From: Rubripirellula sp.
GTDB lineage: Bacteria; Planctomycetota; Planctomycetia; Pirellulales; Pirellulaceae
Assembly: GCA_965216875.1 (NCBI GenBank)
Contig: OZ244207.1
Span: forward strand, 2,240,001-2,304,000
Reading direction: 5' to 3'
Length of the DNA: 64,000 bases
The notes under the pieces were generated by a model. The model was not told the origin of the DNA. It searched no databases and saw only the letters and a list, made by a program, of their open reading frames with translations. Of the stretch, positions 1 through 64,000 are shown piece by piece (position 1 is the first letter of the stretch; each line of letters opens with the position of its first letter). The position numbers and the translations under genes were made by a program.

Positions 1-1087
1 CGAGCTTGTCCATGGTCATCGTTTGCGCCTCACGCAATTCGGCCCAATCGCTTTCGGCAGGTTCATCCACGTAGGCGCGGAAATCAGCAAGTTGAACCCA
101 ATAGAAAGGAAAGTCGCCTTGTCCCCATTCGTCGCGCCAGCTTTGGATCATCAATGGGAATAGATCACGGTACTGATAGGCTCGTCCTGAATTTGACTCG
201 CCTTGGTACCAGATTGCCCCGTTGATTGTGTAGCCAATCGTTGGCTTGAGGACTCCGTTGTACAAGTTCGCTGGTCGATGTTGTCCGACCAGTTGATTAC
301 GTGGTGCCCTCGGACGATTCCCTTTTTTCTCCTTCTCCCATTTCGCCACGCGTGCTTTCCACTTCTTCATTTCGGCTTCATGGTCGTAGGTTTCCGCCAA
401 GGCATCCCACTTCTCTAGCAATTCTTCGTAATTCCCGTCTGCTTCCAATCGTTCGCGGCTGACCCACGCTTCGGCTGCGCTGCCACCCCATGCGTTGTCG
501 ATCAATCCGACGGGAACATCGAGGGTGGTGTGAAGTTGTCGACCAAAAAAGTAGCCGACCGCAGAGAACGATTTGACCGATTCAGGCGTGCAGGCTTGCC
601 AGGAACCGTTGAAATCATTTTGCGGCTCCTGTGTGCCGACTTGCGGGACCGAGATCAGGCGGATGTTGGGGTAGTTCGCAGAAAGCGATTCGAGGTCCGG
701 ATCGTTGGCCGCCGAGACGCTCCAAGCCATATTCGATTGACCGCTGCAAACCCAAACTTCGCCCACAAGCACATCTTTAAAGGTCTTTGTTTCGTCGGCT
801 TCGATCACCAGCTCATAAGGTCCGCCTGCTTCAAACTCGGGTAGCTCGACATCAAACCGACCATCCTCGCCAGCGGTGCCCTTGACCGATTGGTCGCCAA
901 GTTTAACGGTGACTTCGGTGTCGGCTTTGGTCCAGCCCCAAACCTTGATCGGCTTGCCACGTTGAACGACCATTGAATCGCCAAAGATCGACGAAAGGGT
1001 CAGTTCCGCGTGAGCGTCGCTGACCAAAGCAAGCGACAGCATCAGTGTCAAAGCGTAAAGGAACGTCCAGCGAATTCGGTGGTTCAT
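1..1087 (-). CDS. Sialate O-acetylesterase (SASA/SGNH family), secreted; 3' end runs off the window
   Basis: Not in the ORF track because it has no stop in the window. Manual translation from ATG at 1087: signal peptide [27 protein letters not shown], then [53 protein letters not shown]. Confidence 0.9.
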
Positions 1088-1307
1088 GAGCGAAGATCTC
1101 GATGTGGGAGGGAGTGATTGAGGGAGATAGATGATAGCCGAACCGAGACACGGGTGGGTGAAGATCGCGCCGACCAAACTGCTCTATAATTGCGACCGAT
1201 CGCAAGGATCGATTCCTTCGCCGAGACATCGCATCCAAAGACCGAGCCACCACATCAACCGAATTTCACCGGCCGAATCGCAACGGCCATATCGAGAGCC
1301 AAGCCCA

Positions 1308-2966
1308 ATGCCCATGCCAAGCCGAAAAGTCACGAGCCACTCGTTGGGTTACTGCATCGCAATGCTCGCTGTTGCTGCGACGCTGACGCTCAGCCCCTCA
1401 GCGAAGGCCGAAGGAAAGCAGCCCAATGTGCTGATTGCCATCTCCGACGATCAATCCTTTCCCCATGCCTCGGCCTATGGCGATCCGGTCGTTCAAACGC
1501 CCGGTTTTGACCGCGTGGCCAAGGCCGGCGTCCTGTTCAACAATGCCTTCACGCCGGCTCCGGGTTGTAGCCCAATGCGAGCAGCCTTTTTGACGGGCCG
1601 CGAAATCTGGCAGAACGAACATGCCGGAACCCATGCGAGTTTCTTTCCGACGCACTTGCCCGTGTTCACCAACCAACTCGCCCAAGCCGGCTACCACGTT
1701 GGTATGACCGGCAAGGGATGGGGCCCCGGCCGTCATCCTGGCTGGGAACACAATCCCGCTGGCAAATCGTATAGCGGCGCAAAGTCAAAAGCACCGAAGG
1801 GGATTTCAGGCAACAACTACGCCGCGAACTTCGACCGGTTTCTTGAGTCCAAACCCGACGACCGTCCTTTCTGTTTTTGGTTTGGTAGCCACGAACCTCA
1901 TCGCTCCTATGACAAGGGAATTGGCAAACGCAGCGGCATGGACCTGAGCAAGGTGCAGGTGCCCCCGTTTCTTCCAGACACCGACGAGGTGCGTTCGGAC
2001 ATCGCCGATTACCTTTACGAGATTCAGTGGTTCGACCAGCACTTGCAGCGGATGCTCGATCGGTTGAGTGAAGCTGGCGAACTGGACAACACGCTCGTGA
2101 TCGTAACAAGCGACAACGGCATGCCCTTTCCGCGAGCGAAAGCGAACGTGTACGAGTATGGCATTCACATGCCGCTGGCGATCTCCTGGCCACAGCGTAT
2201 TCGCGGCGGCCAAACAACCGATGACCTTGTCAGTTTGATCGATGTCACCAAAACGATTTTCGCTGCAGCGGAAGTGACCCCACAGAAATCGGAGCAGATG
2301 CCTGGCGTGAGCCTCTTGGGCCGCTACTCAGATCAAGCTGGCAAAGTCGCTCCACCACGGCGTGAAGTTTTTAGTGGTCGCGAACGGCATTCGTCTTCGC
2401 GGTTCAACAGTCTCGGCTATCCCTGTCGTTGCATTCGCACCAAGACCCATTTGTACATTCGCAATTTCAAGCCCCAACGTTGGCCGGCTGGAACGCCACA
2501 GAAATACGATCGTGCAACCTATGATGACTCGGGCAAGTTGGTCGACTCGCGGCTGGGCGGCGCCCATGGCGGCTATCACGACATCGACAACGGGCCCACG
2601 CTGCAACACATGATCGCTCGACGAAACGAGTCGCGTTTCAAACCACTGTTTGATTTTGCCGTCGCCCTGCGTCCCGTCGAGGAACTTTACAACATCGTCG
2701 ACGACCCGGGTTGTCTCAACAATCTTGCCACGTCACCGGCGAGCAATGCGATCAAGACCGACCTGTCCAATCGTTTGACGAACTACTTGGTTCGCACTGG
2801 GGATTTGCGTCAAACCGACCCGAAACAGGCGGACGTCTGGGAAACCTACCCGAGGGTGAGTGGTCTGCGTTGGTTCCCGACGCCGGAATGGGCAGAAGCA
2901 AGCCCCGAACTTGTTCCCGATCAGCCGTGGCTCGAGGAACGTCGTCCACGAAAGAAGAACGACTGA
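1308..2966 (+). CDS. Formylglycine-dependent sulfatase (S1), secreted
   Basis: PNVLIAISDD, CSPMRAAFLTG (CxPxR), GKGW, TSDNG and ELYN motifs; signal peptide ending SPSAKA. Start probably 1308 or 1314 rather than 1131. Confidence 0.93.
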   Translation: MPMPSRKVTSHSLGYCIAMLAVAATLTLSPSAKAEGKQPNVLIAISDDQSFPHASAYGDPVVQTPGFDRVAKAGVLFNNAFTPAPGCSPMRAAFLTGREIWQNEHAGTHASFFPTHLPVFTNQLAQAGYHVGMTGKGWGPGRHPGWEHNPAGKSYSGAKSKAPKGISGNNYAANFDRFLESKPDDRPFCFWFGSHEPHRSYDKGIGKRSGMDLSKVQVPPFLPDTDEVRSDIADYLYEIQWFDQHLQRMLDRLSEAGELDNTLVIVTSDNGMPFPRAKANVYEYGIHMPLAISWPQRIRGGQTTDDLVSLIDVTKTIFAAAEVTPQKSEQMPGVSLLGRYSDQAGKVAPPRREVFSGRERHSSSRFNSLGYPCRCIRTKTHLYIRNFKPQRWPAGTPQKYDRATYDDSGKLVDSRLGGAHGGYHDIDNGPTLQHMIARRNESRFKPLFDFAVALRPVEELYNIVDDPGCLNNLATSPASNAIKTDLSNRLTNYLVRTGDLRQTDPKQADVWETYPRVSGLRWFPTPEWAEASPELVPDQPWLEERRPRKKND

Positions 2967-2988
2967 CACCGTATGACTCGAGTTATCA

Positions 2989-3663
2989 ATGACTGAGGCG
3001 GAATACGAACCAGTCGATCGGCGTCCCATTCAAAGCCGCGACACTCGTTGGGCCAATCGTATTGCCCAGCTCCTTGTGCGGTTGGGGCTGTCGCCCAATT
3101 CGATTTCTCTCATTGGTATGTTCGCAGCGATTGCCGGCGGAGTTCTGTTCGGACTGACAAGCCAAACGGAAGCAGCGACTCAGCGAATCCTTTGGCTTTG
3201 CGCTGGATTGCTATGCCAGGTGCGTTTGCTGTGCAATCTATTCGACGGGATGGTTGCCGTCGCGCAAGGAATCGCATCCCCGAAGGGTGAACTCTATAAC
3301 GAAGTCCCTGATCGCATCTCCGACGCCGCTATTTTCATCGGGATCGGGTATGCCGCAGGTGGCAGCCCTGAAATTGGATTCACCGCAGCGTTGCTTGCCG
3401 TCTTTGTTGCGTATGTCCGAGCAATGGCAAAGTCGATTGGCGCACCCAATGATTTTTGCGGTCCAATGGCAAAGCCGCAGCGGATGGCGTTGGCGACATC
3501 ACTTTCCGCCTACATGGCGTTTTCGCCTCAGGGATGGCGACTCGAATTTGGCGAAGCGACCTTGATTCTCGGTCTTGTCGCGATCGGTTGCATGGTCACG
3601 GCCATCCGTCGGCTAAGCCGCGCATCGAAGCATCTCTCGGCCGCGGAGTCCTCGCAGCCTTAA
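2989..3663 (+). CDS. CDP-alcohol phosphatidyltransferase family membrane protein (YnjF-like)
   Basis: LSPNSIS; NLFDGMVA...KGELYNEVPDRISD; GPMAKPQRM; several hydrophobic helices. Confidence 0.85.
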   Translation: MTEAEYEPVDRRPIQSRDTRWANRIAQLLVRLGLSPNSISLIGMFAAIAGGVLFGLTSQTEAATQRILWLCAGLLCQVRLLCNLFDGMVAVAQGIASPKGELYNEVPDRISDAAIFIGIGYAAGGSPEIGFTAALLAVFVAYVRAMAKSIGAPNDFCGPMAKPQRMALATSLSAYMAFSPQGWRLEFGEATLILGLVAIGCMVTAIRRLSRASKHLSAAESSQP

Positions 3664-3785
3664 AGCACAGGGCTATGCTCAGGCTTGCACGCTTTGACGT
3701 GCAATGGGCAGCCATTTGGGGTAAAATGGAGGCGTGCACGCTGACTGCGCTGCATCCCGCCTTGCCACCCACCTGACGCAATCTC

Positions 3786-6107
3786 ATGCTGCGTTCGCTC
3801 TCGCTTCTAACAGCCGTTTTGCTCCTTCCCTGCGCCTTGTTTGCGTCGGATGGTGAAGACTTTTTCGAACGTCGTGTGCGTCCCATCCTTGTCGAGCGAT
3901 GCTACGAGTGCCACAGCGAAAAGGAAGGCGAACAACAGGGCGGGCTCCTGCTTGATCGTCAGAGCGGTTGGCTGCAAGGCGGTGAAATGGGTAAAGCGGT
4001 TGTACCGGGCAACCTGCAGGCATCACTCTTGGTCGCTGCGATCAACTACGATCGCGATGACTTGCAGATGCCTCCCGACGCACGCTTGCCCGAGGACGAA
4101 ATCAGCATCCTCCTGGACTGGATTCAGCATGGTGCCAACGCGCCAGAAGATGATCTTGGCGAAACGGATTTTTCCCGGCTGGGCGATCAAGAGTATTTGT
4201 TCAGCGAAGCCAAATCGCACTGGGCCTTTCAACCTGTCACGGCCACCGATCCACCGAACGTTCGCGCGGAAGCTTGGAATCAAAACGCGATCGATCGATT
4301 TGTTTTCGCTCGCATGGTCGACAACGGCCTTCGTCCCTCAGCCGCTGCGTCGCACGAAACGATGGCGCGTCGGTTGAGTTTTGTCCTGACAGGTCTGCCA
4401 CCCCAACACAAGGACGTCGAACGATTTCGAAAACGCGCAGAAGAAGAGGGGATCGTGGCGGCAACCACGGCGCAAGTCGATCATCTGCTAAACACCTCTG
4501 CCTATGGCCAGCACATCGGACGAATGTGGCTCGATGTCGCGCGCTATGCCGACACGGATAGTGCCTATCGCCCTGATACGCGGACGCCACACTATTTCCC
4601 CTTCGCGTTCACGTATCGCGACTACGTTGTCGACGCCTACAACGAAGACAAACCGTACGATCAATTCGTGATCGAACAATTGGCTGCGGATCTAACCGAC
4701 ACCTCTGCCGGTGCCGACAAACTGGCTGCGCTTGGCTTTCTCGGAATCGCACCCCACGCCAACCGATCTCAAGCCGAGGCACTCGACGACTGGATCGACG
4801 TGACGACACGTGGCTTGATGGGTTTGACCGCCGCGTGCGCTCGCTGCCACGATCACAAATTCGAGCCGGTGCCAACTGCGGACTACTATTCGCTTCGCGG
4901 CGTCTTTGCTGGCCTCGTTCGTCCCAGCCCGCTCGACGAGACCAAGCAACCGGTTCTGGCAAGCTACCAGGCCAATGCGGCGGACCGCGCCGACTACGAA
5001 AAACAGCGAGCTGAAATTGAAAAGAAGATCAAAGCGGGGGCTGGCAAGAAGGTCGGCAACAACGCTGTACCCGAAAAGATCCGTGAGACCGAGCTGGCCA
5101 AGCTCCTCGCGTTTCACCCTGGGGCCCCGGCACGGGCAATGGTGATCGAAGAAAAGAAGCGAATCCCGCCGACGTATGTCTTTCTACGTGGCGATGCAAG
5201 GAACCGTGGCAAGCAAGTTCCTCGCCGCTTCTTAGAAATCCTCGATCCCGATCAAACGGCGTTCAGTGACGCAAACAGTGGACGCTATGAACTCGCTCGC
5301 AGCATCGTTTCTCATGACAATCCGCTGACCGCGCGCGTTTACGTCAATCGCGTTTGGGGACATGTGATGGGTTCCTATCTCGTTCGCACGCCCTCCGATT
5401 TTGGCTTACAAGGCGAGCGACCGACGCATCCGCAATTACTCGATTGGCTCACCGCCGACTTTGTCCAGCACGGATGGTCGACCAAGCATCTGGTTCGAAG
5501 GATCGTGAACACGGCGACCTTTCGCCAAGCCGTCCGTCACCAGGATGAAAAAGCGTTGCTTGACCCCGAGAATCGATTTCTCTGGCGAGCCAATCGCCGA
5601 CACCTTTCGATTGAGTCGATTCGAGACAGCCTGCTTTTCGTTTCCGGGACACTCGATCGTCGAATGCGAGGCCGTCCTGGGCAATTGTGGGACGAAAACT
5701 ACACCCACCGCCGCGCGATCTACGGATTTGTGAATCGATTCAACCTCGATCCGACTCTTCGTGCTTTCGATTTTGCCAACCCAATGCAAAGTCAACCCAA
5801 ACGTGGCGAGAGTATCGTCGCACCTCAGGCACTGTTCACATTGAACGCAAAGATTGTGGTCGACCAGGCAGCCGCGCTCGTGGACGCGGACGAATTTACG
5901 TCGCTCGAGTCCGACGACGCAAGAATCACGTCCATCTTCCGCAAGGTGTTACAACGCGATCCTGCAGACCAAGAAATGGCGCGCGTCAAAAAGTTCGTTG
6001 CGTTTCAAGAACGGTTCAAAAAGCCATCCACACGGTTTATCGATTCACCATGGCCACTGGTCGCGCAGTCGTTGATGATGAGTAATGAGTTTCAGTATGT
6101 CGACTAA
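3786..6107 (+). CDS. Planctomycete cytochrome c domain + DUF1549 + DUF1553 (PSD1) protein
   Basis: Signal peptide; FFERRVRPILVERCYECH; HWAF; WLDVARYADT; ACARCHDHKFEP; NPLTARVYVNRVW; PTHPQLLDWL. Confidence 0.93.
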   Translation: MLRSLSLLTAVLLLPCALFASDGEDFFERRVRPILVERCYECHSEKEGEQQGGLLLDRQSGWLQGGEMGKAVVPGNLQASLLVAAINYDRDDLQMPPDARLPEDEISILLDWIQHGANAPEDDLGETDFSRLGDQEYLFSEAKSHWAFQPVTATDPPNVRAEAWNQNAIDRFVFARMVDNGLRPSAAASHETMARRLSFVLTGLPPQHKDVERFRKRAEEEGIVAATTAQVDHLLNTSAYGQHIGRMWLDVARYADTDSAYRPDTRTPHYFPFAFTYRDYVVDAYNEDKPYDQFVIEQLAADLTDTSAGADKLAALGFLGIAPHANRSQAEALDDWIDVTTRGLMGLTAACARCHDHKFEPVPTADYYSLRGVFAGLVRPSPLDETKQPVLASYQANAADRADYEKQRAEIEKKIKAGAGKKVGNNAVPEKIRETELAKLLAFHPGAPARAMVIEEKKRIPPTYVFLRGDARNRGKQVPRRFLEILDPDQTAFSDANSGRYELARSIVSHDNPLTARVYVNRVWGHVMGSYLVRTPSDFGLQGERPTHPQLLDWLTADFVQHGWSTKHLVRRIVNTATFRQAVRHQDEKALLDPENRFLWRANRRHLSIESIRDSLLFVSGTLDRRMRGRPGQLWDENYTHRRAIYGFVNRFNLDPTLRAFDFANPMQSQPKRGESIVAPQALFTLNAKIVVDQAAALVDADEFTSLESDDARITSIFRKVLQRDPADQEMARVKKFVAFQERFKKPSTRFIDSPWPLVAQSLMMSNEFQYVD

Positions 6108-7527
6108 ACCAGCTTCCCATCCCGATCTGTCGCGACGTCAACTGTTGCGTTCAACGAGCCTCGGGGCCGTTGCGCTTTCAACGCTGCTTGGCGAGCAACA
6201 GTCAAATGCTGCAAACCTCGACGAATCGCCTCTTGCGGCGCGTCCCCCCGCGTTTGCCCCACGCGCGAAACGCGTCATTCACCTTTTTATGAATGGCGGG
6301 CCCTCCCAGATCGACACCTTTGACCCAAAACCTGAGCTCAACCGACTCGATGGCCAGAAACTGCCCGATTCCGTTAAGAAGCAGTTGCAGCCGACGCAGC
6401 GAAATCGCGCCGGCACCATCTTTGGTTCGCCATTCAAGTTTTCGCGTCACGGCGAAAGCGGATTGCCGGTCAGCGAACTGTTTCCCAAGGTCGCCAAACA
6501 CGCAGATGACTTGTGTGTGATCCGATCAATGCAGGGCGAGATCGCCAACCACACGCCGGGTCTGCTGCTGACCAACTGTGGGAACTCGACGATTGCACGG
6601 CCGAGCATTGGATCATGGTTGCTTTACGGGCTGGGAAGCGAAAGCGACGAATTACCAGGGTTCGTCGTGTTGTGCCCCAAGGGACTTCCTACCGCACAAT
6701 CACGAAATTGGACGAGCGCATTCATGCCAGGTGTGTATCAAGGGACGCACATCGATATGGAAACGTCGGGCAAGCAGATCGTTCCGAATCTTACGCGCAA
6801 GGACATTCGCGTTGGTTCGCAGCGTGCGCAGGTTGCGCTAACCCAATACCTCAATGCGAGGCACAGTGCCCAGCGGCCAGGTGACCAGCGGCTTGAAAGT
6901 CGCATCCATTCGATGGAACTCGCCTTTCGAATGCAGAGCGCCGGCACGGACGTGTTTGATCTCTCGCGTGAACCTCAGTCGGTGCGTGAAATGTACGGCA
7001 ACACGATCCAAGGTCGCAGCATGCTCGTCGCCCGACGCCTCGTCGAACGTGGTGTGCGGTACGTCCAGTGCTATCACGGCGCGGGCCAACCTTGGGATAG
7101 TCACGGATCGATCGTCAAAAACCATCGTCGTCTGTGCAATGAAGCCGACCAACCCATCGCGGCTCTTCTAAGCGACCTTAAACAGCGCGGAATGCTCGAC
7201 GAAACCTTGGTGATCTGGGGCGGTGAAATGGGACGCACTCCAACCATTCAAAAGGTCAAGGATCCATCAAAAGTAGGCCGCGACCATCACATCGACGGCT
7301 ACACCGTTTGGCTAGCCGGTGGAGGCTTCCGAGGCGGAATGCACTATGGCGCAACCGATGATCTGGGGATGGCGGTGACCGAAAACAAGGTTACGCTACA
7401 CGACCTGCATGCCACCATTTTGAATCAAATGGGTTTCGATCACCGCGAACTCACTTATCGCTACTCAGGTAGAGACTTTCGACTCACGGACGTCCACGGA
7501 CGAGTGATCAGCGACATCGTCAGTTGA
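6097..7527 (+). CDS. DUF1501 domain protein with Tat-like signal
   Basis: SRRQLL; AKRVIHLFMNGGPSQIDTFDPKP; ARRLVERGVRYVQ; WDSH; GEMGRTP; GRDHH; GRDFRLTDVHG. Overlaps the stop of the DUF1553 gene, the usual pairing. Confidence 0.93.
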   Translation: MSTKPASHPDLSRRQLLRSTSLGAVALSTLLGEQQSNAANLDESPLAARPPAFAPRAKRVIHLFMNGGPSQIDTFDPKPELNRLDGQKLPDSVKKQLQPTQRNRAGTIFGSPFKFSRHGESGLPVSELFPKVAKHADDLCVIRSMQGEIANHTPGLLLTNCGNSTIARPSIGSWLLYGLGSESDELPGFVVLCPKGLPTAQSRNWTSAFMPGVYQGTHIDMETSGKQIVPNLTRKDIRVGSQRAQVALTQYLNARHSAQRPGDQRLESRIHSMELAFRMQSAGTDVFDLSREPQSVREMYGNTIQGRSMLVARRLVERGVRYVQCYHGAGQPWDSHGSIVKNHRRLCNEADQPIAALLSDLKQRGMLDETLVIWGGEMGRTPTIQKVKDPSKVGRDHHIDGYTVWLAGGGFRGGMHYGATDDLGMAVTENKVTLHDLHATILNQMGFDHRELTYRYSGRDFRLTDVHGRVISDIVS

Positions 7528-7575
7528 CCGGGTTGTGAACGAGTAAGCGATCTTGACAAAACAATGATGCCAGGG

Positions 7576-7598
7576 GGACTCGTTGCCTCGTCCACTAC
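7576..7598. repeat. REP-like element, family B (GTAGTGGACGAGGCAACGAGTCC, reverse orientation)
   Basis: Exact reverse complement of 20039-20061. Confidence 0.8.
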
Positions 7599-7625
7599 TG
7601 GAACTGCTTGGGGCCATTTTTGACC

Positions 7626-8501
7626 ATGCTGAACACCGCAGACTTTTTGAAGCAGATCAAAACGTCTGATGACCACATCGGTGCACGTTTGATTTACGCC
7701 GATTGGCTCGAAGAGCAGGGGGATCCGCAAGGCGAGTTCATCCGAATTCAGTGCGAGCTGTACACCCGCCGCAACGAGGTGGTTTCGCCTGAAATTCGTT
7801 CGCTGCGGCTTCGCGAACGCGAGTTACTCGATGCCAACTTTCGCTACTGGGCCCACGGCCTACTCGAGGAAGGTATTGAGCACGCAGACATCCATTTTCG
7901 ATTTGGCACCGTCGACAGTGTCACCTTGGGCGAAAACGACTTTCATCGCTTTCGAGATCGCCTGAGTGAACTCGCTCCGATGCTAAGGGGTTTGCGTTTG
8001 GACGGCGCCCACAACTACCTTCCCCGTCTCGAAAGCTGGCCATTGCTTTCATCCATGAAGCAGTTGACCTTCACTCACCTCGGATCGGATGAGGCTGACA
8101 TACGCTATCTCTTCCGCTTTCTGCGGCGGTTGCCGGGGCTTGAATCGCTTTGCCTCTACTACACCGACCAGGGTGACCCTGTCGCCCGAATGCTCGCTGT
8201 CCCCGACGGCTTTCCCCGACTCATCGCCCTCGACCTATCAAGCATTGGAATCACCGAAGTCGGGGTCGAACAGCTCACACTGAACCAGGCGCTGATGAAA
8301 CGCTTGCGTTGGCTCAACCTTTCGCACAATCGTCTGGACGACACGGCGATCGGTCACTTGGTCAACGTAGGAATGGACAGCCTCGAAAACCTCAGGCTGC
8401 TTGGCTCAAGCGTTTCGTACGATATGCACGAAAAGCTCGAGCAGCAATTTGGCGCCCGGTGCGACATTTCTCGGATCCGCAATCGATGGCACGCTCAATG
8501 A
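7626..8501 (+). CDS. TIGR02996 (repeat-companion) domain protein with leucine-rich repeats
   Basis: RLIYADWLEEQGDPQGEFIRIQCEL followed by LxxLxLxxN repeats (LIALDLSSIGI, LRWLNLSHNRL). Confidence 0.88.
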   Translation: MLNTADFLKQIKTSDDHIGARLIYADWLEEQGDPQGEFIRIQCELYTRRNEVVSPEIRSLRLRERELLDANFRYWAHGLLEEGIEHADIHFRFGTVDSVTLGENDFHRFRDRLSELAPMLRGLRLDGAHNYLPRLESWPLLSSMKQLTFTHLGSDEADIRYLFRFLRRLPGLESLCLYYTDQGDPVARMLAVPDGFPRLIALDLSSIGITEVGVEQLTLNQALMKRLRWLNLSHNRLDDTAIGHLVNVGMDSLENLRLLGSSVSYDMHEKLEQQFGARCDISRIRNRWHAQ

Positions 8502-11500
8502 CGCAGAGTTGGTTTTTCAACCACGTGTTTGATCACCTTTGCGTCCGGATGGCGGAAGACACGCGGATCGAAAATGTCATCACTAACGTACCAGGGTGTG
8601 CCGTCCTTGCGCCGATACATTCGATCAGCCTCCGCACGACTCAACGGCCGCGCACCAACTCGACCAAACACCGCGATCTGATTGCCGCTTTCGTCAACAG
8701 CGCGGTCGCGGTCCATCCCGCGACTGATCGCAAGGGCGTGCCCCTCTTTCGGTAGCTTGTAGCTAGCAACCAAGTAAGGCATCGGACGTGGGCTGAACCC
8801 ATCGTTGCCGGGAACTTCGGGGCTCGTGAGTTGAATCACTCGCAGCCCATTCTTTCCATCGGCGACATACGCAAACTGACTCACGTTCGTGATCCCGAGT
8901 TTGACGTCGTGGGCGTCATTGATGCATCCGTTCGCATCATAGATCTGATCGACGTAGGCAGCTTGCGGGTTCTCAATATCAAGAATCGCCAAGCCGTGCT
9001 TGCCGGCCGCAACGTAGGCATACGTTCGTGCAAGGTAAATTCCGTGGGCATCATGCAGCGGAACATGATGAACCACACGCGGGTGAGCCAAATCGGTTGT
9101 ATCGAGTACCGTCACGCCTTCCTCGTCGGTCACAAATCCGTATCGGAATTGAACCGCCACTTTGTGCGGATGGTGCAGCTCGTCTTGCCCGATCACTTCG
9201 GTGACGTGGGGGCAAGTCGGATCGCTGATGTCGACGACCACGAGCCCCGCTTTTGCGCAGATATAGGCGTAGGTCCCAACAATCGTGATCGATTCAGCAC
9301 CACACAAAATCCCGTCAGGATTGAAAGTGAGGGCGCGTTCGAGATAGTTGTTCAGCGGGTTGCCGTCGAGAAGCGTTCCGGCGCCGACCAAGATCAGCCC
9401 TTCCTCGCGGTCAGTGACATAGATGTAGGCATACATCGAGTGAACCGCTGGCTCCTCGTTCCGAGGGTCCTGAACGCGCGTTGGATCGGGAGCAATCGTT
9501 GTGGGTGCGGCAACTCCCGTCGCATACTTCGATCGAACGTAGAAACGTTGACCAACAGGCGATACCGGCGCCGTCGTGATTCGCTCACTAAACGCTTTGT
9601 GATCGATAAACGCGATGTCAAAGACTCGCAAACCGCCCTTGCCACAAGCCGCATAGAGGTATTCGCCACGATGTTGAAGATCGAGCACCTCGGGCTTGCG
9701 GAATCGCAACGAGAGTGCTTCGATAATGTCGCGCCCCGGATGCTCGTGGCTATGCTCGAGCTTTCGGCCGTGCTTGACGTGTTCTTTGTAGTTGTCAGGG
9801 TAAGCAATCTTGTGCAATGAACTTCCGATCACAGCCTGCGGCTCGGTGTTTTCGGTGACCACCACAGCTTCAAAGCCATGCTCACCCGCCGCCACGTAGC
9901 AATACTTCCCAATGAAGTTTGTGAATCCGGTACCTTGCATCAAAAGCTGCGCCATCAGAGCGTTGTTGTCTTCGTTGATCGAGAGGTGACAATCGCTGCA
10001 GCTCTTCGTTTCGTAGACGCCGGGCATTCCGTGCGCAGATTCATTGCTCCAGCCGGCACCACCGCGAACGGTATGCGGGACGTTGGTGCTGAAGGCAATC
10101 CCGCTCATCCCATCCCCAGAGATCGTCTGCTGTTGGGTATAGATGGATTGCCGCTTGGCATCGAGACTGCTGACGTGAATCGCACAGCTACTGCGAGCTG
10201 GGCCGATTCGATTTCCTGTCACATTTCCATCGCGAGCTAACATAAAGACGTCGTCGCGAAGCGTCTGGAAGTTGTAGCTGGTCCGGTTTCGCGTCACGTC
10301 ACCGTTGTTGTGCAACTCGGGTGACTTGATGTTCGCTTTTTGCGTCAGGTGACAACCAAAGCAACTCGGATTCCACGAACTATGGCATGAGATGCATGAC
10401 ATGTTCTCGTTACGGTGTGCACATGCGAGAACGGCGTCTTTGTCGGATCCGCCCCAAGTGAGTTTGCCGTCGTCGGCCATGCGAACCGTTTTGGCTGCAT
10501 GCGAACGCGGGTTGTATTCCGAGCTTCCTGGACGAATAGTGTTGGCCGTTTGGCTGACGACCCAATACTTATCCGGTTCGACCGTACTGCGTTGAATCAG
10601 CTGCGGCTCCTTGCCTGGCTCGCGAAGAATCTCGAAGCGAGGCGTGTCGAAGGTTGTGCGCAGTGCGAGCAGGTTCGTCCCATTCGTTGGCGCGGCGGGA
10701 CCAGTCGTCGGTAGCCTTGGTGCTTGGCCATTGGCAATTTGACGTTCCACTTTCTCGACAAGCGTTTCGTCAGCCGTACCATGGCAGTCGATGCACTGAA
10801 TTTCAATCGCCGCACGCACTTCGGCATACAGGTTCGTGTTGCCGTGACTGTCTTGATAGAAGTGACAATCGGTGCAATGCATCCCCTTTTCCATGTGGAT
10901 GTCCATCAGATGGACGGGCGCATCAGGACGACATTTCCCAGCGTCCGTCTGCTCTTTCTCTGTTGGCGGTGCCACAGCAGCTTGAAGCTGTTCGTTGCTC
11001 GCTTCGCCAATCTTGTCATTCTTCCAATCGAGTAGGTTCCCTTTGCGGTCCTTCTTGAACACCGCTCGGAACACCCAGCCGTGCCCGTGGAAATCAGCAA
11101 ACTGAGTGTGGCGCAAATGTGGATTCAGGTCGCTCACGTTGGCCAGGAACTCGGGATCGCTCCAGTGTCCGCGTGCCGCCGCTTCGTTCGGGTTCGATTC
11201 GGTTGCACGAATGTAGTCTTCGGCGGTGAGGTGCTTTTGCTTGGTCGGGTACATCAACTCGCCGTCGGTTTCGTTGTCCCACCACATGTAACCGAGGTAG
11301 CTATTGATCACGTTCGTGCCTGGGTGCACATGGCAAACCATGCACTGGCTCGTCGGCATCCGAAGTTCGAACTTGTGCTGGATTGGATGGCCCGGTTGAT
11401 CCTTCCGGATCATTGGGTCAATGAACTGCACCCATTCATCGCGTTCCGCCGCCGCTGTACCCCGGTTGCCGTATTTGGCAAGGAAGCCACTTGCAACAGG

Positions 11501-12829
11501 ACTACGATCATTGGCGTAAAGCACGTGACAGGCACTACAGCCGCTGCTTCGGTAGTCACCCGGGTGATCGTTCGTCCCCAAGAAGTTGAGCGTGGGGTCG
11601 AGCAATCTTGTTTTGGCAAGGCCGACGTAGACGGGGTCGGTTCGGTTCTCGGTCCCGAGGCCACGGTTGCTGAGCCGTTCACGTGGTCGCCCGGGTTCTT
11701 CAAGGATTTCAGGAATGCCGACTTCAGCGCGAAAACGGCCACCGCGTTCAAAGATTCTTAGCACGTTGCCCGGCTGGCTGACCTGGTAGGGCAACAAGGG
11801 CTGCAGATAGGGAACGATGCCTTTATTGCGCGTCTCTTCGGGCGTCGGCAAGGGTACGTTCTGCAGGATCTGAGGCGCTCCGTGCATGCTGTACGATTCG
11901 CCGTATTGGGCGTACTTTTTGTCGGTCGATCCGTTGTTGTAAAGAGCCGCGCCCCAAAGCATGCAACCGTGCGTCATCATGCTTTTGCGAAGCTGCAAAA
12001 CTTCGTTGGGGTGACACTGTCCACAGGCAATGTGCGCAACACGCAGGTCACCCGGATTCATGAACCGAATGAACTCAGGATCCTCATGATTGAGGATGGT
12101 GTAACTGCGAACCGGATTGGCGCTGTCCTTCCAGGCTGGCGCGAAACGAGGCCAGACGTGTGCGCCTTTGATATTGAAGCAAGTCGCATCGCCACCGTGA
12201 CAATCGGTGCATCCGATTTGGACGGAGTTGATCGGGTGCATGTGCCCGACGTCGGTATGACAGTGAATGCAACTTTCACTCTTCAAGTAGGCATCGCCCG
12301 ACGTTTGCCGCGCCAGGTCGTCGTGACGCAGATTCTCTGGAATCGGATAGGACGGGTTGTCGGCAATGCCCAAGCGACGCGCGACGTCCCAAGGGTCATC
12401 ACTGCGGCGGCCAATCCCTGACTCGGTGGCTCCCAATGAATCGGAGGCAGCGCGTCCGTGATAAGTACGTGGCAAAGGAATCTTCTGCTCAGGCACAACA
12501 ACGCCCTCGGGCAGATCAGGGCGTGACGCCACGCGAATTTTTGGTTGAGCCGAGGCTCTTGGCAATGGCTTGGGCGCGGTGTCAAGTTGGTCCGAAAGAC
12601 GCATCGTAAACGGCTCGGGCGCATGGTCGGCCGGGTTACCCGATTCACGTTGCTCGTTCGAATCGTTGCTACCTGCGGGTTCCACGTGCGACACCGGTTT
12701 GACTTGCGCCTGTGAACGCAACAAGTCTTTCAGCTTTGCCGTTCGCTGACTCGGTGTTTGCGCCTGCGCATCGGAAACGCAGACGGCAACGACGACCAAC
12801 GCTAGTAGTTGTTTGATGAATCCGTTCAT
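8495..12829 (-). CDS. Exported multiheme c-type cytochrome (10 CxxCH) fused to a C-terminal LVIVD-repeat beta-propeller
   Basis: Sec signal MNGFIKQLLALVVVAVCVSDAQA (ATG 12829; ORF open to 12877). Motifs CIHCH, CTDCH, CGQCH, CSACH, CMVCH, CTDCH, CIDCH, CISCH, CFGCH, CSDCH. About 7 repeats such as YAYVAAGKHGLAILDIENP, YAYICAKAGLVVVDISDP, FAYVADGKNGLRVIQL. Confidence 0.88.
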   Translation of the reverse strand: MNGFIKQLLALVVVAVCVSDAQAQTPSQRTAKLKDLLRSQAQVKPVSHVEPAGSNDSNEQRESGNPADHAPEPFTMRLSDQLDTAPKPLPRASAQPKIRVASRPDLPEGVVVPEQKIPLPRTYHGRAASDSLGATESGIGRRSDDPWDVARRLGIADNPSYPIPENLRHDDLARQTSGDAYLKSESCIHCHTDVGHMHPINSVQIGCTDCHGGDATCFNIKGAHVWPRFAPAWKDSANPVRSYTILNHEDPEFIRFMNPGDLRVAHIACGQCHPNEVLQLRKSMMTHGCMLWGAALYNNGSTDKKYAQYGESYSMHGAPQILQNVPLPTPEETRNKGIVPYLQPLLPYQVSQPGNVLRIFERGGRFRAEVGIPEILEEPGRPRERLSNRGLGTENRTDPVYVGLAKTRLLDPTLNFLGTNDHPGDYRSSGCSACHVLYANDRSPVASGFLAKYGNRGTAAAERDEWVQFIDPMIRKDQPGHPIQHKFELRMPTSQCMVCHVHPGTNVINSYLGYMWWDNETDGELMYPTKQKHLTAEDYIRATESNPNEAAARGHWSDPEFLANVSDLNPHLRHTQFADFHGHGWVFRAVFKKDRKGNLLDWKNDKIGEASNEQLQAAVAPPTEKEQTDAGKCRPDAPVHLMDIHMEKGMHCTDCHFYQDSHGNTNLYAEVRAAIEIQCIDCHGTADETLVEKVERQIANGQAPRLPTTGPAAPTNGTNLLALRTTFDTPRFEILREPGKEPQLIQRSTVEPDKYWVVSQTANTIRPGSSEYNPRSHAAKTVRMADDGKLTWGGSDKDAVLACAHRNENMSCISCHSSWNPSCFGCHLTQKANIKSPELHNNGDVTRNRTSYNFQTLRDDVFMLARDGNVTGNRIGPARSSCAIHVSSLDAKRQSIYTQQQTISGDGMSGIAFSTNVPHTVRGGAGWSNESAHGMPGVYETKSCSDCHLSINEDNNALMAQLLMQGTGFTNFIGKYCYVAAGEHGFEAVVVTENTEPQAVIGSSLHKIAYPDNYKEHVKHGRKLEHSHEHPGRDIIEALSLRFRKPEVLDLQHRGEYLYAACGKGGLRVFDIAFIDHKAFSERITTAPVSPVGQRFYVRSKYATGVAAPTTIAPDPTRVQDPRNEEPAVHSMYAYIYVTDREEGLILVGAGTLLDGNPLNNYLERALTFNPDGILCGAESITIVGTYAYICAKAGLVVVDISDPTCPHVTEVIGQDELHHPHKVAVQFRYGFVTDEEGVTVLDTTDLAHPRVVHHVPLHDAHGIYLARTYAYVAAGKHGLAILDIENPQAAYVDQIYDANGCINDAHDVKLGITNVSQFAYVADGKNGLRVIQLTSPEVPGNDGFSPRPMPYLVASYKLPKEGHALAISRGMDRDRAVDESGNQIAVFGRVGARPLSRAEADRMYRRKDGTPWYVSDDIFDPRVFRHPDAKVIKHVVEKPTLRH

Positions 12830-12900
12830 ATCATTTAGCCAACGGGGGCAGACGATTGAGGGGCATCGCTTTGACATCCCTCATGTGGCGTCTGCTTTCG

Positions 12901-14934
12901 CTAGTACTCGAGGATGAGCTCCATGAATCCCGCGACGTGATTTCGGGTGTCGCCGTTTAGGTTTTGAAACAGGTCTTTGAATCCGCCACCTGGGATCAGC
13001 GTTGCGATCCCCCCTTCGATCAGCACGTTGTTGTTATGCAGCGGGCGGTATTCGATGCCTGAACTGAGGTCGACGCCGATGAACTCGCGCACGTCGCCAA
13101 CAAACAGGTAAGTTTCCAGCACTTCCGTTTTGTCAAACCAAAGGAAGTTACAGTTATTGATGGTCTTCAGCCGGGGCGTGATGTCGGCATCGATCCCAAG
13201 GTTGAACAGGTGCAGGCCAGGATTGACGAAATTGGTTTGCCCCTGAAACTTCGTGTTTCGAAGGCTAGGTGTGAGTGCTTCGCGATTGACCAACTCAACG
13301 CCGAATAGCCGAATTCCCTGGCGTCCCCAATAGCTGAATTCCTGGCCTGCAAAGTTCGGTTCGGCAAAGATCGCATCGAAACCGGTCGCCCGGCTGTCGT
13401 TCGGATCACTGTCACCGGAACTATAGAAGTAAGACGTTCGGAAACGCACCCAGTCACGGTCGTAGGAAAGCTCGAGTGCCGCCATGTAGGCACTGATATC
13501 GACCTCACGCCCCGCGATGGGGTTCAAGTCGTCGCGTCCGAGCACGTAGTAAAACGCACTGCTCACGTTGATCCGTTCAATGTGCCCATTGCTCGCCGTT
13601 CCGAAGTAGTACGACTTGACGTCATGTGGAACAGCAACCCCAACGGGGTCGGGCCGAACGAGGAAGTTGTTTTTATCAAACTCCATCGACGGCTTGTCGT
13701 GGTTGTAGTGGAACGAGAAGGTGACGTCGTATCCGGGATAGAGAAAATCCTGGCGATAGTAGTTGGCAATCCAAGTGTTCTGATGGCGGTCTTCATTCAG
13801 ACGGTTCAACAGACTGTTGGTGTCCTTTTCCGTTTGATCAAACCAGATCACGTTGAATTCATCGCGGTTGCTGTTCCGCGTACCGAACAAGCGAACGGCG
13901 CGGTTGATGTCGTTGAAAATGAACCCGCGGAAATCACTAACGAAGATTTGGCTGCCCGCTCGAACGGACGCGAAGTCGTAGTAGGGACTGGTGTCAGCAA
14001 GCTTGGCTTCGAAAAACCATTCTTCCAAGGCAAAGTCTTTGCGAAACCGTTGCGTTCCAGCGCGAACGTCTGGATTCACAACCGCAAGCTCATCAGCCAC
14101 GAAGTTGTTGATGTTGAAAATCATGTCGACTTTCACACGCCAGTCGACCGGCTTGAAGAACGTGTTGCCGTGGAACAGATCAAACGCGAGTTGCATTTGA
14201 TTCACGACCGTGAACGAATCGGGATCGCCAAAGAAGGCAGCAGCGCCCGGATTTCGTGTTGCTTCGAAGGGAGTCGTCGGCGTCGGAAGCTGGCGTCCCT
14301 CAAGAAGCGTCAGGTTGATTCCGGTGATATTCAGGAAGGTGTGTTGCCCGATGATCGGGTAGTCACCTTTGAGAACGTTTTGGTTGTAGGGGTCCCACCA
14401 GGCACCTTTGACACCTGGATAGTCATCCATGATCGGGTGCCCTTTGCCATAACGGTCTGAGTCAGGCAGCCCCAACCGCCAACGATCTTCGAGCGGAATG
14501 AAGTGGCTGCTTGTTTGCGATTCCGTTGGTAGAACACCGCTCGGGCCGGTGAAGCCGTATGGATGGCCCTTGCCGCCCGCGACAACCAGGGGATTGGTGT
14601 GGTCTTCGAGCGGACCGATTGCAGGGAGTCGCTGCTGCGGTTCGTCGGCTGGCCTCAAAACCTTCGGGCGAATCTCGGATTCCGCTTGGACCAACTGGAT
14701 CGCCGACAGTTGCTCTGCAATCGTCGAACCGTTTTTGATGGGCGTGCTTGGATCACCGGACCTTAGATCGAACAGCGCTTCGTCCACCGGAGTGCTTAGC
14801 AGATCGGCTTGAAGCTCGATGCCTGGACCGAGCTGAAGCAGATCACCCAGGGCGCGGGTCTGAGCGCGCACCGTCGACGTGCTGCACATTGCAGTCAGCG
14901 TCAAAACGATGATCGCGATCCGAACCATACGCAT
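12901..14934 (-). CDS. Predicted outer-membrane beta-barrel protein (alginate-export/porin-like)
   Basis: Signal peptide; many amphipathic aromatic-rich strands (YMAALELSYDRDWVRFRTSYFYSSGD, IGVDLSSGIEYRP); YSSGDSDPND loop reminiscent of AlgE-type barrels; ends in FMELILEY with a terminal aromatic residue. Confidence 0.72.
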   Translation of the reverse strand: MRMVRIAIIVLTLTAMCSTSTVRAQTRALGDLLQLGPGIELQADLLSTPVDEALFDLRSGDPSTPIKNGSTIAEQLSAIQLVQAESEIRPKVLRPADEPQQRLPAIGPLEDHTNPLVVAGGKGHPYGFTGPSGVLPTESQTSSHFIPLEDRWRLGLPDSDRYGKGHPIMDDYPGVKGAWWDPYNQNVLKGDYPIIGQHTFLNITGINLTLLEGRQLPTPTTPFEATRNPGAAAFFGDPDSFTVVNQMQLAFDLFHGNTFFKPVDWRVKVDMIFNINNFVADELAVVNPDVRAGTQRFRKDFALEEWFFEAKLADTSPYYDFASVRAGSQIFVSDFRGFIFNDINRAVRLFGTRNSNRDEFNVIWFDQTEKDTNSLLNRLNEDRHQNTWIANYYRQDFLYPGYDVTFSFHYNHDKPSMEFDKNNFLVRPDPVGVAVPHDVKSYYFGTASNGHIERINVSSAFYYVLGRDDLNPIAGREVDISAYMAALELSYDRDWVRFRTSYFYSSGDSDPNDSRATGFDAIFAEPNFAGQEFSYWGRQGIRLFGVELVNREALTPSLRNTKFQGQTNFVNPGLHLFNLGIDADITPRLKTINNCNFLWFDKTEVLETYLFVGDVREFIGVDLSSGIEYRPLHNNNVLIEGGIATLIPGGGFKDLFQNLNGDTRNHVAGFMELILEY

Positions 14935-15336
14935 GGGGTGGTGGTCTCTTGTCGCTGTTTTGCCCGTCTTGCCTTAATGGGCCTTTGAATCAAAGCGTTT
15001 CTCGAGCAGCTTCACTGTCCGAGAGTCACAGAACCGCTGCATCCGCCCGGGGCTTTTGGAAGCCCCTCGCCGGGAGCACAAAGAGCATCTTTGTGGCCTA
15101 CCTTTGTCCCGGTTGGGGTTTGATGGCCCCAAACTGCGGTTTCAGGTTGTATCGGTTGGGGGACAACTGACACTGATAACGAAGAATCCAATAAATCCAA
15201 TTTTTCAGTCTCCTCTGCCACTTTCCCGGGTTTAGCTCGTCAAACCTGGCAATTGAAGTAGCATGGGGAGACCCCCGAGTTCGGTGGCCCTCCGGTTGAA
15301 AGGTGGAGGGTGCCAAAACGCGTACCGGAATCCTCG

Positions 15337-18054
15337 ATGAGCAAACGTTCACGACGCCCCCGCTCCAGAAGGTTGGCCGCAGAATCGCTTGAACGCAGGC
15401 AAATGCTTGCGGGCGATGTCTGCATGCACAACCTCGATATGCCGACCGACGTCAACGGGGACGGTCACGTGACATCCAGCGACGCGTTAGCAGTCGTTAA
15501 CCACATGACCCGGCTGCGCAGCGCCGAGGGCGATTCGCCAGCGGTTCCCACGGTAACGCCAAAGATGGTCGACGTTGACAACAACGGCGACGTTACCGCG
15601 CGCGACGCATTGATGGTGATCAACGACCTTCGCATCGAAGCGGAGATCATTCCTGCTGACACCCCTCGACCACCCGAACTTGATTACGACCTCATCGCTC
15701 GCCCAGCAGATGTCGATGACGATGGGATCGTTGAAGGCGACGACATCAACGCCAAAGATTCGACCTTCAAAGTCCTCAAGAACTTCAAGTCACTCGACCC
15801 TGGCAATCCAGACTTTGAGTACGCATCACAGTTCAACAAAGCGTTTCGTCGCGATGGCGCGTTGAACTTGTTGACCACTGACGACGTCGAAACGCTGCTC
15901 GACCGCGCCTCGGCGGCAACCAAGAGCGATGATGCAATCATTGTTGTTGTGGATCGCAACGGAACGATGCTCGGAGTGCGCGTTGAAGAGGGTGTGAGCC
16001 TAAGTCCGACGGGCGATGCCGACCTGGACGCCAAGAAGCTTGCCTACGCCATTGATGGTGCTGCCGCGAAAGCGCGAACGGCTGCTTTCTTCAGCAACAA
16101 CGCAGCCCCCATCACTAGCCGAACGATTCGATCACTGAGTCAGTCGACGATGGTGCAACGTGTCGTCGAAGCATCACCAGTTGACCTACGTGGACAAGAG
16201 TATGTCGGCCCCGGTTTTGTGGCGCCGATTGGCGTCGGCGGCAAGTTTCCACCCGAAGTTGATTTCACTCCTCAGGTAGACCTGTTCGCGATCGAGCACC
16301 AAAGTCGTGACAGCCAACGTCATCCGGGTGCTGACCAGATCAAAGGAAATGAGGACGATTTCTACCTGCGGACGCGATTCAACAGCGATCCAACTTTCGT
16401 TCCGGACAACACCGAATCGTTCTCACAGAGCTGGCCTGAAGCGTATGGGATTCAGGTCGATCGCTTCTTTGACTCGCAATCGCGTGGGATCGCGACACTT
16501 CCCGGCGGCGTTCCTCTTTACAAACTAGTAACTGAAGATGGCGGAGGCCCCGTTTCGGCTGGCACACCGCTGAGCGAACGGATCAACCTTGTCGGAGGCA
16601 TTGGCGTCTTTTTCCCTGGTGAAGAGGGCGATGCAACGTTTGAGCAGGGTTTCGTGCACGGCGTTGGCCAATCCGAAAAGTCGCGCACGAACGCACCGAA
16701 AGTGCTCGAGGCCGAATTCGCAGCCGTGATCGCCTCGGCTGGCGGTGGCTTGTTCAATCCGTTCCAATCGGCCTTCGTTCGCAATCTGTCCGCCTTCAAC
16801 TCCGAGCTGCCTCCGCTTCCCAATTTCATTCTGCCAACAGGCCGAATTGATTTGGTTGGCATCACGCTTGAGATCTTCGGCCCCAATCCAGATCGTTCGT
16901 TCCGAAAGCCCGGTATCGATCGATTGATCGCGGTCGGTTCCGCGACATTCGGTGGTGCTGGATTCATTTCCGGCGACTTGGTTCCAATCAACAAAGATGG
17001 CGACCTGCTGCAACCTGGTAAGCCAGTCCCCGAGGGCTGGTTGGTCGCGCCACACGATTCCGCCTTGCCCGGCGGATTGTCGGCCGAAGACGTTGACAAA
17101 ATCATCGCCGAAGGTGTCGACGAGGCGCTAAAGACGCGGGCTGCCATTCGCTTGGACATCGACGGTGGATTCAAAGCGGGTGTTCCAACCGGAATGGTAT
17201 TGTCGGTTGCCGACACCAACGGTGAGCTACTTGGCGTCTACAGAATGCCCGACGCGACCGTCTTTTCGATTGACGTGTCGATCGCCAAATCTCGAAACAC
17301 GAGTTACTACGCCGACCCAACACCTGGCGTCCTGCAAGACGAAGACCGGATCGATTTTAACAACGACGGCATCTTTGGCGGCGTATCGACATCACTTAGC
17401 GACTTTGGCGGTGATACCGTCCCAGTGGGAACGGCTCTGACAAATCGCTCCTTCCGTTTTGTCGTCGAACCGCGGTATCCGACGGGAATTGAGTTACCCA
17501 ATTCTGCTGGCGATGGCTTGGTCAACGACCCCAATCTGAACCTCTGCGACCAAAAGCTCGCTGTGTGCAAGTTGACTGGGCCGCAAAGCATCGTCCGCAT
17601 GCCAGGAATCAACCCGATCACCGGCGAGAACTTGGTCAACGACGCACCGCTCGACGCGGCGGTCTATCAATTCAGTCCTGATGATCACGTCGACGGACGC
17701 AACACGTTTAGCGTTCTCGCCTTCGACGCGTTCAATCCAAGCCGTAACTTCCGAGACCCGGGTGATGGATCGGTCGTGATTCATGGTGACGGATCACCCG
17801 AACCGCTTGCCAACCAAAATGGGATCGTCTTCTTCCCAGGTAGCACAGCGCTTTACAAGGGTGCGGGCAACGAAACTCTCGTGGGTGGTTTCGGGGTCAG
17901 TGGCGATGGCGTCGACCAAGATGATGTTGTCACCGTCGCCGGCCAAGATGGATTCGCGCCACCTCAATCGCTTCGCGTCGACACCTTCGTCCTCGCAGGC
18001 GTTCGGCTGCCCTTCCAAAAGTTCAACCGCGTCCCGCAGCTGAACACCCGGTAA
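15337..18054 (+). CDS. Exported protein: planctomycete extracellular motif + dockerin type I-like pair + two GlcG/HbpS (haem-degrading family)-like domains
   Basis: RRLAAESLERRQMLAGD; DVNGDGHVTSSDALAVVN and DVDNNGDVTARDALMVIN. Domain 1: LTTDDVETLLDRA..IVVVDRNG..AKARTAAFF..LPGGVPLYK..LVGGIGV. Domain 2: LSAEDVDKII..SVADTNG..RMPDATVFSIDVSIAKSRNT..FPGSTALYK..LVGGFGVSGDGVDQDD. Confidence 0.82.
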   Translation: MSKRSRRPRSRRLAAESLERRQMLAGDVCMHNLDMPTDVNGDGHVTSSDALAVVNHMTRLRSAEGDSPAVPTVTPKMVDVDNNGDVTARDALMVINDLRIEAEIIPADTPRPPELDYDLIARPADVDDDGIVEGDDINAKDSTFKVLKNFKSLDPGNPDFEYASQFNKAFRRDGALNLLTTDDVETLLDRASAATKSDDAIIVVVDRNGTMLGVRVEEGVSLSPTGDADLDAKKLAYAIDGAAAKARTAAFFSNNAAPITSRTIRSLSQSTMVQRVVEASPVDLRGQEYVGPGFVAPIGVGGKFPPEVDFTPQVDLFAIEHQSRDSQRHPGADQIKGNEDDFYLRTRFNSDPTFVPDNTESFSQSWPEAYGIQVDRFFDSQSRGIATLPGGVPLYKLVTEDGGGPVSAGTPLSERINLVGGIGVFFPGEEGDATFEQGFVHGVGQSEKSRTNAPKVLEAEFAAVIASAGGGLFNPFQSAFVRNLSAFNSELPPLPNFILPTGRIDLVGITLEIFGPNPDRSFRKPGIDRLIAVGSATFGGAGFISGDLVPINKDGDLLQPGKPVPEGWLVAPHDSALPGGLSAEDVDKIIAEGVDEALKTRAAIRLDIDGGFKAGVPTGMVLSVADTNGELLGVYRMPDATVFSIDVSIAKSRNTSYYADPTPGVLQDEDRIDFNNDGIFGGVSTSLSDFGGDTVPVGTALTNRSFRFVVEPRYPTGIELPNSAGDGLVNDPNLNLCDQKLAVCKLTGPQSIVRMPGINPITGENLVNDAPLDAAVYQFSPDDHVDGRNTFSVLAFDAFNPSRNFRDPGDGSVVIHGDGSPEPLANQNGIVFFPGSTALYKGAGNETLVGGFGVSGDGVDQDDVVTVAGQDGFAPPQSLRVDTFVLAGVRLPFQKFNRVPQLNTR

Positions 18055-18092
18055 TCTCTTCGTCCGTTCACGCGCACGCCCCCATTGCCTTG

Positions 18093-18151
18093 GTAGGGTG
18101 TGTGCTTGCACGCACCATGTGGTGTTTGGTGCGTGCAAGCACACACCCTAC
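18093..18151. repeat. REP doublet, family A (GTAGGGTGTGTGCTTGCACGCACC inverted pair)
   Basis: 24-bp arms at 18093-18116 and 18128-18151 are perfect reverse complements; lies between convergent genes. Confidence 0.9.
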
Positions 18152-18187
18152 ATTCGTTTTGCCGCGGAAATACCGTGGCGAACCGAA

Positions 18188-18856
18188 CTAACCCGAGATC
18201 CATTCGCTCGTGTCGGGCTCGTTTCCCTTTTCGTTGACCTCTCTTACGCTGCGAAACAGTTGGATGGGCAGTTGCACGAGTCCAACCAATATCAGTGTTC
18301 CAAAGAACCACGTGGCAACGGCAATGGTTGAAAGCGAGGTCCACAGCGTCAATGCGGAAAGGGTGATCCCAAACACGGCGAGCAACGATTTGAACTCTGT
18401 TGGGCCAAACTTCGACAGTGTGAACTCGCCAATGAGTTTCGCCTTGATGTTCGTCAGAACAGCGGTCGCAAAAAGACAGATGACCGCGACCAATGCGAAG
18501 TCGAGACGACCGCATGCAAACCCGATGCCGACCAACCAGTAGGCAAAAGAAAGCGGGTCGGTGAAGTGGTCGAGCAGTTCGCCGCCATTTCGACATTGAT
18601 TGGTCGTGCGAGCGTGCGTGCCGTCGACGCAGTCAGCGGTGTGATTGGCGATGACGCCAAAGGCTGCCAACAACCCGCCCCACCAGTGAGTTGTCGACAG
18701 AGCAAAACCGACTGCGCCAACGGCCGCACAAAGATGCCCTGCCAAAACGATCCCCTCGGGCGGAAACGTTTTGGGGATACGCAAATGCGGGTAAAGCGAT
18801 TTGAGTCGTGGCCCAATGACCGGGTCCAATACGCTATGAGAGATTCGTTGTGACAT
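18188..18856 (-). CDS. CDP-alcohol phosphotransferase family protein
   Basis: ADCVDGTHARTTNQCRNGGELLDHFTD matches DxxDGxxAR...GxxxDxxxD; multiple transmembrane helices. Start probably ATG 18856. Confidence 0.88.
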   Translation of the reverse strand: MSQRISHSVLDPVIGPRLKSLYPHLRIPKTFPPEGIVLAGHLCAAVGAVGFALSTTHWWGGLLAAFGVIANHTADCVDGTHARTTNQCRNGGELLDHFTDPLSFAYWLVGIGFACGRLDFALVAVICLFATAVLTNIKAKLIGEFTLSKFGPTEFKSLLAVFGITLSALTLWTSLSTIAVATWFFGTLILVGLVQLPIQLFRSVREVNEKGNEPDTSEWISG

Positions 18857-18981
18857 CGATGCTGGTTCGATCTGAGTTTCGAGTTGGGCTCTAAAATACA
18901 GAGAGACCAACGAGCCGAGGGCGCTGCGCCATTTGTCGCCGATCTCCCGTTTGTGACGGAATCACGCCTATAATTGCAGGC

Positions 18982-20028
18982 ATGTCGCCAGAAAAACCGC
19001 TCCCTCGCTACGACCATCGCCAAACCTATCGTTGGAATTACGATCATTCACCTGATCCTGCACAACTTGCTGTTCCCGCGATTTCCGGCGACTGGACCTT
19101 TGCTGGAATACCCGCCGCGTCACCAATTGGCGTTGCCGCAGGACCGCTTCTGAATGGCCGCTGGGTGCTCTACTACGCGTCGCTCGGTTTCGACGTTTTG
19201 ACTTACAAGACCGTGCGGAGCCGCGTTCGCGATTGCTACCCCTTGCCGAATCTGGTGTTCGTTCCCGATACCGACGGATTGGACGAACGTTGTGATGAGA
19301 TGCGTGCAATGGACAGCGGGACGGAGAGTTGGGCGGTCAGCTTTGGGATGCCTTCGAGCTCGCCCGAGATTTGGCGAGCGGACATCGAAAAAACTCGCGA
19401 CGCGCTCCCCGCCTCAAAACGACTGAACGTCTCCGTCGTCGGTTCGACCGAACCTGGATGGTCGCTGCAAGACTTGGCTGACGACTATGCACGCTGCGCT
19501 CGCTGGGCAGTCGAAGCGGGAGCCGACACCGTTGAAGCCAACTTGTCTTGTCCGAACGTCGACACCTGTGACGGGCATCTTTATCAACAGCCGACCGAGG
19601 CCGCGCTGGTAGCCCAAACAATTCGCGACCAAATCGGCGACACGCCTCTTGTGCTGAAAATCGGTCACGTCACAACCGATGATCTCGCTCGAGAACTCTT
19701 AAAGGACGTCTCGCCGTTCGCCAATGCGCTCGCAATGACAAACAGCATTGCTTGCACAGTACGTGATCGCAACGGAGCGTGGTTGTTTGATGGCCAAAAG
19801 CGTGGCATCTGCGGCAAGTCAACCTTGAACGCTTCTCTTGAGCAGGTCCAACGGTTTGCCAAGTTGAAGAGTGTGCTTGCTGTGGACGTGAAACTGATCG
19901 GTGTAGGTGGCGCGTCCAGCGGGACGGACGTGCAAGCGTATCTCGATTGCGGTGCTGAGTCAGTCCAGCTAGCCACCGCCGCAATGCTCGATCCGAAGGT
20001 GGCGATCAAAATCAAACAGGCGTTCTAA
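18982..20028 (+). CDS. Dihydroorotate/dihydropyrimidine dehydrogenase-like FMN TIM-barrel oxidoreductase
   Basis: SPIGVAAGP, LTYKT, EANLSCPN, LVLKIG, MTNS, LIGVGG, GAESVQLATA. Confidence 0.78.
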   Translation: MSPEKPLPRYDHRQTYRWNYDHSPDPAQLAVPAISGDWTFAGIPAASPIGVAAGPLLNGRWVLYYASLGFDVLTYKTVRSRVRDCYPLPNLVFVPDTDGLDERCDEMRAMDSGTESWAVSFGMPSSSPEIWRADIEKTRDALPASKRLNVSVVGSTEPGWSLQDLADDYARCARWAVEAGADTVEANLSCPNVDTCDGHLYQQPTEAALVAQTIRDQIGDTPLVLKIGHVTTDDLARELLKDVSPFANALAMTNSIACTVRDRNGAWLFDGQKRGICGKSTLNASLEQVQRFAKLKSVLAVDVKLIGVGGASSGTDVQAYLDCGAESVQLATAAMLDPKVAIKIKQAF

Positions 20029-20038
20029 CCGCCTTCTT

Positions 20039-20145
20039 GTAGTGGACGAGGCAACGAGTCCCCGAATCGTGTGTTGGATTGCGAAGGACTCGTGGCCTCG
20101 TCCACTACGGATATTGCGAAGGACTCGTGGCCTCGTCCACTACGG
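20039..20145. repeat. REP cluster, family B: one forward and two reverse copies, including a 33-bp direct duplication
   Basis: GTAGTGGACGAGGCAACGAGTCC at 20039-20061; ATTGCGAAGGACTCGTGGCCTCGTCCACTACGG at 20078-20110 and 20113-20145. Confidence 0.88.
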
Positions 20146-20300
20146 CTCCCTTTTTCTGACTTTTTTTCGGCGTCGATGTAAGAAGGCCTGCTGACTCGGG
20201 TACTAACCGGGCAAACAGGACTATTCCCGTCGCAGCATTGACAAGCTTTGTCGATTCCTGCTGCCACGTCTTCTCGTCTTCAAGTCAAAGGGCTCTCGGT

Positions 20301-22142
20301 ATGTCACGACGCAGAACACCTCTTCGCAAACAATCGCGGAAACGCAACACCGCGCAACGCCGATCATCACGACGATCGCTCAGTTTCCAGGGACTTGAAG
20401 ATCGGCGAGTACTCGCGGCGGCTCTGACCGCAGGCGGTGTGTTGGTGGTCGAAGCAAACGATGAGCCGAACGAGATCGTGGTCTGGGCAAACAAAGAAAC
20501 CAACACACTGGTCGTTAGTCTTGATGGCAACGAATTCGAATTCCAAGACGATGCCGTACGCAGGATCGACGTCTCAGGCAACGGCGGCAACGACGTGATC
20601 GGAATCCGCGATAGCGTCACTCAACGAACCGTCCTCGATGGCGGCGATGGCAACGACACAATCGTTGGTAGCCAGCAGGCCGACCAAATCTCCGGCGGAC
20701 GCGGTAACGACCGCCTCGGTGGACGTGGCGGCAGTGACCGAATCGACGGCGGCGCGGGCAACGACGCCATTTCCGGTGGCGATGGGTCCGACAGCATCCA
20801 GGGAGGCGTCGGTAGCGACAACATTCGTGGTGGCGCCGGAAACGATCGGATCTTGGGCGATCCTCTTGAGAATGATCGCGCCGACGATTCGGACGCCGAT
20901 GCCGAACGCAGCCTCGAAGATGCTGTCGAGCGCAGCGTCGATGCTGGTGGCGGGGCAACGCACGAAGGCGACTTGGTTTCCGCAGAACCAGTCGACGATC
21001 GGCCTGATGTTGAACCGCCAGCTCCTACTTTCAATGACTTGATCTTTGGTGGCGAAGGCAACGATTCGATTCGCGCCGGCGTTGGCCACGATCGCGTTTT
21101 CGCCGGACCAGGACGAGACTCAGTCTCAGGGGGCGCCGGATCCGACTGGATCGAAGGCGGCGAAGGAAACGATCGCCTTTCAGGTGACACAGGCGCTGAC
21201 GTCATCTTCGGTGGCGCGGGCAACGATCGAATCCAAGGTGGGCGCGGTGGTGACTACCTAATTGGTGGCGCAGGAGGAGATGCCATTCGTGGTGGGGCCG
21301 GCAACGATTGGGTCTGGGGCGACGCCACAAACGAGTACCCCGAGGGCTACACCGATCCTGTCGCCTACACCATCGACTTCGTGAATCGCAATCGCGGACG
21401 CGACCGCATCTCTGGCGATGCAGGCAACGACATTTTGCTTGGCGGCAATTCGGCCGATGCCATTCGTGGTGGAGCGGGCAATGACATTGCCGTCGGCGGC
21501 GAAGGAAACGACCGCATCTCGGGCGGTGCAGGAAACGATGTGATCCTTGGCGATTGGCGTTTCGAACCATCCAACGACGATCCTGATCAAACCGAAGCAT
21601 TCGAAGCCGCCGATCAACTGGTCCGAGATGTCGCGGCGGCACGCGAAGCCGATGTCAACGACGAAGCATCTGAGATCCGTCGCTCCTTTAACGACCGAAT
21701 CTCAGGCGGCCAAGGGAACGACTTGATCTTTGGCATGCACGGTCGCGACCGCATTGCCGGCGGCAGTGGCAACGACATGCTCTATGGTGGACGTGATCAT
21801 GACGTGATTCGTGGCGGCCGGGGCGACGACACCCTTTCCGGCGGACTCGGCAACGATCGACTCGCCGGCGGCGTTGGCAACGACCGAATGGGCGGCGGTG
21901 CAGGGAATGATCGAATGGACGGAGGACGCGGCAATGACATCATGCTCGGCGGCTTGGGCAACGACCTGATGTATGGCCGAGACGGCGATGACTTGTTGGT
22001 CGGTGGTGCCGGCAACGACTCGCTCATCGGCGGTCGCGGTGCTGATGAAATCAAGGCGCGCGACGGTGAGGTCGACCGAATTCTGGCCGATGAATTCGAC
22101 GACATCGAAGCAGACGACGAAGACATCATCGTGCTCCGCTAA
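20301..22142 (+). CDS. RTX/hemolysin-type calcium-binding repeat protein with planctomycete extracellular motif
   Basis: RSLSFQGLEDRRVLAA followed by dozens of GGxGNDxIx nonapeptides in blocks separated by acidic linkers. Confidence 0.9.
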   Translation: MSRRRTPLRKQSRKRNTAQRRSSRRSLSFQGLEDRRVLAAALTAGGVLVVEANDEPNEIVVWANKETNTLVVSLDGNEFEFQDDAVRRIDVSGNGGNDVIGIRDSVTQRTVLDGGDGNDTIVGSQQADQISGGRGNDRLGGRGGSDRIDGGAGNDAISGGDGSDSIQGGVGSDNIRGGAGNDRILGDPLENDRADDSDADAERSLEDAVERSVDAGGGATHEGDLVSAEPVDDRPDVEPPAPTFNDLIFGGEGNDSIRAGVGHDRVFAGPGRDSVSGGAGSDWIEGGEGNDRLSGDTGADVIFGGAGNDRIQGGRGGDYLIGGAGGDAIRGGAGNDWVWGDATNEYPEGYTDPVAYTIDFVNRNRGRDRISGDAGNDILLGGNSADAIRGGAGNDIAVGGEGNDRISGGAGNDVILGDWRFEPSNDDPDQTEAFEAADQLVRDVAAAREADVNDEASEIRRSFNDRISGGQGNDLIFGMHGRDRIAGGSGNDMLYGGRDHDVIRGGRGDDTLSGGLGNDRLAGGVGNDRMGGGAGNDRMDGGRGNDIMLGGLGNDLMYGRDGDDLLVGGAGNDSLIGGRGADEIKARDGEVDRILADEFDDIEADDEDIIVLR

Positions 22143-22179
22143 TCACCGCGTGCCTCAACGAGGAATCCTCGTCCCCGAT

Positions 22180-22222
22180 GCAAACGCCCTTTCGGATTCG
22201 TTTCGAAGGGGCGTTTTGCTTT
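22180..22222 (+). terminator. Probable intrinsic terminator after the RTX gene
   Basis: AAACGCCCTTTCGG / TCGAAGGGGCGTTT stem followed by a T-rich tail. Confidence 0.6.
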
Positions 22223-22398
22223 GAAGTGGGCGACAAAACGAACAGTGAAACACGCAGTGAAACAGCAATGCCGGTAAACGGTAACAATTGATTGGCCTTT
22301 ATCGTCTCGACGTACCGTCGTGTGTTTGCGACGCGCGTTGTGACGATTAACGGGTAGGTTCCCTTCATTCCGAATCTGCTGGTTATGGCCCAAAACCT

Positions 22399-23013
22399 AT
22401 GATCCGCCTGCTTGTACTCTCGACTGCGATCTCGGCTCTGGCACTTTCACCCGTGCTGGCGGGCGAGAATATTTCGACCCATTCGTTCCATTTCAGCGAT
22501 GCACCGGGCGCGGAACAGGAAGTGGAACTCGAGGCAGTTCCGGTCGAATTGCTGCAAAGTCCTTCCGAAATGGTGGAAGTGATCGAAGAACCTTCTCATT
22601 GCCGTCCAAAAATCTGCCGCGGCGTGTGCAAAGACCCGGGCCACCCCAAAAAGCCACTGATCGACAAACCGGGCGATCGCAACCGAGGTGACTGCCCACC
22701 GCTCCGTTATCGAATGCCCGATTGCAAGCGAGCCGGTAATCCACACTGCGTCGCGTGGTGGGCCAAATGTGGTGTTGACGGAAAATATGGAGCCTGGTTC
22801 GTCGGTGGTGGCTCACCCTTCCCTCGTGGTCGCTGTCGCAAACTAAGCGAAGGAACTTGGGGACTCGACTACAAGGGACTCTTTGGCCACAGCCGCGTGT
22901 GGTTGAACTACACACGCCACGATCGCAAACAGGGTGGCGAAGGCGCCTACGAAACCGACGGCGAACCGGAATTCGTGAAAAAGGCACACAGCTTCCTCGG
23001 GCTAGGTCACTAA
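22399..23013 (+). CDS. Secreted Cys/Trp/Gly-rich hypothetical protein
   Basis: Signal peptide MIRLLVLSTAISALALSPVLA; 8 Cys; WFVGGG, GTWGLDY, QGGEGAYETDG. Confidence 0.75.
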   Translation: MIRLLVLSTAISALALSPVLAGENISTHSFHFSDAPGAEQEVELEAVPVELLQSPSEMVEVIEEPSHCRPKICRGVCKDPGHPKKPLIDKPGDRNRGDCPPLRYRMPDCKRAGNPHCVAWWAKCGVDGKYGAWFVGGGSPFPRGRCRKLSEGTWGLDYKGLFGHSRVWLNYTRHDRKQGGEGAYETDGEPEFVKKAHSFLGLGH

Positions 23014-23029
23014 CACGCACGAGACTGAC

Positions 23030-23228
23030 GTAGGGTGTGTGCTTGCACGCACCTCGTTTCTTTCTCGTACTCGTACTCAGGGCGCAGCCCAGTACTCGTC
23101 CTCCAATGAGGCGGGGCTGTTCGATCAGCCGCTTGAGATTCCCGCAGGCCGGAATCGATAACGAGTACGAGTACGAGTGCCGCGATGCCGAGCGGGATCG
23201 CTCTGGTGCGTGCAAGCACACACCCTAC
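23030..23228. repeat. Composite REP element: family A arms enclosing a nested (CTCGTA)n/(TACGAG)n inverted repeat
   Basis: Arms at 23030-23053 and 23205-23228 are identical to those at 18093 and 18128; inner CTCGTACTCGTACTC (23064-23078) and GAGTACGAGTACGAG (23163-23177). Confidence 0.88.
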
Positions 23229-23230
23229 AT

Positions 23231-23743
23231 CTAAGGACCTTCGAACCGTTGATCCACGATCGGCGTGTCGGGTAGCAACTCGATTCGATTGAGATCGACG
23301 ATCTTGCCGTCAACAACAAGTTCGATCGTTGTGGTGAGATCCCAGCGAGACTTCTTTGCGGCCTCGGTTTGCGCGTCAGCGCCTCGCTGATGATCAGGCG
23401 GGCATCGGATGCGAACTCCCGCCTCGATTCGGCCGAGCGACGCATAGGGACTCGCTTTCAAAACGAGAGGTGCTCCCTCGGTCTTGACTCTTAGCAGCTG
23501 AGGCCATGCCGCTTCAAACGAATCGCGGTCGTCAAAGGGAATATCGTAGAGCGTGATATTCAATAGGCCGCCTTGAAGTGTCGTCGCCTGTTCGCGAAGC
23601 GGTTCCAGGGGCTTCGGCCAGCTCTCCGGCCAATGCCCTCCCTTCGATACGCCCCAATCGCCAAAACTCGTTTGACCCGGAACCATTGCAAATAACGCAA
23701 AGCCAAGCGGAAAGGCGATCAACGGAATGGGATGGAGTGACAC
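23231..23743 (-). CDS. Hypothetical exported protein
   Basis: GTG at 23743 preceded by AAGGA; hydrophobic N-terminus; WPESWPKPLEPLR..FEAAWPQLL..IELVVDGKIVDLNRIELLPDTPIVDQRF. Confidence 0.7.
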   Translation of the reverse strand: MSLHPIPLIAFPLGFALFAMVPGQTSFGDWGVSKGGHWPESWPKPLEPLREQATTLQGGLLNITLYDIPFDDRDSFEAAWPQLLRVKTEGAPLVLKASPYASLGRIEAGVRIRCPPDHQRGADAQTEAAKKSRWDLTTTIELVVDGKIVDLNRIELLPDTPIVDQRFEGP

Positions 23744-23928
23744 GGCTTGGTTCCTTTCTGTACGACGAAAAGTGCCCTCGTTATGAAGACTCAACGGCAC
23801 TGTAGCCGTTTTCTTAGTTGCGATCTGCCAAAATGGTCTCCGAACTTCATCGATGCTGCGTCCATTCCGGATGTCTGCCGGAAAGGTTAGAGTGTTCGGG
23901 CGATTCCCGATTGTCCCAGGTTCATGCA

Positions 23929-26733
23929 ATGGCTCAAACAACTGGCGAACTTTTTCCCGAAACGAAAAAGCTCTTCTTGCTCGACGGTATGGCGCTCACC
24001 TACCGTGCTCACTTCGCCCTCATCCGCAGTCCGCGTTACACGTCGTCGGGGATGTGTACCTCGGGCGTTTTCGGGATCGCCAACACGGTGATGGAACTCT
24101 TGCGGCGTGAGGAACCGACTCACATCGCCGTCGCCTTCGACACTCCCGAACCCACTCAGCGACACATTGCCTTTCCCGAGTACAAGGCGCAGCGCGATGC
24201 GATGCCCGAAGATATCGGTGAACAGCTTCCCTACATCGACAAACTGTTCGACGCCTTCAACATTCCGGTGATTCGCATGCCTGGGTACGAGGCGGACGAC
24301 ATCATCGGAACCTTGGCGCACCAAGCCGCGTCCGACGGATTCCAAACGTGGATGGTGACCCCCGACAAAGATTACGACCAACTTGTTGGCGATGACGTCT
24401 TCATCTACAAGCCGGGGCGACGCGGCGGCGACGCCGAAGTCATCAAGGTCGACCAGGTGCTTGAAAAGTGGGGCATCGAACGTGTTGACCAAGTGATCGA
24501 CATTCTCGGACTCATGGGGGATAGCAGCGACAACATTCCCGGTGTGCCTGGCATCGGTCCAAAGACGGCTCAAAAACTGATCGCTCAGTTTGGGTCCGTC
24601 GAAGAGTTGCTCAAGAACACTGAAAAGTTAAAAGGAAAGCAGAAGGAACGCGTCGAGGAAAACGCCGACATGGCGACACTTTCCAAGCAATTGGTCACCA
24701 TCCAATTGGACGTGCCACATGAGGTTCAGCTCGGTCAACTCCAGGCACGCGACTATGACGAGGAGAAGCTGAAAGAGCTTTTCATGGAGTTGGAGTTCGA
24801 CACCCTTGGCAAGAAACTGTTCGGCAAGTCGTTTTCTTCGGCTACGAACCGATCGAAAGTGATTCGCGAAAAGCGCGAATCAGAAATCCAAGCGACGCTC
24901 TTTGATGAACCGGTCGAAGAAAAGACAATCGCTGACGTCAAACACGACTACAAGACCGTCGCGACGGCCGACGAGCGAGCTCAACTGATCGAAGAACTGT
25001 TGAGGCAAAAAGCGATCTGCTTCGACACCGAAACCACAGGCCTCAACGCACGTGAAGCCTTTCCGCTTGGCTTGGCATTCTCGTTCAAGCCACACACCGG
25101 CTACTACGTCGTGTGTCCCGATGATGCCGAGGAAGCTCAGGCGGTTCTGGAAGAGTTTCGAAGCGTGTTCGAATCGGATTCGATCGCGAAAATAGGGCAC
25201 AACCTGAAATATGACGTCACGCTGCTCAAGTGGCACGGCATCGAAGTGCGTGGCGAGCTGTTCGACACCATGCTTGCCCATTCGATGAAAGAACCCGAGA
25301 TGCGGCACGGCCTCGACTACTTGTCGAAGCTCTATCTCGGCTACAAACCGATCCCCACATCCGATTTGATCGGCGAAAAAGGTCCCGATCAGAAGAACAT
25401 GCGCGAAGTCGACGTCGACAAAGTCGCTCAATACGCCTGCGAAGATTCCGACGTTACGCTGCAGGTAGCCAACGTGATTCGCCCCGACATCGACGAACGC
25501 GGCGTGAGCCAGGTCTGTTACGAAGTCGAGTGCCCGCTGATTCCAGTCTTGGTCGAAATGGAATACGAAGGCATCCGACTGGACACAGAAGCCCTTTCGG
25601 TTTTCTCCAAGAAACTTGACGCAGAAATCGAGTCACTCGCCAGCGGAATCTTCGGAGCAGCAGGTCACGAATTCAATATCGATTCGCCCAAACAGCTCGG
25701 TGTCGTCCTCTATGAAGAACTTGAGCTCGAAAAGAATCCCAAACGCACTTCAACAGGCCAATACTCCACTCGCGAAGCTGAACTTGAACGGCTCTCGGGC
25801 AAGCATCAAATCATTGCTGATGTACTGGACTACCGAAACGCTCGAAAACTCAAGTCCACCTACGTCGATCAGCTTCCTCTTGCGGTGAATCCAAACACCG
25901 GTCGCCTGCACACGCACTATAGCCAAGCATGGACCGCGACCGGGCGCATGCAGTCGAACGATCCCAACCTGCAGACGATTCCCGTCCGCAAGGAACGTGG
26001 CCGCGATATTCGGGCAGCGTTTGTCCCTCGCGATGACGACCACCTTCTGCTGAGTGCCGACTATTCGCAAATCGAACTTCGTGTGATGGCCGAACTAAGT
26101 GGCGACGAAGGAATGATGCAAGCGTTCCAAAAAAAGGAAGACATTCACACCGTCACCGCTTCGAAAGTCTACAAGGTCGATCCTGCTGACGTCACGCGCG
26201 AAATGCGAGACAAAGCCAAGACGGTGAACTTCGGGATCATCTACGGCATTTCAGCATTCGGGCTGCAACAACGGCTGAACATTCCACGAGCCGAGGCCAA
26301 TGACCTGATCAACAATTACTTCGAAAAGTACCCTGGCGTTCGAAGCTACATTGACGAAACAATCGAGTTCGCACGTGAGAATGGGTTTGTGGTGACGCGA
26401 ACAGGGCGACGACGCGAGTTGCGTGACATCAACTCGCGCAGCCGAACACTCGCAAATGCTGCCGAGCGACTCGCAATGAATAGTCCCATTCAAGGGACGG
26501 CGGCCGACATCTTGAAGCTCGCAATGATCAAAGTGCATCGAGCACTTCGCGAAGGCGATTTCAAAACCAAAATGTTGCTAACCGTTCACGACGAAATCGT
26601 TTTCGACCTGCACAAAAGCGAACAAGAGACGGTTCTGCCGGTGATCGAACAAGCAATGACGTCGACCTTGCCAATGACCGTCCCAATCGTCGTCGAGATG
26701 GGAGTCGGCGCCAATTGGCTGGAAGCGCATTAG
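23929..26733 (+). CDS. polA: DNA polymerase I
   Basis: 5'-3' exonuclease (LLDG, YKAQR, EADD, GDSSDNIPGVPGIGPKTA); 3'-5' exonuclease (FDTETT, HNLKYD, YACED); polymerase motifs ADYSQIELR, KTVNFGIIYG, VHDE. Confidence 0.98.
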   Translation: MAQTTGELFPETKKLFLLDGMALTYRAHFALIRSPRYTSSGMCTSGVFGIANTVMELLRREEPTHIAVAFDTPEPTQRHIAFPEYKAQRDAMPEDIGEQLPYIDKLFDAFNIPVIRMPGYEADDIIGTLAHQAASDGFQTWMVTPDKDYDQLVGDDVFIYKPGRRGGDAEVIKVDQVLEKWGIERVDQVIDILGLMGDSSDNIPGVPGIGPKTAQKLIAQFGSVEELLKNTEKLKGKQKERVEENADMATLSKQLVTIQLDVPHEVQLGQLQARDYDEEKLKELFMELEFDTLGKKLFGKSFSSATNRSKVIREKRESEIQATLFDEPVEEKTIADVKHDYKTVATADERAQLIEELLRQKAICFDTETTGLNAREAFPLGLAFSFKPHTGYYVVCPDDAEEAQAVLEEFRSVFESDSIAKIGHNLKYDVTLLKWHGIEVRGELFDTMLAHSMKEPEMRHGLDYLSKLYLGYKPIPTSDLIGEKGPDQKNMREVDVDKVAQYACEDSDVTLQVANVIRPDIDERGVSQVCYEVECPLIPVLVEMEYEGIRLDTEALSVFSKKLDAEIESLASGIFGAAGHEFNIDSPKQLGVVLYEELELEKNPKRTSTGQYSTREAELERLSGKHQIIADVLDYRNARKLKSTYVDQLPLAVNPNTGRLHTHYSQAWTATGRMQSNDPNLQTIPVRKERGRDIRAAFVPRDDDHLLLSADYSQIELRVMAELSGDEGMMQAFQKKEDIHTVTASKVYKVDPADVTREMRDKAKTVNFGIIYGISAFGLQQRLNIPRAEANDLINNYFEKYPGVRSYIDETIEFARENGFVVTRTGRRRELRDINSRSRTLANAAERLAMNSPIQGTAADILKLAMIKVHRALREGDFKTKMLLTVHDEIVFDLHKSEQETVLPVIEQAMTSTLPMTVPIVVEMGVGANWLEAH

Positions 26734-26739
26734 ATCCTT

Positions 26740-26767
26740 GTCGCCTTTCGCTCCGCGACAGTAGCGT
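26740..26767. repeat. REP-like element, family D (GTCGCCTTTCGCTCCGCGAAAGTAGCGT)
   Basis: One mismatch to 45838-45865; related reverse copy at 60922-60949. Confidence 0.75.
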
Positions 26768-26823
26768 CTACGAACGAAACTTTGGCTTGGCAGAAGCCGA
26801 GGTTTTCGGGGCATGGGGCCCCT

Positions 26824-26862
26824 GCCGGATCTGCGTCGCTGTCGCTCCTTGATCCGGCCTAC
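26824..26862. repeat. REP-like hairpin reading GTAGGCCGGATCAAGGAGCG on the minus strand
   Basis: GCCGGATC...GATCCGGC inverted repeat ending in CTAC; between convergent genes; single copy in this window. Confidence 0.55.
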
Positions 26863-26898
26863 GCCTACGTGCCTGGGAAGAACCGATGACAGCGGACG

Positions 26899-29118
26899 TT
26901 ACTTGGACTTTCGGTCTGGGATCGTTTGATCAAAGGCGGTGGTCTTGTTTTGATTGCCTGTCGTGCAATCGTGTGTCTCGGCCATCGCATCCATCTTGCC
27001 GCAGTCCTCTTCAAATTCAGCCTGCTGCATGTGCTCACCCCACCACGTTGCCGCATCCCGTTCGGACCATTGATCATACGTTTTGACGGCGCTCAGACGG
27101 TCACGCAGCTCCATCGCGTTGGGGATGCGTGATCCGGGGTCTTTTTCCAAGCAGTCAAGGACGATGGTTTCTAGTTCGGTCGGGACGGCTGGATTCAGTT
27201 CGGTGGGTGGTGTTGGCGGCTTCGTCGAATGCTGGAGCAACATCGCCATCAGGTTCGGGGCTTCAAAGACATGTCGCCCGACAAGCAGCCAGTACATCAC
27301 GCACCCGAGCGAATAGATGTCGGCGGTCGCTTCTGCGGCATTTCCTTGGACCAGCTCCGGCGCCATGCTCGCCGGCGTGCCTGTGATCTGCCCAGTCGCT
27401 GTCATGGAATGATCGTGACTTTCAGCAACGCGCACAACGCCGAAGTCCAGGACCTTCAGGAAATCATGTTCGTTGCCGAGTGTGCAGAGGAAAAGGTTCG
27501 ACGGTTTGATGTCGCGGTGCACCAACCCGGCTTCGTGAGCCTCGCCGAGCGACAAACAAGCCTGGCGCATCAAATCGATCGTGCGGCCTGCCGATTGAGG
27601 GCCGTGTCGTTGTACGAGCGTATGCAAGTCGAGGCCAGCAAGGTACTCCATCACGTAGTAGAAACTGCCATCATCGGTCACGCCGAAATCATAGAGTTCC
27701 ACAGTGTGGGGTGAACGCAACAAGGCAGTCGCTTTTGCCTCTCGCTGAAATCGTGCTCGCAACAACTCACGTTGTTCGGCGGGCACGTTCAACGCGTCCT
27801 CGCGGATCACCTTCACAGCAGCAGGGCGTGCCAACAACGAATGAGTTCCCAGCCAAACTTCGCCCATCGCGCCTTCGCCAAGACGCTTTTCAAGTTGGTA
27901 GCTACCGATCCGACGTCCTTCACTAAGGAGCTCATCGGGGATTTCCAGTAGTGCGTCCTGGGAAAGAACGACCGCACGTTCGACAACGCCGCGCAATTCA
28001 CGCAGGTTGCCGGGCCATCCATACTGCAGCAGCTTTTGTTCTGCCTCGTCACTCAAGCCCTCAATTGGTTTTCCAACGCTTTGCGCACGTTCGGTCGCGA
28101 TGTGACGCGCAATGAGCACAACATCTTCGCCCCGTTCGGCAAGCGATGGGACAGTCAAACGACCATCCATCACGCGATGCAAACCGGCATCAAGCGTACC
28201 ATTGCGGACGTGTTCGACCGGCTCGCCCGACACATAGGCAATGAGTCGAACATCGGGTGAATCGGAGCCCTCGTTGTCGCGTCCTGAGGTCGTACGTTGC
28301 ACGACCTTTTCGAGCGACCGTTGTGTTTCTTCGGGCAACGTCTCCATGCGTTCCAAGAACAAAGTGCCGCCGTCTGCAAGCGACCACTTGCTAATGGCAT
28401 CATCGGTCTCGGTGTGGCGGCCGAGCAATGTTCCATCACTACCGCTGATCTGGCCACAGTCGACATGGATAAAGGGACGGTCGGCCCGCTCGGAGGCGCG
28501 ATGAATCGCCCGCGCAACGGCTTCTTGGCCGGCACCGATCGCACCGGTCAACATGAGCGGTTTGAGCAGAGCGGCATTCGCTTCGATCCCCTCACGCAGC
28601 CCGCGGACCGGAATGCTCTCTCCGAGCAGCGCCTCTTCGTGTCGCCTGTACTCGACATTCGACAGCTCACGTGCCACAGCAAGTTCGTGGCGCAGTCGAT
28701 CGTTGGTGCTGGCAAGACTTTGTTCAAGACTGATGATCCTCACACCTGCATTGAGCCGGGCGTGAAGCTCAGAACGATCAAAGGGTTTCGAAACAAAGTC
28801 GTCGGCACCGGCTTCGATTCCAGCAACGACGTCCTTCTTGTCGGACTTGCCTGTCAGCATCACGATGTAGACATAGGAACCGGTGTTGGTTTGACGGATC
28901 TTTTCGACCAGGTCGAGCCCGTTCATTTCAGGCATTTCCCAATCGCAAATCACGATCGGAAAGGGCTGTGCCTGGAACAGCTCCCACGCCTGCGCGCCAT
29001 CCTCGGCCGCGACCACTTCGTGGCCCCACTTCTGAAGCTGACGCTCGAGCTTCAAGCGGCTAAGGCGTTCATCTTCGGCTATCAGGATTTTGAGACTACC
29101 TGCGGCACCGTCGTTCAC
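26899..29118 (-). CDS. Response regulator receiver + degenerate sigma54-activator AAA+ domain + Hanks-type Ser/Thr kinase fusion
   Basis: REC: IAEDE, ICDWEMP, VSKPF. AAA-like: ARAIH, PFIHVDC, ADGGTLFL, WPGNLREL. Kinase: LGEGAMGEV, AAVK, HRDIKPSN, DFG, APE, DIYSLG. Confidence 0.9.
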   Translation of the reverse strand: MNDGAAGSLKILIAEDERLSRLKLERQLQKWGHEVVAAEDGAQAWELFQAQPFPIVICDWEMPEMNGLDLVEKIRQTNTGSYVYIVMLTGKSDKKDVVAGIEAGADDFVSKPFDRSELHARLNAGVRIISLEQSLASTNDRLRHELAVARELSNVEYRRHEEALLGESIPVRGLREGIEANAALLKPLMLTGAIGAGQEAVARAIHRASERADRPFIHVDCGQISGSDGTLLGRHTETDDAISKWSLADGGTLFLERMETLPEETQRSLEKVVQRTTSGRDNEGSDSPDVRLIAYVSGEPVEHVRNGTLDAGLHRVMDGRLTVPSLAERGEDVVLIARHIATERAQSVGKPIEGLSDEAEQKLLQYGWPGNLRELRGVVERAVVLSQDALLEIPDELLSEGRRIGSYQLEKRLGEGAMGEVWLGTHSLLARPAAVKVIREDALNVPAEQRELLRARFQREAKATALLRSPHTVELYDFGVTDDGSFYYVMEYLAGLDLHTLVQRHGPQSAGRTIDLMRQACLSLGEAHEAGLVHRDIKPSNLFLCTLGNEHDFLKVLDFGVVRVAESHDHSMTATGQITGTPASMAPELVQGNAAEATADIYSLGCVMYWLLVGRHVFEAPNLMAMLLQHSTKPPTPPTELNPAVPTELETIVLDCLEKDPGSRIPNAMELRDRLSAVKTYDQWSERDAATWWGEHMQQAEFEEDCGKMDAMAETHDCTTGNQNKTTAFDQTIPDRKSK

Positions 29119-29465
29119 GACAGCTCCTCCAATAGTGCGCCGAGTTCCTGCCTTAACGCTTTGATCGATTGCTCGAGCGCGTCAAAGGCGGCCTGTAGTT
29201 TGTCCGCGTTTTCGTCTCGCGCAAGCTGCTCGAGCGTTTGAGCCGACTCGTATGCGGCGGTCGCACAAAAATTGCCAACCATCGATTTGAGAGTGTGAGC
29301 GGCAATGCGCACTGACTCGCCATCTCCCGACTTGATTCCCTCACGAGCTTTCTCAATAAGCTCAGGCGCGTCGCTGTCGAAGATGTCGAGCGAGTCCTCG
29401 AGAAACTCGGTGTCACCATCGAGTTCGTCGAGTAGCTCTTCGCGGTCAATGATCTCGCTCATCAA
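29115..29465 (-). CDS. Hpt (histidine phosphotransfer) domain protein
   Basis: AAHTLKSMVGNF; helical and acidic; 4-bp overlap with the downstream gene. Confidence 0.9.
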   Translation of the reverse strand: MMSEIIDREELLDELDGDTEFLEDSLDIFDSDAPELIEKAREGIKSGDGESVRIAAHTLKSMVGNFCATAAYESAQTLEQLARDENADKLQAAFDALEQSIKALRQELGALLEELS

Positions 29466-29477
29466 TCGTCCCTGGTC

Positions 29478-32400
29478 CTAGCGGTTTTCGTTGGCGTCGG
29501 ATCTTGCCGACGGATGATCGAGTTCATGCAACACTCGTGCGATCTCAGCATGCATGACTTTCGACTTGATTGGCTTGGTGACGTAGCCATCCATGCCCGC
29601 GTCGAGGCACTTCTGTTGGTCGCCTTTCATGGCGTGAGCCGTCATCGCAATCACAGGCGTATGTAGCCCTTTCGACGAATCCCCGCTCCGAATCGCCGCC
29701 GTAGCAGCATAACCGTCCATCACCGGCATTTGAATATCCATCAAAACGACGTCGTACGCCTCCGACTCCCAATGCAGGACAGCTTCTTGGCCATTGTTAG
29801 CCACGGTGACGTCATGATCCGCCTTTTGAAGTGCCCGAATCGCAAATTTCTGGTTCGTCTCGTTATCTTCAGCCAGCAATACCTTGAGTCCACGGAGCAT
29901 TTCGGACGGTTTGGCCGATGCCTCTTGAACCACAACCCGCTCCGATTGAGCCTCGTCGGCTACCCCGACGGAACTTGCGATGGCATCAAACAAAAGCGAT
30001 TGCCGAGCAGGCTTGATCAAATGCGCCGAGATTCCAAGTTCGCGGCATCGGACCGTATCCCCGGTTCGATTGGCCGAAGTCAACAAAATCATGGGCAGCT
30101 TTTTCAGGTCATATTTTTGAATCACCTCTTCGGCAAACATGAATCCGTCCATCTCGGGCATGTTCACGTCGGAAAGAATCAGCCCAATCGGATCCTTCTT
30201 GTGCGCGGCCTCGAGTTCCTTGAGTCCATCGTCGGCCGATTCAACCACGACCGGTCGCATGCCCCAGTTTTCGAGCATCTTGGCAAGGATCCGGCGGTTG
30301 GTGTCATTGTCATCAACGACAAGCACACGCAGTCCTTGCAGGCGATCGGGCGTCGATGCCTGGTAGGGTGCAAGGTTTCCAGTCGATTCGCCGATGCCAA
30401 ACGGAACGGTGAAGGAAAAGGTGGTGCCAATACCGAGCTGACTATCGACCGTCATCTTGCCGCCCATCAACTCGACCAGTTGATTGCAGATCGTAAGCCC
30501 CAGTCCCGTTCCGCCATACTTCCGGGTCGTTGACGCGTCGGCTTGCTCGAAGGGGCGAAAGATCGATTCACGCACACTCGAAGACAAACCGATCCCCGTA
30601 TCGGAAACGTCAAACTTGACAACGACCTGATCGTCTCGTGTCTCGACCACGTGTGCGGCCAAGGCGATCTCGCCCTCCTCGGTGAACTTGACGGCGTTAC
30701 CAACGAGGTTGATGACGATCTGTCGAATACGATGCAAGTCGCCAACGACGTACTCGGGAACGGCGTTATTGACCTCGAACAAAAGTTCGAGCCCTTTGCT
30801 GTGGGCGCGAGCAGCAAGCGTGGTCAGCGTTTCACCCAGTCGCTCGCGCAATTCAAAGTTGATTGGATCGAGGTCAAGTTTCTTGGCTTCGATCTTCGAG
30901 AAGTCCAAGATATCGTTGATCAACGTCAGCAGCGATTCGGCGGATGACTCGATCGTGGTTAGAAACTCGCGTTGCTCGGCTGTTAGTTCAGTCGCCAATG
31001 CGAGTTCGGTCATCCCCATGATGCCGTTCATCGGCGTGCGAATTTCGTGACTCATATTGGCAAGAAAATCACTCTTCGCCTGGTTGGCCGCGTCCGCTGC
31101 TTCGCGCGCTAACCGCAGCGCCTCTTCCTGTTCCTTTAGCTGAGTGATGTCCGTCGAAACGCCACCGACGGCGTACACGTTTCCACTGCTGTCGAACAGC
31201 GGGAACTTGTTGCTAATGAACGTCCGTGCCTCGGCATCCGAATCAGGCGTTTCCTGAAACCGAATCGGCTTCGCACTTTCGATCACTTGGCGATCGTTCT
31301 CGACAAGTTTGTCGGCAACTTCTCGCGGCATGATGTCATGGTCTGTCTTGCCAACGGTGTCGTCGATGGATCGCCCAACGATGTTGGTCCATTCATGGTT
31401 GACCAGCATGTAGCGACCGTCGACGCCTTTTACAAAGATGACTGCCTCGGTTGCATCAAGCAGCCCTTGGGTGAGCACTCTGCTTTTCTGCAACTCTTCC
31501 GCGGCGTGTTCTGCGCGTTCCTTGGCGTCCGACAACCGGCGTTCCGCTTGAATACGTTCGGTCACGTCTTGGTAAACGCCGTACATATGCGCGGCGTTTC
31601 CATCTTCATCACGAACGATCTTGCCGACGGCGTGCACCCACACGACGTTACCGTCGATGGGACTCTTGTAGGGATAAGTCGCGGCATAATGCTCGTACTT
31701 GCCATCGAGCGCTCCCTGGTAGCGCTCATTGGTTGCTTCGGCGATTTCAGGGTCCGCGGCAATCAGCCGCGCGAACCATTCGTCTTGCAAGTGATAGCGA
31801 CCATCCTCTTTGATCGGCTCACCCAATATGCTGACCGCACGTTTGGATGGGTAGTAGTAGTCGGGGTCGCTGTAGTCAACTTGCCAATAACCACAATTGG
31901 TGAGTTCAAGGGCGATGTCCGACAGAAAGTTAGCGCGTTGAATACTCTCGGTTCGTTCTTGAACGCGTTCTTCCAACTTCTCGGCCAGCGCTGTCAGCTC
32001 GGCTTGAGCGTTTTTCTGCGCCGTGATCTCTTTGGCAAATGACGCAACACCCACCGGACGATTATGGTCGTCCATGATTAGCGACACGGTGACAAGGACA
32101 GGGATCTGGTTGCCCTCCTTTGTCATCCGCACACCTTCGATGTCTCGCACCTCCTCGCCGGCCCGGCACTGCTCCAACAGCTCGTCAGCGAATTCGTGCC
32201 CCCACTCAGGAATGATCACCTTGATCGTTTTGCCCAACAGCTCCTCACGACTCCAACCGTATAGGTTCTCGGCGGCTTGGTTCACGTCCGTGACGATGCC
32301 GTCAAGATCTTCGAGGATGATCGGGTCGGCGGCGTCGCGAAACACGGCGCTTAGACGCCTCGCTTCATTTTCCGCGGTCCGCAGCCGGCTGACGTTCTTG

Positions 32401-33107
32401 GCAAAACTCACCACAACATCATCATCTCCGTCTTGCCCCTTCACGAGGGAGACGGTGACGAGGACCGGGATGATCGTTCCGTCCTTTGTCAGGCGAGCGC
32501 CATCGACGTCCCGAATAATCTCGCCTTGTTTGCATCGCTCGAACATTTCGTCCGCCGCGGCGTGCGATGCTTCGGGAATGATTTCCTTGATCGACTTTCC
32601 GACCAGTTCGTCCCGGTTCCACTGGTACAGTTTCTCGGCTGCGTGATTCATGTCGATCACAACACCGTCGAGATCTTCGATGATGATCGGGTCGGTCGCG
32701 TCGCGAAACACGCTCGAAAGCATGCGAGCTTCTTTTTCGATCGCGCGAAGCTGACGGATATCACGAGCCACCGTCGCGATGGCTTGAACGTTACCGTCGT
32801 CGTCCTTTAGCAACGAAAGCGAAAGAAGCACGGCGGTTGGCGGCCCGCCTCGCGGCAAACGCTCGGTGCGAATATTTCGTATCGCTTCACCGGCGCGACA
32901 GCGTTCACGTAGACGCGTACCGTGACTTTGCCACTGAATCGGGATCAGCATCTTCATCGATTGCCCGACCAACTCGTCCCGAGTGTAGCCGTACAACCGA
33001 ACGGCTTCGTCGTTCGCTTCGAGGATGTTTCCATCCAGGTCTTCGATAAGAATGGGATCAATGGCGTCGCGAAACAACGCTTCAAACCGCTCGAAGGCGA
33101 TGCTCAT
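29478..33107 (-). CDS. Cytoplasmic hybrid sensor histidine kinase (about 5 PAS domains, HisKA, HATPase, 2 REC)
   Basis: [40 protein letters not shown] aspartates in LSDVNMP and LMDIQMP; no transmembrane segment. Start probably ATG 33107. Confidence 0.95.
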
Positions 33108-33383
33108 CAGTGGTTCAGCCCTTTGTGAAAAGATTCGTGGCCAACAGTATCGCCGATTTGACAAAGAATTCCAGGTTGCCTCGCATTGCAGAAACGCGGA
33201 ATCACCCTGAGATGCAAATGACCAGCGGGGTGCATCGCTACCTCTCACACTTTACAATGTGCTTTCCCGATTCATTGCGATTTGCCGACCTGTTCGGTTA
33301 CGCAGACTGAATCGACTCGTCGTCGGCAATCGGTTGGATCATTGTCCCAACCTTTCAACTGAGCTGCATGGTGCCATACCGCT

Positions 33384-35108
33384 GTGGGAAGTTTTCGCAT
33401 AACCCCCTTTCGTTTCACCTTCGCGTTGATCGTCGCATCATTGTGCGTCTGTCCACCGGCACAAGCGAAAACCTCAACCAGCTCGAACCCTCTCGCACCC
33501 GCTGATACATCAAGTCCGCGAGCAACGCTCAAGAGTTTCATGGAGGCGATGCAGACGGTCTATCTCCTGGTGTTGGACGAACGCGAAGGGGCCTATGTTT
33601 CGGGTGAGGTTCAGTCCGAAGCGGCCGAACTCGTCTTTGATTGCCTCGACACAAGTGACCTCGCCCCCTCAGTTCGCATGAGCGCGGCAGCCGAAGCCGC
33701 AATTTGCTTGAAGGAAACGCTTGACCGGATTCCCCTGCCCGAAATGTCCGAGATCCCTGGCCCCGAACAGTTGGAGGAGGCTGCCGAGGAGGGAAGGGTG
33801 ATCGAAGCTTGGACGATTCCCAGAACGGAAATCACGATCCGACGGGTCAGCGAAGGCCCACTCCAAGGCCGCTACCTATTCTCGCCCAGAACCGTGGATT
33901 CGGCTTCGGATTACTACGCCCGCGTCCAGCACCTTCCCTACCGCGATCCGAATACCGCGAGTGTCGACTTTTATAAGTGGTATCTTTCCAATGCCGGTTG
34001 GATGATCCCTGACGGCTGGATCCGGCAATTGCCCGAGTGGACGCGTCGGCGGTTTGGCGGCCAGGTGGTTTGGAAATGGATCGGTCTGTTCTTTACCGCA
34101 CTGTTCACCATCGTAGCAATGGTGTCGGCTTATTTCCTCGGACGAAGATGGACGATCCACTACGGCAAAGTCCACCTTGTTCGATACCTGATCACTTGGC
34201 TGTTCCCGATTGTTGCGATGCTTGTGCCGCTAATGGCACAGTCGTTCATCATGCACCAGTTGCATATCTCCGGCACGCCGCTGGCGATCGCCAACACAAC
34301 CCTTTACGTCGTCTTTCTGCTTTCACTTTTTGCTGTCGTCATGGGCGCCGGCAATCGCGTTGCCGAAATCTTGATCGCGTCGCCAAAGATCCACCCGAAG
34401 GGCATCGATGCTCAATTGATTCGCTTGTTGTCGAAGGTGATCAGCTTGGCAGCTGCGACGGCGATCGTCCTTGAAGGTGGACGTTACCTCGGCGTGCCAC
34501 TGACCACCTTGATGGCCGGTGCCGGTGTCGGCGGTCTGGCATTCGCTTTGGCCGCGCAAGATACGCTCAAAGGCGTTCTTGGCAGTGTGATGATCGTGCT
34601 CGACAAGCCCTATCGAGTGGGCGAGCGTATCATCACGAAGAACTACGACGGCATTGTCGAAGAGATCGGTTTGCGTTCGACGCGCATTCGTCTCCTCTCA
34701 GGCCACCAGGTGACGATCCCCAACGAAGAATTGGCACGCAGCGACATCGAGAATGTTGGTCGTCGGCCGCACATTCGCCGCGTGACCAACCTTCGCATAC
34801 CACTCGACACGCCTCCCGAAAAAGTGGAACGAGCCGTCGAGCTAATCCGCTCGATTCTTGATCAACACGAAGGAATGCCAGAGGCCAATCCACCACGTGT
34901 GTACCTGAACGAGTTCAACAACGACTCTTTCAACATTCGCATGATCTATTGGTACGAACCAGCGGACTACTGGATGTTTCTCGAGTTCAGTCAACGCGTG
35001 AACCTACGCATCATGAACGCGTTCAAGGCAGAGGACATCGAGTTTGCGCTGCCATCATCGAAGTTTGTCATGTCCTCGGAAGAGGGCGATGACATCGCGT
35101 CGCCCTAG
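33384..35108 (+). CDS. MscS-family mechanosensitive channel with N-terminal periplasmic domain
   Basis: DTSSPRATL; AGAGVGGLAFALAAQDTL; PYRVGERI; GIVEEIGLRSTRIR; TIPN. Confidence 0.92.
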   Translation: MGSFRITPFRFTFALIVASLCVCPPAQAKTSTSSNPLAPADTSSPRATLKSFMEAMQTVYLLVLDEREGAYVSGEVQSEAAELVFDCLDTSDLAPSVRMSAAAEAAICLKETLDRIPLPEMSEIPGPEQLEEAAEEGRVIEAWTIPRTEITIRRVSEGPLQGRYLFSPRTVDSASDYYARVQHLPYRDPNTASVDFYKWYLSNAGWMIPDGWIRQLPEWTRRRFGGQVVWKWIGLFFTALFTIVAMVSAYFLGRRWTIHYGKVHLVRYLITWLFPIVAMLVPLMAQSFIMHQLHISGTPLAIANTTLYVVFLLSLFAVVMGAGNRVAEILIASPKIHPKGIDAQLIRLLSKVISLAAATAIVLEGGRYLGVPLTTLMAGAGVGGLAFALAAQDTLKGVLGSVMIVLDKPYRVGERIITKNYDGIVEEIGLRSTRIRLLSGHQVTIPNEELARSDIENVGRRPHIRRVTNLRIPLDTPPEKVERAVELIRSILDQHEGMPEANPPRVYLNEFNNDSFNIRMIYWYEPADYWMFLEFSQRVNLRIMNAFKAEDIEFALPSSKFVMSSEEGDDIASP

Positions 35109-35197
35109 AATGCATCTTCGCTACGCCCGCCCGAGCGTGTGGGATGAAGTCATCGCGCTCGGCACGGCTGCATTCGGAATTGATCACCCGACTTGAC

Positions 35198-35407
35198 TCA
35201 CGGATCAAAATCGCGCGGATCACCATCGTCGCACTTTCTGCAATCCAACAAGTGTCCGACCATCTGTTTGCGACCTTCATCCGTCGTCACCCACTTGCGG
35301 TTCATCCAGGGTGGATCATGACGAACATGTTGATGATGCCCGCATTGCAACTTGGCAACCCAATGGTCCTCGTCGTCTTGATGAAAACCGATGATCTGCT
35401 GCTTCAC
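35198..35407 (-). CDS. DUF3565 family small protein
   Basis: IIGFHQDDEDHWVAKLQCGHHQHVRHDPPW...LDCRKCD; GTG start at 35407. Confidence 0.8.
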   Translation of the reverse strand: MKQQIIGFHQDDEDHWVAKLQCGHHQHVRHDPPWMNRKWVTTDEGRKQMVGHLLDCRKCDDGDPRDFDP

Positions 35408-35522
35408 TTTGTCGCACAACGAGGTTGGAGAAGAAGTATCGCTTGAAGAACTGCTGACACCGCGTCTACTTTACAACAAACAGTCTGACCGCATCATCAG
35501 TTCACAACGAAGGTTCTTGATC

Positions 35523-36350
35523 GTGAGCGGAGCGACAAGCTCTCGCGAAAGCGCTGCCAAACGTCCATCCACACCGTCGGCTGCAAAGTCCGAACCGTTG
35601 CGTCCCAAAGAGCACGGCGCCTATGGCATACTTGGCGTGCCTCTCATCACGGCACTGCTGATTGGCGGCATCAACACCGGCGCACTTCTTATCTTTGTTG
35701 CCGCGGTCGCAGGCTTTCTTGCCAATGAACCCTTGTTGGTACTTTGGGGCAATCGTGGAAACCGCGCAAAGCAAGCGCATCCTCATGCGCGTCGGTCGGC
35801 CCTGCGACGCATCTCCGTTGCCATCGTCTGTGGCTCCGTCGCGTTGTTCCTCGTCGACGACGTGACGCGTTGGTTTCTTGCTGCATGCCTGATCCTCGCG
35901 AGCCTCGGTTTCTCGTTCGCGGTTGGCGGCAAGCACCGCAGCCTCGCTGGTCAACTTCTAGGCATCATCGGATTGACGCTGCCATCGGCGGCCATCTTGA
36001 CGAGTGCTGGAATTCAATGGGGCGAAGCACTGGAGTTCTGGGCGGCCTGGGTCGCCGCGTCGTCGGCGGCATCAGTTTGTGTTCGGGTAACGATCGCCAG
36101 CATCAAACCGACCACGACCGCAGCCGACATTCGCATGCACGATGCTCTGCTCGTCGTCGCGCTCGGCAGTTTCGCCGCCGGCGTCCTTTATGGACACCGT
36201 TTCTGGTGGGCGTTGTTGCCGATGTTCGTCTGTGCGGTTGCTTTAAGGATCGCACGTCCCCACCCGCGCCACCTCAAACGCATTGGCTGGGCGTTGATTT
36301 TCGCGAACGTTCTCTCCGCCACCTTGATCATTGCACTCTGGAATCACTAG
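35523..36350 (+). CDS. YwiC-like family membrane protein
   Basis: PKEHGAY N-terminal motif, KRIGW near the C-terminus, many transmembrane helices; start uncertain. Confidence 0.75.
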   Translation: MSGATSSRESAAKRPSTPSAAKSEPLRPKEHGAYGILGVPLITALLIGGINTGALLIFVAAVAGFLANEPLLVLWGNRGNRAKQAHPHARRSALRRISVAIVCGSVALFLVDDVTRWFLAACLILASLGFSFAVGGKHRSLAGQLLGIIGLTLPSAAILTSAGIQWGEALEFWAAWVAASSAASVCVRVTIASIKPTTTAADIRMHDALLVVALGSFAAGVLYGHRFWWALLPMFVCAVALRIARPHPRHLKRIGWALIFANVLSATLIIALWNH

Positions 36351-36565
36351 CGGTTTTGGGGGTGAAAACCAGTCGTGTGAATTGACGGACTGGGTGTCGC
36401 CAACGAAACTAGGCGGTCCCAATGGAGCGCTGAAAGCGGGGGCATCCTTCCGATTGGGCCCGTTGGAAAACCGAACCGATCATCAAGTCGCGCGTCAACG
36501 TTGAATCAACGCTGCCGGCCAATTCGGTTCGATCAGGAAATGGCATACCAACCGAAACGAATCTT

Positions 36566-37549
36566 GTGGCGGACGACTCAAACAACCACCTCTATTTGGG
36601 CATCGATGTTGGCGGAACCGATGTCAAATTGGGACTTGTCGATTCGACGGGGCAAATCCACGCATGTGACCGAACACCGACGCCCCAACTCGGAACTCCG
36701 GAGCGTGTGTTCGAATACGCAATCCAATTTGCTCGCAGCGCCCAAGCTGGATTGCCGTTTGACGAGGTCTCCGGTGTCGGGCTTGCGGTTCCCGGTGTAC
36801 TCGATACACGCGAGAGCATTCTTCGCGAAGTCGTCAATCTGCCCGGTTGGATCGGCGTGCCCCTTGCAGCCGTCTTGGCCGAGGTGACCGGCCTCGGCGC
36901 GTCAGTGGTCAACGACGCAAACGCGGCGGCCTATGCGGAACACAACCTGCGCGACTTGGGTGATCGGTCGTTGGCGTTAGTGACGCTTGGCACTGGCATC
37001 GGTTGCGGCGTGGTGGTGGGAGGTTCTCCGTACGGCGGCGACCATGGTTGCGCCGGCGAACTCGGGCACATTGCGATTCGGTTCGGCGAGGAAGCGCTCG
37101 ACTGTACTTGCGGCAGTCGTGGTCATCTCGAAACCTATGCCGGCGCTGGCGGCGTGATGCGTCGATTGCGTGAGCGCGCCTCGACGGCAAAACACGCGAT
37201 TGCGATCAACCTCGATACAGCGACACCCCGCGACATTGCTGCGGCTGCCGAGCAGGGCGACGCGCTTTGCCAAGAGATCATTTGCGAAACAGGCACACTT
37301 CTGGGCCAAGCGATCGGATTGATCGGCCAAGTGGTCGATCCCGAAGTCGTCCTGCTGGGTGGGGCGATGACCTTTGGAGGCTCCGGATCAAAAACGGGTG
37401 AATCCTTTTTGGCGTCCGTACGCGCGGCAGTCAAAGCCAGTACGCTGGTGCAAGTGGGCGGAAACATCAAAATCGACTTTGCATCGTTAGGAAACGATGC
37501 GGGGCTACTTGGCGCTGCAATGGTTGCCAAACAGGCGGTCAACAAGTGA
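36566..37549 (+). CDS. ROK family sugar kinase (glucokinase/N-acetylglucosamine kinase-like)
   Basis: GIDVGGT, NDANAAAYAE, TLGTGIGCG, GELGH, CTCGSRGHLE, GNDAGLLGAA. Confidence 0.93.
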   Translation: MADDSNNHLYLGIDVGGTDVKLGLVDSTGQIHACDRTPTPQLGTPERVFEYAIQFARSAQAGLPFDEVSGVGLAVPGVLDTRESILREVVNLPGWIGVPLAAVLAEVTGLGASVVNDANAAAYAEHNLRDLGDRSLALVTLGTGIGCGVVVGGSPYGGDHGCAGELGHIAIRFGEEALDCTCGSRGHLETYAGAGGVMRRLRERASTAKHAIAINLDTATPRDIAAAAEQGDALCQEIICETGTLLGQAIGLIGQVVDPEVVLLGGAMTFGGSGSKTGESFLASVRAAVKASTLVQVGGNIKIDFASLGNDAGLLGAAMVAKQAVNK

Positions 37550-39471
37550 TTGAACATCCAAGCGAACGAATTCCGTGTCGAATCTACAACCGTGCTTCGG
37601 ACGCAAGCGTGGCGGCCGCCAACGAAATCGCCGAGCTGATTCGGTGGCGAGCCGAGCGGGGCCAGACGTGCGTGATTGGCTTGGTCGCAGGGTCATCGCC
37701 CGTCAACGTGTACAGCGAACTCGTGCGCATGCATCGTGACGAAGGATTGTCCTTTGCGAATGTGATCGCGTTTAGCCTGGATGAGTTCTATCCGATGCAG
37801 CCCTACGAGCTGCAAAGCATTTCTCGCTTCATGCACGAGCACTTGCTCGATCACGTTGACATCAAACCATCGAACGTTCACATCCCCGATGGCACGGTCG
37901 CCAAAGATGAAATCAGCGAGTATTGCCGCCAGTTCGAACAGCAAATCCATGACGCTGGTGGGATCGACATCCAGCTCTTAGGAATCAATCGCACTGGGCA
38001 CATCGGATTGAATGAGCCTGGTTCGGACCGAGCGAGTCGGACACGAAAGATCACACTCGACAATGTGACGCGGACCGATGCGGCGAGCGACTTCTTTGGC
38101 GCCGAGAACGTGCCCCGCTATGCCATCACGATGGGCGTCGGCACGATTCTGCAAGCACGCAAAATCTTGTTGCTCGCGTTCGGCGAGGGCAAGTCCGCGA
38201 TCGTTGCGCGCACGATCGAAGGCTACGCAAACTCGAGTGTGCCGGCGACCTTCTTACAAGATCATCCCAACACAAGTGTGTTGCTTGACGAAGCCGCAGC
38301 GAGTGGTTTGACCCGCGTTCATTCGCCATGGCTATTGGGCGACGTCAAATGGGATGAAGGCACAATCAGGCGCGCGGTGATCGATCTCGCCGGTGACGTC
38401 GGCAAGGCCATCCTGAAACTCACCGACGCCGACTACAACGAACAGGGGCTCCAGGATTTGTTGGCCGCCCACGGCAGCGCCTACGACCTTAACTTGCGCG
38501 TCTTTCGGCACATGCAAGGGACGATCACCGGTTGGCCGGGAGGCAAACCTGAGCATGCCAAGCAAGCTGGTGATCGACCAGGACATCGTGACGACATTTT
38601 TCCCAAACGTGTGATTGTCTTTTCACCACACCCGGATGACGATGTCATCTCGATGGGCGGTACGCTGATCCGTTTGGTTGATCAGGGGCACGAAGTCCAC
38701 ATCGCCTATCAAACGTCGGGCAACATCGCCGTCTTTGATGAAGACGCTTTGCGTTTTGCCGAGTTTGTCGAAGACTTTTGCGAAGAGTTTCAAATCCAGG
38801 CCGATGGTCTGGACAAGCTCGCCTCGCACGTTGATGAATTCCTGCGGAACAAGCGATCCGGTCAGGTCGACAGCGACCAAGTGCAACGCATCAAAGGGCT
38901 GATTCGACGCGGCGAAGCGCGCGAGGGTGCGCGCTGCTGTGGCGTTGCCGACAAACACCTTCATTTTCTCGATCTGCCCTTCTACCAAACCGGCCGAGTC
39001 AAAAAGAGTCCGCTCGGCCAAGAAGACATCGACATCACCGTCGATCTACTAAGGCAGGTCAAGCCACATCAAATCTACGCGGCCGGCGACTTGTCTGACC
39101 CACACGGAACTCACCGCACGTGTCTGTCAGCGATCCTTCGTGGCTGCTTGGAATGTCGCAAAGACAACTGGTACGGCGACTGTGCCGTTTGGCTTTACCG
39201 AGGCGCGTGGCAGGAATGGGCGCCACATCAAATTGAAATGGCCGTACCTCTGAGTCCAGAAGAAGTTGCCCGCAAACGTGCCGCCATCTTCAAGCATGAA
39301 TCCCAAAAGGACCGTGCTTTGTTCCCTGGCTCAGACATGCGCGAGTTCTGGCAGCGAGCCGAATCACGAAACTCGGAAACCGCAAAACGATACGACGCCC
39401 TCGGTTTAGCCGAGTACGCCGCCATCGAAGGCTTCGTCAAATGGGACGGACAATCCGGAATCGAGCTCTGA
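37546..39471 (+). CDS. nagB: Glucosamine-6-phosphate deaminase fused to a PIG-L/LmbE-type deacetylase domain
   Basis: GSSP, LDEFYPM, GGIDIQLLGI, GHIGLNEPGS, AITMGVGTI; C-terminal FSPHPDDDVISMGGT, DPHGTH, IFKHESQKD. Confidence 0.9.
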   Translation: MIEHPSERIPCRIYNRASDASVAAANEIAELIRWRAERGQTCVIGLVAGSSPVNVYSELVRMHRDEGLSFANVIAFSLDEFYPMQPYELQSISRFMHEHLLDHVDIKPSNVHIPDGTVAKDEISEYCRQFEQQIHDAGGIDIQLLGINRTGHIGLNEPGSDRASRTRKITLDNVTRTDAASDFFGAENVPRYAITMGVGTILQARKILLLAFGEGKSAIVARTIEGYANSSVPATFLQDHPNTSVLLDEAAASGLTRVHSPWLLGDVKWDEGTIRRAVIDLAGDVGKAILKLTDADYNEQGLQDLLAAHGSAYDLNLRVFRHMQGTITGWPGGKPEHAKQAGDRPGHRDDIFPKRVIVFSPHPDDDVISMGGTLIRLVDQGHEVHIAYQTSGNIAVFDEDALRFAEFVEDFCEEFQIQADGLDKLASHVDEFLRNKRSGQVDSDQVQRIKGLIRRGEAREGARCCGVADKHLHFLDLPFYQTGRVKKSPLGQEDIDITVDLLRQVKPHQIYAAGDLSDPHGTHRTCLSAILRGCLECRKDNWYGDCAVWLYRGAWQEWAPHQIEMAVPLSPEEVARKRAAIFKHESQKDRALFPGSDMREFWQRAESRNSETAKRYDALGLAEYAAIEGFVKWDGQSGIEL

Positions 39472-39705
39472 TTCAGCAGGTCGACCGATGCACTAACCGT
39501 TTGTCGTACCGGCCCTTAGGGGAATCTTCAGACGCCACCGCCTAAGCGCAGGCCCAGGAACTCACCACAACAACGCGCGAGGTGCATTGGACGTAGGGTC
39601 GCTCGTTGAAAGTGCTTTTTGCGGCAGGATTCTTGGTCAGGTCAAATAAGTGACATGCCTTCCACGCGCGTTCCTGCCCCCTCCCCGCAACCTCCGAGAA
39701 AACCG

Positions 39706-42015
39706 ATGGCCTCCTTGAACCGACGACGAACACTGCAAGTCATGGGTGCCGGCACGGCTGCGATCGGAATCGCCAGTAACGCGTCGGCGCAATCTTCGGG
39801 GATCGAACCCACCTTTGCCGATTCGTGGCACCAGACACACGACCGCGTTTGGCTCGGTGAAGAGGTTTGGGCCAACCCGATGGAGGACTGGCGAGTCGTC
39901 GATGGTGCTGCCGAATGCCAGACGACCGGTGGAAACCGAAACATCCAATTGCTCACCCATCAGGTCACCAACCCCGAGGGTGCCTTTGGGATGTCGGTTT
40001 TGGTCGAACACGTCGAGACAAAGAAAGAAGACTCGGGAGCCGGCTTTCGATTCGGCATCCAAAGTGACCTGAACGAATACCGCAGCAACTGCTTTGCCAA
40101 AGGAGGCATCAATGCAGGCGTCGCGGCAGGCAAACTCTTGTTGGGACGAAAAAGCGATAAGCTCGCTGCGACTTCCGATGCCTATCGCCTGACCCTCTCA
40201 GGAGGACCCTCGGGTGACAACTTTCGCTTGACGCTGTTGGTTACCGATTCCCAAGGAAAGCAGCTTGGCCGGTTGAGCGAAACCTTCTCGCGCGATGCGG
40301 TCCTTGGCAACGTCGGGCTCGTGTGCAACTACAACGCGCGACTGAACAAAGGGCAAGGTGCAAGGTATCGATTCAGTGAATGGTCCGTTGGCGGAAACGC
40401 ATTCACCGTGTCGCCAAGCCACAAATTCGGGCCAATCCTTTGGGCGATGTACTCACTGAGCGACTCGCGATCCGACGAAGGCTTCGTGTTGAAAATCTCG
40501 GCGCTCACCGGACCACTCGGCGACCGTGATAACGACAAGGTCGAGCTGCGCGTCAATCGACAGGGCAAATGGGAATCGCTGGCTGAGGCGAAGCTCGATC
40601 ACGATGCTTGGACTGCAACCTTCCGCGTGCCTCATTGGGATGCGACGGCCGAAACGCCTTACCGATTGGTGTACCGGCAGAACCTACGCGACGGCGGTTC
40701 GAAAGCTTCCTTCTTTGAAGGCAAGATCAAATCGAACCCATCGGGTCGCCCGCTCAGACTCGGTGCGCTGACTTGCCAAAAGGATTACGGATTTCCTTAC
40801 CAGCCCGTTGCAAACAACATCGTTAAGCTCGATCCCGACATGATCTATTTTTCGGGGGACCAGCTGTATGAGAACCACGGTGGTTATGGGCTGATCCGCG
40901 AGCCGGCGGAACCAGCAATCCTGAACTACTTGCGCAAGTTCTATATGTTCGGAATGGCGTTTCGCGACGCGATGCGTGATCGACCCACCCTTTGTATTCC
41001 CGACGATCACGATGTTTTTCAAGGCAACATTTGGGGCGAAGGCGGAGCGCCGATGGCGGGGATTGCCAAGGGGGCGTCATCCAAAGGCGGCTACCGTGAG
41101 CCCGCGCGGATGGTCAATGCCGTGCACCGAACGTGTGCAGGACACCATCCCGATTACTACGATCCCAAACCCTGCAAGCAAGACATCAGCGTTTACTTCG
41201 GCGACATGGTCTACGGCGGAGTGTCCTTCGCAATCCTCGGCGATCGTCAGTTTAAGAGTGGCCCCGAACGCGTCGACACCGGGCCCGGTCGCGCCGACCA
41301 CGTGCCCGATAAGGATTTTGACACGTCGACGCTCGATCAGCCCGGGTTGGAACTACTCGGCAAACGCCAAGAAGGCTTCCTGCGAGAATGGGTCAAAGAC
41401 TGGCGTGGGCACTCGATGAAAGTGCTATTGAGCCAAACCGTCTTTGCGGGCGTCGCAACGCATCATGGTGGTGCGAGCGGTTATCTAAAAGCCGATCTCG
41501 ATTCGGGCGGTTGGCCACAAACCCCGCGTGACAACGCGATCCGCATTCTGCGTGAGGGGATGCCGCTTCATATTAATGGCGACCAACACCTGACAACACT
41601 TTCTCAATACGGTGTCGACAAGCAACGTGATGGCTGCTGGTCATTTTGCACACCCGCGATCGCTGCAGGATACCCGCGGTGGTGGCGCCCCGATGATGTC
41701 GGAATGGATCACCAGAACAGGCCCCAGCATGGTCACGACAACACGGGCGAATACACCGACGGTCTCGGCAACAAGGTCTATGTCTACGCCGTAGGTAATC
41801 CTGAAGTCGGAACCAAAAAGAACCGCTACGACTTGGCGCATCAGAAGGGAAGCGGCTTTGGCCTCGTGACCATTGATACGGTGGCAAAAACGTACCTGAT
41901 TGAAGCGTTTCGGTTCCTCATCGACGCGACCGATGGGAACCCGCAAAACCAGTTCCCTGGTTGGCCCGTGACGATTCACCAAAAAGAGAATCGCGGCGAA
42001 AACGTCGTTGCGTAG
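39706..42015 (+). CDS. PhoD-like (alkaline phosphatase D) metallophosphoesterase, Tat-exported
   Basis: [50 protein letters not shown]. Confidence 0.85.
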
Positions 42016-42084
42016 CAGCATCGAGTTGATCGGCATCGGTTTCGAACGTAGGACGCAATATTCGAAACCTGCTACAACTAGGAA

Positions 42085-43404
42085 ATGGACGAGCAATCAG
42101 AATCGAGTGAGTCAAAGCCGGAGCCGCGACGCCGGCTGCACCCATCAACCCTGGTTGCCTGCCTGCTTACGAGCCTCGCCCTGATTCTCTTGTTGTTTCC
42201 AGGACGAATTGATCGTCAGTGGGACGTCTACACCTCCAAAGACACGCTCAAGCCGGTCATTCCCCGGTTTTCAGATCGCGTCGATCTTCTACACGGTTGG
42301 CCGCTCACCTTCCTTGCCCGCGATCCGTTCCCCGAAACGACGCCGCCATCCGCAGGTATCTCGTATTGGGGCCTGACTACGAATGTTCGATGGTTTCGTT
42401 TAGACGCCCTGCTCGCGGACATCGTTTTGCTGGTCGCGTTGCTCTGGGTGACCGGCTGGCTGTTCGAGAATTGGCGGCGACGGCGCAACCATATCCTTCA
42501 GCTACACGTGATCGACGTTTTGTTGATTGCGGTGGTTGTTGCGGTTGGCTCAGGCGTCTTGGCATACCAGTATTCGGTCTTGCGACTCGAGCAGCGCGCT
42601 CTTGCGCGAGTCAACGCCTACCAGCCCAAGAGTGTCAACTGGGGCAACCGAACCTTCGACCGCGCCCGTTGGCAACCAAGTCGATTCGCGTGGATCAAAC
42701 AACTGTACGAGCACGAATACGTTTCGGTGTTCGACCGCATCGTCGGATTCGAAGTGGGCGGCGAGGAGTTGCCCCTGCTTTCCGAACTCAAGCACCTCCG
42801 CTTTGTCAACGTTCGTGGCACGGCGTCGAACGAGCAGCTACACACTCTGTCAAAACTTCCGGAACTCGAAGTGCTCGACCTGACCGTTTCGCAGTTGAAA
42901 GGAAGCGATGATGCTCTCCAGCTTCCGCCACTACCCAATCTTGCGGCGTTGAATTTCGGAGGTTCCGCTGCGTACCGCGGCGATGGCCTGGAACACTTGC
43001 AGGCTGTCACCACGCTCGATCTTACTGGAACCGCAATTGACGATGGAGGATTGGCAAAGCTCGCGGGACTAAAGAACCTCAAACACTTGTACCTCGATGC
43101 GACCATGGTCACCAACGACGGACTTGTGGTTTTGCAACAGTGTCCAGCGATCGAACGGTTGTCCATTCGCTTTGTCGAAATTGACGAAGTTGGACTGGCC
43201 CATCTTGCCGCACTCCCGAACCTTGAACTCTTGTACCTTTACCGAGTTGATCCGCTGTCCGATGAAGAGCAAGCGATCGTTGCCTCGATGCCACGATTGC
43301 GAAATCCGGACTTGGGACTTGCGCCCGATGAGGAACTTCGTGACCTTCGCCGGGCATTTGACTCGGACATCAAACGAATCTTTGACAACCAAGAGATTCG
43401 CTAA
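42085..43404 (+). CDS. Membrane protein with C-terminal leucine-rich repeats
   Basis: Three hydrophobic segments, HGWP motif, LRRs such as LKNLKHLYLDATMVTNDGL. Confidence 0.78.
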   Translation: MDEQSESSESKPEPRRRLHPSTLVACLLTSLALILLLFPGRIDRQWDVYTSKDTLKPVIPRFSDRVDLLHGWPLTFLARDPFPETTPPSAGISYWGLTTNVRWFRLDALLADIVLLVALLWVTGWLFENWRRRRNHILQLHVIDVLLIAVVVAVGSGVLAYQYSVLRLEQRALARVNAYQPKSVNWGNRTFDRARWQPSRFAWIKQLYEHEYVSVFDRIVGFEVGGEELPLLSELKHLRFVNVRGTASNEQLHTLSKLPELEVLDLTVSQLKGSDDALQLPPLPNLAALNFGGSAAYRGDGLEHLQAVTTLDLTGTAIDDGGLAKLAGLKNLKHLYLDATMVTNDGLVVLQQCPAIERLSIRFVEIDEVGLAHLAALPNLELLYLYRVDPLSDEEQAIVASMPRLRNPDLGLAPDEELRDLRRAFDSDIKRIFDNQEIR

Positions 43405-43445
43405 CAAGAACCACGCCAAATCTGCGAATAGCCCCCGACACGTCG

Positions 43446-44219
43446 TTGGAGACAAACTTGCCTGAAGAGAAAGACCTCGAGAACGATTCACCCCGTGCTA
43501 GCGGACCGTCTCAACCTCTTGTTCATCAATGGGTGCTCGGTGGCATCACAGCTGCTGCCTCTCGCTTTATTCCGATCCCGTTTGTCGACGACATCGTCAA
43601 AACCCGTAGTCGCCAGTTTGTTGTCGCGCGAACATTGGCCGAACACAAATGTACCTTTCGCTCCAAACAACTCTTCGCAATCTACGGTGACACCGGCGGA
43701 TGCGTGTCGGGGTGCATCGGCTTTGTCATCATGCTCCCGGTCAAATTGCTTTTGTTCCCCATTCGCAAGATCGTCAAACTTGTGACCGCCGTCCATGGCG
43801 TCCCGATGGACCTGATTCGAACGGTGTTGATCGCCAAGACGGTTGATCGCTGCATTCGGCTCGGTTTGATCGAAACGACCGACGACCCGAACAGTGCAGC
43901 AAAAAGGGCGGTGCAGGCCACACATATTCGCGCTGCCTTTGATGAAGCCTTTCAAGGCATCGATTGGCTCGCCGTGCGGACGGCTCTTGGCGATGCGTTT
44001 TCACAGATGGATGGCTGGCGCCGCGCCGCGATTCGACTCGCCAAACGAGCGTTCCGCGGTAATGACAATCCGATCGATCCAATGTCGGGTGACGACGAAG
44101 TCAACGAGAGCGCCAAACAGATCGAAGCCATCCTGCGGAAGCCAGAGACGCTCGAGTTGCTGAAACGATTTGAAGAGCGATTTGACGCGGCCTTGGTCAT
44201 CGCGTCGAACCCCGCCTAA
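43446..44219 (+). CDS. Hypothetical protein
   Basis: 257-aa ORF co-oriented with its neighbours; AASRFIPIPFVDD motif and a hydrophobic segment. Confidence 0.7.
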   Translation: METNLPEEKDLENDSPRASGPSQPLVHQWVLGGITAAASRFIPIPFVDDIVKTRSRQFVVARTLAEHKCTFRSKQLFAIYGDTGGCVSGCIGFVIMLPVKLLLFPIRKIVKLVTAVHGVPMDLIRTVLIAKTVDRCIRLGLIETTDDPNSAAKRAVQATHIRAAFDEAFQGIDWLAVRTALGDAFSQMDGWRRAAIRLAKRAFRGNDNPIDPMSGDDEVNESAKQIEAILRKPETLELLKRFEERFDAALVIASNPA

Positions 44220-44447
44220 GCTCTCCTGTTCTCAGGGCCTGCATTTCAAGGCACGCCCGGGCAAAACGCCTTGCTGAAAAGGCGTTTCTCAACCCAAAAA
44301 ATGCTCCTCCCGCAGCGCTCGGGGGGATAGCGCATCGGAGGGCGTTTGCAAGTACAATCTTGATCCACCACAGCGTCCCCGTTTGTGGCTCCCCGCCTCA
44401 CTTCACCTTCCTTCATGTTCCCCCCTCTTTGAGACATTGGAAACACA

Positions 44448-45755
44448 ATGAATCAAGTTGTACGCATCGCCGCAGCGGCATGTTTTCTTTTCACAGCATC
44501 AAGCAATCTGTTTGGTGAGAATCCACCCGAAGGCTTCACCGCAATCTTCGATGGCAAGACCATGGACGGCTGGAAAGCGCGACCGCACTTCAGCCCCATC
44601 AAGCTCGCCGCCATGTCCGACGAAGAGCGTCAGTCGAAAGAAGACGAATGGATGGCCGATGCCAAAAAGCATTGGACAGTCGAGAATGGCGAGCTCGTCA
44701 ACGATGGACACGGCGCCTACCTCGTGACGGCGAACGACTACCGAGACTATGAGTTGATCCTCGAGTACAAGACCGTTGCACGTGCCGATAGCGGGATCTA
44801 TTTGAAGGGCAACCCACAAGTTCAAATCTGGGATTACACCGACCCCGGCAAATTTGGCATCGGAGCCAACCTTGGCAGTGGCGGCTTGTGGAACAACGGC
44901 AAAGGCGCGGCTGGCAAAGACCCGTTCGTGTTGGCAGACAAGCGATTTGGCGAGTGGAATCGTTTTCACATTCGCCAAGTTGGCGCACGAACCACGGTCT
45001 ATTTGAACGACCAATTGGTTGTCGACAACGCCGTTATGGAAAACTTCTGGGACCGCGAATCACCTCTGTTCGTCGAGGGCCCCATCGAATTGCAAACGCA
45101 CGGCGGAGAAATCCGCTGGCGCAACATCTGGATCAAAGAACTCTCGCCAGAAGAGGCCGCCTCCGCTTTAGCATCACACCAAGGGCAAGCGTTTCAGCCA
45201 GTCTTTAACGGCACCGACCTCACCGGCTGGCAAGGTGCAACCGACAGCTACGAAGTCGTCGAGGGTGCGATCCGATGCAAAAAGGGAACCGGCGGCTTGC
45301 TGCTAACCGAAAAGGAATATGGCAACTTTGTCGTGCGTCTTGAGTTCAAGTTGCCTCCGCATGGCAACAACGGATTGGCCATTCGCTCGTCCGGCAAGGG
45401 CGACCCAGCGTATTCAGCGATGTGCGAATTACAGGTTCTCGATTCGGAACACCCCGGTTACGCCAAACTAGATGATCGCCAGTACCATGGCAGCGCTTAC
45501 GGCATGGTTGCAGCGCGTCGCGGTTTCCTTCGCGAGCCGGGTCAGTGGAACTTCCAAGAGGTGACCGTCAATGGCAGCACGATCAAAGTAGAGCTAAACG
45601 GTTCGGTCATCCTCGACACCGACTTGGCAAACGTCAGCGAATACATGGGTGGCCGGCCCCATCCTGGAAAAGATCGCGACAAGGGATTCTTCGGGTTTGC
45701 CGGTCACGGCGACGCCGTCGAATTTCGAAACGTTTCGATCAAGGAATTGCCGTAA
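44448..45755 (+). CDS. Tandem DUF1080 (3-keto-disaccharide hydrolase-like) protein, secreted
   Basis: Two domains: IFDGKTMDGW..DSGIYL..GEWN..GPIELQTHG..WRNIWIKEL and VFNGTDLTGW..NNGLAIR..ELQVLD..GQWN..FRNVSIKEL. Confidence 0.9.
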   Translation: MNQVVRIAAAACFLFTASSNLFGENPPEGFTAIFDGKTMDGWKARPHFSPIKLAAMSDEERQSKEDEWMADAKKHWTVENGELVNDGHGAYLVTANDYRDYELILEYKTVARADSGIYLKGNPQVQIWDYTDPGKFGIGANLGSGGLWNNGKGAAGKDPFVLADKRFGEWNRFHIRQVGARTTVYLNDQLVVDNAVMENFWDRESPLFVEGPIELQTHGGEIRWRNIWIKELSPEEAASALASHQGQAFQPVFNGTDLTGWQGATDSYEVVEGAIRCKKGTGGLLLTEKEYGNFVVRLEFKLPPHGNNGLAIRSSGKGDPAYSAMCELQVLDSEHPGYAKLDDRQYHGSAYGMVAARRGFLREPGQWNFQEVTVNGSTIKVELNGSVILDTDLANVSEYMGGRPHPGKDRDKGFFGFAGHGDAVEFRNVSIKELP

Positions 45756-45837
45756 AGCAATTCGGTCGGCATTATCGAAGCCGAAATCGCGCATCCCTGT
45801 CTGGTACATTGCCGATGGGGATGCGTTTGGCATGAAT

Positions 45838-45900
45838 GTCGCCTTTCGCTCCGCGAAAGTAGCGTTTGCAAGCGCACCTTTTTGCAGAGCAAAAGGCGAT
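45838..45900. repeat. REP doublet, family D
   Basis: GTCGCCTTTCGCTCCGCGAAAG...TTTTGCAGAGCAAAAGGCGAT imperfect inverted pair. Confidence 0.75.
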
Positions 45901-46120
45901 TTTTTTGTACTCACGCGTCTTAGCGGAATGCGACACGATTCCGGCTAAAGCTCGGTACTACGAACGGGGCAGCCTCAACGTTCCCGCGCTTCAACGTGTG
46001 CCGCCTCTTCTTTCCCGCTGCGCACGAGACTAAAATCGCGACCAGCCGAAACGGGTTGGATTGACCGTCCAGGCCCCAAAAACACGCATCTCGTCACCAC
46101 TGCTGGAGTCACCCAGAGAA

Positions 46121-47902
46121 ATGTCACGCACTCTCGTCCTGTTGCTGCTAGCAACGATTGCCACGGTCACGGCTCGCCCCAACCTGGTGGCCGCCGAAAA
46201 GCCCAACGTCGTGATTGTGATGACCGATGACCAAGGTTACGGAGACCTCTCCTGCTTGGGCAATCCGATCCTCAAGACTCCGAAGATCGACGAACTCTTC
46301 GCCCAATCGGTTCGGCTCAAAGACTACCACGTTGCCCCAACCTGTTCGCCAACGCGCTGCGCGTTCCTGACCGGACATTGGACCAACCGTACCGGCGTTT
46401 GGCACACGATCATGGGCCGGTCGATGCTTCGTGAAAACGAAATCACGATGGGCCAAGTCTTCAAGGACAACGGCTACGCCACGGGTATGTTTGGCAAGTG
46501 GCATCTTGGCGACAATTACCCGTATCGCCCGGAAGATCGCGGCTTTACCGAAGTCATGCGTCATGGCGGCGGCGGCGTCGGACAGACACCTGACTACTGG
46601 GACAACGCCTATTTTGACGGAAGCTATTGGCACAACGGCGAACCAACTCCGGTCAAAGGATTCTGCACCGACGTCTTCTTCGATTACGCAAAGCAGTTCA
46701 TCAAGGATTCGAAGGACTCGGGAAAACCCTTCTTGGCCTACATTGCGACCAACGCTCCGCATGGCCCGATGCACTCGCCCGTTGGCTATAGCGAACCCTA
46801 TCAAGACCAAGGCAAGAACCTTGCCAACTTCTATGGCATGATTGCCAACATTGACGACAACGTTGGCAAGCTCCGCCAATTCCTTGCCGATCAAGGGCTG
46901 ACCGAAAACACGATCTTCATTTTCACGACCGACAACGGAACCTCTTCGGGGCACCGTGTCTTCAACGCCGGGATGCGTGGCAACAAGGGAAGTGAATACG
47001 ACGGGGGCCATCGTGTGCCCTTCTTCATGCATTGGCCCGCTGGCGACCTCGACGAGGCTCGCGACGTCGAGCCGATTACCGCCTACGTCGATGTGCTGCC
47101 AACGCTGATCGATCTCTGCAAAATCACCCCGCCCAGCGGTGTCAAATTCGACGGACGCTCGATCGCCCAATTGATCTACGGCGAATCCGACAAAGCTTGG
47201 CCCGATCGCATCCTCGTCACCGACTCACAGCGAGTGAAGGACCCGATCAAGTGGCGTAAGAGTTCGGTAATGACCACGCGTTGGCGTTTGATCAACGGCA
47301 AAGAGCTTTACGACATCAAAGCCGACCCGAGCCAAACGACCGATATCGCTGAAGCGCATCCCGATGTCGTGTCGAAGTTGACCGGCTTTTATGAAGATTG
47401 GTGGACGGAGCTTGAGCCAACCTTTTCCAACGCGACCTCGATCTACCTTGGCCATCCTGATGCAAACCCCGTGACTCTGACATCGCACGACTGGATCACC
47501 ACGGGCTCAACCCCCTGGAACCAGGCTCACATCCGCAAAGCGGTCACCGGCAAGAAGAACACGGGGTTCTGGTACGTGAAAGTTGTCGAAGACGGTACCT
47601 ATGAAGTCCGTTTGCGTCGTTGGCCTCAGGAAGCTGATCTGCCGATTGACGCGCCACTAGCTAAGGGAGCTCCCGTGCCGGGCGTTGACGCGTTTCGAAC
47701 TGCGGCGGGCGTAAGTATCAAGGCCAACAAAGCGACGCTCAAAATCGGCGACGTGTCCGAGTCGGGCTCCGTGCCCGCAGGCGCAAAAGAGGTTAAGTTT
47801 GAAGTCGAGTTGAGGGCCGGCACGACGCAGATGGAGGCGTTATTCGAAACCGCTGATGGGAAAACCTACGGTGCCTACTACGCCTACGTCACCAAGAAAT
47901 AG
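46121..47902 (+). CDS. Arylsulfatase-like sulfatase (S1) with C-terminal beta-domain, secreted
   Basis: PNVVIVMTDDQGYGD, CSPTRCAFLTG, GKWHLG, NAPH, TDNG, KGSEYDGGHRVP. Confidence 0.94.
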   Translation: MSRTLVLLLLATIATVTARPNLVAAEKPNVVIVMTDDQGYGDLSCLGNPILKTPKIDELFAQSVRLKDYHVAPTCSPTRCAFLTGHWTNRTGVWHTIMGRSMLRENEITMGQVFKDNGYATGMFGKWHLGDNYPYRPEDRGFTEVMRHGGGGVGQTPDYWDNAYFDGSYWHNGEPTPVKGFCTDVFFDYAKQFIKDSKDSGKPFLAYIATNAPHGPMHSPVGYSEPYQDQGKNLANFYGMIANIDDNVGKLRQFLADQGLTENTIFIFTTDNGTSSGHRVFNAGMRGNKGSEYDGGHRVPFFMHWPAGDLDEARDVEPITAYVDVLPTLIDLCKITPPSGVKFDGRSIAQLIYGESDKAWPDRILVTDSQRVKDPIKWRKSSVMTTRWRLINGKELYDIKADPSQTTDIAEAHPDVVSKLTGFYEDWWTELEPTFSNATSIYLGHPDANPVTLTSHDWITTGSTPWNQAHIRKAVTGKKNTGFWYVKVVEDGTYEVRLRRWPQEADLPIDAPLAKGAPVPGVDAFRTAAGVSIKANKATLKIGDVSESGSVPAGAKEVKFEVELRAGTTQMEALFETADGKTYGAYYAYVTKK

Positions 47903-48368
47903 GCGAGCCCCGATTCGACCTTCCCTTAGCAAAGTCGCATGCAGCGCGGTGGTGCTGCTTGCGGTTGGCTGCGGAGCGCCCGATCGCTGCGCGCTGAGCG
48001 GGACCGTAACGCTTGACGGTGAAGCAGTCGCTCGCGGTACGCTCCGATACATGCCAGCCGAAGGCGAAGAAGGTCCCACAGCAATGGCGGTGGTCACCGG
48101 TGGCAAGTACACCTTCACCGCGCTGACCGGGCCTCCGGCGGGTGAATACGAGTTCGTCTTGCGGTCGCATTCGTCAGGCAGCGGCAACACGTCCATTGCC
48201 CCAGAAGACCGGTCTGGCCAAGGCGCAAAGAGTGGGCCATCCAACACTCGCCGCAGCTTCACTGAGCCTGTCAAACCGCCCAGCAAGCAGACTCTGAAGA
48301 TTCAATACGAGGTCACCGACACGCGCAACCTCAACAAAGATTTTGCCTTTACCACCGATGGTGCCTAG
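47856..48368 (+). CDS. Small lipoprotein of the type commonly paired with DUF1559 genes
   Basis: Lipobox LAVGC; LSGTVTLDGEAV; GPPAGEY. Start uncertain (47856 or possibly 47913). Confidence 0.72.
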   Translation: MGKPTVPTTPTSPRNRRAPIRPSLSKVACSAVVLLAVGCGAPDRCALSGTVTLDGEAVARGTLRYMPAEGEEGPTAMAVVTGGKYTFTALTGPPAGEYEFVLRSHSSGSGNTSIAPEDRSGQGAKSGPSNTRRSFTEPVKPPSKQTLKIQYEVTDTRNLNKDFAFTTDGA

Positions 48369-48410
48369 GATTCCTTCGCACACCCCCGCTGGCGAGGTTA
48401 TCCTGGGCTC

Positions 48411-49346
48411 ATGCACGCGTCCCACCTAACGTTTCAACGCGTCCGTCGTGGCTTCACTCTCGTTGAGTTGCTCGTGGTCATTACGATCATCGGCATCCTG
48501 CTGGGATTGTTGTTGCCCGCCGTCCAGGCCGCCCGCGAAGCGGCTCGTAAGACGAGTTGTTCAAACAACCTCAAGCAGTATTCGCTCGGGCTTCAGAACT
48601 ATCATTCGGCGTTCAAAGTCTTTCCCTCGGGAAGCTATCACTCGACACCGAATTCGTATTCGTGGGGGATGGTTTCGCAAGTGCTTCCGTACATCGAGGA
48701 AAGCGCGAAGTTTGATTCGATTGACTTCTCACAGTGGCACTGTGGCGACCACATCAAGGAGCTGCAGGCGATTGGGGCGAACGACCCCTCGTCGTCTCCG
48801 ATCGAGATCCTGCAATGTCCAAGTGACCCGGCAAGCGGGCGCTCACTCTTGAGTGGCCCCAATGGACCATTGCCTCTTTCAGGTGATGCCGGTGTCCTTT
48901 ACCCGATCGATTATGTCGGCATCGCCGGCAGCAACGACACTGAATTCGGAAACGATTTCACTGGGTGCGCCGGTATCCTGGACGGAAACGGGATGTACTA
49001 CAGCCGAAGCATGACGCGTTTTCGCGATGTACTCGATGGTGCGTCCAATACGATCGCCGTGGGTGAACGGGCGATTCCAAGAGACCTTGGTTGGGGCTGG
49101 CCCATCTGCGGCGGCCACGAGTGCGAGCACTACATTTCTTCTGCACTCGGCTTGTTCATGGGAAACCACCTCGACGCGGAATACGCACTCCACATTCAAC
49201 ATCTGTGGAGTTGGCACCCGGGCGGTACCCATATCACGATGGTCGATGGAAGCGTCCACTTCATCAGCTACAGCATGGACCACCAGACCTATCTCGATCT
49301 CACGACCCGCGCCGGCAAAGAACGAATCACCTACGATTTCAACTAG
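48411..49346 (+). CDS. DUF1559 prepilin-type N-terminal cleavage/methylation protein
   Basis: GFTLVELLVVITIIGILLGLLLPAVQAAREAAR..CSNNLKQ; CPSD; DGASNT; HPGGTHITMVDGSV (H-X9-DG). Confidence 0.95.
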   Translation: MHASHLTFQRVRRGFTLVELLVVITIIGILLGLLLPAVQAAREAARKTSCSNNLKQYSLGLQNYHSAFKVFPSGSYHSTPNSYSWGMVSQVLPYIEESAKFDSIDFSQWHCGDHIKELQAIGANDPSSSPIEILQCPSDPASGRSLLSGPNGPLPLSGDAGVLYPIDYVGIAGSNDTEFGNDFTGCAGILDGNGMYYSRSMTRFRDVLDGASNTIAVGERAIPRDLGWGWPICGGHECEHYISSALGLFMGNHLDAEYALHIQHLWSWHPGGTHITMVDGSVHFISYSMDHQTYLDLTTRAGKERITYDFN

Positions 49347-49465
49347 GACTTCTTGCGTGGCCGGGATTATGGCCCGGCCCATCATGCGACTCGCGGCTCA
49401 TCCATTGCGCGTTCTCTTATCCGTGTGATTCGTTTGACCCGTGGTTCCTTCTTTGCTGTTTCCGC

Positions 49466-51376
49466 TCACGCACGCATCGCTGTCCAAACCTGCTGTGCAG
49501 CATCGAGATCGTTTTGCGACGCCTTTCCCCGTCCGTACACAATTCGGTTGTAGGAATCGACCACCTTTGCCGCTGGCGCCGAAACGGTGGGAACCGACTT
49601 CGATATCCGCTGGATGAACTCACTCGGCGTCTCATCCTTGCCGCGCGTTGCACCCTGCTCACGGCTCCACGCCTCAAACGCTTGGAAGGTGATGACAACG
49701 ATGCGCCTCGGGTCCTTTTCCAGTCCGAAGGGGTTGCGATAGGAGGCAAAGGGTTTGGGAGGTGCTCTGCTATCGGTCTCGATGAGATCGCGGAGCGTTC
49801 CCTGTTTTGATTCCGGTTCTCGTTGCCCCCACGAGAGCAGGTTGCGAAAGAACTCAGCAATCGCATCACGGTTGATCCAAAGGTACGCGCCGACAATGCC
49901 AATCAGCAGCAGGAAGATGAGCGCTTTGAAAAACCCGCCGAGGGCCTCGGGGAATTCACTCGGCAAGCTCGTTTGCTTTGCATCAGCCGATTGCGATTGC
50001 GATTCTTGCTGCTGTTGACTCTCGGCGCCATCGGCGTCGTTTTCATCAGGATTATTCTCCTGGTCCAGCGGCGTTGGCGAAGCATCCTGCTTTTCAGCCG
50101 CTTCGACATCGTCGCCTTGTTTGGGACTTTCCGGCGAATTGGATTCGTCGCCACTTTCCTGCGCGTTGTCAGCCGATTGCGAGGATTCACCCTGCTGGCC
50201 CGACTCGCCCTCGCCGCCATCCTCCCCATTGGCTTGAGACGATTCCTGGGATTGGTTATGTTGCGACTGACTTCCCTGTTGTTGAGATTCCGATTCACCT
50301 TTGCCGTTGTCTTTGGATTGCTGGTCTCCGCCGCCGGACTTTTCACCACCCTTTTGCTGGCCGGCTGGACCGTCCTCGCGATCACCATCCGCGGCGTTTC
50401 CTGCTTCCGCACCGCGTTGCGTACGAATGCTCTGAATCTCTTTTCCTTGCTGGTTCGGATCGTTGGCGGTCGTTGATGCGCCCGGGGCGCCTTTGTCAGC
50501 CGCATCTTCTCCCCAGCCAAAGCGACTCGCTTCGGTATCGCTAGGCGAATCGAGAAATTCAAATTCAGGAACTTTGAACGATGCGATCGCACGTCCAGGC
50601 AGGGGCGCGAGGTAACCGATCGTCAGAATCGCGCCAATCAAAATCAGGCCGCCGGCGAGCCAAGCAATCGACACGTCCTTGGGCATGTCGACATGGCGTT
50701 GACGCAAGTAACGGCGCAGACCGAGAAAGCTCGTCGTCACCAACAGCGAGAGGCTCGAAAAGAGATAGAACGCGAGCAGGAACTGAGCACGCTGCCAAGT
50801 GTGTTGGTCATCACGCAGAAGGAATTGTCCAATCCCAAACAGCGGTAACGCGGCAAGAGCCAAATAGAGCACGGTTCGGCCCGGCTGGTTTTGCCCTTTG
50901 CCCGCCTTGGTTCGCACCGGCTGTGCATCATCCTCTGCGATCTCGTCCGACTCGATCTTCTTCTTGACGAACATGCGTCCTGAATCGATCAAACCTTGTC
51001 CGCTCGAATCAACGGATTCGTCGATCAGCGTGCAGTCATGGACAATGCGATCGGCCAAGACAGCGATCAGAATCAGGATAAAGCCTGAGAAAATCGGCGA
51101 GTTCACGTAGCGCAGCATCGCTATGAAAGCGACGATGCCAAGCAATCCCGCATAGCCCATGGCCGTCGAGCGATCTTTTTCGATCGAGACGCGTGCAATG
51201 CCGACGGTGCCGAGCGTGAAAAAGACGAGTGTCCACGCCAGCTTGAAAGGTTGGCCACCGTGATAAAAGACCAACATTAAGAAGTTTGCCAGACTGCTGA
51301 TCATGGCAAAGATCAGCAACGGTGCGATCGCGATCGCGGCGTAGTCGGCAGCGGTCTTGGGGCGCGTGTCTACAAT
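49466..51376 (-). CDS. Membrane protein with Q/S/E-rich linker and C-terminal DUF4129-like domain
   Basis: Several transmembrane helices, low-complexity linker, FEAWSRE..ETPSEF..YNRIVYG. Frame open to 51379; start is TTG 51319 or ATT 51376. Confidence 0.75.
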   Translation of the reverse strand: MVDTRPKTAADYAAIAIAPLLIFAMISSLANFLMLVFYHGGQPFKLAWTLVFFTLGTVGIARVSIEKDRSTAMGYAGLLGIVAFIAMLRYVNSPIFSGFILILIAVLADRIVHDCTLIDESVDSSGQGLIDSGRMFVKKKIESDEIAEDDAQPVRTKAGKGQNQPGRTVLYLALAALPLFGIGQFLLRDDQHTWQRAQFLLAFYLFSSLSLLVTTSFLGLRRYLRQRHVDMPKDVSIAWLAGGLILIGAILTIGYLAPLPGRAIASFKVPEFEFLDSPSDTEASRFGWGEDAADKGAPGASTTANDPNQQGKEIQSIRTQRGAEAGNAADGDREDGPAGQQKGGEKSGGGDQQSKDNGKGESESQQQGSQSQHNQSQESSQANGEDGGEGESGQQGESSQSADNAQESGDESNSPESPKQGDDVEAAEKQDASPTPLDQENNPDENDADGAESQQQQESQSQSADAKQTSLPSEFPEALGGFFKALIFLLLIGIVGAYLWINRDAIAEFFRNLLSWGQREPESKQGTLRDLIETDSRAPPKPFASYRNPFGLEKDPRRIVVITFQAFEAWSREQGATRGKDETPSEFIQRISKSVPTVSAPAAKVVDSYNRIVYGRGKASQNDLDAAQQVWTAMRA

Positions 51377-51379
51377 CGC

Positions 51380-51610
51380 TTATGACTCTTTGTTTTCATC
51401 ATCGGGATGCGACTCTCGCCAACGCTTCATGGCGGGACCGATTGAGTTCATCGGGACCCACTTGCCACGTGTTTTCGAGCTTTGCAGTAGTGTGTCGGGC
51501 GAGATCTTGCCTTGATCAATGCGTAGTAGCAAGTCCGCCTCAGAAATCGGTCCTACACGACGACCTTTGCGGAGCCACCCGCTCGCCATGTAGTACCAGC
51601 CCGCTCCCAT
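51380..51610 (-). CDS. GYF_2/DUF4339-like small protein
   Basis: WYY..VGPISEADLLLRIDQGKISPDTLL..W. Confidence 0.72.
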   Translation of the reverse strand: MGAGWYYMASGWLRKGRRVGPISEADLLLRIDQGKISPDTLLQSSKTRGKWVPMNSIGPAMKRWRESHPDDENKES

Positions 51611-51869
51611 CGTCACTTCTCCCGATTGGCGGATCGAATTGACAGCCTCATCCCATCCCAATTGCCATCGTTGGTCGCAATGACGCCTCAGTTTCGCTTC
51701 GGTGCTTAGCTGAGATTGGGGGTGGAACGAGATTTCAAACGTTCTGTCTAGTTTAACGTCGCGTTGCGACAACCAAAAAGGCTTTTATCGCACTTTTCGG
51801 CACAATCCGAACCGCTAATTGGGAGATAAAGCGGGGATCGGCGGGCGTTTATCGTACCAACCGCGCCGC

Positions 51870-52640
51870 TTACCAGCGTCCACTGCCGCGGTCGTTGCCG
51901 ACAATCTGCTGTGCCTCTGGGCTAATCCCGTAGGCAAGGTCGGGCTGGTTCAGTTCCAGAAAGACCGTGTACTTCTGGTGGACGGCATCGGAGTAAACGA
52001 CGGGCGCATGGGAAAGACGCAGAAAATGCACCGGCTGGCCGTTCCATCGACGAGTCAGCACGCCCGCTTCCAAAGTCGGTTCTTTCGCCAGGCCGTAGTG
52101 CTGAGTCATGGAATTGACCAGCGTTGTCGGATTGCCGGTGAACCCATGAATCGTAACACGTTGTAACTGATGCTTGTGGTCGAAGTAGTAGGTGAGCGTT
52201 CCGGCGATATCGCTCGCCCCCGTTCCCGTCACGATCGGCACACGCAACGCTTCCAGATGCAAGTCCGCCAAGACGGTGCTGACGCGCGAGAATCGATTGA
52301 TCACCCATTGGGGCGAGATGTCAAATCGCAAGATCTCGCGGATGTCGTGAATCGGTTGCCCAACCAGGGTCGGCTGGTCGGACCGGCCGGCTGGAAGGCC
52401 ACCGAGTCTTGCGGCGACTTCTTTGTCGTAGCGAAACCGCGAGCCATCGACTTCCCGCAGGTTCTCGACGTCGTGTAGCGCGTTGTCAGTCTCACTGTAG
52501 CGCACCGGTGTCAGCGTCGAATCGGACAGGGTGCCCGTGATTGACGAAACAGTGTCACGGCCAACGTCGGTTTGAGTCGCAACATAAGGCGTGCCGGCAA
52601 GCGCGCCTGCGAGTGCGATCGTGCGAATGCGAGGGATCAT
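51870..52640 (-). CDS. Conserved planctomycete hypothetical protein (DUF6690-like)
   Basis: EILRFDISPQWVINRFSRVST..LRVPIVTGTGASDIAGTLTYYFD; family name from recall. Confidence 0.65.
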   Translation of the reverse strand: MIPRIRTIALAGALAGTPYVATQTDVGRDTVSSITGTLSDSTLTPVRYSETDNALHDVENLREVDGSRFRYDKEVAARLGGLPAGRSDQPTLVGQPIHDIREILRFDISPQWVINRFSRVSTVLADLHLEALRVPIVTGTGASDIAGTLTYYFDHKHQLQRVTIHGFTGNPTTLVNSMTQHYGLAKEPTLEAGVLTRRWNGQPVHFLRLSHAPVVYSDAVHQKYTVFLELNQPDLAYGISPEAQQIVGNDRGSGRW

Positions 52641-52826
52641 GGTTTTCTTTGCGATCAATCTGGGAAGGACGGAGAGACGCATTTTCTCTCTTCGGTTTCG
52701 GACTCACCTGGAGTTGCGATGGGATCTTGGTACAGTTGCGATCGCTAGGACTGATACCGGCCGCACAAACCGCGTCAGCCTCCCTTCGATCTCAAACCCT
52801 CCGCCCCTCGTGCTGAATGCCCTCTC

Positions 52827-54041
52827 GTGCAAAACGATTCGCACCGCGACCCACGTATCGAAGCACTCGATCAACATCGCGATCGGTGCGTCGATGCGAT
52901 CGAACACTTGGTCGCCGGCGGCGCACAGTCTTCGGAACTGAAGAAACTCAAGAGCGAGTTTGGCAGCGAAGTCGCAGGGATGATTGGCGCCGTCGCAGGT
53001 CTTCAAAAAAGAGCGCGAGCCAAACTTGGCGAGGGGATCTGGTGGGTCACCGACAAATCATTGCAACAGTCTACGCCTTGGCAAGTCGCCAAATTGAAAG
53101 CCGACTGGTTTGCCCCCGATCACGTTTACGACCTCTGCTCAGGCATCGGTGGTGACGCCTCGGCGTTGGCCACGCATCACAGCGTTACCGCGATTGACGT
53201 CGACCCACTTGTGGCGGCAATGTGCCGCGCAAACCTTGCGACGCACGCTCCCGCAGGTGCCTCAACGGTGCTTGCCAACGATGTGACAACTGTCGACTAT
53301 CCCTCGGCGTCCCAATTCCACATCGATCCTGATCGCCGCAGTGAGGGGCAGAGAACGACCAGCCCCGAGCACTATCGCCCCACGTGGATTGAAGTCGGCG
53401 GATGGATTGAGAACTGTTCGGGCGCGATCGTCAAACTTGCTCCCGTTACCGAACCACTCGACACGCCCGCTCCCTTTCATCGCTGTCTGATTTCTCTTCA
53501 GGGTACGGTGCGTGAACAATCACTTCTCTTCGGCGAATGTATCGAACGGGCCGGGGTTGCCGAAGGAACGACATCTGCTTGGCGGGTTTTTGCCGATACC
53601 ACCGCGAGCAGATTCGAAGCCTCAACGGTTGACGACGCCAACGTGCCATCGGTCGATCGTCCCCAAGACTTTCTTGTTGACCCCGACGCTTCGGTGCGTG
53701 CCGCGAAGTTAACCGGCGCATTGGCGGTTGCGGGTGGCCTATCGACCCTTGGTGGCCCAACTGGCTTTCTCACCTCGACCGAACCGCCAGGCGCCAACGT
53801 TCACTCCATGTGTTTCGTTGGACGCGTGGTTTGGAGCGGGACCGCCGATGACCGAAAACTGCGCAAAACGCTCCGCTCGCTCGATGCCCATCCGCAAACG
53901 ATCAAGGTTCGGGGCAGCGATCATAATCCCAATGTGCTCACCAAACGCTATCGAGGTTGTGGGGAAAAACCACTTGTGCTGTGGATTGGTCGCGCAGGAG
54001 GTCGCGTCTACGCCGCGTTGACTGAGCAACCGGGCGAATGA
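52827..54041 (+). CDS. Class I SAM-dependent methyltransferase with C-terminal THUMP-like domain
   Basis: LQQST, VYDLCSGIGGDA, HIDPDRR, VKLAP, DPDASVRAA, IKVRG. Confidence 0.82.
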   Translation: MQNDSHRDPRIEALDQHRDRCVDAIEHLVAGGAQSSELKKLKSEFGSEVAGMIGAVAGLQKRARAKLGEGIWWVTDKSLQQSTPWQVAKLKADWFAPDHVYDLCSGIGGDASALATHHSVTAIDVDPLVAAMCRANLATHAPAGASTVLANDVTTVDYPSASQFHIDPDRRSEGQRTTSPEHYRPTWIEVGGWIENCSGAIVKLAPVTEPLDTPAPFHRCLISLQGTVREQSLLFGECIERAGVAEGTTSAWRVFADTTASRFEASTVDDANVPSVDRPQDFLVDPDASVRAAKLTGALAVAGGLSTLGGPTGFLTSTEPPGANVHSMCFVGRVVWSGTADDRKLRKTLRSLDAHPQTIKVRGSDHNPNVLTKRYRGCGEKPLVLWIGRAGGRVYAALTEQPGE

Positions 54042-54122
54042 ACCGACGTGGCGTCAGCTTCGTCTGTTCGATAACCTGCTTGATGATTCTATGGTTGAAA
54101 CTCGTCGCCGCAAGACATCCGC

Positions 54123-55068
54123 ATGATCGAAACCACACCGCGCCGTGTTGTCGTGCTTGGAGCAAACGGATTTCTTGGATCCGCCGTCGTCAAGCATCTT
54201 TCGCATCACGGCCACCAAGTGACTGCGTATTGGCGACATTCGCGCGCTGATATCGAGGCTTTACCAAACGTCAGGTCCGTTGTTGGCGACATCCGAGACA
54301 CATGGACGTTGGCGGATGCGATTCGTGACGCAGACGTCGTCTATCATTTTGCCTCGGCAACGCACCCCAGCCTTTTCTTTTCCGACCCTGCCGCCGAGTA
54401 TTCTGAAGCGCTCCAACCACTGATCTGGCTCATCGAAGTCGCAGCCAAAAACGGCGTGAAGAAGTTGGTTTACCCTTCGTCGGGCGGAACGATTTATGCC
54501 GACGAACAAGCGCCGCGAACCGAAGCGTCGCGGGTCGATCCTCGATCGCCCTATGCCATCTTAAAGCTGACTGCAGAACAACTTCTCATTCATTCGTCGC
54601 GCCAGGGGCATTTCTCGGTCGATATCTTTCGAGTTGGCAATCCCTACGGACCAGGTCAACCCTCGCGACCTGGCCAGGGGGTGATTCCCCACTGGCTTGA
54701 TTCGATTCAATCGGGAAAGCCCGTCCGCGTGTTTGGCGACGGTACAGCCCAGCGAGACTACATCTTCATCGATGATTTCTGCAAACTGGTGGCGTTGTCC
54801 TGCCAACGGCTCGAAGAAACGGCGATCATGAATCTAGGCACAGGGCAGGGCACGTCCCTTAACGAGCTGCTTGCCGTCATCAAGGATCTGGCAAACGAGT
54901 CCATCACGGTCGAAAACCTCGATTCCCGCGCGAGTGACATTCACACCATCGCACTGCGGCCCGACCGCTTGCTTGAGCTGCATCCGGACTTCGAATTCAC
55001 GCCGCTCAAAGAGGGTTTGCGGCAAACGTTGGCCGACCGTGGGATGATCAGCATTGAAGAGCATGAGT

Positions 55069-55070
<2 letters not shown>
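54123..55070 (+). CDS. NAD-dependent epimerase/dehydratase (extended SDR)
   Basis: GANGFLG, SSGGTIY, YAILK (YxxxK), NPYGPGQ, GDGTAQRDYIFIDD. Confidence 0.92.
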
Positions 55071-55533
<463 letters not shown>

Positions 55534-55605
55534 ACACATGCCCTTTCAAGATGATCGACCGATTGCAGATCGACAAGGTTCACTTGATACTGGGCACCAA
55601 CTCAT

Positions 55606-56940
55606 TTGACCACTTTCCCCAATTCTTGCTGCCCTCACGGACAAGTGACCTCGCCAACGGACTCCACGGTCGATCCGAACAACGTCGATAACGGCGAAAC
55701 CGACGTTCGTCAAACGGACGTTCCGGAAACCGGTGTTGAGCGTGAAAGTGACGAAGTCGCCGGAAAACGCGTTGCCTTGGTCGGCCGATTCGGGGGTATG
55801 AATCGTCGCGAAGCCTCGAATGTCTTGCGGTCCTTTTCGGCAATCATTGTCGATCGCGATGCAGGATCGGTCGATTGGGTCGTGATCGGTGCCGAGGAAT
55901 CGCCGCTTGCCGAAGCCGAGCTGCTCAGCGATCAAACTCGCGCCTCGGCTGCCCGTGGTGACCTCGAGATCCTGCACGAAACCGAGCTTTGGCAGCGTCT
56001 TGGACTTGTCGATGTCGAACAATCGGTCCGTCGCTATTACACCCCCGCGATGCTCGCCCATCTACTCGGCGTTTCCTCCTCGGTCATTCGCCGTTGGCAT
56101 CGACGCGGATTGATCACCCCGGTTCGCACACTGCACAAACTGCCCTATTTCGATTTCCAGGAAGTCGCCACCGCCCGACGCTTGGCTCAATGGATCGCGT
56201 CGGGCGCGAGCCCAGAAGCCATCGAACATCGGCTCGTTGAACTCGTTGCCGTCCTGCCGGACATCCAACGCCCCCTCGACCAACTATCGATCCTTGTCGA
56301 GGGCAAACAGGTCCTGCTCCGCCAAGGCGAGGGTTTGATCGAACCCGGTGGACAACTGCGTTTCGACTTCGATGCATTCGATGGCGACGATCCAGAGGAA
56401 ACGACGGCGGACCAAGCCACCGTTGTTTCGTTTGTCGAACGCTCTCAGGACCATCGAGACGACTTCCCTCTCGAGAGCGAGCCATCACTCGATGAAGACC
56501 CGCTGCTGGCCGCGGTGTTTGAATCCGAGGAAGCGAACCAGCTTGCGACCTCAGTCGACTATTGCCACGCAATTCTGGCTCGAGATGGACCACGCGCCGA
56601 CGTTTGCTTCCTGCTTGCGGAATTACTGTACCGCGACGGACATGTGATCGCGGCACGCGAGCGTTATTACACGGCCGTCGAACTTGATCCCGAGTTCGTT
56701 GAAGCGCGCGCCTCGCTTGCCGGGATCCTCGCAGAAACAGGCCAACTCGATTTGGCAGTGGCTGCCTATCGCGGCGCTCTTTCGCTTCACGAAGATTATC
56801 CGGACGCGCACTACAACTTAGCGCGAATTCTCGACGAGCTCGGACGCGATATCGAAGCCCGCCATCACTGGACGCAGTTCCTTCGCCTCGCCCCCGAAAG
56901 CCCTTGGGCAGCCGAAGCCGAACAGCGACTCAAGGATTGA
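55606..56940 (+). CDS. BRCT-like + MerR-type HTH + TPR protein
   Basis: VAGKRVALVGRFGGMNRREA..WVVIG..ILHETELW (BRCT-like); YTPAMLAHLLGVSSSVIRRWHRRGLI (HTH); C-terminal TPRs (DAHYNLA). Start uncertain. Confidence 0.8.
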   Translation: MTTFPNSCCPHGQVTSPTDSTVDPNNVDNGETDVRQTDVPETGVERESDEVAGKRVALVGRFGGMNRREASNVLRSFSAIIVDRDAGSVDWVVIGAEESPLAEAELLSDQTRASAARGDLEILHETELWQRLGLVDVEQSVRRYYTPAMLAHLLGVSSSVIRRWHRRGLITPVRTLHKLPYFDFQEVATARRLAQWIASGASPEAIEHRLVELVAVLPDIQRPLDQLSILVEGKQVLLRQGEGLIEPGGQLRFDFDAFDGDDPEETTADQATVVSFVERSQDHRDDFPLESEPSLDEDPLLAAVFESEEANQLATSVDYCHAILARDGPRADVCFLLAELLYRDGHVIAARERYYTAVELDPEFVEARASLAGILAETGQLDLAVAAYRGALSLHEDYPDAHYNLARILDELGRDIEARHHWTQFLRLAPESPWAAEAEQRLKD

Positions 56941-57198
56941 TTAATCTTCCTTGCGACATCGATCGCATCGTGTAGGGCGCGCCGCCTCCGTCGCCTTACC
57001 GACCTCGTAATAGAACTTCTGTTGCTTGGCGGACCAGATGGACGTTTGCCCGCATTTTCGACAAGTGAACGAGAGGTCCAGGTAATAGCTCGGCAACGGC
57101 AACTCCGAAGTCGACGTCGCCTGCTGTGAAGGATCTGCTGGGATTGCCCCTTTAGGAATCCGACGCCGTCGTGGTTTCAATTTCTTCGGACGCGACAT
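56941..57198 (-). CDS. Zinc-ribbon domain protein
   Basis: YLDLSFTCRKCG..WSAKQQKFYYE..RCDRCR. Confidence 0.78.
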   Translation of the reverse strand: MSRPKKLKPRRRRIPKGAIPADPSQQATSTSELPLPSYYLDLSFTCRKCGQTSIWSAKQQKFYYEVGKATEAARPTRCDRCRKED

Positions 57199-57519
57199 GG
57201 CTTCACCAAATGGAGAATTGCAGGAACCAGCAATTGTAACTCGAGTCATCGATGATCAGGCGCGCCGACATTCGTCCCAAAGCGATAGCTCACGAATCTC
57301 AGAGGCGGAACGGTACCTTCGAGCCGCTCCAATAGCGTTTACCGCAGATTCCACGCGCCATCGGTATCGTTCCGAATGTACCGGTCGCGCAACTCTCACT
57401 AGTCTCCTGGCGCAATCTTTGAGGAAACGTCCCGGTTTTTGCCAACCGGCACAGTTTCCCTAGTCCATAAATTCGAGGCGAAATGTACGTTTCGAGAAGC
57501 ACGTAGAGGGAAATGGGGC

Positions 57520-58995
57520 ATGGCATCTGACCGTCCAACGACTGGCCGCAAAGCGCTGGAAGTCAATCTTGATCCGCGACGATATGGTTCCTTTGCCGAG
57601 ATCGGCGCTGGCCAGGAAGTCGTCCGCTGGTTCTTCCGCGTCGGTGGTGCTGCCGGGACCATTGCTAAGAGCATATCGGCGTATGACATGTCGGTTAGCG
57701 ACGCGATCTATGGTTCGGCCGAACGTTACGTTTGCCGCCAACGCCTCGTGCAAATGCTCGAGCGAGAGCATTCCTTGAATCTCGAACGGCTACGTGAAAG
57801 CCGCGGTGACACGACCGCCTTCTTTGCGTTTGCCGACACCGTCTCAGCGCGCAATTTCCACGGCACCAATGAATGCCATGGCTGGATCGGTATTCGATTC
57901 CAAGCACATCCTCGCGATCAAGACAGCCAAATCATCTTGCACGTTCGGATGCTTGACACCGAAAACGCGTTGCAACAGGAAGCGCTCGGGATCGTCGGGG
58001 TGAACCTGCTTTATGGCGCGTTCTTCCTCCACCACGAACCTGAACAATTGGTCGAATCGCTGCTCGACAACCTGAGCACGCGTCGCATCGAAATCGACAT
58101 GATCGAGTTCTCGGGAATCGGGTTCCGTCACGTCGACAATCGTGTGATGAGCCTGAAACTCGTTCAACTTGGTCTTTCCAACGCTGCGATGTTCTCGGCA
58201 AGCGGCGACGTCTTGCAACCCTCGGAAGTGTTGCGAAAACGTCCCATCCTTGTCGAACGCGGTAGTTTCCGACCGCTGACAAACGTCAACGTTGATATGT
58301 TGCGCGCTGCAAAGGAGAAGTTCCAACAGGAGGAGGACGTCGACGGCGATGACATCGTCACGCTGGCTGAAATCACCATGCGGAACCTCAAGGCGAACGG
58401 AGAAATCGACCTTCGAGACTTCCTGCACCGCGTCGATGCTTTGGCAGCCTGCGGGATGACCGTCCTGATTTCCGACTATTTTGAATACTACCGCCTTGCA
58501 GCTTACTTGGCGCGTTACACCAAGAACAAAATCGGCGTCACGATGGGCGCTGCGAGCTTGACCGAGCTGTTCGACGAAAAGTACTACCACGAACTCGAAG
58601 GTGGGATCCTCGAATCGTTCGGCCGCATGTTTAAGAACGACCTACGGCTTTACATCTATCCCCTCCTCAACCGCGAGACCGGTGAGATGACCACGGTGGA
58701 TAGCCTGCAGGTCTCGCCAGAGATCTACAACCTGTATCAGTACTTGGTCGACAAGGGCTGCATTCTGCAACTCGATAACCACGACGAACGCCACCTGCGT
58801 ACCTTCTCACGCGAAGTCTTGCGGATGATCCAGGCAGGCGAAGATGGATGGACGGCACATGTGCCCGGCGAGGTAGCTGAAGTGATCAAAGAACGCGGCT
58901 ACTTCGGCTACAAGCGAGACAAGAAGGTCGTGTCAGCACCGCCAGTGCTCACCACCGCACTACCAACGCTAACGGCTCCACCAACAAACGCATGA
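57520..58995 (+). CDS. Cytoplasmic nucleotidyltransferase-superfamily protein (putative NAD salvage enzyme)
   Basis: YGSFAEIGAGQEVVRWFF; ERGSFRP; FSREVL..W..VPGEVAEVIKERGYFG tail resembling NadD; no signal peptide. Confidence 0.65.
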   Translation: MASDRPTTGRKALEVNLDPRRYGSFAEIGAGQEVVRWFFRVGGAAGTIAKSISAYDMSVSDAIYGSAERYVCRQRLVQMLEREHSLNLERLRESRGDTTAFFAFADTVSARNFHGTNECHGWIGIRFQAHPRDQDSQIILHVRMLDTENALQQEALGIVGVNLLYGAFFLHHEPEQLVESLLDNLSTRRIEIDMIEFSGIGFRHVDNRVMSLKLVQLGLSNAAMFSASGDVLQPSEVLRKRPILVERGSFRPLTNVNVDMLRAAKEKFQQEEDVDGDDIVTLAEITMRNLKANGEIDLRDFLHRVDALAACGMTVLISDYFEYYRLAAYLARYTKNKIGVTMGAASLTELFDEKYYHELEGGILESFGRMFKNDLRLYIYPLLNRETGEMTTVDSLQVSPEIYNLYQYLVDKGCILQLDNHDERHLRTFSREVLRMIQAGEDGWTAHVPGEVAEVIKERGYFGYKRDKKVVSAPPVLTTALPTLTAPPTNA

Positions 58996-59014
58996 GCCGC
59001 GAGTACCACTCCCT

Positions 59015-59091
59015 GTAGCTACGCTCGCCAGAGCGTGGGAATGCAAGAGAGTCTCTCAGCACCGCGACCACCTTCTGACGAAGGTAGCTAC
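59015..59091. repeat. REP doublet, family C (GTAGCTACGCTCGCCAGAGCGTGG ... CCACCTTCTGACGAAGGTAGCTAC)
   Basis: Inverted GTAG-initiated palindromes between convergent genes; degenerate copy near 35120-35143. Confidence 0.8.
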
Positions 59092-59101
59092 GAGTAGTAA
59101 A

Positions 59102-59153
59102 TGGGACGCGGAGCGTCCGAAGAGTGCGTTACCACGCGGAGCGGGGTAACGAG
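59102..59153. repeat. Two adjacent GCGGAGC-cored hairpins (further REP-like family)
   Basis: GGACGCGGAGCGTCC and CGTTACCACGCGGAGCGGGGTAACG. Confidence 0.6.
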
Positions 59154-59192
59154 GGCAGGCCCTACCATTCCCCGCAACCACGCTCGCGCCTG

Positions 59193-59441
59193 TCAACTCA
59201 TCGCGATCGCAACCACGGCCAATCCGATCCGGCCGAGCATTCCGACGAGCAACATAAAGAACGGAATCCTCAGCTCGCCAAAATTCATGATTCCGTAGAT
59301 GAGCGAAACGGGCCAAAGAATCAAGCAGCCGACACCCCAGATTGCTTCGCCATCACTAAAGGCCGTGACGACGATCCAGAGCCAACCGATGGCTCCAACA
59401 ATCATGAAGGTGATGATCAAGAAGCCGATCAAAGTGTCCAT
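59193..59441 (-). CDS. Small integral membrane protein
   Basis: 82 aa, mostly hydrophobic, WLWIVVTAFSDGEAIWGVGCL; AAGG upstream. Confidence 0.7.
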   Translation of the reverse strand: MDTLIGFLIITFMIVGAIGWLWIVVTAFSDGEAIWGVGCLILWPVSLIYGIMNFGELRIPFFMLLVGMLGRIGLAVVAIAMS

Positions 59442-59541
59442 GCGAATACCTTTCTTGATGGTGGCTGACTAAGAACGCTACCAGTCTAAGCGAACCGAAT
59501 CGCTGGTGCGAATCTTCGCCCGCCTATTGCGAACGGGTTTA

Positions 59542-60006
59542 TCACTTCTTCACATGTCGGCGCAACAAGGAGATCTGACCGAGGTGGTAATAGCAGTGTT
59601 CAATCGGTCCGACGAGGCAACGGTAATACGTCCCGTTCTTTGACTCGACGAAATCCTCTTGAAGTTGGCTCTCTGGCATCTGCTCGATCAACGATGCAAG
59701 TTCCTCGGCATCTGACCAAGTCTTGTCCAAGAGCGTCTCCCAATCGTCGGCATTTTCGATTCTCGCATGCTCAAAGCTCAGCGAGTCCTTCGCTTCGAGC
59801 GGTTCACCGTGGAAGACTTTGATGGTTGCATCGATGTAGTAATTCATGTGAAAGACGAGCGTCGCAATTGAGTGGTAGCCATCGATTTGCTGGATCGCTT
59901 GCTCCCAACGGAGATCCGCCACCTTCTCCTTCAGGCAGACGCCTGGCCAATTCGGGCCGAAATGAACAGCTCGAAGGTTTTTCGCAATGAATGAGGGTGA
60001 ATTCAT
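59542..60006 (-). CDS. DinB/YfiT-like four-helix protein
   Basis: HSIATLVFHM...IEHCYYHLGQI (three-His pattern). Confidence 0.85.
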   Translation of the reverse strand: MNSPSFIAKNLRAVHFGPNWPGVCLKEKVADLRWEQAIQQIDGYHSIATLVFHMNYYIDATIKVFHGEPLEAKDSLSFEHARIENADDWETLLDKTWSDAEELASLIEQMPESQLQEDFVESKNGTYYRCLVGPIEHCYYHLGQISLLRRHVKK

Positions 60007-60209
60007 ATCAACTCCACATCGTCAGCGGTTTGCGCTGAGCGGCGTTCTGGGATGGTCGACGCCTTCGCCGAGTCCACGCACGAACCTTACAGAATACTGT
60101 CTCAACAAGATCACTTGTGCCCAATAGACAGACGAACCCAAGCGATAGCGTTGTGTCTGATTGATCGAGTTTCGCTTCCCCGGTCGTCCGTTTCGAGCGA
60201 CACATCCTC

Positions 60210-60800
60210 ATGCAACCTGAATACCAAATCAGAGCCAACTACGACGCCAAGTCCATCGTGATCTACCAGGCCTACCGGCCGCAGATCGCCGATGCTGCAT
60301 TGGAACACCAGCGTTTCGTGGCGCCGTTCTCGCTCAAACGCATGACATGGATCAAGCCGTCATTTCTTTGGCTAATGTATCGCAGTCGCTGGGGCCAGAA
60401 ATCGGGCCAACGACGCACACTTGCCGTGCGGATTGCTCGGTCAGGTTGGGAAAAGGCGCTCTCACTGGGCGTGCTGACGCATCCAGAGCCATCCGTCTAC
60501 AGCAACGGCACGAAATGGCAGACTGAGTTCGAGACGGCAGCAGTGCACGTTCAATGGGACACCGAACGATCGCTGCGCGGTGCAGCCTTGAACCATTACA
60601 GCATCCAAGTGGGAATCTCGCGAAACTTGATTCACGAGTACGTGAACGACTGGACACAAGAAATCACCGACATAACGCCGCTGGTAACCAAGATCCGTCG
60701 ATGCATTCGATCCGGCAACGTTGCCAATGCGCGTCGGCTCTTGCCAACCGAACGGGTCTACCCGGTAGACCAAAAGGTCGGAGAGCGAATCCTACTTTGA
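60210..60800 (+). CDS. DUF4291 domain protein
   Basis: [44 protein letters not shown]. Confidence 0.88.
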
Positions 60801-60921
60801 TCCATTTCAATCAACATGATGCGACGCTTCGGAGCGAGAGATGCCCAATCAGGATGGCGGCGATTCGTCGCTGAGCTCTCGCCCGATGCTGCATCGTGTC
60901 GTGCGCACTCTTGCGTTTAGG

Positions 60922-60949
60922 ACGCTCCTTTCGCGGAGCGAAAGACGAC
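60922..60949. repeat. REP-like element, family D (reverse copy)
   Basis: Reverse complement GTCGTCTTTCGCTCCGCGAAAGGAGCGT, two mismatches to 45838-45865. Confidence 0.75.
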
Positions 60950-60963
60950 CCTCCAGTGGCAAC

Positions 60964-60995
60964 AAAAAAGCGTCCCCAAGCGAACTTGGGGACGC
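60964..60995 (-). terminator. Intrinsic terminator of the sigma-70 gene
   Basis: Minus strand GCGTCCCCAAG-TTCG-CTTGGGGACGC-TTTTTT, about 35 nt after the stop. Confidence 0.88.
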
Positions 60996-61029
60996 AAACG
61001 ATGGTTGGTCGGGTTTCGCTGGCCGCAGG

Positions 61030-62616
61030 CTAGAGTGCCTCGCTTCCTTCCATGACGGCCAATTCGGCACCATCAAGGAAGCTGACCAGCGACTTGGCTC
61101 GGTAAGGTTGCTGCAGCTTTCGAACTGCTTTGCTTTCGATCTGTCGGACACGTTCGCGAGTGACTTGGAAAATCCGGCCAACTTCTTCGAGCGTGTAGGT
61201 GTAGCCGTCAGCCAAACCGTAGCGGAGTCGCAAGATTTCGCGTTCGCGATAGTTCAGCGTTTCCATGGCCAAATCGATCTGAGCCTTGAGGGCCTCGCGA
61301 TTGGTTTCCATCAATGGATCGTCGTCGCGATGGTCTTCGAGGAATTCACCAAAGACGCTGTCTTCGTGATCGCCGATCGGCTGATCAAGCGACAACGGTT
61401 GGCGGCTCATCTTCAAGATCACGCGTGTGTCTTCGAGTGACAAGCCACTTCGCTGGCAAACTTCTTCGGCGGTGGGTTCGCGGCCATTCTCTTGAACCAG
61501 GTCACGAGTGATCTGACGAATCTTGTTCATCGTGTCGATCATGTGAACCGGTACGCGGATGGTACGGCTTTGATCAGCAATGGCGCGGGTGATCGCTTGG
61601 CGAATCCACCAGGTTGCATAGGTGCTGAACTTGTACCCACGAGCGTGCTCGAACTTGTCGACCGCTCGCATCAAGCCAGTGTTACCCTCTTGGATCAAAT
61701 CGAGGAACGACAGACCCCGGTTGCGATACTTCTTGGCGATCGAAACGACCAATCGCAAGTTACCGGCCGACAAAACACGTTTCGCTGCATCGTAGTCGTC
61801 GCGATAAGCGTCGCACTTGGAAACCCGGCGAGCAAGCGTCGCAGGCGATTCGTAGGTCAATCGCATCAAGTAGCGAAGTTCGCTTTTGAGTTCAGCCTGG
61901 GTTGGCATCCCTGGCATCTCAAGAGCTTCGGGATTGTTGAGCAACCCTTGGATCTCGATCATTCGCTCCGACGCTCGTCGAACTTTTTCGAAGATCGGCT
62001 GCAGCTTGCCGGTACGCAAATTCATTTCTTCGACCAGGCGAACGGCCTTGTTGCGTCGAACCACAAGGTTACGCCATGCGGCACGTCGTTGACGCATGGG
62101 CAACTTTTTGTCGACAGCGGTCATGAAGTCTGCGCGATTCTGGCTCAGCAAGAACTGAAGCGTTCGCACGTTGGGAACGATTCGCTTCATGATCGCCTTC
62201 TTCTCGGCAGCGTTGGTCACGCTCACTTCGATCGTGCGGTCAAGGCGAAGTGTTTTGTCGCGAACCTGCTCGAGCAGTTTCAAAGCGTTCTGCAGCATGA
62301 AGTCGGTCGCCAACATCCACTGGCGATAGCGATCGCGTGCCTTTTCGATCTGCTTGGCTGCGGCGACTTCCTGTTCGCGGGTCAGCAAAGGGATCTGGCC
62401 CATCTGCATCAGGTACATGCGAACCGGATCTTCGGTCGGGTCGGCGTCCGACTCTTCTCGGCGTCGCGTGCGATCGGATTCTTCTTCGCTGTATCGCTCT
62501 TCGTCGTCCTGGGCGTCGGCGAACTCCTGCCCCATCACACGTGAGCGGCGGGACACCGATTCCTCGGCAGAAAAGGCGTCATCTTGTAGACTGCGGCGGC
62601 TGAACTTCTTTCCCAT
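61030..62616 (-). CDS. RNA polymerase sigma-70 factor, RpoD/SigA-like
   Basis: [21 protein letters not shown] (region 1.2); [46 protein letters not shown] (region 2); [23 protein letters not shown] (region 4.2). Start 62616 or 62715. Confidence 0.93.
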
Positions 62617-63175
62617 CAACGTCTCCTCGAAACCCGTTTCTGAACCATCGTTTAGGTTCGGGAGAGACAGAGCAGGCCCAGTGCCGGAATCGCATCCGGC
62701 CAGTGCGTAAATCATGGCAAACTGTTGTGAGAGAATAGGTTGCGTGAAAAGTGACCGATTTTTTGGCCGCCGCAATGTTGACGAAAAACGACACCAGGGC
62801 GTTGATTCAACGCAACATGTGTCGCCTTCACGACTCGATAGAAACCGGCCCAGAAAAGTCCGGTTCCCCCCGGCGGCCGTCTCGGTGCCAAAAGGTAGGT
62901 TACGGAAATGACCGACAGCTTCGGGTTGCCAAAACTTTCTCGCAGAAACTTTGCCTCGGCGCGGTTTCAAAGCCGCGTTCTCTGCGGCAATCTGAACGCC
63001 ACTACACGCATTGTCTCACGGGTTTTAAACTTACGTCCTTGCAGATCAGGGCGGACCATGGATCTGCGGTTGCAGGTCGACTGGGCTGCGATACCTCTCG
63101 ATCAACGGAGTTTGTTGGTTTGGAGTCAGCGGTGTTTACTCGATTGTGTCTTTCCGGTCGCACGGTTGGTCACAA

Positions 63176-63217
63176 GGATCCCCGCGTGAGCGAACGGATC
63201 CCCGCGTGAGCGAACGG
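63176..63217. repeat. Perfect 20-bp tandem duplication (GGATCCCCGCGTGAGCGAAC x2)
   Basis: Units at 63176-63195 and 63196-63215, followed by GG. Confidence 0.9.
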
Positions 63218-63260
63218 TTTTCGCTCTGCTGACGTTGCGTCAGATGCAATTCAGGTCCGT

Positions 63261-63292
63261 TTTGTTCCATCAAACAGCTAAGATGGAACAAA
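63261..63292. promoter_or_regulatory. 11-bp inverted repeat upstream of glnE (operator or hairpin)
   Basis: TTTGTTCCATC-N10-GATGGAACAAA. Confidence 0.45.
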
Positions 63293-63342
63293 GTGGTCAC
63301 GCGTTTGGCAGAATCAATCGGATTACAAAGAACTCGAAAAAC

Positions 63343-64000
63343 ATGGACGCCAAACCCGCTGACACCGCCGACGACAACTCATTTGGGTGGATCGATGGTG
63401 CGCGGTTCCGCGACGTCGAATCCGCCAAAAACCATCTTCGCTCCATTTGGACCAGCGGCGCGACCGCGGACCTTCTTGAGAACTTGAAACACCGCCTGGT
63501 TGGTGAATTCGATCAGCTGGTCGATCTGGACGCCGCGGTTGCAAATTTGGCCCGATTCATCCAGGCCGGAAGAAACCCAACATCGCTGCTCGCCCTCTTT
63601 GAACGTGACGAAGGTGCACTGTCGGCCCTGCTGCAGGTATTTGCGACCAGTCAAACGATCGCCAACCGCCTGATCGCCGACCCCGACAGTTTCGATCTCC
63701 TGCGTGCCAGCGACGGCCAGCCTGCTCAACGCAAATTCCTGGTTGATGAATTGGTCGCCACGCTCTCGCGCGTCGACCGTGCTGGCCGAGCCGCGCTGGC
63801 AATCCGAAAGTTCGTGTCTCAGGAAATGGTGCGCATTGCCTACGCCGAGTTCGTCCGCGGCATGTCACCCGAGAAAGTGGGCCGTCAACTCGCGTACGTC
63901 GCCGATGCAGTGGTGGAAGCGAGCCTCCAGTTTGCAACCGAAAGACTCGTCGAGCGTCGCGAGTACCCTCGCATGAGTGACGGATCGCATCCCACGGTGA
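63343..64000 (+). CDS. glnE: Glutamine synthetase adenylyltransferase-like protein, 5' part (runs off the window)
   Basis: Manual translation from ATG 63343: LARFIQAGRNPTSLLALFERD..LLQVFATSQTIANRLIADP..IRKFVSQEMVRIAYAE..LAYVADAVVEASL. The catalytic GK(L/W)GG motif is not reached in the window. Confidence 0.75.
   Translation, partial: MDAKPADTADDNSFGWIDGARFRDVESAKNHLRSIWTSGATADLLENLKHRLVGEFDQLVDLDAAVANLARFIQAGRNPTSLLALFERDEGALSALLQVFATSQTIANRLIADPDSFDLLRASDGQPAQRKFLVDELVATLSRVDRAGRAALAIRKFVSQEMVRIAYAEFVRGMSPEKVGRQLAYVADAVVEASLQFATERLVERREYPRMSDGSHPTV

Follow-up and report, generated by a model that had tools for sequence, protein, structure and literature searches.

The chains closest to the one considered here, PCC4 (He, Barco, Emerson and Roden, 2017, PMC5566968) and PtdABCDEFG (Elbon et al., 2024, bioRxiv 10.1101/2023.11.21.568154), are uncharacterised genomic predictions, and the components described in the accessible parts of both sources do not include the three proteins treated here, namely a beta-barrel of the outer membrane, a decaheme cytochrome fused to a predicted propeller and an exported tandem GlcG protein. 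Two WX3HX13H motifs together with SGXXG form the PCC3/PCC4 signature, which the 2017 paper likens to ferric-reductase/NOX domains (He et al., 2017, PMC5566968). We analysed a 64,000-nt window of a Rubripirellula sp. genome (contig OZ244207.1, forward strand, positions 2,240,001 to 2,304,000; coordinates count from its first letter) that carries the genes for all three. A literature search found no functional study of the trio, in agreement with the original prediction that no characterised conduit matches it. Our collective results suggest that the trio is probably a new outer-module variant of the PCC4/Ptd chain that sends electrons out to an enzyme in the envelope.

The three-gene locus and its inheritance

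The open reading frames bear out the description of three large exported proteins flanking a divergent gap of about 400 bp. The decaheme c-type cytochrome gene (8495..12877, minus strand; 1460 aa) and the barrel gene (12901..14934, minus strand; 677 aa) are co-oriented, with 23 bp between the barrel stop and the first ATG of the cytochrome gene (12877), or 71 bp if the second ATG (12829) is taken, as had been claimed; the second is the likely start, since many homologue matches open near residue 17. The tandem GlcG/DUF336 gene lies on the plus strand (15337..18054); its open reading frame runs from GTG 15310 (914 aa), ATG 15337 gives the 905-aa protein of the database record, and placing the start there sets the intergenic region at 14935..15336 (402 bp), within which no sigma-70 consensus was found. 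Each of the three genes occurs once in the genome, except for 19 further matches to the export-motif/dockerin-like N-terminus of the GlcG protein. A small exported protein of unassigned family, encoded at 22399..23013 (plus strand), is co-inherited with the trio in Planctomycetia; it occurs at 33 of 79 loci and in 7 of 41 relatives, all within the nine that carry the cytochrome. The flanking LRR/TIGR02996, DUF1501/PSD1, CDP-alcohol transferase and DHODH-like genes were rejected as parts, being outside the widely recurrent neighbour clusters (DUF1501 at 7 of 79 loci).

Homologues of the trio co-occur and cluster in other genomes. Of 201 Planctomycetota genomes, an identical set of 32 has both barrel and decaheme; a tandem-GlcG profile gave long matches in 28 of these (best E 9e-51 or lower), none in the other four, and only ~70-aa single-domain matches, in two genomes, among the remaining 169, kin among the counted genomes not being independent. 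A single-sequence GlcG search recovered 5 of the 201 genomes at 1e-20, a shortfall that the profile search attributes to divergence. Among the metagenome loci, 28 extend 6 kb or more upstream, and 18 of them hold the GlcG gene; the porin gene stood immediately upstream of the cytochrome in 66/68 and 52/64 loci with enough flank. Moreover, the alphaproteobacteria Sphingobium and Sphingopyxis carry all three genes in a single co-oriented run. Some lineages add 15-18-heme cytochromes. Co-inheritance and clustering thus support the part of the original prediction that grouped the three proteins into a single outer-membrane machine, and we consider their physical association quite probable; a reading of this machine as an MtrAB/Pcc-like conduit or a heme-handling device was not supported.

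The inner module and the direction of electron flow

Judged from sequence, the trio is likely one end, the outer one, of a more extensive PCC4/Ptd-type chain, a point missed in the first reading. The inner module comprises a NuoEF-like or FAD protein, a cNMP/Fe-S protein, a predicted di-heme membrane protein (IMP) and tetra- and decaheme cytochromes. In the Rubripirellula genome it lies 0.9 Mb from the trio, outside the window: the IMP gene (L090:13762-14745, genome 3143.8-3144.7 kb) encodes two WX3HX13H motifs and SGXXG, its neighbours encode NuoE/F domains (FMN, 2Fe-2S, 4Fe-4S) and cNMP plus 4Fe-4S domains, and the cytochromes beside it (3140.9-3148.7 kb) carry 4, 10, 4 and 5 hemes. The five-heme protein belongs to a c554-like cluster, and PtdA-type queries match another locus. 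The host genome also has its own separate PtdA/PtdB-type pair. Outer and inner modules are joined at many planctomycete and metagenome loci, and the Sphingobium run consists of co-oriented tetraheme, GlcG, barrel and decaheme genes, with a cNMP/FAD/Fe-S protein, an IMP and a second decaheme 2 kb off. An IMP profile matches all 32 barrel/decaheme genomes of the 201, and IMP-like proteins occur also in 38 genomes without the trio; among 41 relatives, the host IMP is found in exactly the nine with a strong cytochrome match. A quick tree places the host IMP in a group of 38 rows (SH-aLRT 95), 31 of them trio-linked and none PtdB-linked. A tblastn search of the host IMP against plasmids gave no match; an HMM does recover the Sphingobium IMP.

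We postulate that electrons from cytoplasmic NAD(P)H would pass through Fe-S proteins to the predicted di-heme membrane protein and from there reach the decaheme-propeller protein by way of periplasmic multiheme cytochromes. The decaheme-propeller protein would act as the terminal reductase on a soluble substrate, for which the predicted AlgE-like channel would be the passage and the GlcG pocket the binding site. That the trio is the outer module of a PCC4/Ptd-type chain with such a terminal reductase remains our tentative preference, held at a little short of an even chance; outward electron flow as such appears likely, and the chain may be under cAMP control. The opposite direction, in which the decaheme would take electrons from a donor outside the cell or in the periplasm (Fe(II), Mn(II), reduced S or N, or an aldehyde) and deliver them to quinone or NAD+, is the one drawn for PCC4 by He et al. 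(2017, PMC5566968). It would also fit the EfgA-type pocket of the GlcG protein, at which EfgA binds formaldehyde hydrate or formate, and the likeness of the cytochrome to heme-c/propeller fusions. Such fusions, for example the quinohemoprotein dehydrogenases, are oxidases. However, the inner module lacks the energy-transducing subunits that an uphill reduction of NAD+ would need, and its IMP resembles FRE/NOX-type di-heme proteins, which normally move electrons outward when coupled to NAD(P)H flavoproteins; an inward chain seems improbable.

Barrel, decaheme cytochrome and GlcG protein

Whether the 677-aa protein models as a barrel had been set beforehand as a check, and it does: AF2 gives 18 long strands at pLDDT 88, and the top Foldseek match of the model is AlgE (3RBH; E 1.1e-16, TM 0.70 normalised to the target), at 12-13% identity. 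A PDB sequence search with the barrel gave no match, Alginate_exp (PF13372) matched weakly in 10 of 74 family members (best E 4.8e-5) and not in the query itself, and an Atlas search returned clusters without names, then an alginate-export cluster at 0.95. A complex prediction of barrel and GlcG core, run without alignments on a shorter homologous pair from another genome (G086), scored 0.00 and carries no weight either way. Since AlgE is an alginate exporter, the fold and the Alginate_exp matches could speak for product export, the decaheme reductively modifying a metabolite or polymer that is then released through the barrel. The low identity to AlgE tells against this, as do the mixed charges at conserved strand positions (nine basic, nine acidic) and the lack of any recurrent gene for a glycosyltransferase or for biosynthesis in the annotated neighbour clusters (metagenome clusters without annotation each reach at most 6 of 80 loci); we regard product export as highly improbable.

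MtrB is a 26-strand barrel, and the model suggests that an AlgE-like channel of 18 strands is likely too narrow to enclose a cytochrome. This barrel, along with the low heme density of the decaheme (76 aa per heme when the heme region is counted alone, 142 over the whole protein), argues against an MtrAB-type wire. An extracellular outlet to metal oxides, humic quinones or partner cells could still operate with the decaheme positioned at the outer membrane or on it, the barrel serving as its anchor or as a shuttle passage, and the adjoining upstream porin gene (at the 66/68 and 52/64 loci), the surface-type N-terminal modules of the GlcG protein and the added 15-18-heme cytochromes would suit it. 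Yet besides strand number and heme density, the inner end consists of NADH-oxidising flavoproteins with no quinol oxidase, and the hosts include Sphingobium, which are aerobes; we therefore hold such an outlet to be rather unlikely.

The cytochrome contains exactly the ten CxxCH motifs that had been counted originally, at aa 203-960, and no CxxCK motif. Its heme-bearing region (aa 203-964; 9986..12271, minus strand) is followed by LVIVD repeats (aa ~990-1390; 8708..9910, minus strand; PF08309, Pfam E 8.5e-21), consistent with the proposed propeller fusion, in which the propeller itself is predicted. Full-length representatives share 41-56% identity. In alignment, the heme region has 12 near-invariant non-motif His versus 10 hemes, along with conserved M301, K321, K422 and M666 (M301 and K321 invariant), and the LVIVD region conserves H1022, H1046, E1072, D1087, K1094, R1134, E1142 and D1156. 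The surplus of invariant His, Met and Lys looks enzyme-like, the His possibly having a structural or metal-binding role, and we think it fairly probable that the decaheme is an enzyme rather than a wire. The heme-domain model, built without hemes, is of moderate quality (pLDDT 71) and has no visible active site; Foldseek returned no match to it at E <= 0.001, and only 2 of 48,161 chains reached Z >= 2, which for such a model demonstrates neither a new nor a known fold. In a comparison with the octaheme tetrathionate reductase/HAO/NrfA group, this moderate model aligned with 1SP3 over 255 residues (Z 3.2, rmsd 5.7), and the sequence match to NrfA was non-significant (E 0.03). A PDB sequence search with the cytochrome gave non-significant matches only, and an Atlas search with a homologue gave no usable named match.

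Pfam detects in the GlcG protein the predicted planctomycete export motif and dockerin-like pair (15361..15630, plus strand; Planc_extracel aa 18-37, Dockerin_1 aa 46-107), then HbpS-like matches corresponding to the second GlcG domain (17077..17949, plus strand; PF03928, 33.8 bits, cut-off 25); the first GlcG domain is a degenerate repeat seen in alignment. The N-terminal module is interchangeable among homologues, which carry surface-type modules, and the dockerin appears to be a replaceable anchor and not the defining part it had been taken for. Profile matches include EfgA (E 1.4e-16), OrfY and PduOC, and EfgA R42/K57/S114/D121 align with R645/K660/S864/D871 of domain 2, where R645, K660 and S864 are invariant and D871 is at least 90% conserved. 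These pocket residues are also common across DUF336, hence the identity of the ligand does not follow from them; the protein may serve as a substrate binder or sensor. RefSeq names its homologues 'heme-binding protein'. The alternative put forward originally, a system for heme or iron acquisition or heme sensing in which this protein binds heme like HbpS or PduOC, could appeal to that label, to the HbpS-like Pfam match and to an FRE-like IMP that could serve reductive iron uptake. However, no His is conserved above 67% in the family alignment (at most 11% in distant rows), and no displayed row has a His in the first helix of either domain, where the essential His18 of PduOC lies in its DUF336 domain. 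The lack of a conserved His and the retained EfgA ligand pocket make the heme-binding label doubtful, and the annotated neighbour clusters show no recurrent TonB-dependent receptor or heme ABC transporter; heme handling is thus very improbable.

Comparison with known systems

The system occurs in 16% of the sampled Planctomycetota genomes and in Sphingomonadales, with full-length relatives at least 41% identical, and its decaheme is a large multiheme protein without a close solved fold. Some hosts are in culture (Sphingobium herbicidovorans, species of Rhodopirellula and Rubripirellula), so the PCC4/Ptd role can be tested directly. We speculate, as a doubtful prospect, that the decaheme-propeller founds a new class of multiheme enzymes of unsolved fold, fed by a cAMP-gated, NADH-driven, NOX-like envelope-wide chain with interchangeable outer modules (trio or PtdAB), and lets bacteria of several lineages carry out, at the cell surface, the reduction of one particular compound from their surroundings.

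Like MtrCAB, MtoAB, PioAB and Geobacter OmbB-OmaB, the locus places the barrel gene immediately upstream of the gene for an exported ten-heme cytochrome, but it differs in its 18-strand AlgE-like barrel and propeller fusion; no sequence or fold match of the decaheme to MtrA or MtrC was found, and MtrA has about 33 aa per heme (He et al., 2017, PMC5566968) versus 76-142 here. The Geobacter ExtHIJKLM cluster, which has the porin ExtI, the lipoprotein ExtH and the polysulfide reductase MccSep (PMC13510729, PMC5877670), offers an analogy of solute porin, small-ligand lipoprotein and multiheme enzyme; unlike it, the trio lacks a rhodanese and has a different inner module. Identity with ExtM was rejected, the local NCBIfam match (aa 658-705, 59.5 bits) being far under the 800-bit cut-off. 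Also rejected were Tenderiales Uet (an undecaheme with separate NHL/LVIVD proteins), the Verrucomicrobia porin-octaheme PCC and PCC3 (21-34 hemes). The GlcG protein shares its fold, by profile, with EfgA (6BWS), PduOC (5CX7), OrfY and HbpS and keeps the EfgA pocket in domain 2, but unites two domains within a single exported chain that has large insertions, a degenerate domain 1 pocket and no conserved His; the barrel shares the 18-strand fold of AlgE (3RBH), but is 12% identical, falls under the Pfam threshold and lies in no alginate operon.

PCC4/Ptd shares with the present system a tetraheme, a decaheme, an IMP with two WX3HX13H motifs, a cNMP/4Fe-4S protein and an NAD(P)H flavoprotein, as well as a porin gene adjoining that of an exported multiheme protein. 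In contrast, the barrel, the 1,400-aa decaheme-propeller and the tandem GlcG protein stand in place of a PtdA-type pentaheme and a PtdB-type porin, and the host lineage has a NuoEF-like protein instead of a PtdC-type FAD/2Fe-2S protein. Against PtdB-type stand-ins, chosen by fit to the published description and not from published sequences, the barrel gave an HHalign probability of 1.2% and HMM E values of at least 0.34 among the six listed of eight candidates. Hence, the PCC4/Ptd inner chain can couple to two or more outer modules that are unrelated to each other, a point against equating each porin-plus-multiheme cluster with a metal-respiring wire.

Co-occurrence and gene order of the three genes

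All three open reading frames of the original prediction are present in the window, one copy of each in the genome: the cytochrome gene (8495..12877, minus strand), the barrel gene (12901..14934, minus strand) and the divergent gene of the tandem GlcG protein (15337..18054, plus strand). The 1460-aa cytochrome carries exactly the ten CxxCH motifs claimed for it, along with LVIVD repeats; the claimed spacings (23/71 bp between the barrel and cytochrome genes, 402 bp in the divergent gap) were correct, and matches to Planc_extracel, Dockerin_1 and HbpS-like domains were found, as claimed, in the divergent gene. The 677-aa protein had neither a Pfam nor an NCBIfam match. The locus is flanked by ordinary genes, namely two CDP-alcohol phosphatidyltransferase-like genes (2989-3663 and 18188-18910) and a divergent DHODH-like flavoprotein gene (18982-20028). 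A TIGR02996/LRR gene (7608-8501), a non-conserved neighbour, is convergent with the cytochrome gene and overlaps it by 7 bp.

The idea that the three genes belong together is borne out by their co-occurrence and clustering in Planctomycetota and also in Sphingobium/Sphingopyxis. Among 201 evenly sampled Planctomycetota genomes, including the host, the cytochrome and the barrel match an identical set of 32. As a lone query, the GlcG sequence of the window matches five of the 201, while with a GlcG profile 28 of the 32 show long matches and the remaining genomes yield just short ones to a single domain (2/169); 23 of these 28 themselves contributed rows to the profile, the 22 distant contributors having first been detected by a profile built from close loci only. 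The GlcG gene lies inside the retrieved neighbourhood in 25 of the 31 other genomes, with one truncated at the edge of its contig. In GTDB contigs, 460 stretches were confirmed as encoding a relative of the cytochrome, and the best 79 loci were retained; among these, every lineage-named title is planctomycete and two read only 'bacterium'. The barrel gene is directly upstream of the cytochrome gene, on the same strand, in 66 of 68 GTDB loci with at least 1 kb upstream, and the GlcG gene is found in 45 of 51 with at least 6 kb upstream (divergent, as in the window, in 40). With the same upstream lengths, the corresponding counts among 80 metagenome loci are 52/64 and 18/28 (11 divergent, 3 co-oriented). 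Outside Planctomycetota, the full-length cytochrome and barrel occur on 13 Sphingobium/Sphingopyxis replicons, and in both replicons inspected the tetraheme, GlcG, barrel and decaheme genes are co-oriented. Since kin are not independent, we attach no statistic to this co-inheritance.

Five metagenome loci (L206, L208, L212, L227, L229) have, ahead of the trio, genes for two 9-heme proteins, one 4-heme protein and a ~280-aa protein of no known kind. At a Sphingobium locus (L134:1-14581), Crp/Fnr, CHAT, CHASE2, a ShlB-type transporter and a 2092-aa secreted protein precede the operon, and the second decaheme apparently begins, by eye, with an FHA-like segment.

Predicted properties of the three proteins

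The AF2 model of the 677-aa protein (18 long strands, pLDDT 88) agrees with its proposed identity as a barrel. Its top Foldseek match is AlgE (E 1.1e-16, TM 0.53/0.70, rmsd 6.2, 12% identity), followed by solute porins of 16-18 strands; export of a product through the system nevertheless appears very improbable to us. MtrB, which sheathes a multiheme cytochrome, is a 26-strand barrel, and we infer that an 18-strand barrel would be unable to do the same. Extracellular electron transfer, in which the chain would discharge outside the cell, is on our assessment unlikely, albeit the foremost of the alternatives.

Nine heme motifs of the cytochrome are CxxCH in all alignment rows covering them, and at the third, 9 of 70 rows read CX4CH; therefore, 'nine-heme' homologues are likely ten-heme too. 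Heme density is low: within the heme region there is one heme per 76 aa, and over the whole protein one per 142 aa. Twelve non-motif His are at least 99% conserved, as are M301, K321, K422 and M666, and these extra ligand-type residues exceed the needs of ten hemes; further conserved His, Glu, Asp, Lys and Arg lie in the propeller region. The heme-domain model (pLDDT 71) had no significant match in structure comparison, its top row, the Shewanella octaheme 1SP3 (Z 3.2), being no more than a lead. One 1648-aa homologue (P0139) with 28 CxxCH motifs is apparently a decaheme-propeller fused to another multiheme protein.

The GlcG profile best matches EfgA (E 1.4e-16), whose residues R42/K57/S114/D121, taken from the accessible part of PMC8153426, correspond to R645/K660/S864/D871 of the GlcG protein, all conserved; a 20-residue tag offset in the alignment numbering was checked against that paper's mutation list. 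GlcG domain 1 lacks this residue set. The available text on PduOC places its essential His18 in a helix (PMC4923194); the GlcG family has no conserved His, and none in the equivalent helix. Heme handling by the three proteins is the most doubtful of the readings considered. The N-terminus of the GlcG protein is variable: 38 of 52 close homologues have a dockerin-like form, and elsewhere it shows a lipoprotein-like Cys, a plain signal peptide or RTX-like repeats (by motif and by eye). Two homologues (L094:3387-6620 and L096:11326-14568) have an HExxH motif in an N-terminal extension.

Recurrent neighbours and the putative electron pathway

A small exported protein (22399-23013), which matches no Pfam family and whose Gly-rich C-terminal half is conserved, is a neighbour in 33 of the 79 GTDB loci. 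It is co-inherited with the trio in Planctomycetia (of 41 relatives, 7 of the 9 that match the cytochrome strongly have it and all others lack it) and was not seen at more distant loci. Between its gene and the GlcG gene lies an exported planctomycete protein rich in RTX repeats (20238-22142; 12 significant). Other neighbours are tetra/pentaheme cytochromes (17/79), a second decaheme (12/79), an adenylate cyclase (12/79), the predicted di-heme inner-membrane protein, IMP (10/79), NuoEF-like proteins (7/79) and a cNMP/Fe-S protein (6/79). In the host, one block (L090:5494-18685, genome 3135.5-3148.7 kb; redox genes at 3136.5-3148.7 kb) forms a porin-less inner module of PCC4/Ptd type, encoding a 2Fe-2S/4Fe-4S/cNMP protein, a NuoEF-like protein, a tetraheme, a decaheme, the IMP, a tetraheme and a pentaheme; cytochrome c'-like and DUF3299 genes adjoin it. 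In the IMP sequence, WX3HX13H occurs twice and SGXXG is also present. An IMP profile matches 32/32 trio genomes plus 38 others of the 201, and the host IMP is found in exactly the 9 of 41 relatives with a strong cytochrome match (a tenth gave just weak fragment matches to the cytochrome). In one sub-lineage (L100, L104, L114, L116, L119, L127, L130, L143), cytochromes with 15-18 hemes border the IMP in place of a decaheme. Across the host genome, 24 open frames contain at least four CxxCH motifs; among them are frames for 8-heme proteins (448 kb and 4040 kb) and, next to a weak IMP match, for one more 10-heme protein (6507 kb).

We tentatively favour, at somewhat below even chances, an outward chain. 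Electrons would pass from NAD(P)H via flavin/Fe-S proteins to the IMP, and from there via periplasmic deca- and tetrahemes to the decaheme-propeller as terminal enzyme; the barrel would be a channel for substrate and the GlcG pocket a substrate binder or sensor. FRE/NOX-type proteins have an established electron-flow behaviour, and because of it the outward direction is preferred; inward oxidation, the reverse direction, is rated improbable. The enzyme role is proposed because heme density is low, ligand-type residues are in surplus and the barrel is narrow. Control of the chain by cAMP is suggested by the cNMP domains and by the cyclase among the recurrent neighbours; a GAF/adenylate cyclase (L092:4850-6787, genome 1319 kb), with homologues near the trio in 12/79 loci, may supply cAMP to these domains.

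Relation to PCC4, Ptd and the Geobacter ext cluster

As far as the sources were accessible, the host redox block and IMP signature match those of PCC4 (He 2017, PMC5566968) and Ptd (bioRxiv 10.1101/2023.11.21.568154), both reported there as of function not known. Loci around weaker IMP matches fit the classical Ptd description, by agreement with published descriptions rather than sequences: a ~640-aa pentaheme, a C-terminal-Phe porin, an FAD/NAD/2Fe-2S protein and a tetraheme, together with a cNMP/Fe-S protein, an IMP and a decaheme. No relation was detectable between the Ptd-like porin and the barrel of the window; this porin occurs in 24 of the 201 genomes, only seven of them among the 32 with the trio, and in none of 159 cytochrome loci. 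The host has both systems, the second being of classical Ptd type and split over two sites, an inner module at L093:3043-8019 (genome 1739-1744 kb), made up of a cNMP/Fe-S protein, an IMP and a decaheme, and a PtdA-type pentaheme with a PtdB-type porin at 3378-3382 kb. In a quick tree of 64 IMP rows, the 3144-kb IMP groups with trio-linked rows (31/38; PtdB-linked, 0) and the 1741-kb IMP with PtdB-linked ones (8/10), the trio-linked IMPs not forming a single clade (9 changes).

A literature search, mostly outside subscription papers, found no description of the decaheme-propeller, the barrel or the tandem GlcG protein, nor did the accessible portions of PMC5615132, PMC6344600 and bioRxiv 10.1101/2022.05.06.490989 describe the trio; its genes could stand in the PCC4/Ptd supplementary lists. 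An architectural precedent for the proposed arrangement is the Geobacter ext cluster, for which the parts of the papers at hand report MccSep as a polysulfide reductase (PMC13510729) and ExtI as a porin (PMC5877670). Our collective results indicate that the trio is real and uncharacterised, and that it likely forms an outer module of a PCC4/Ptd-type system, differing from the known one.
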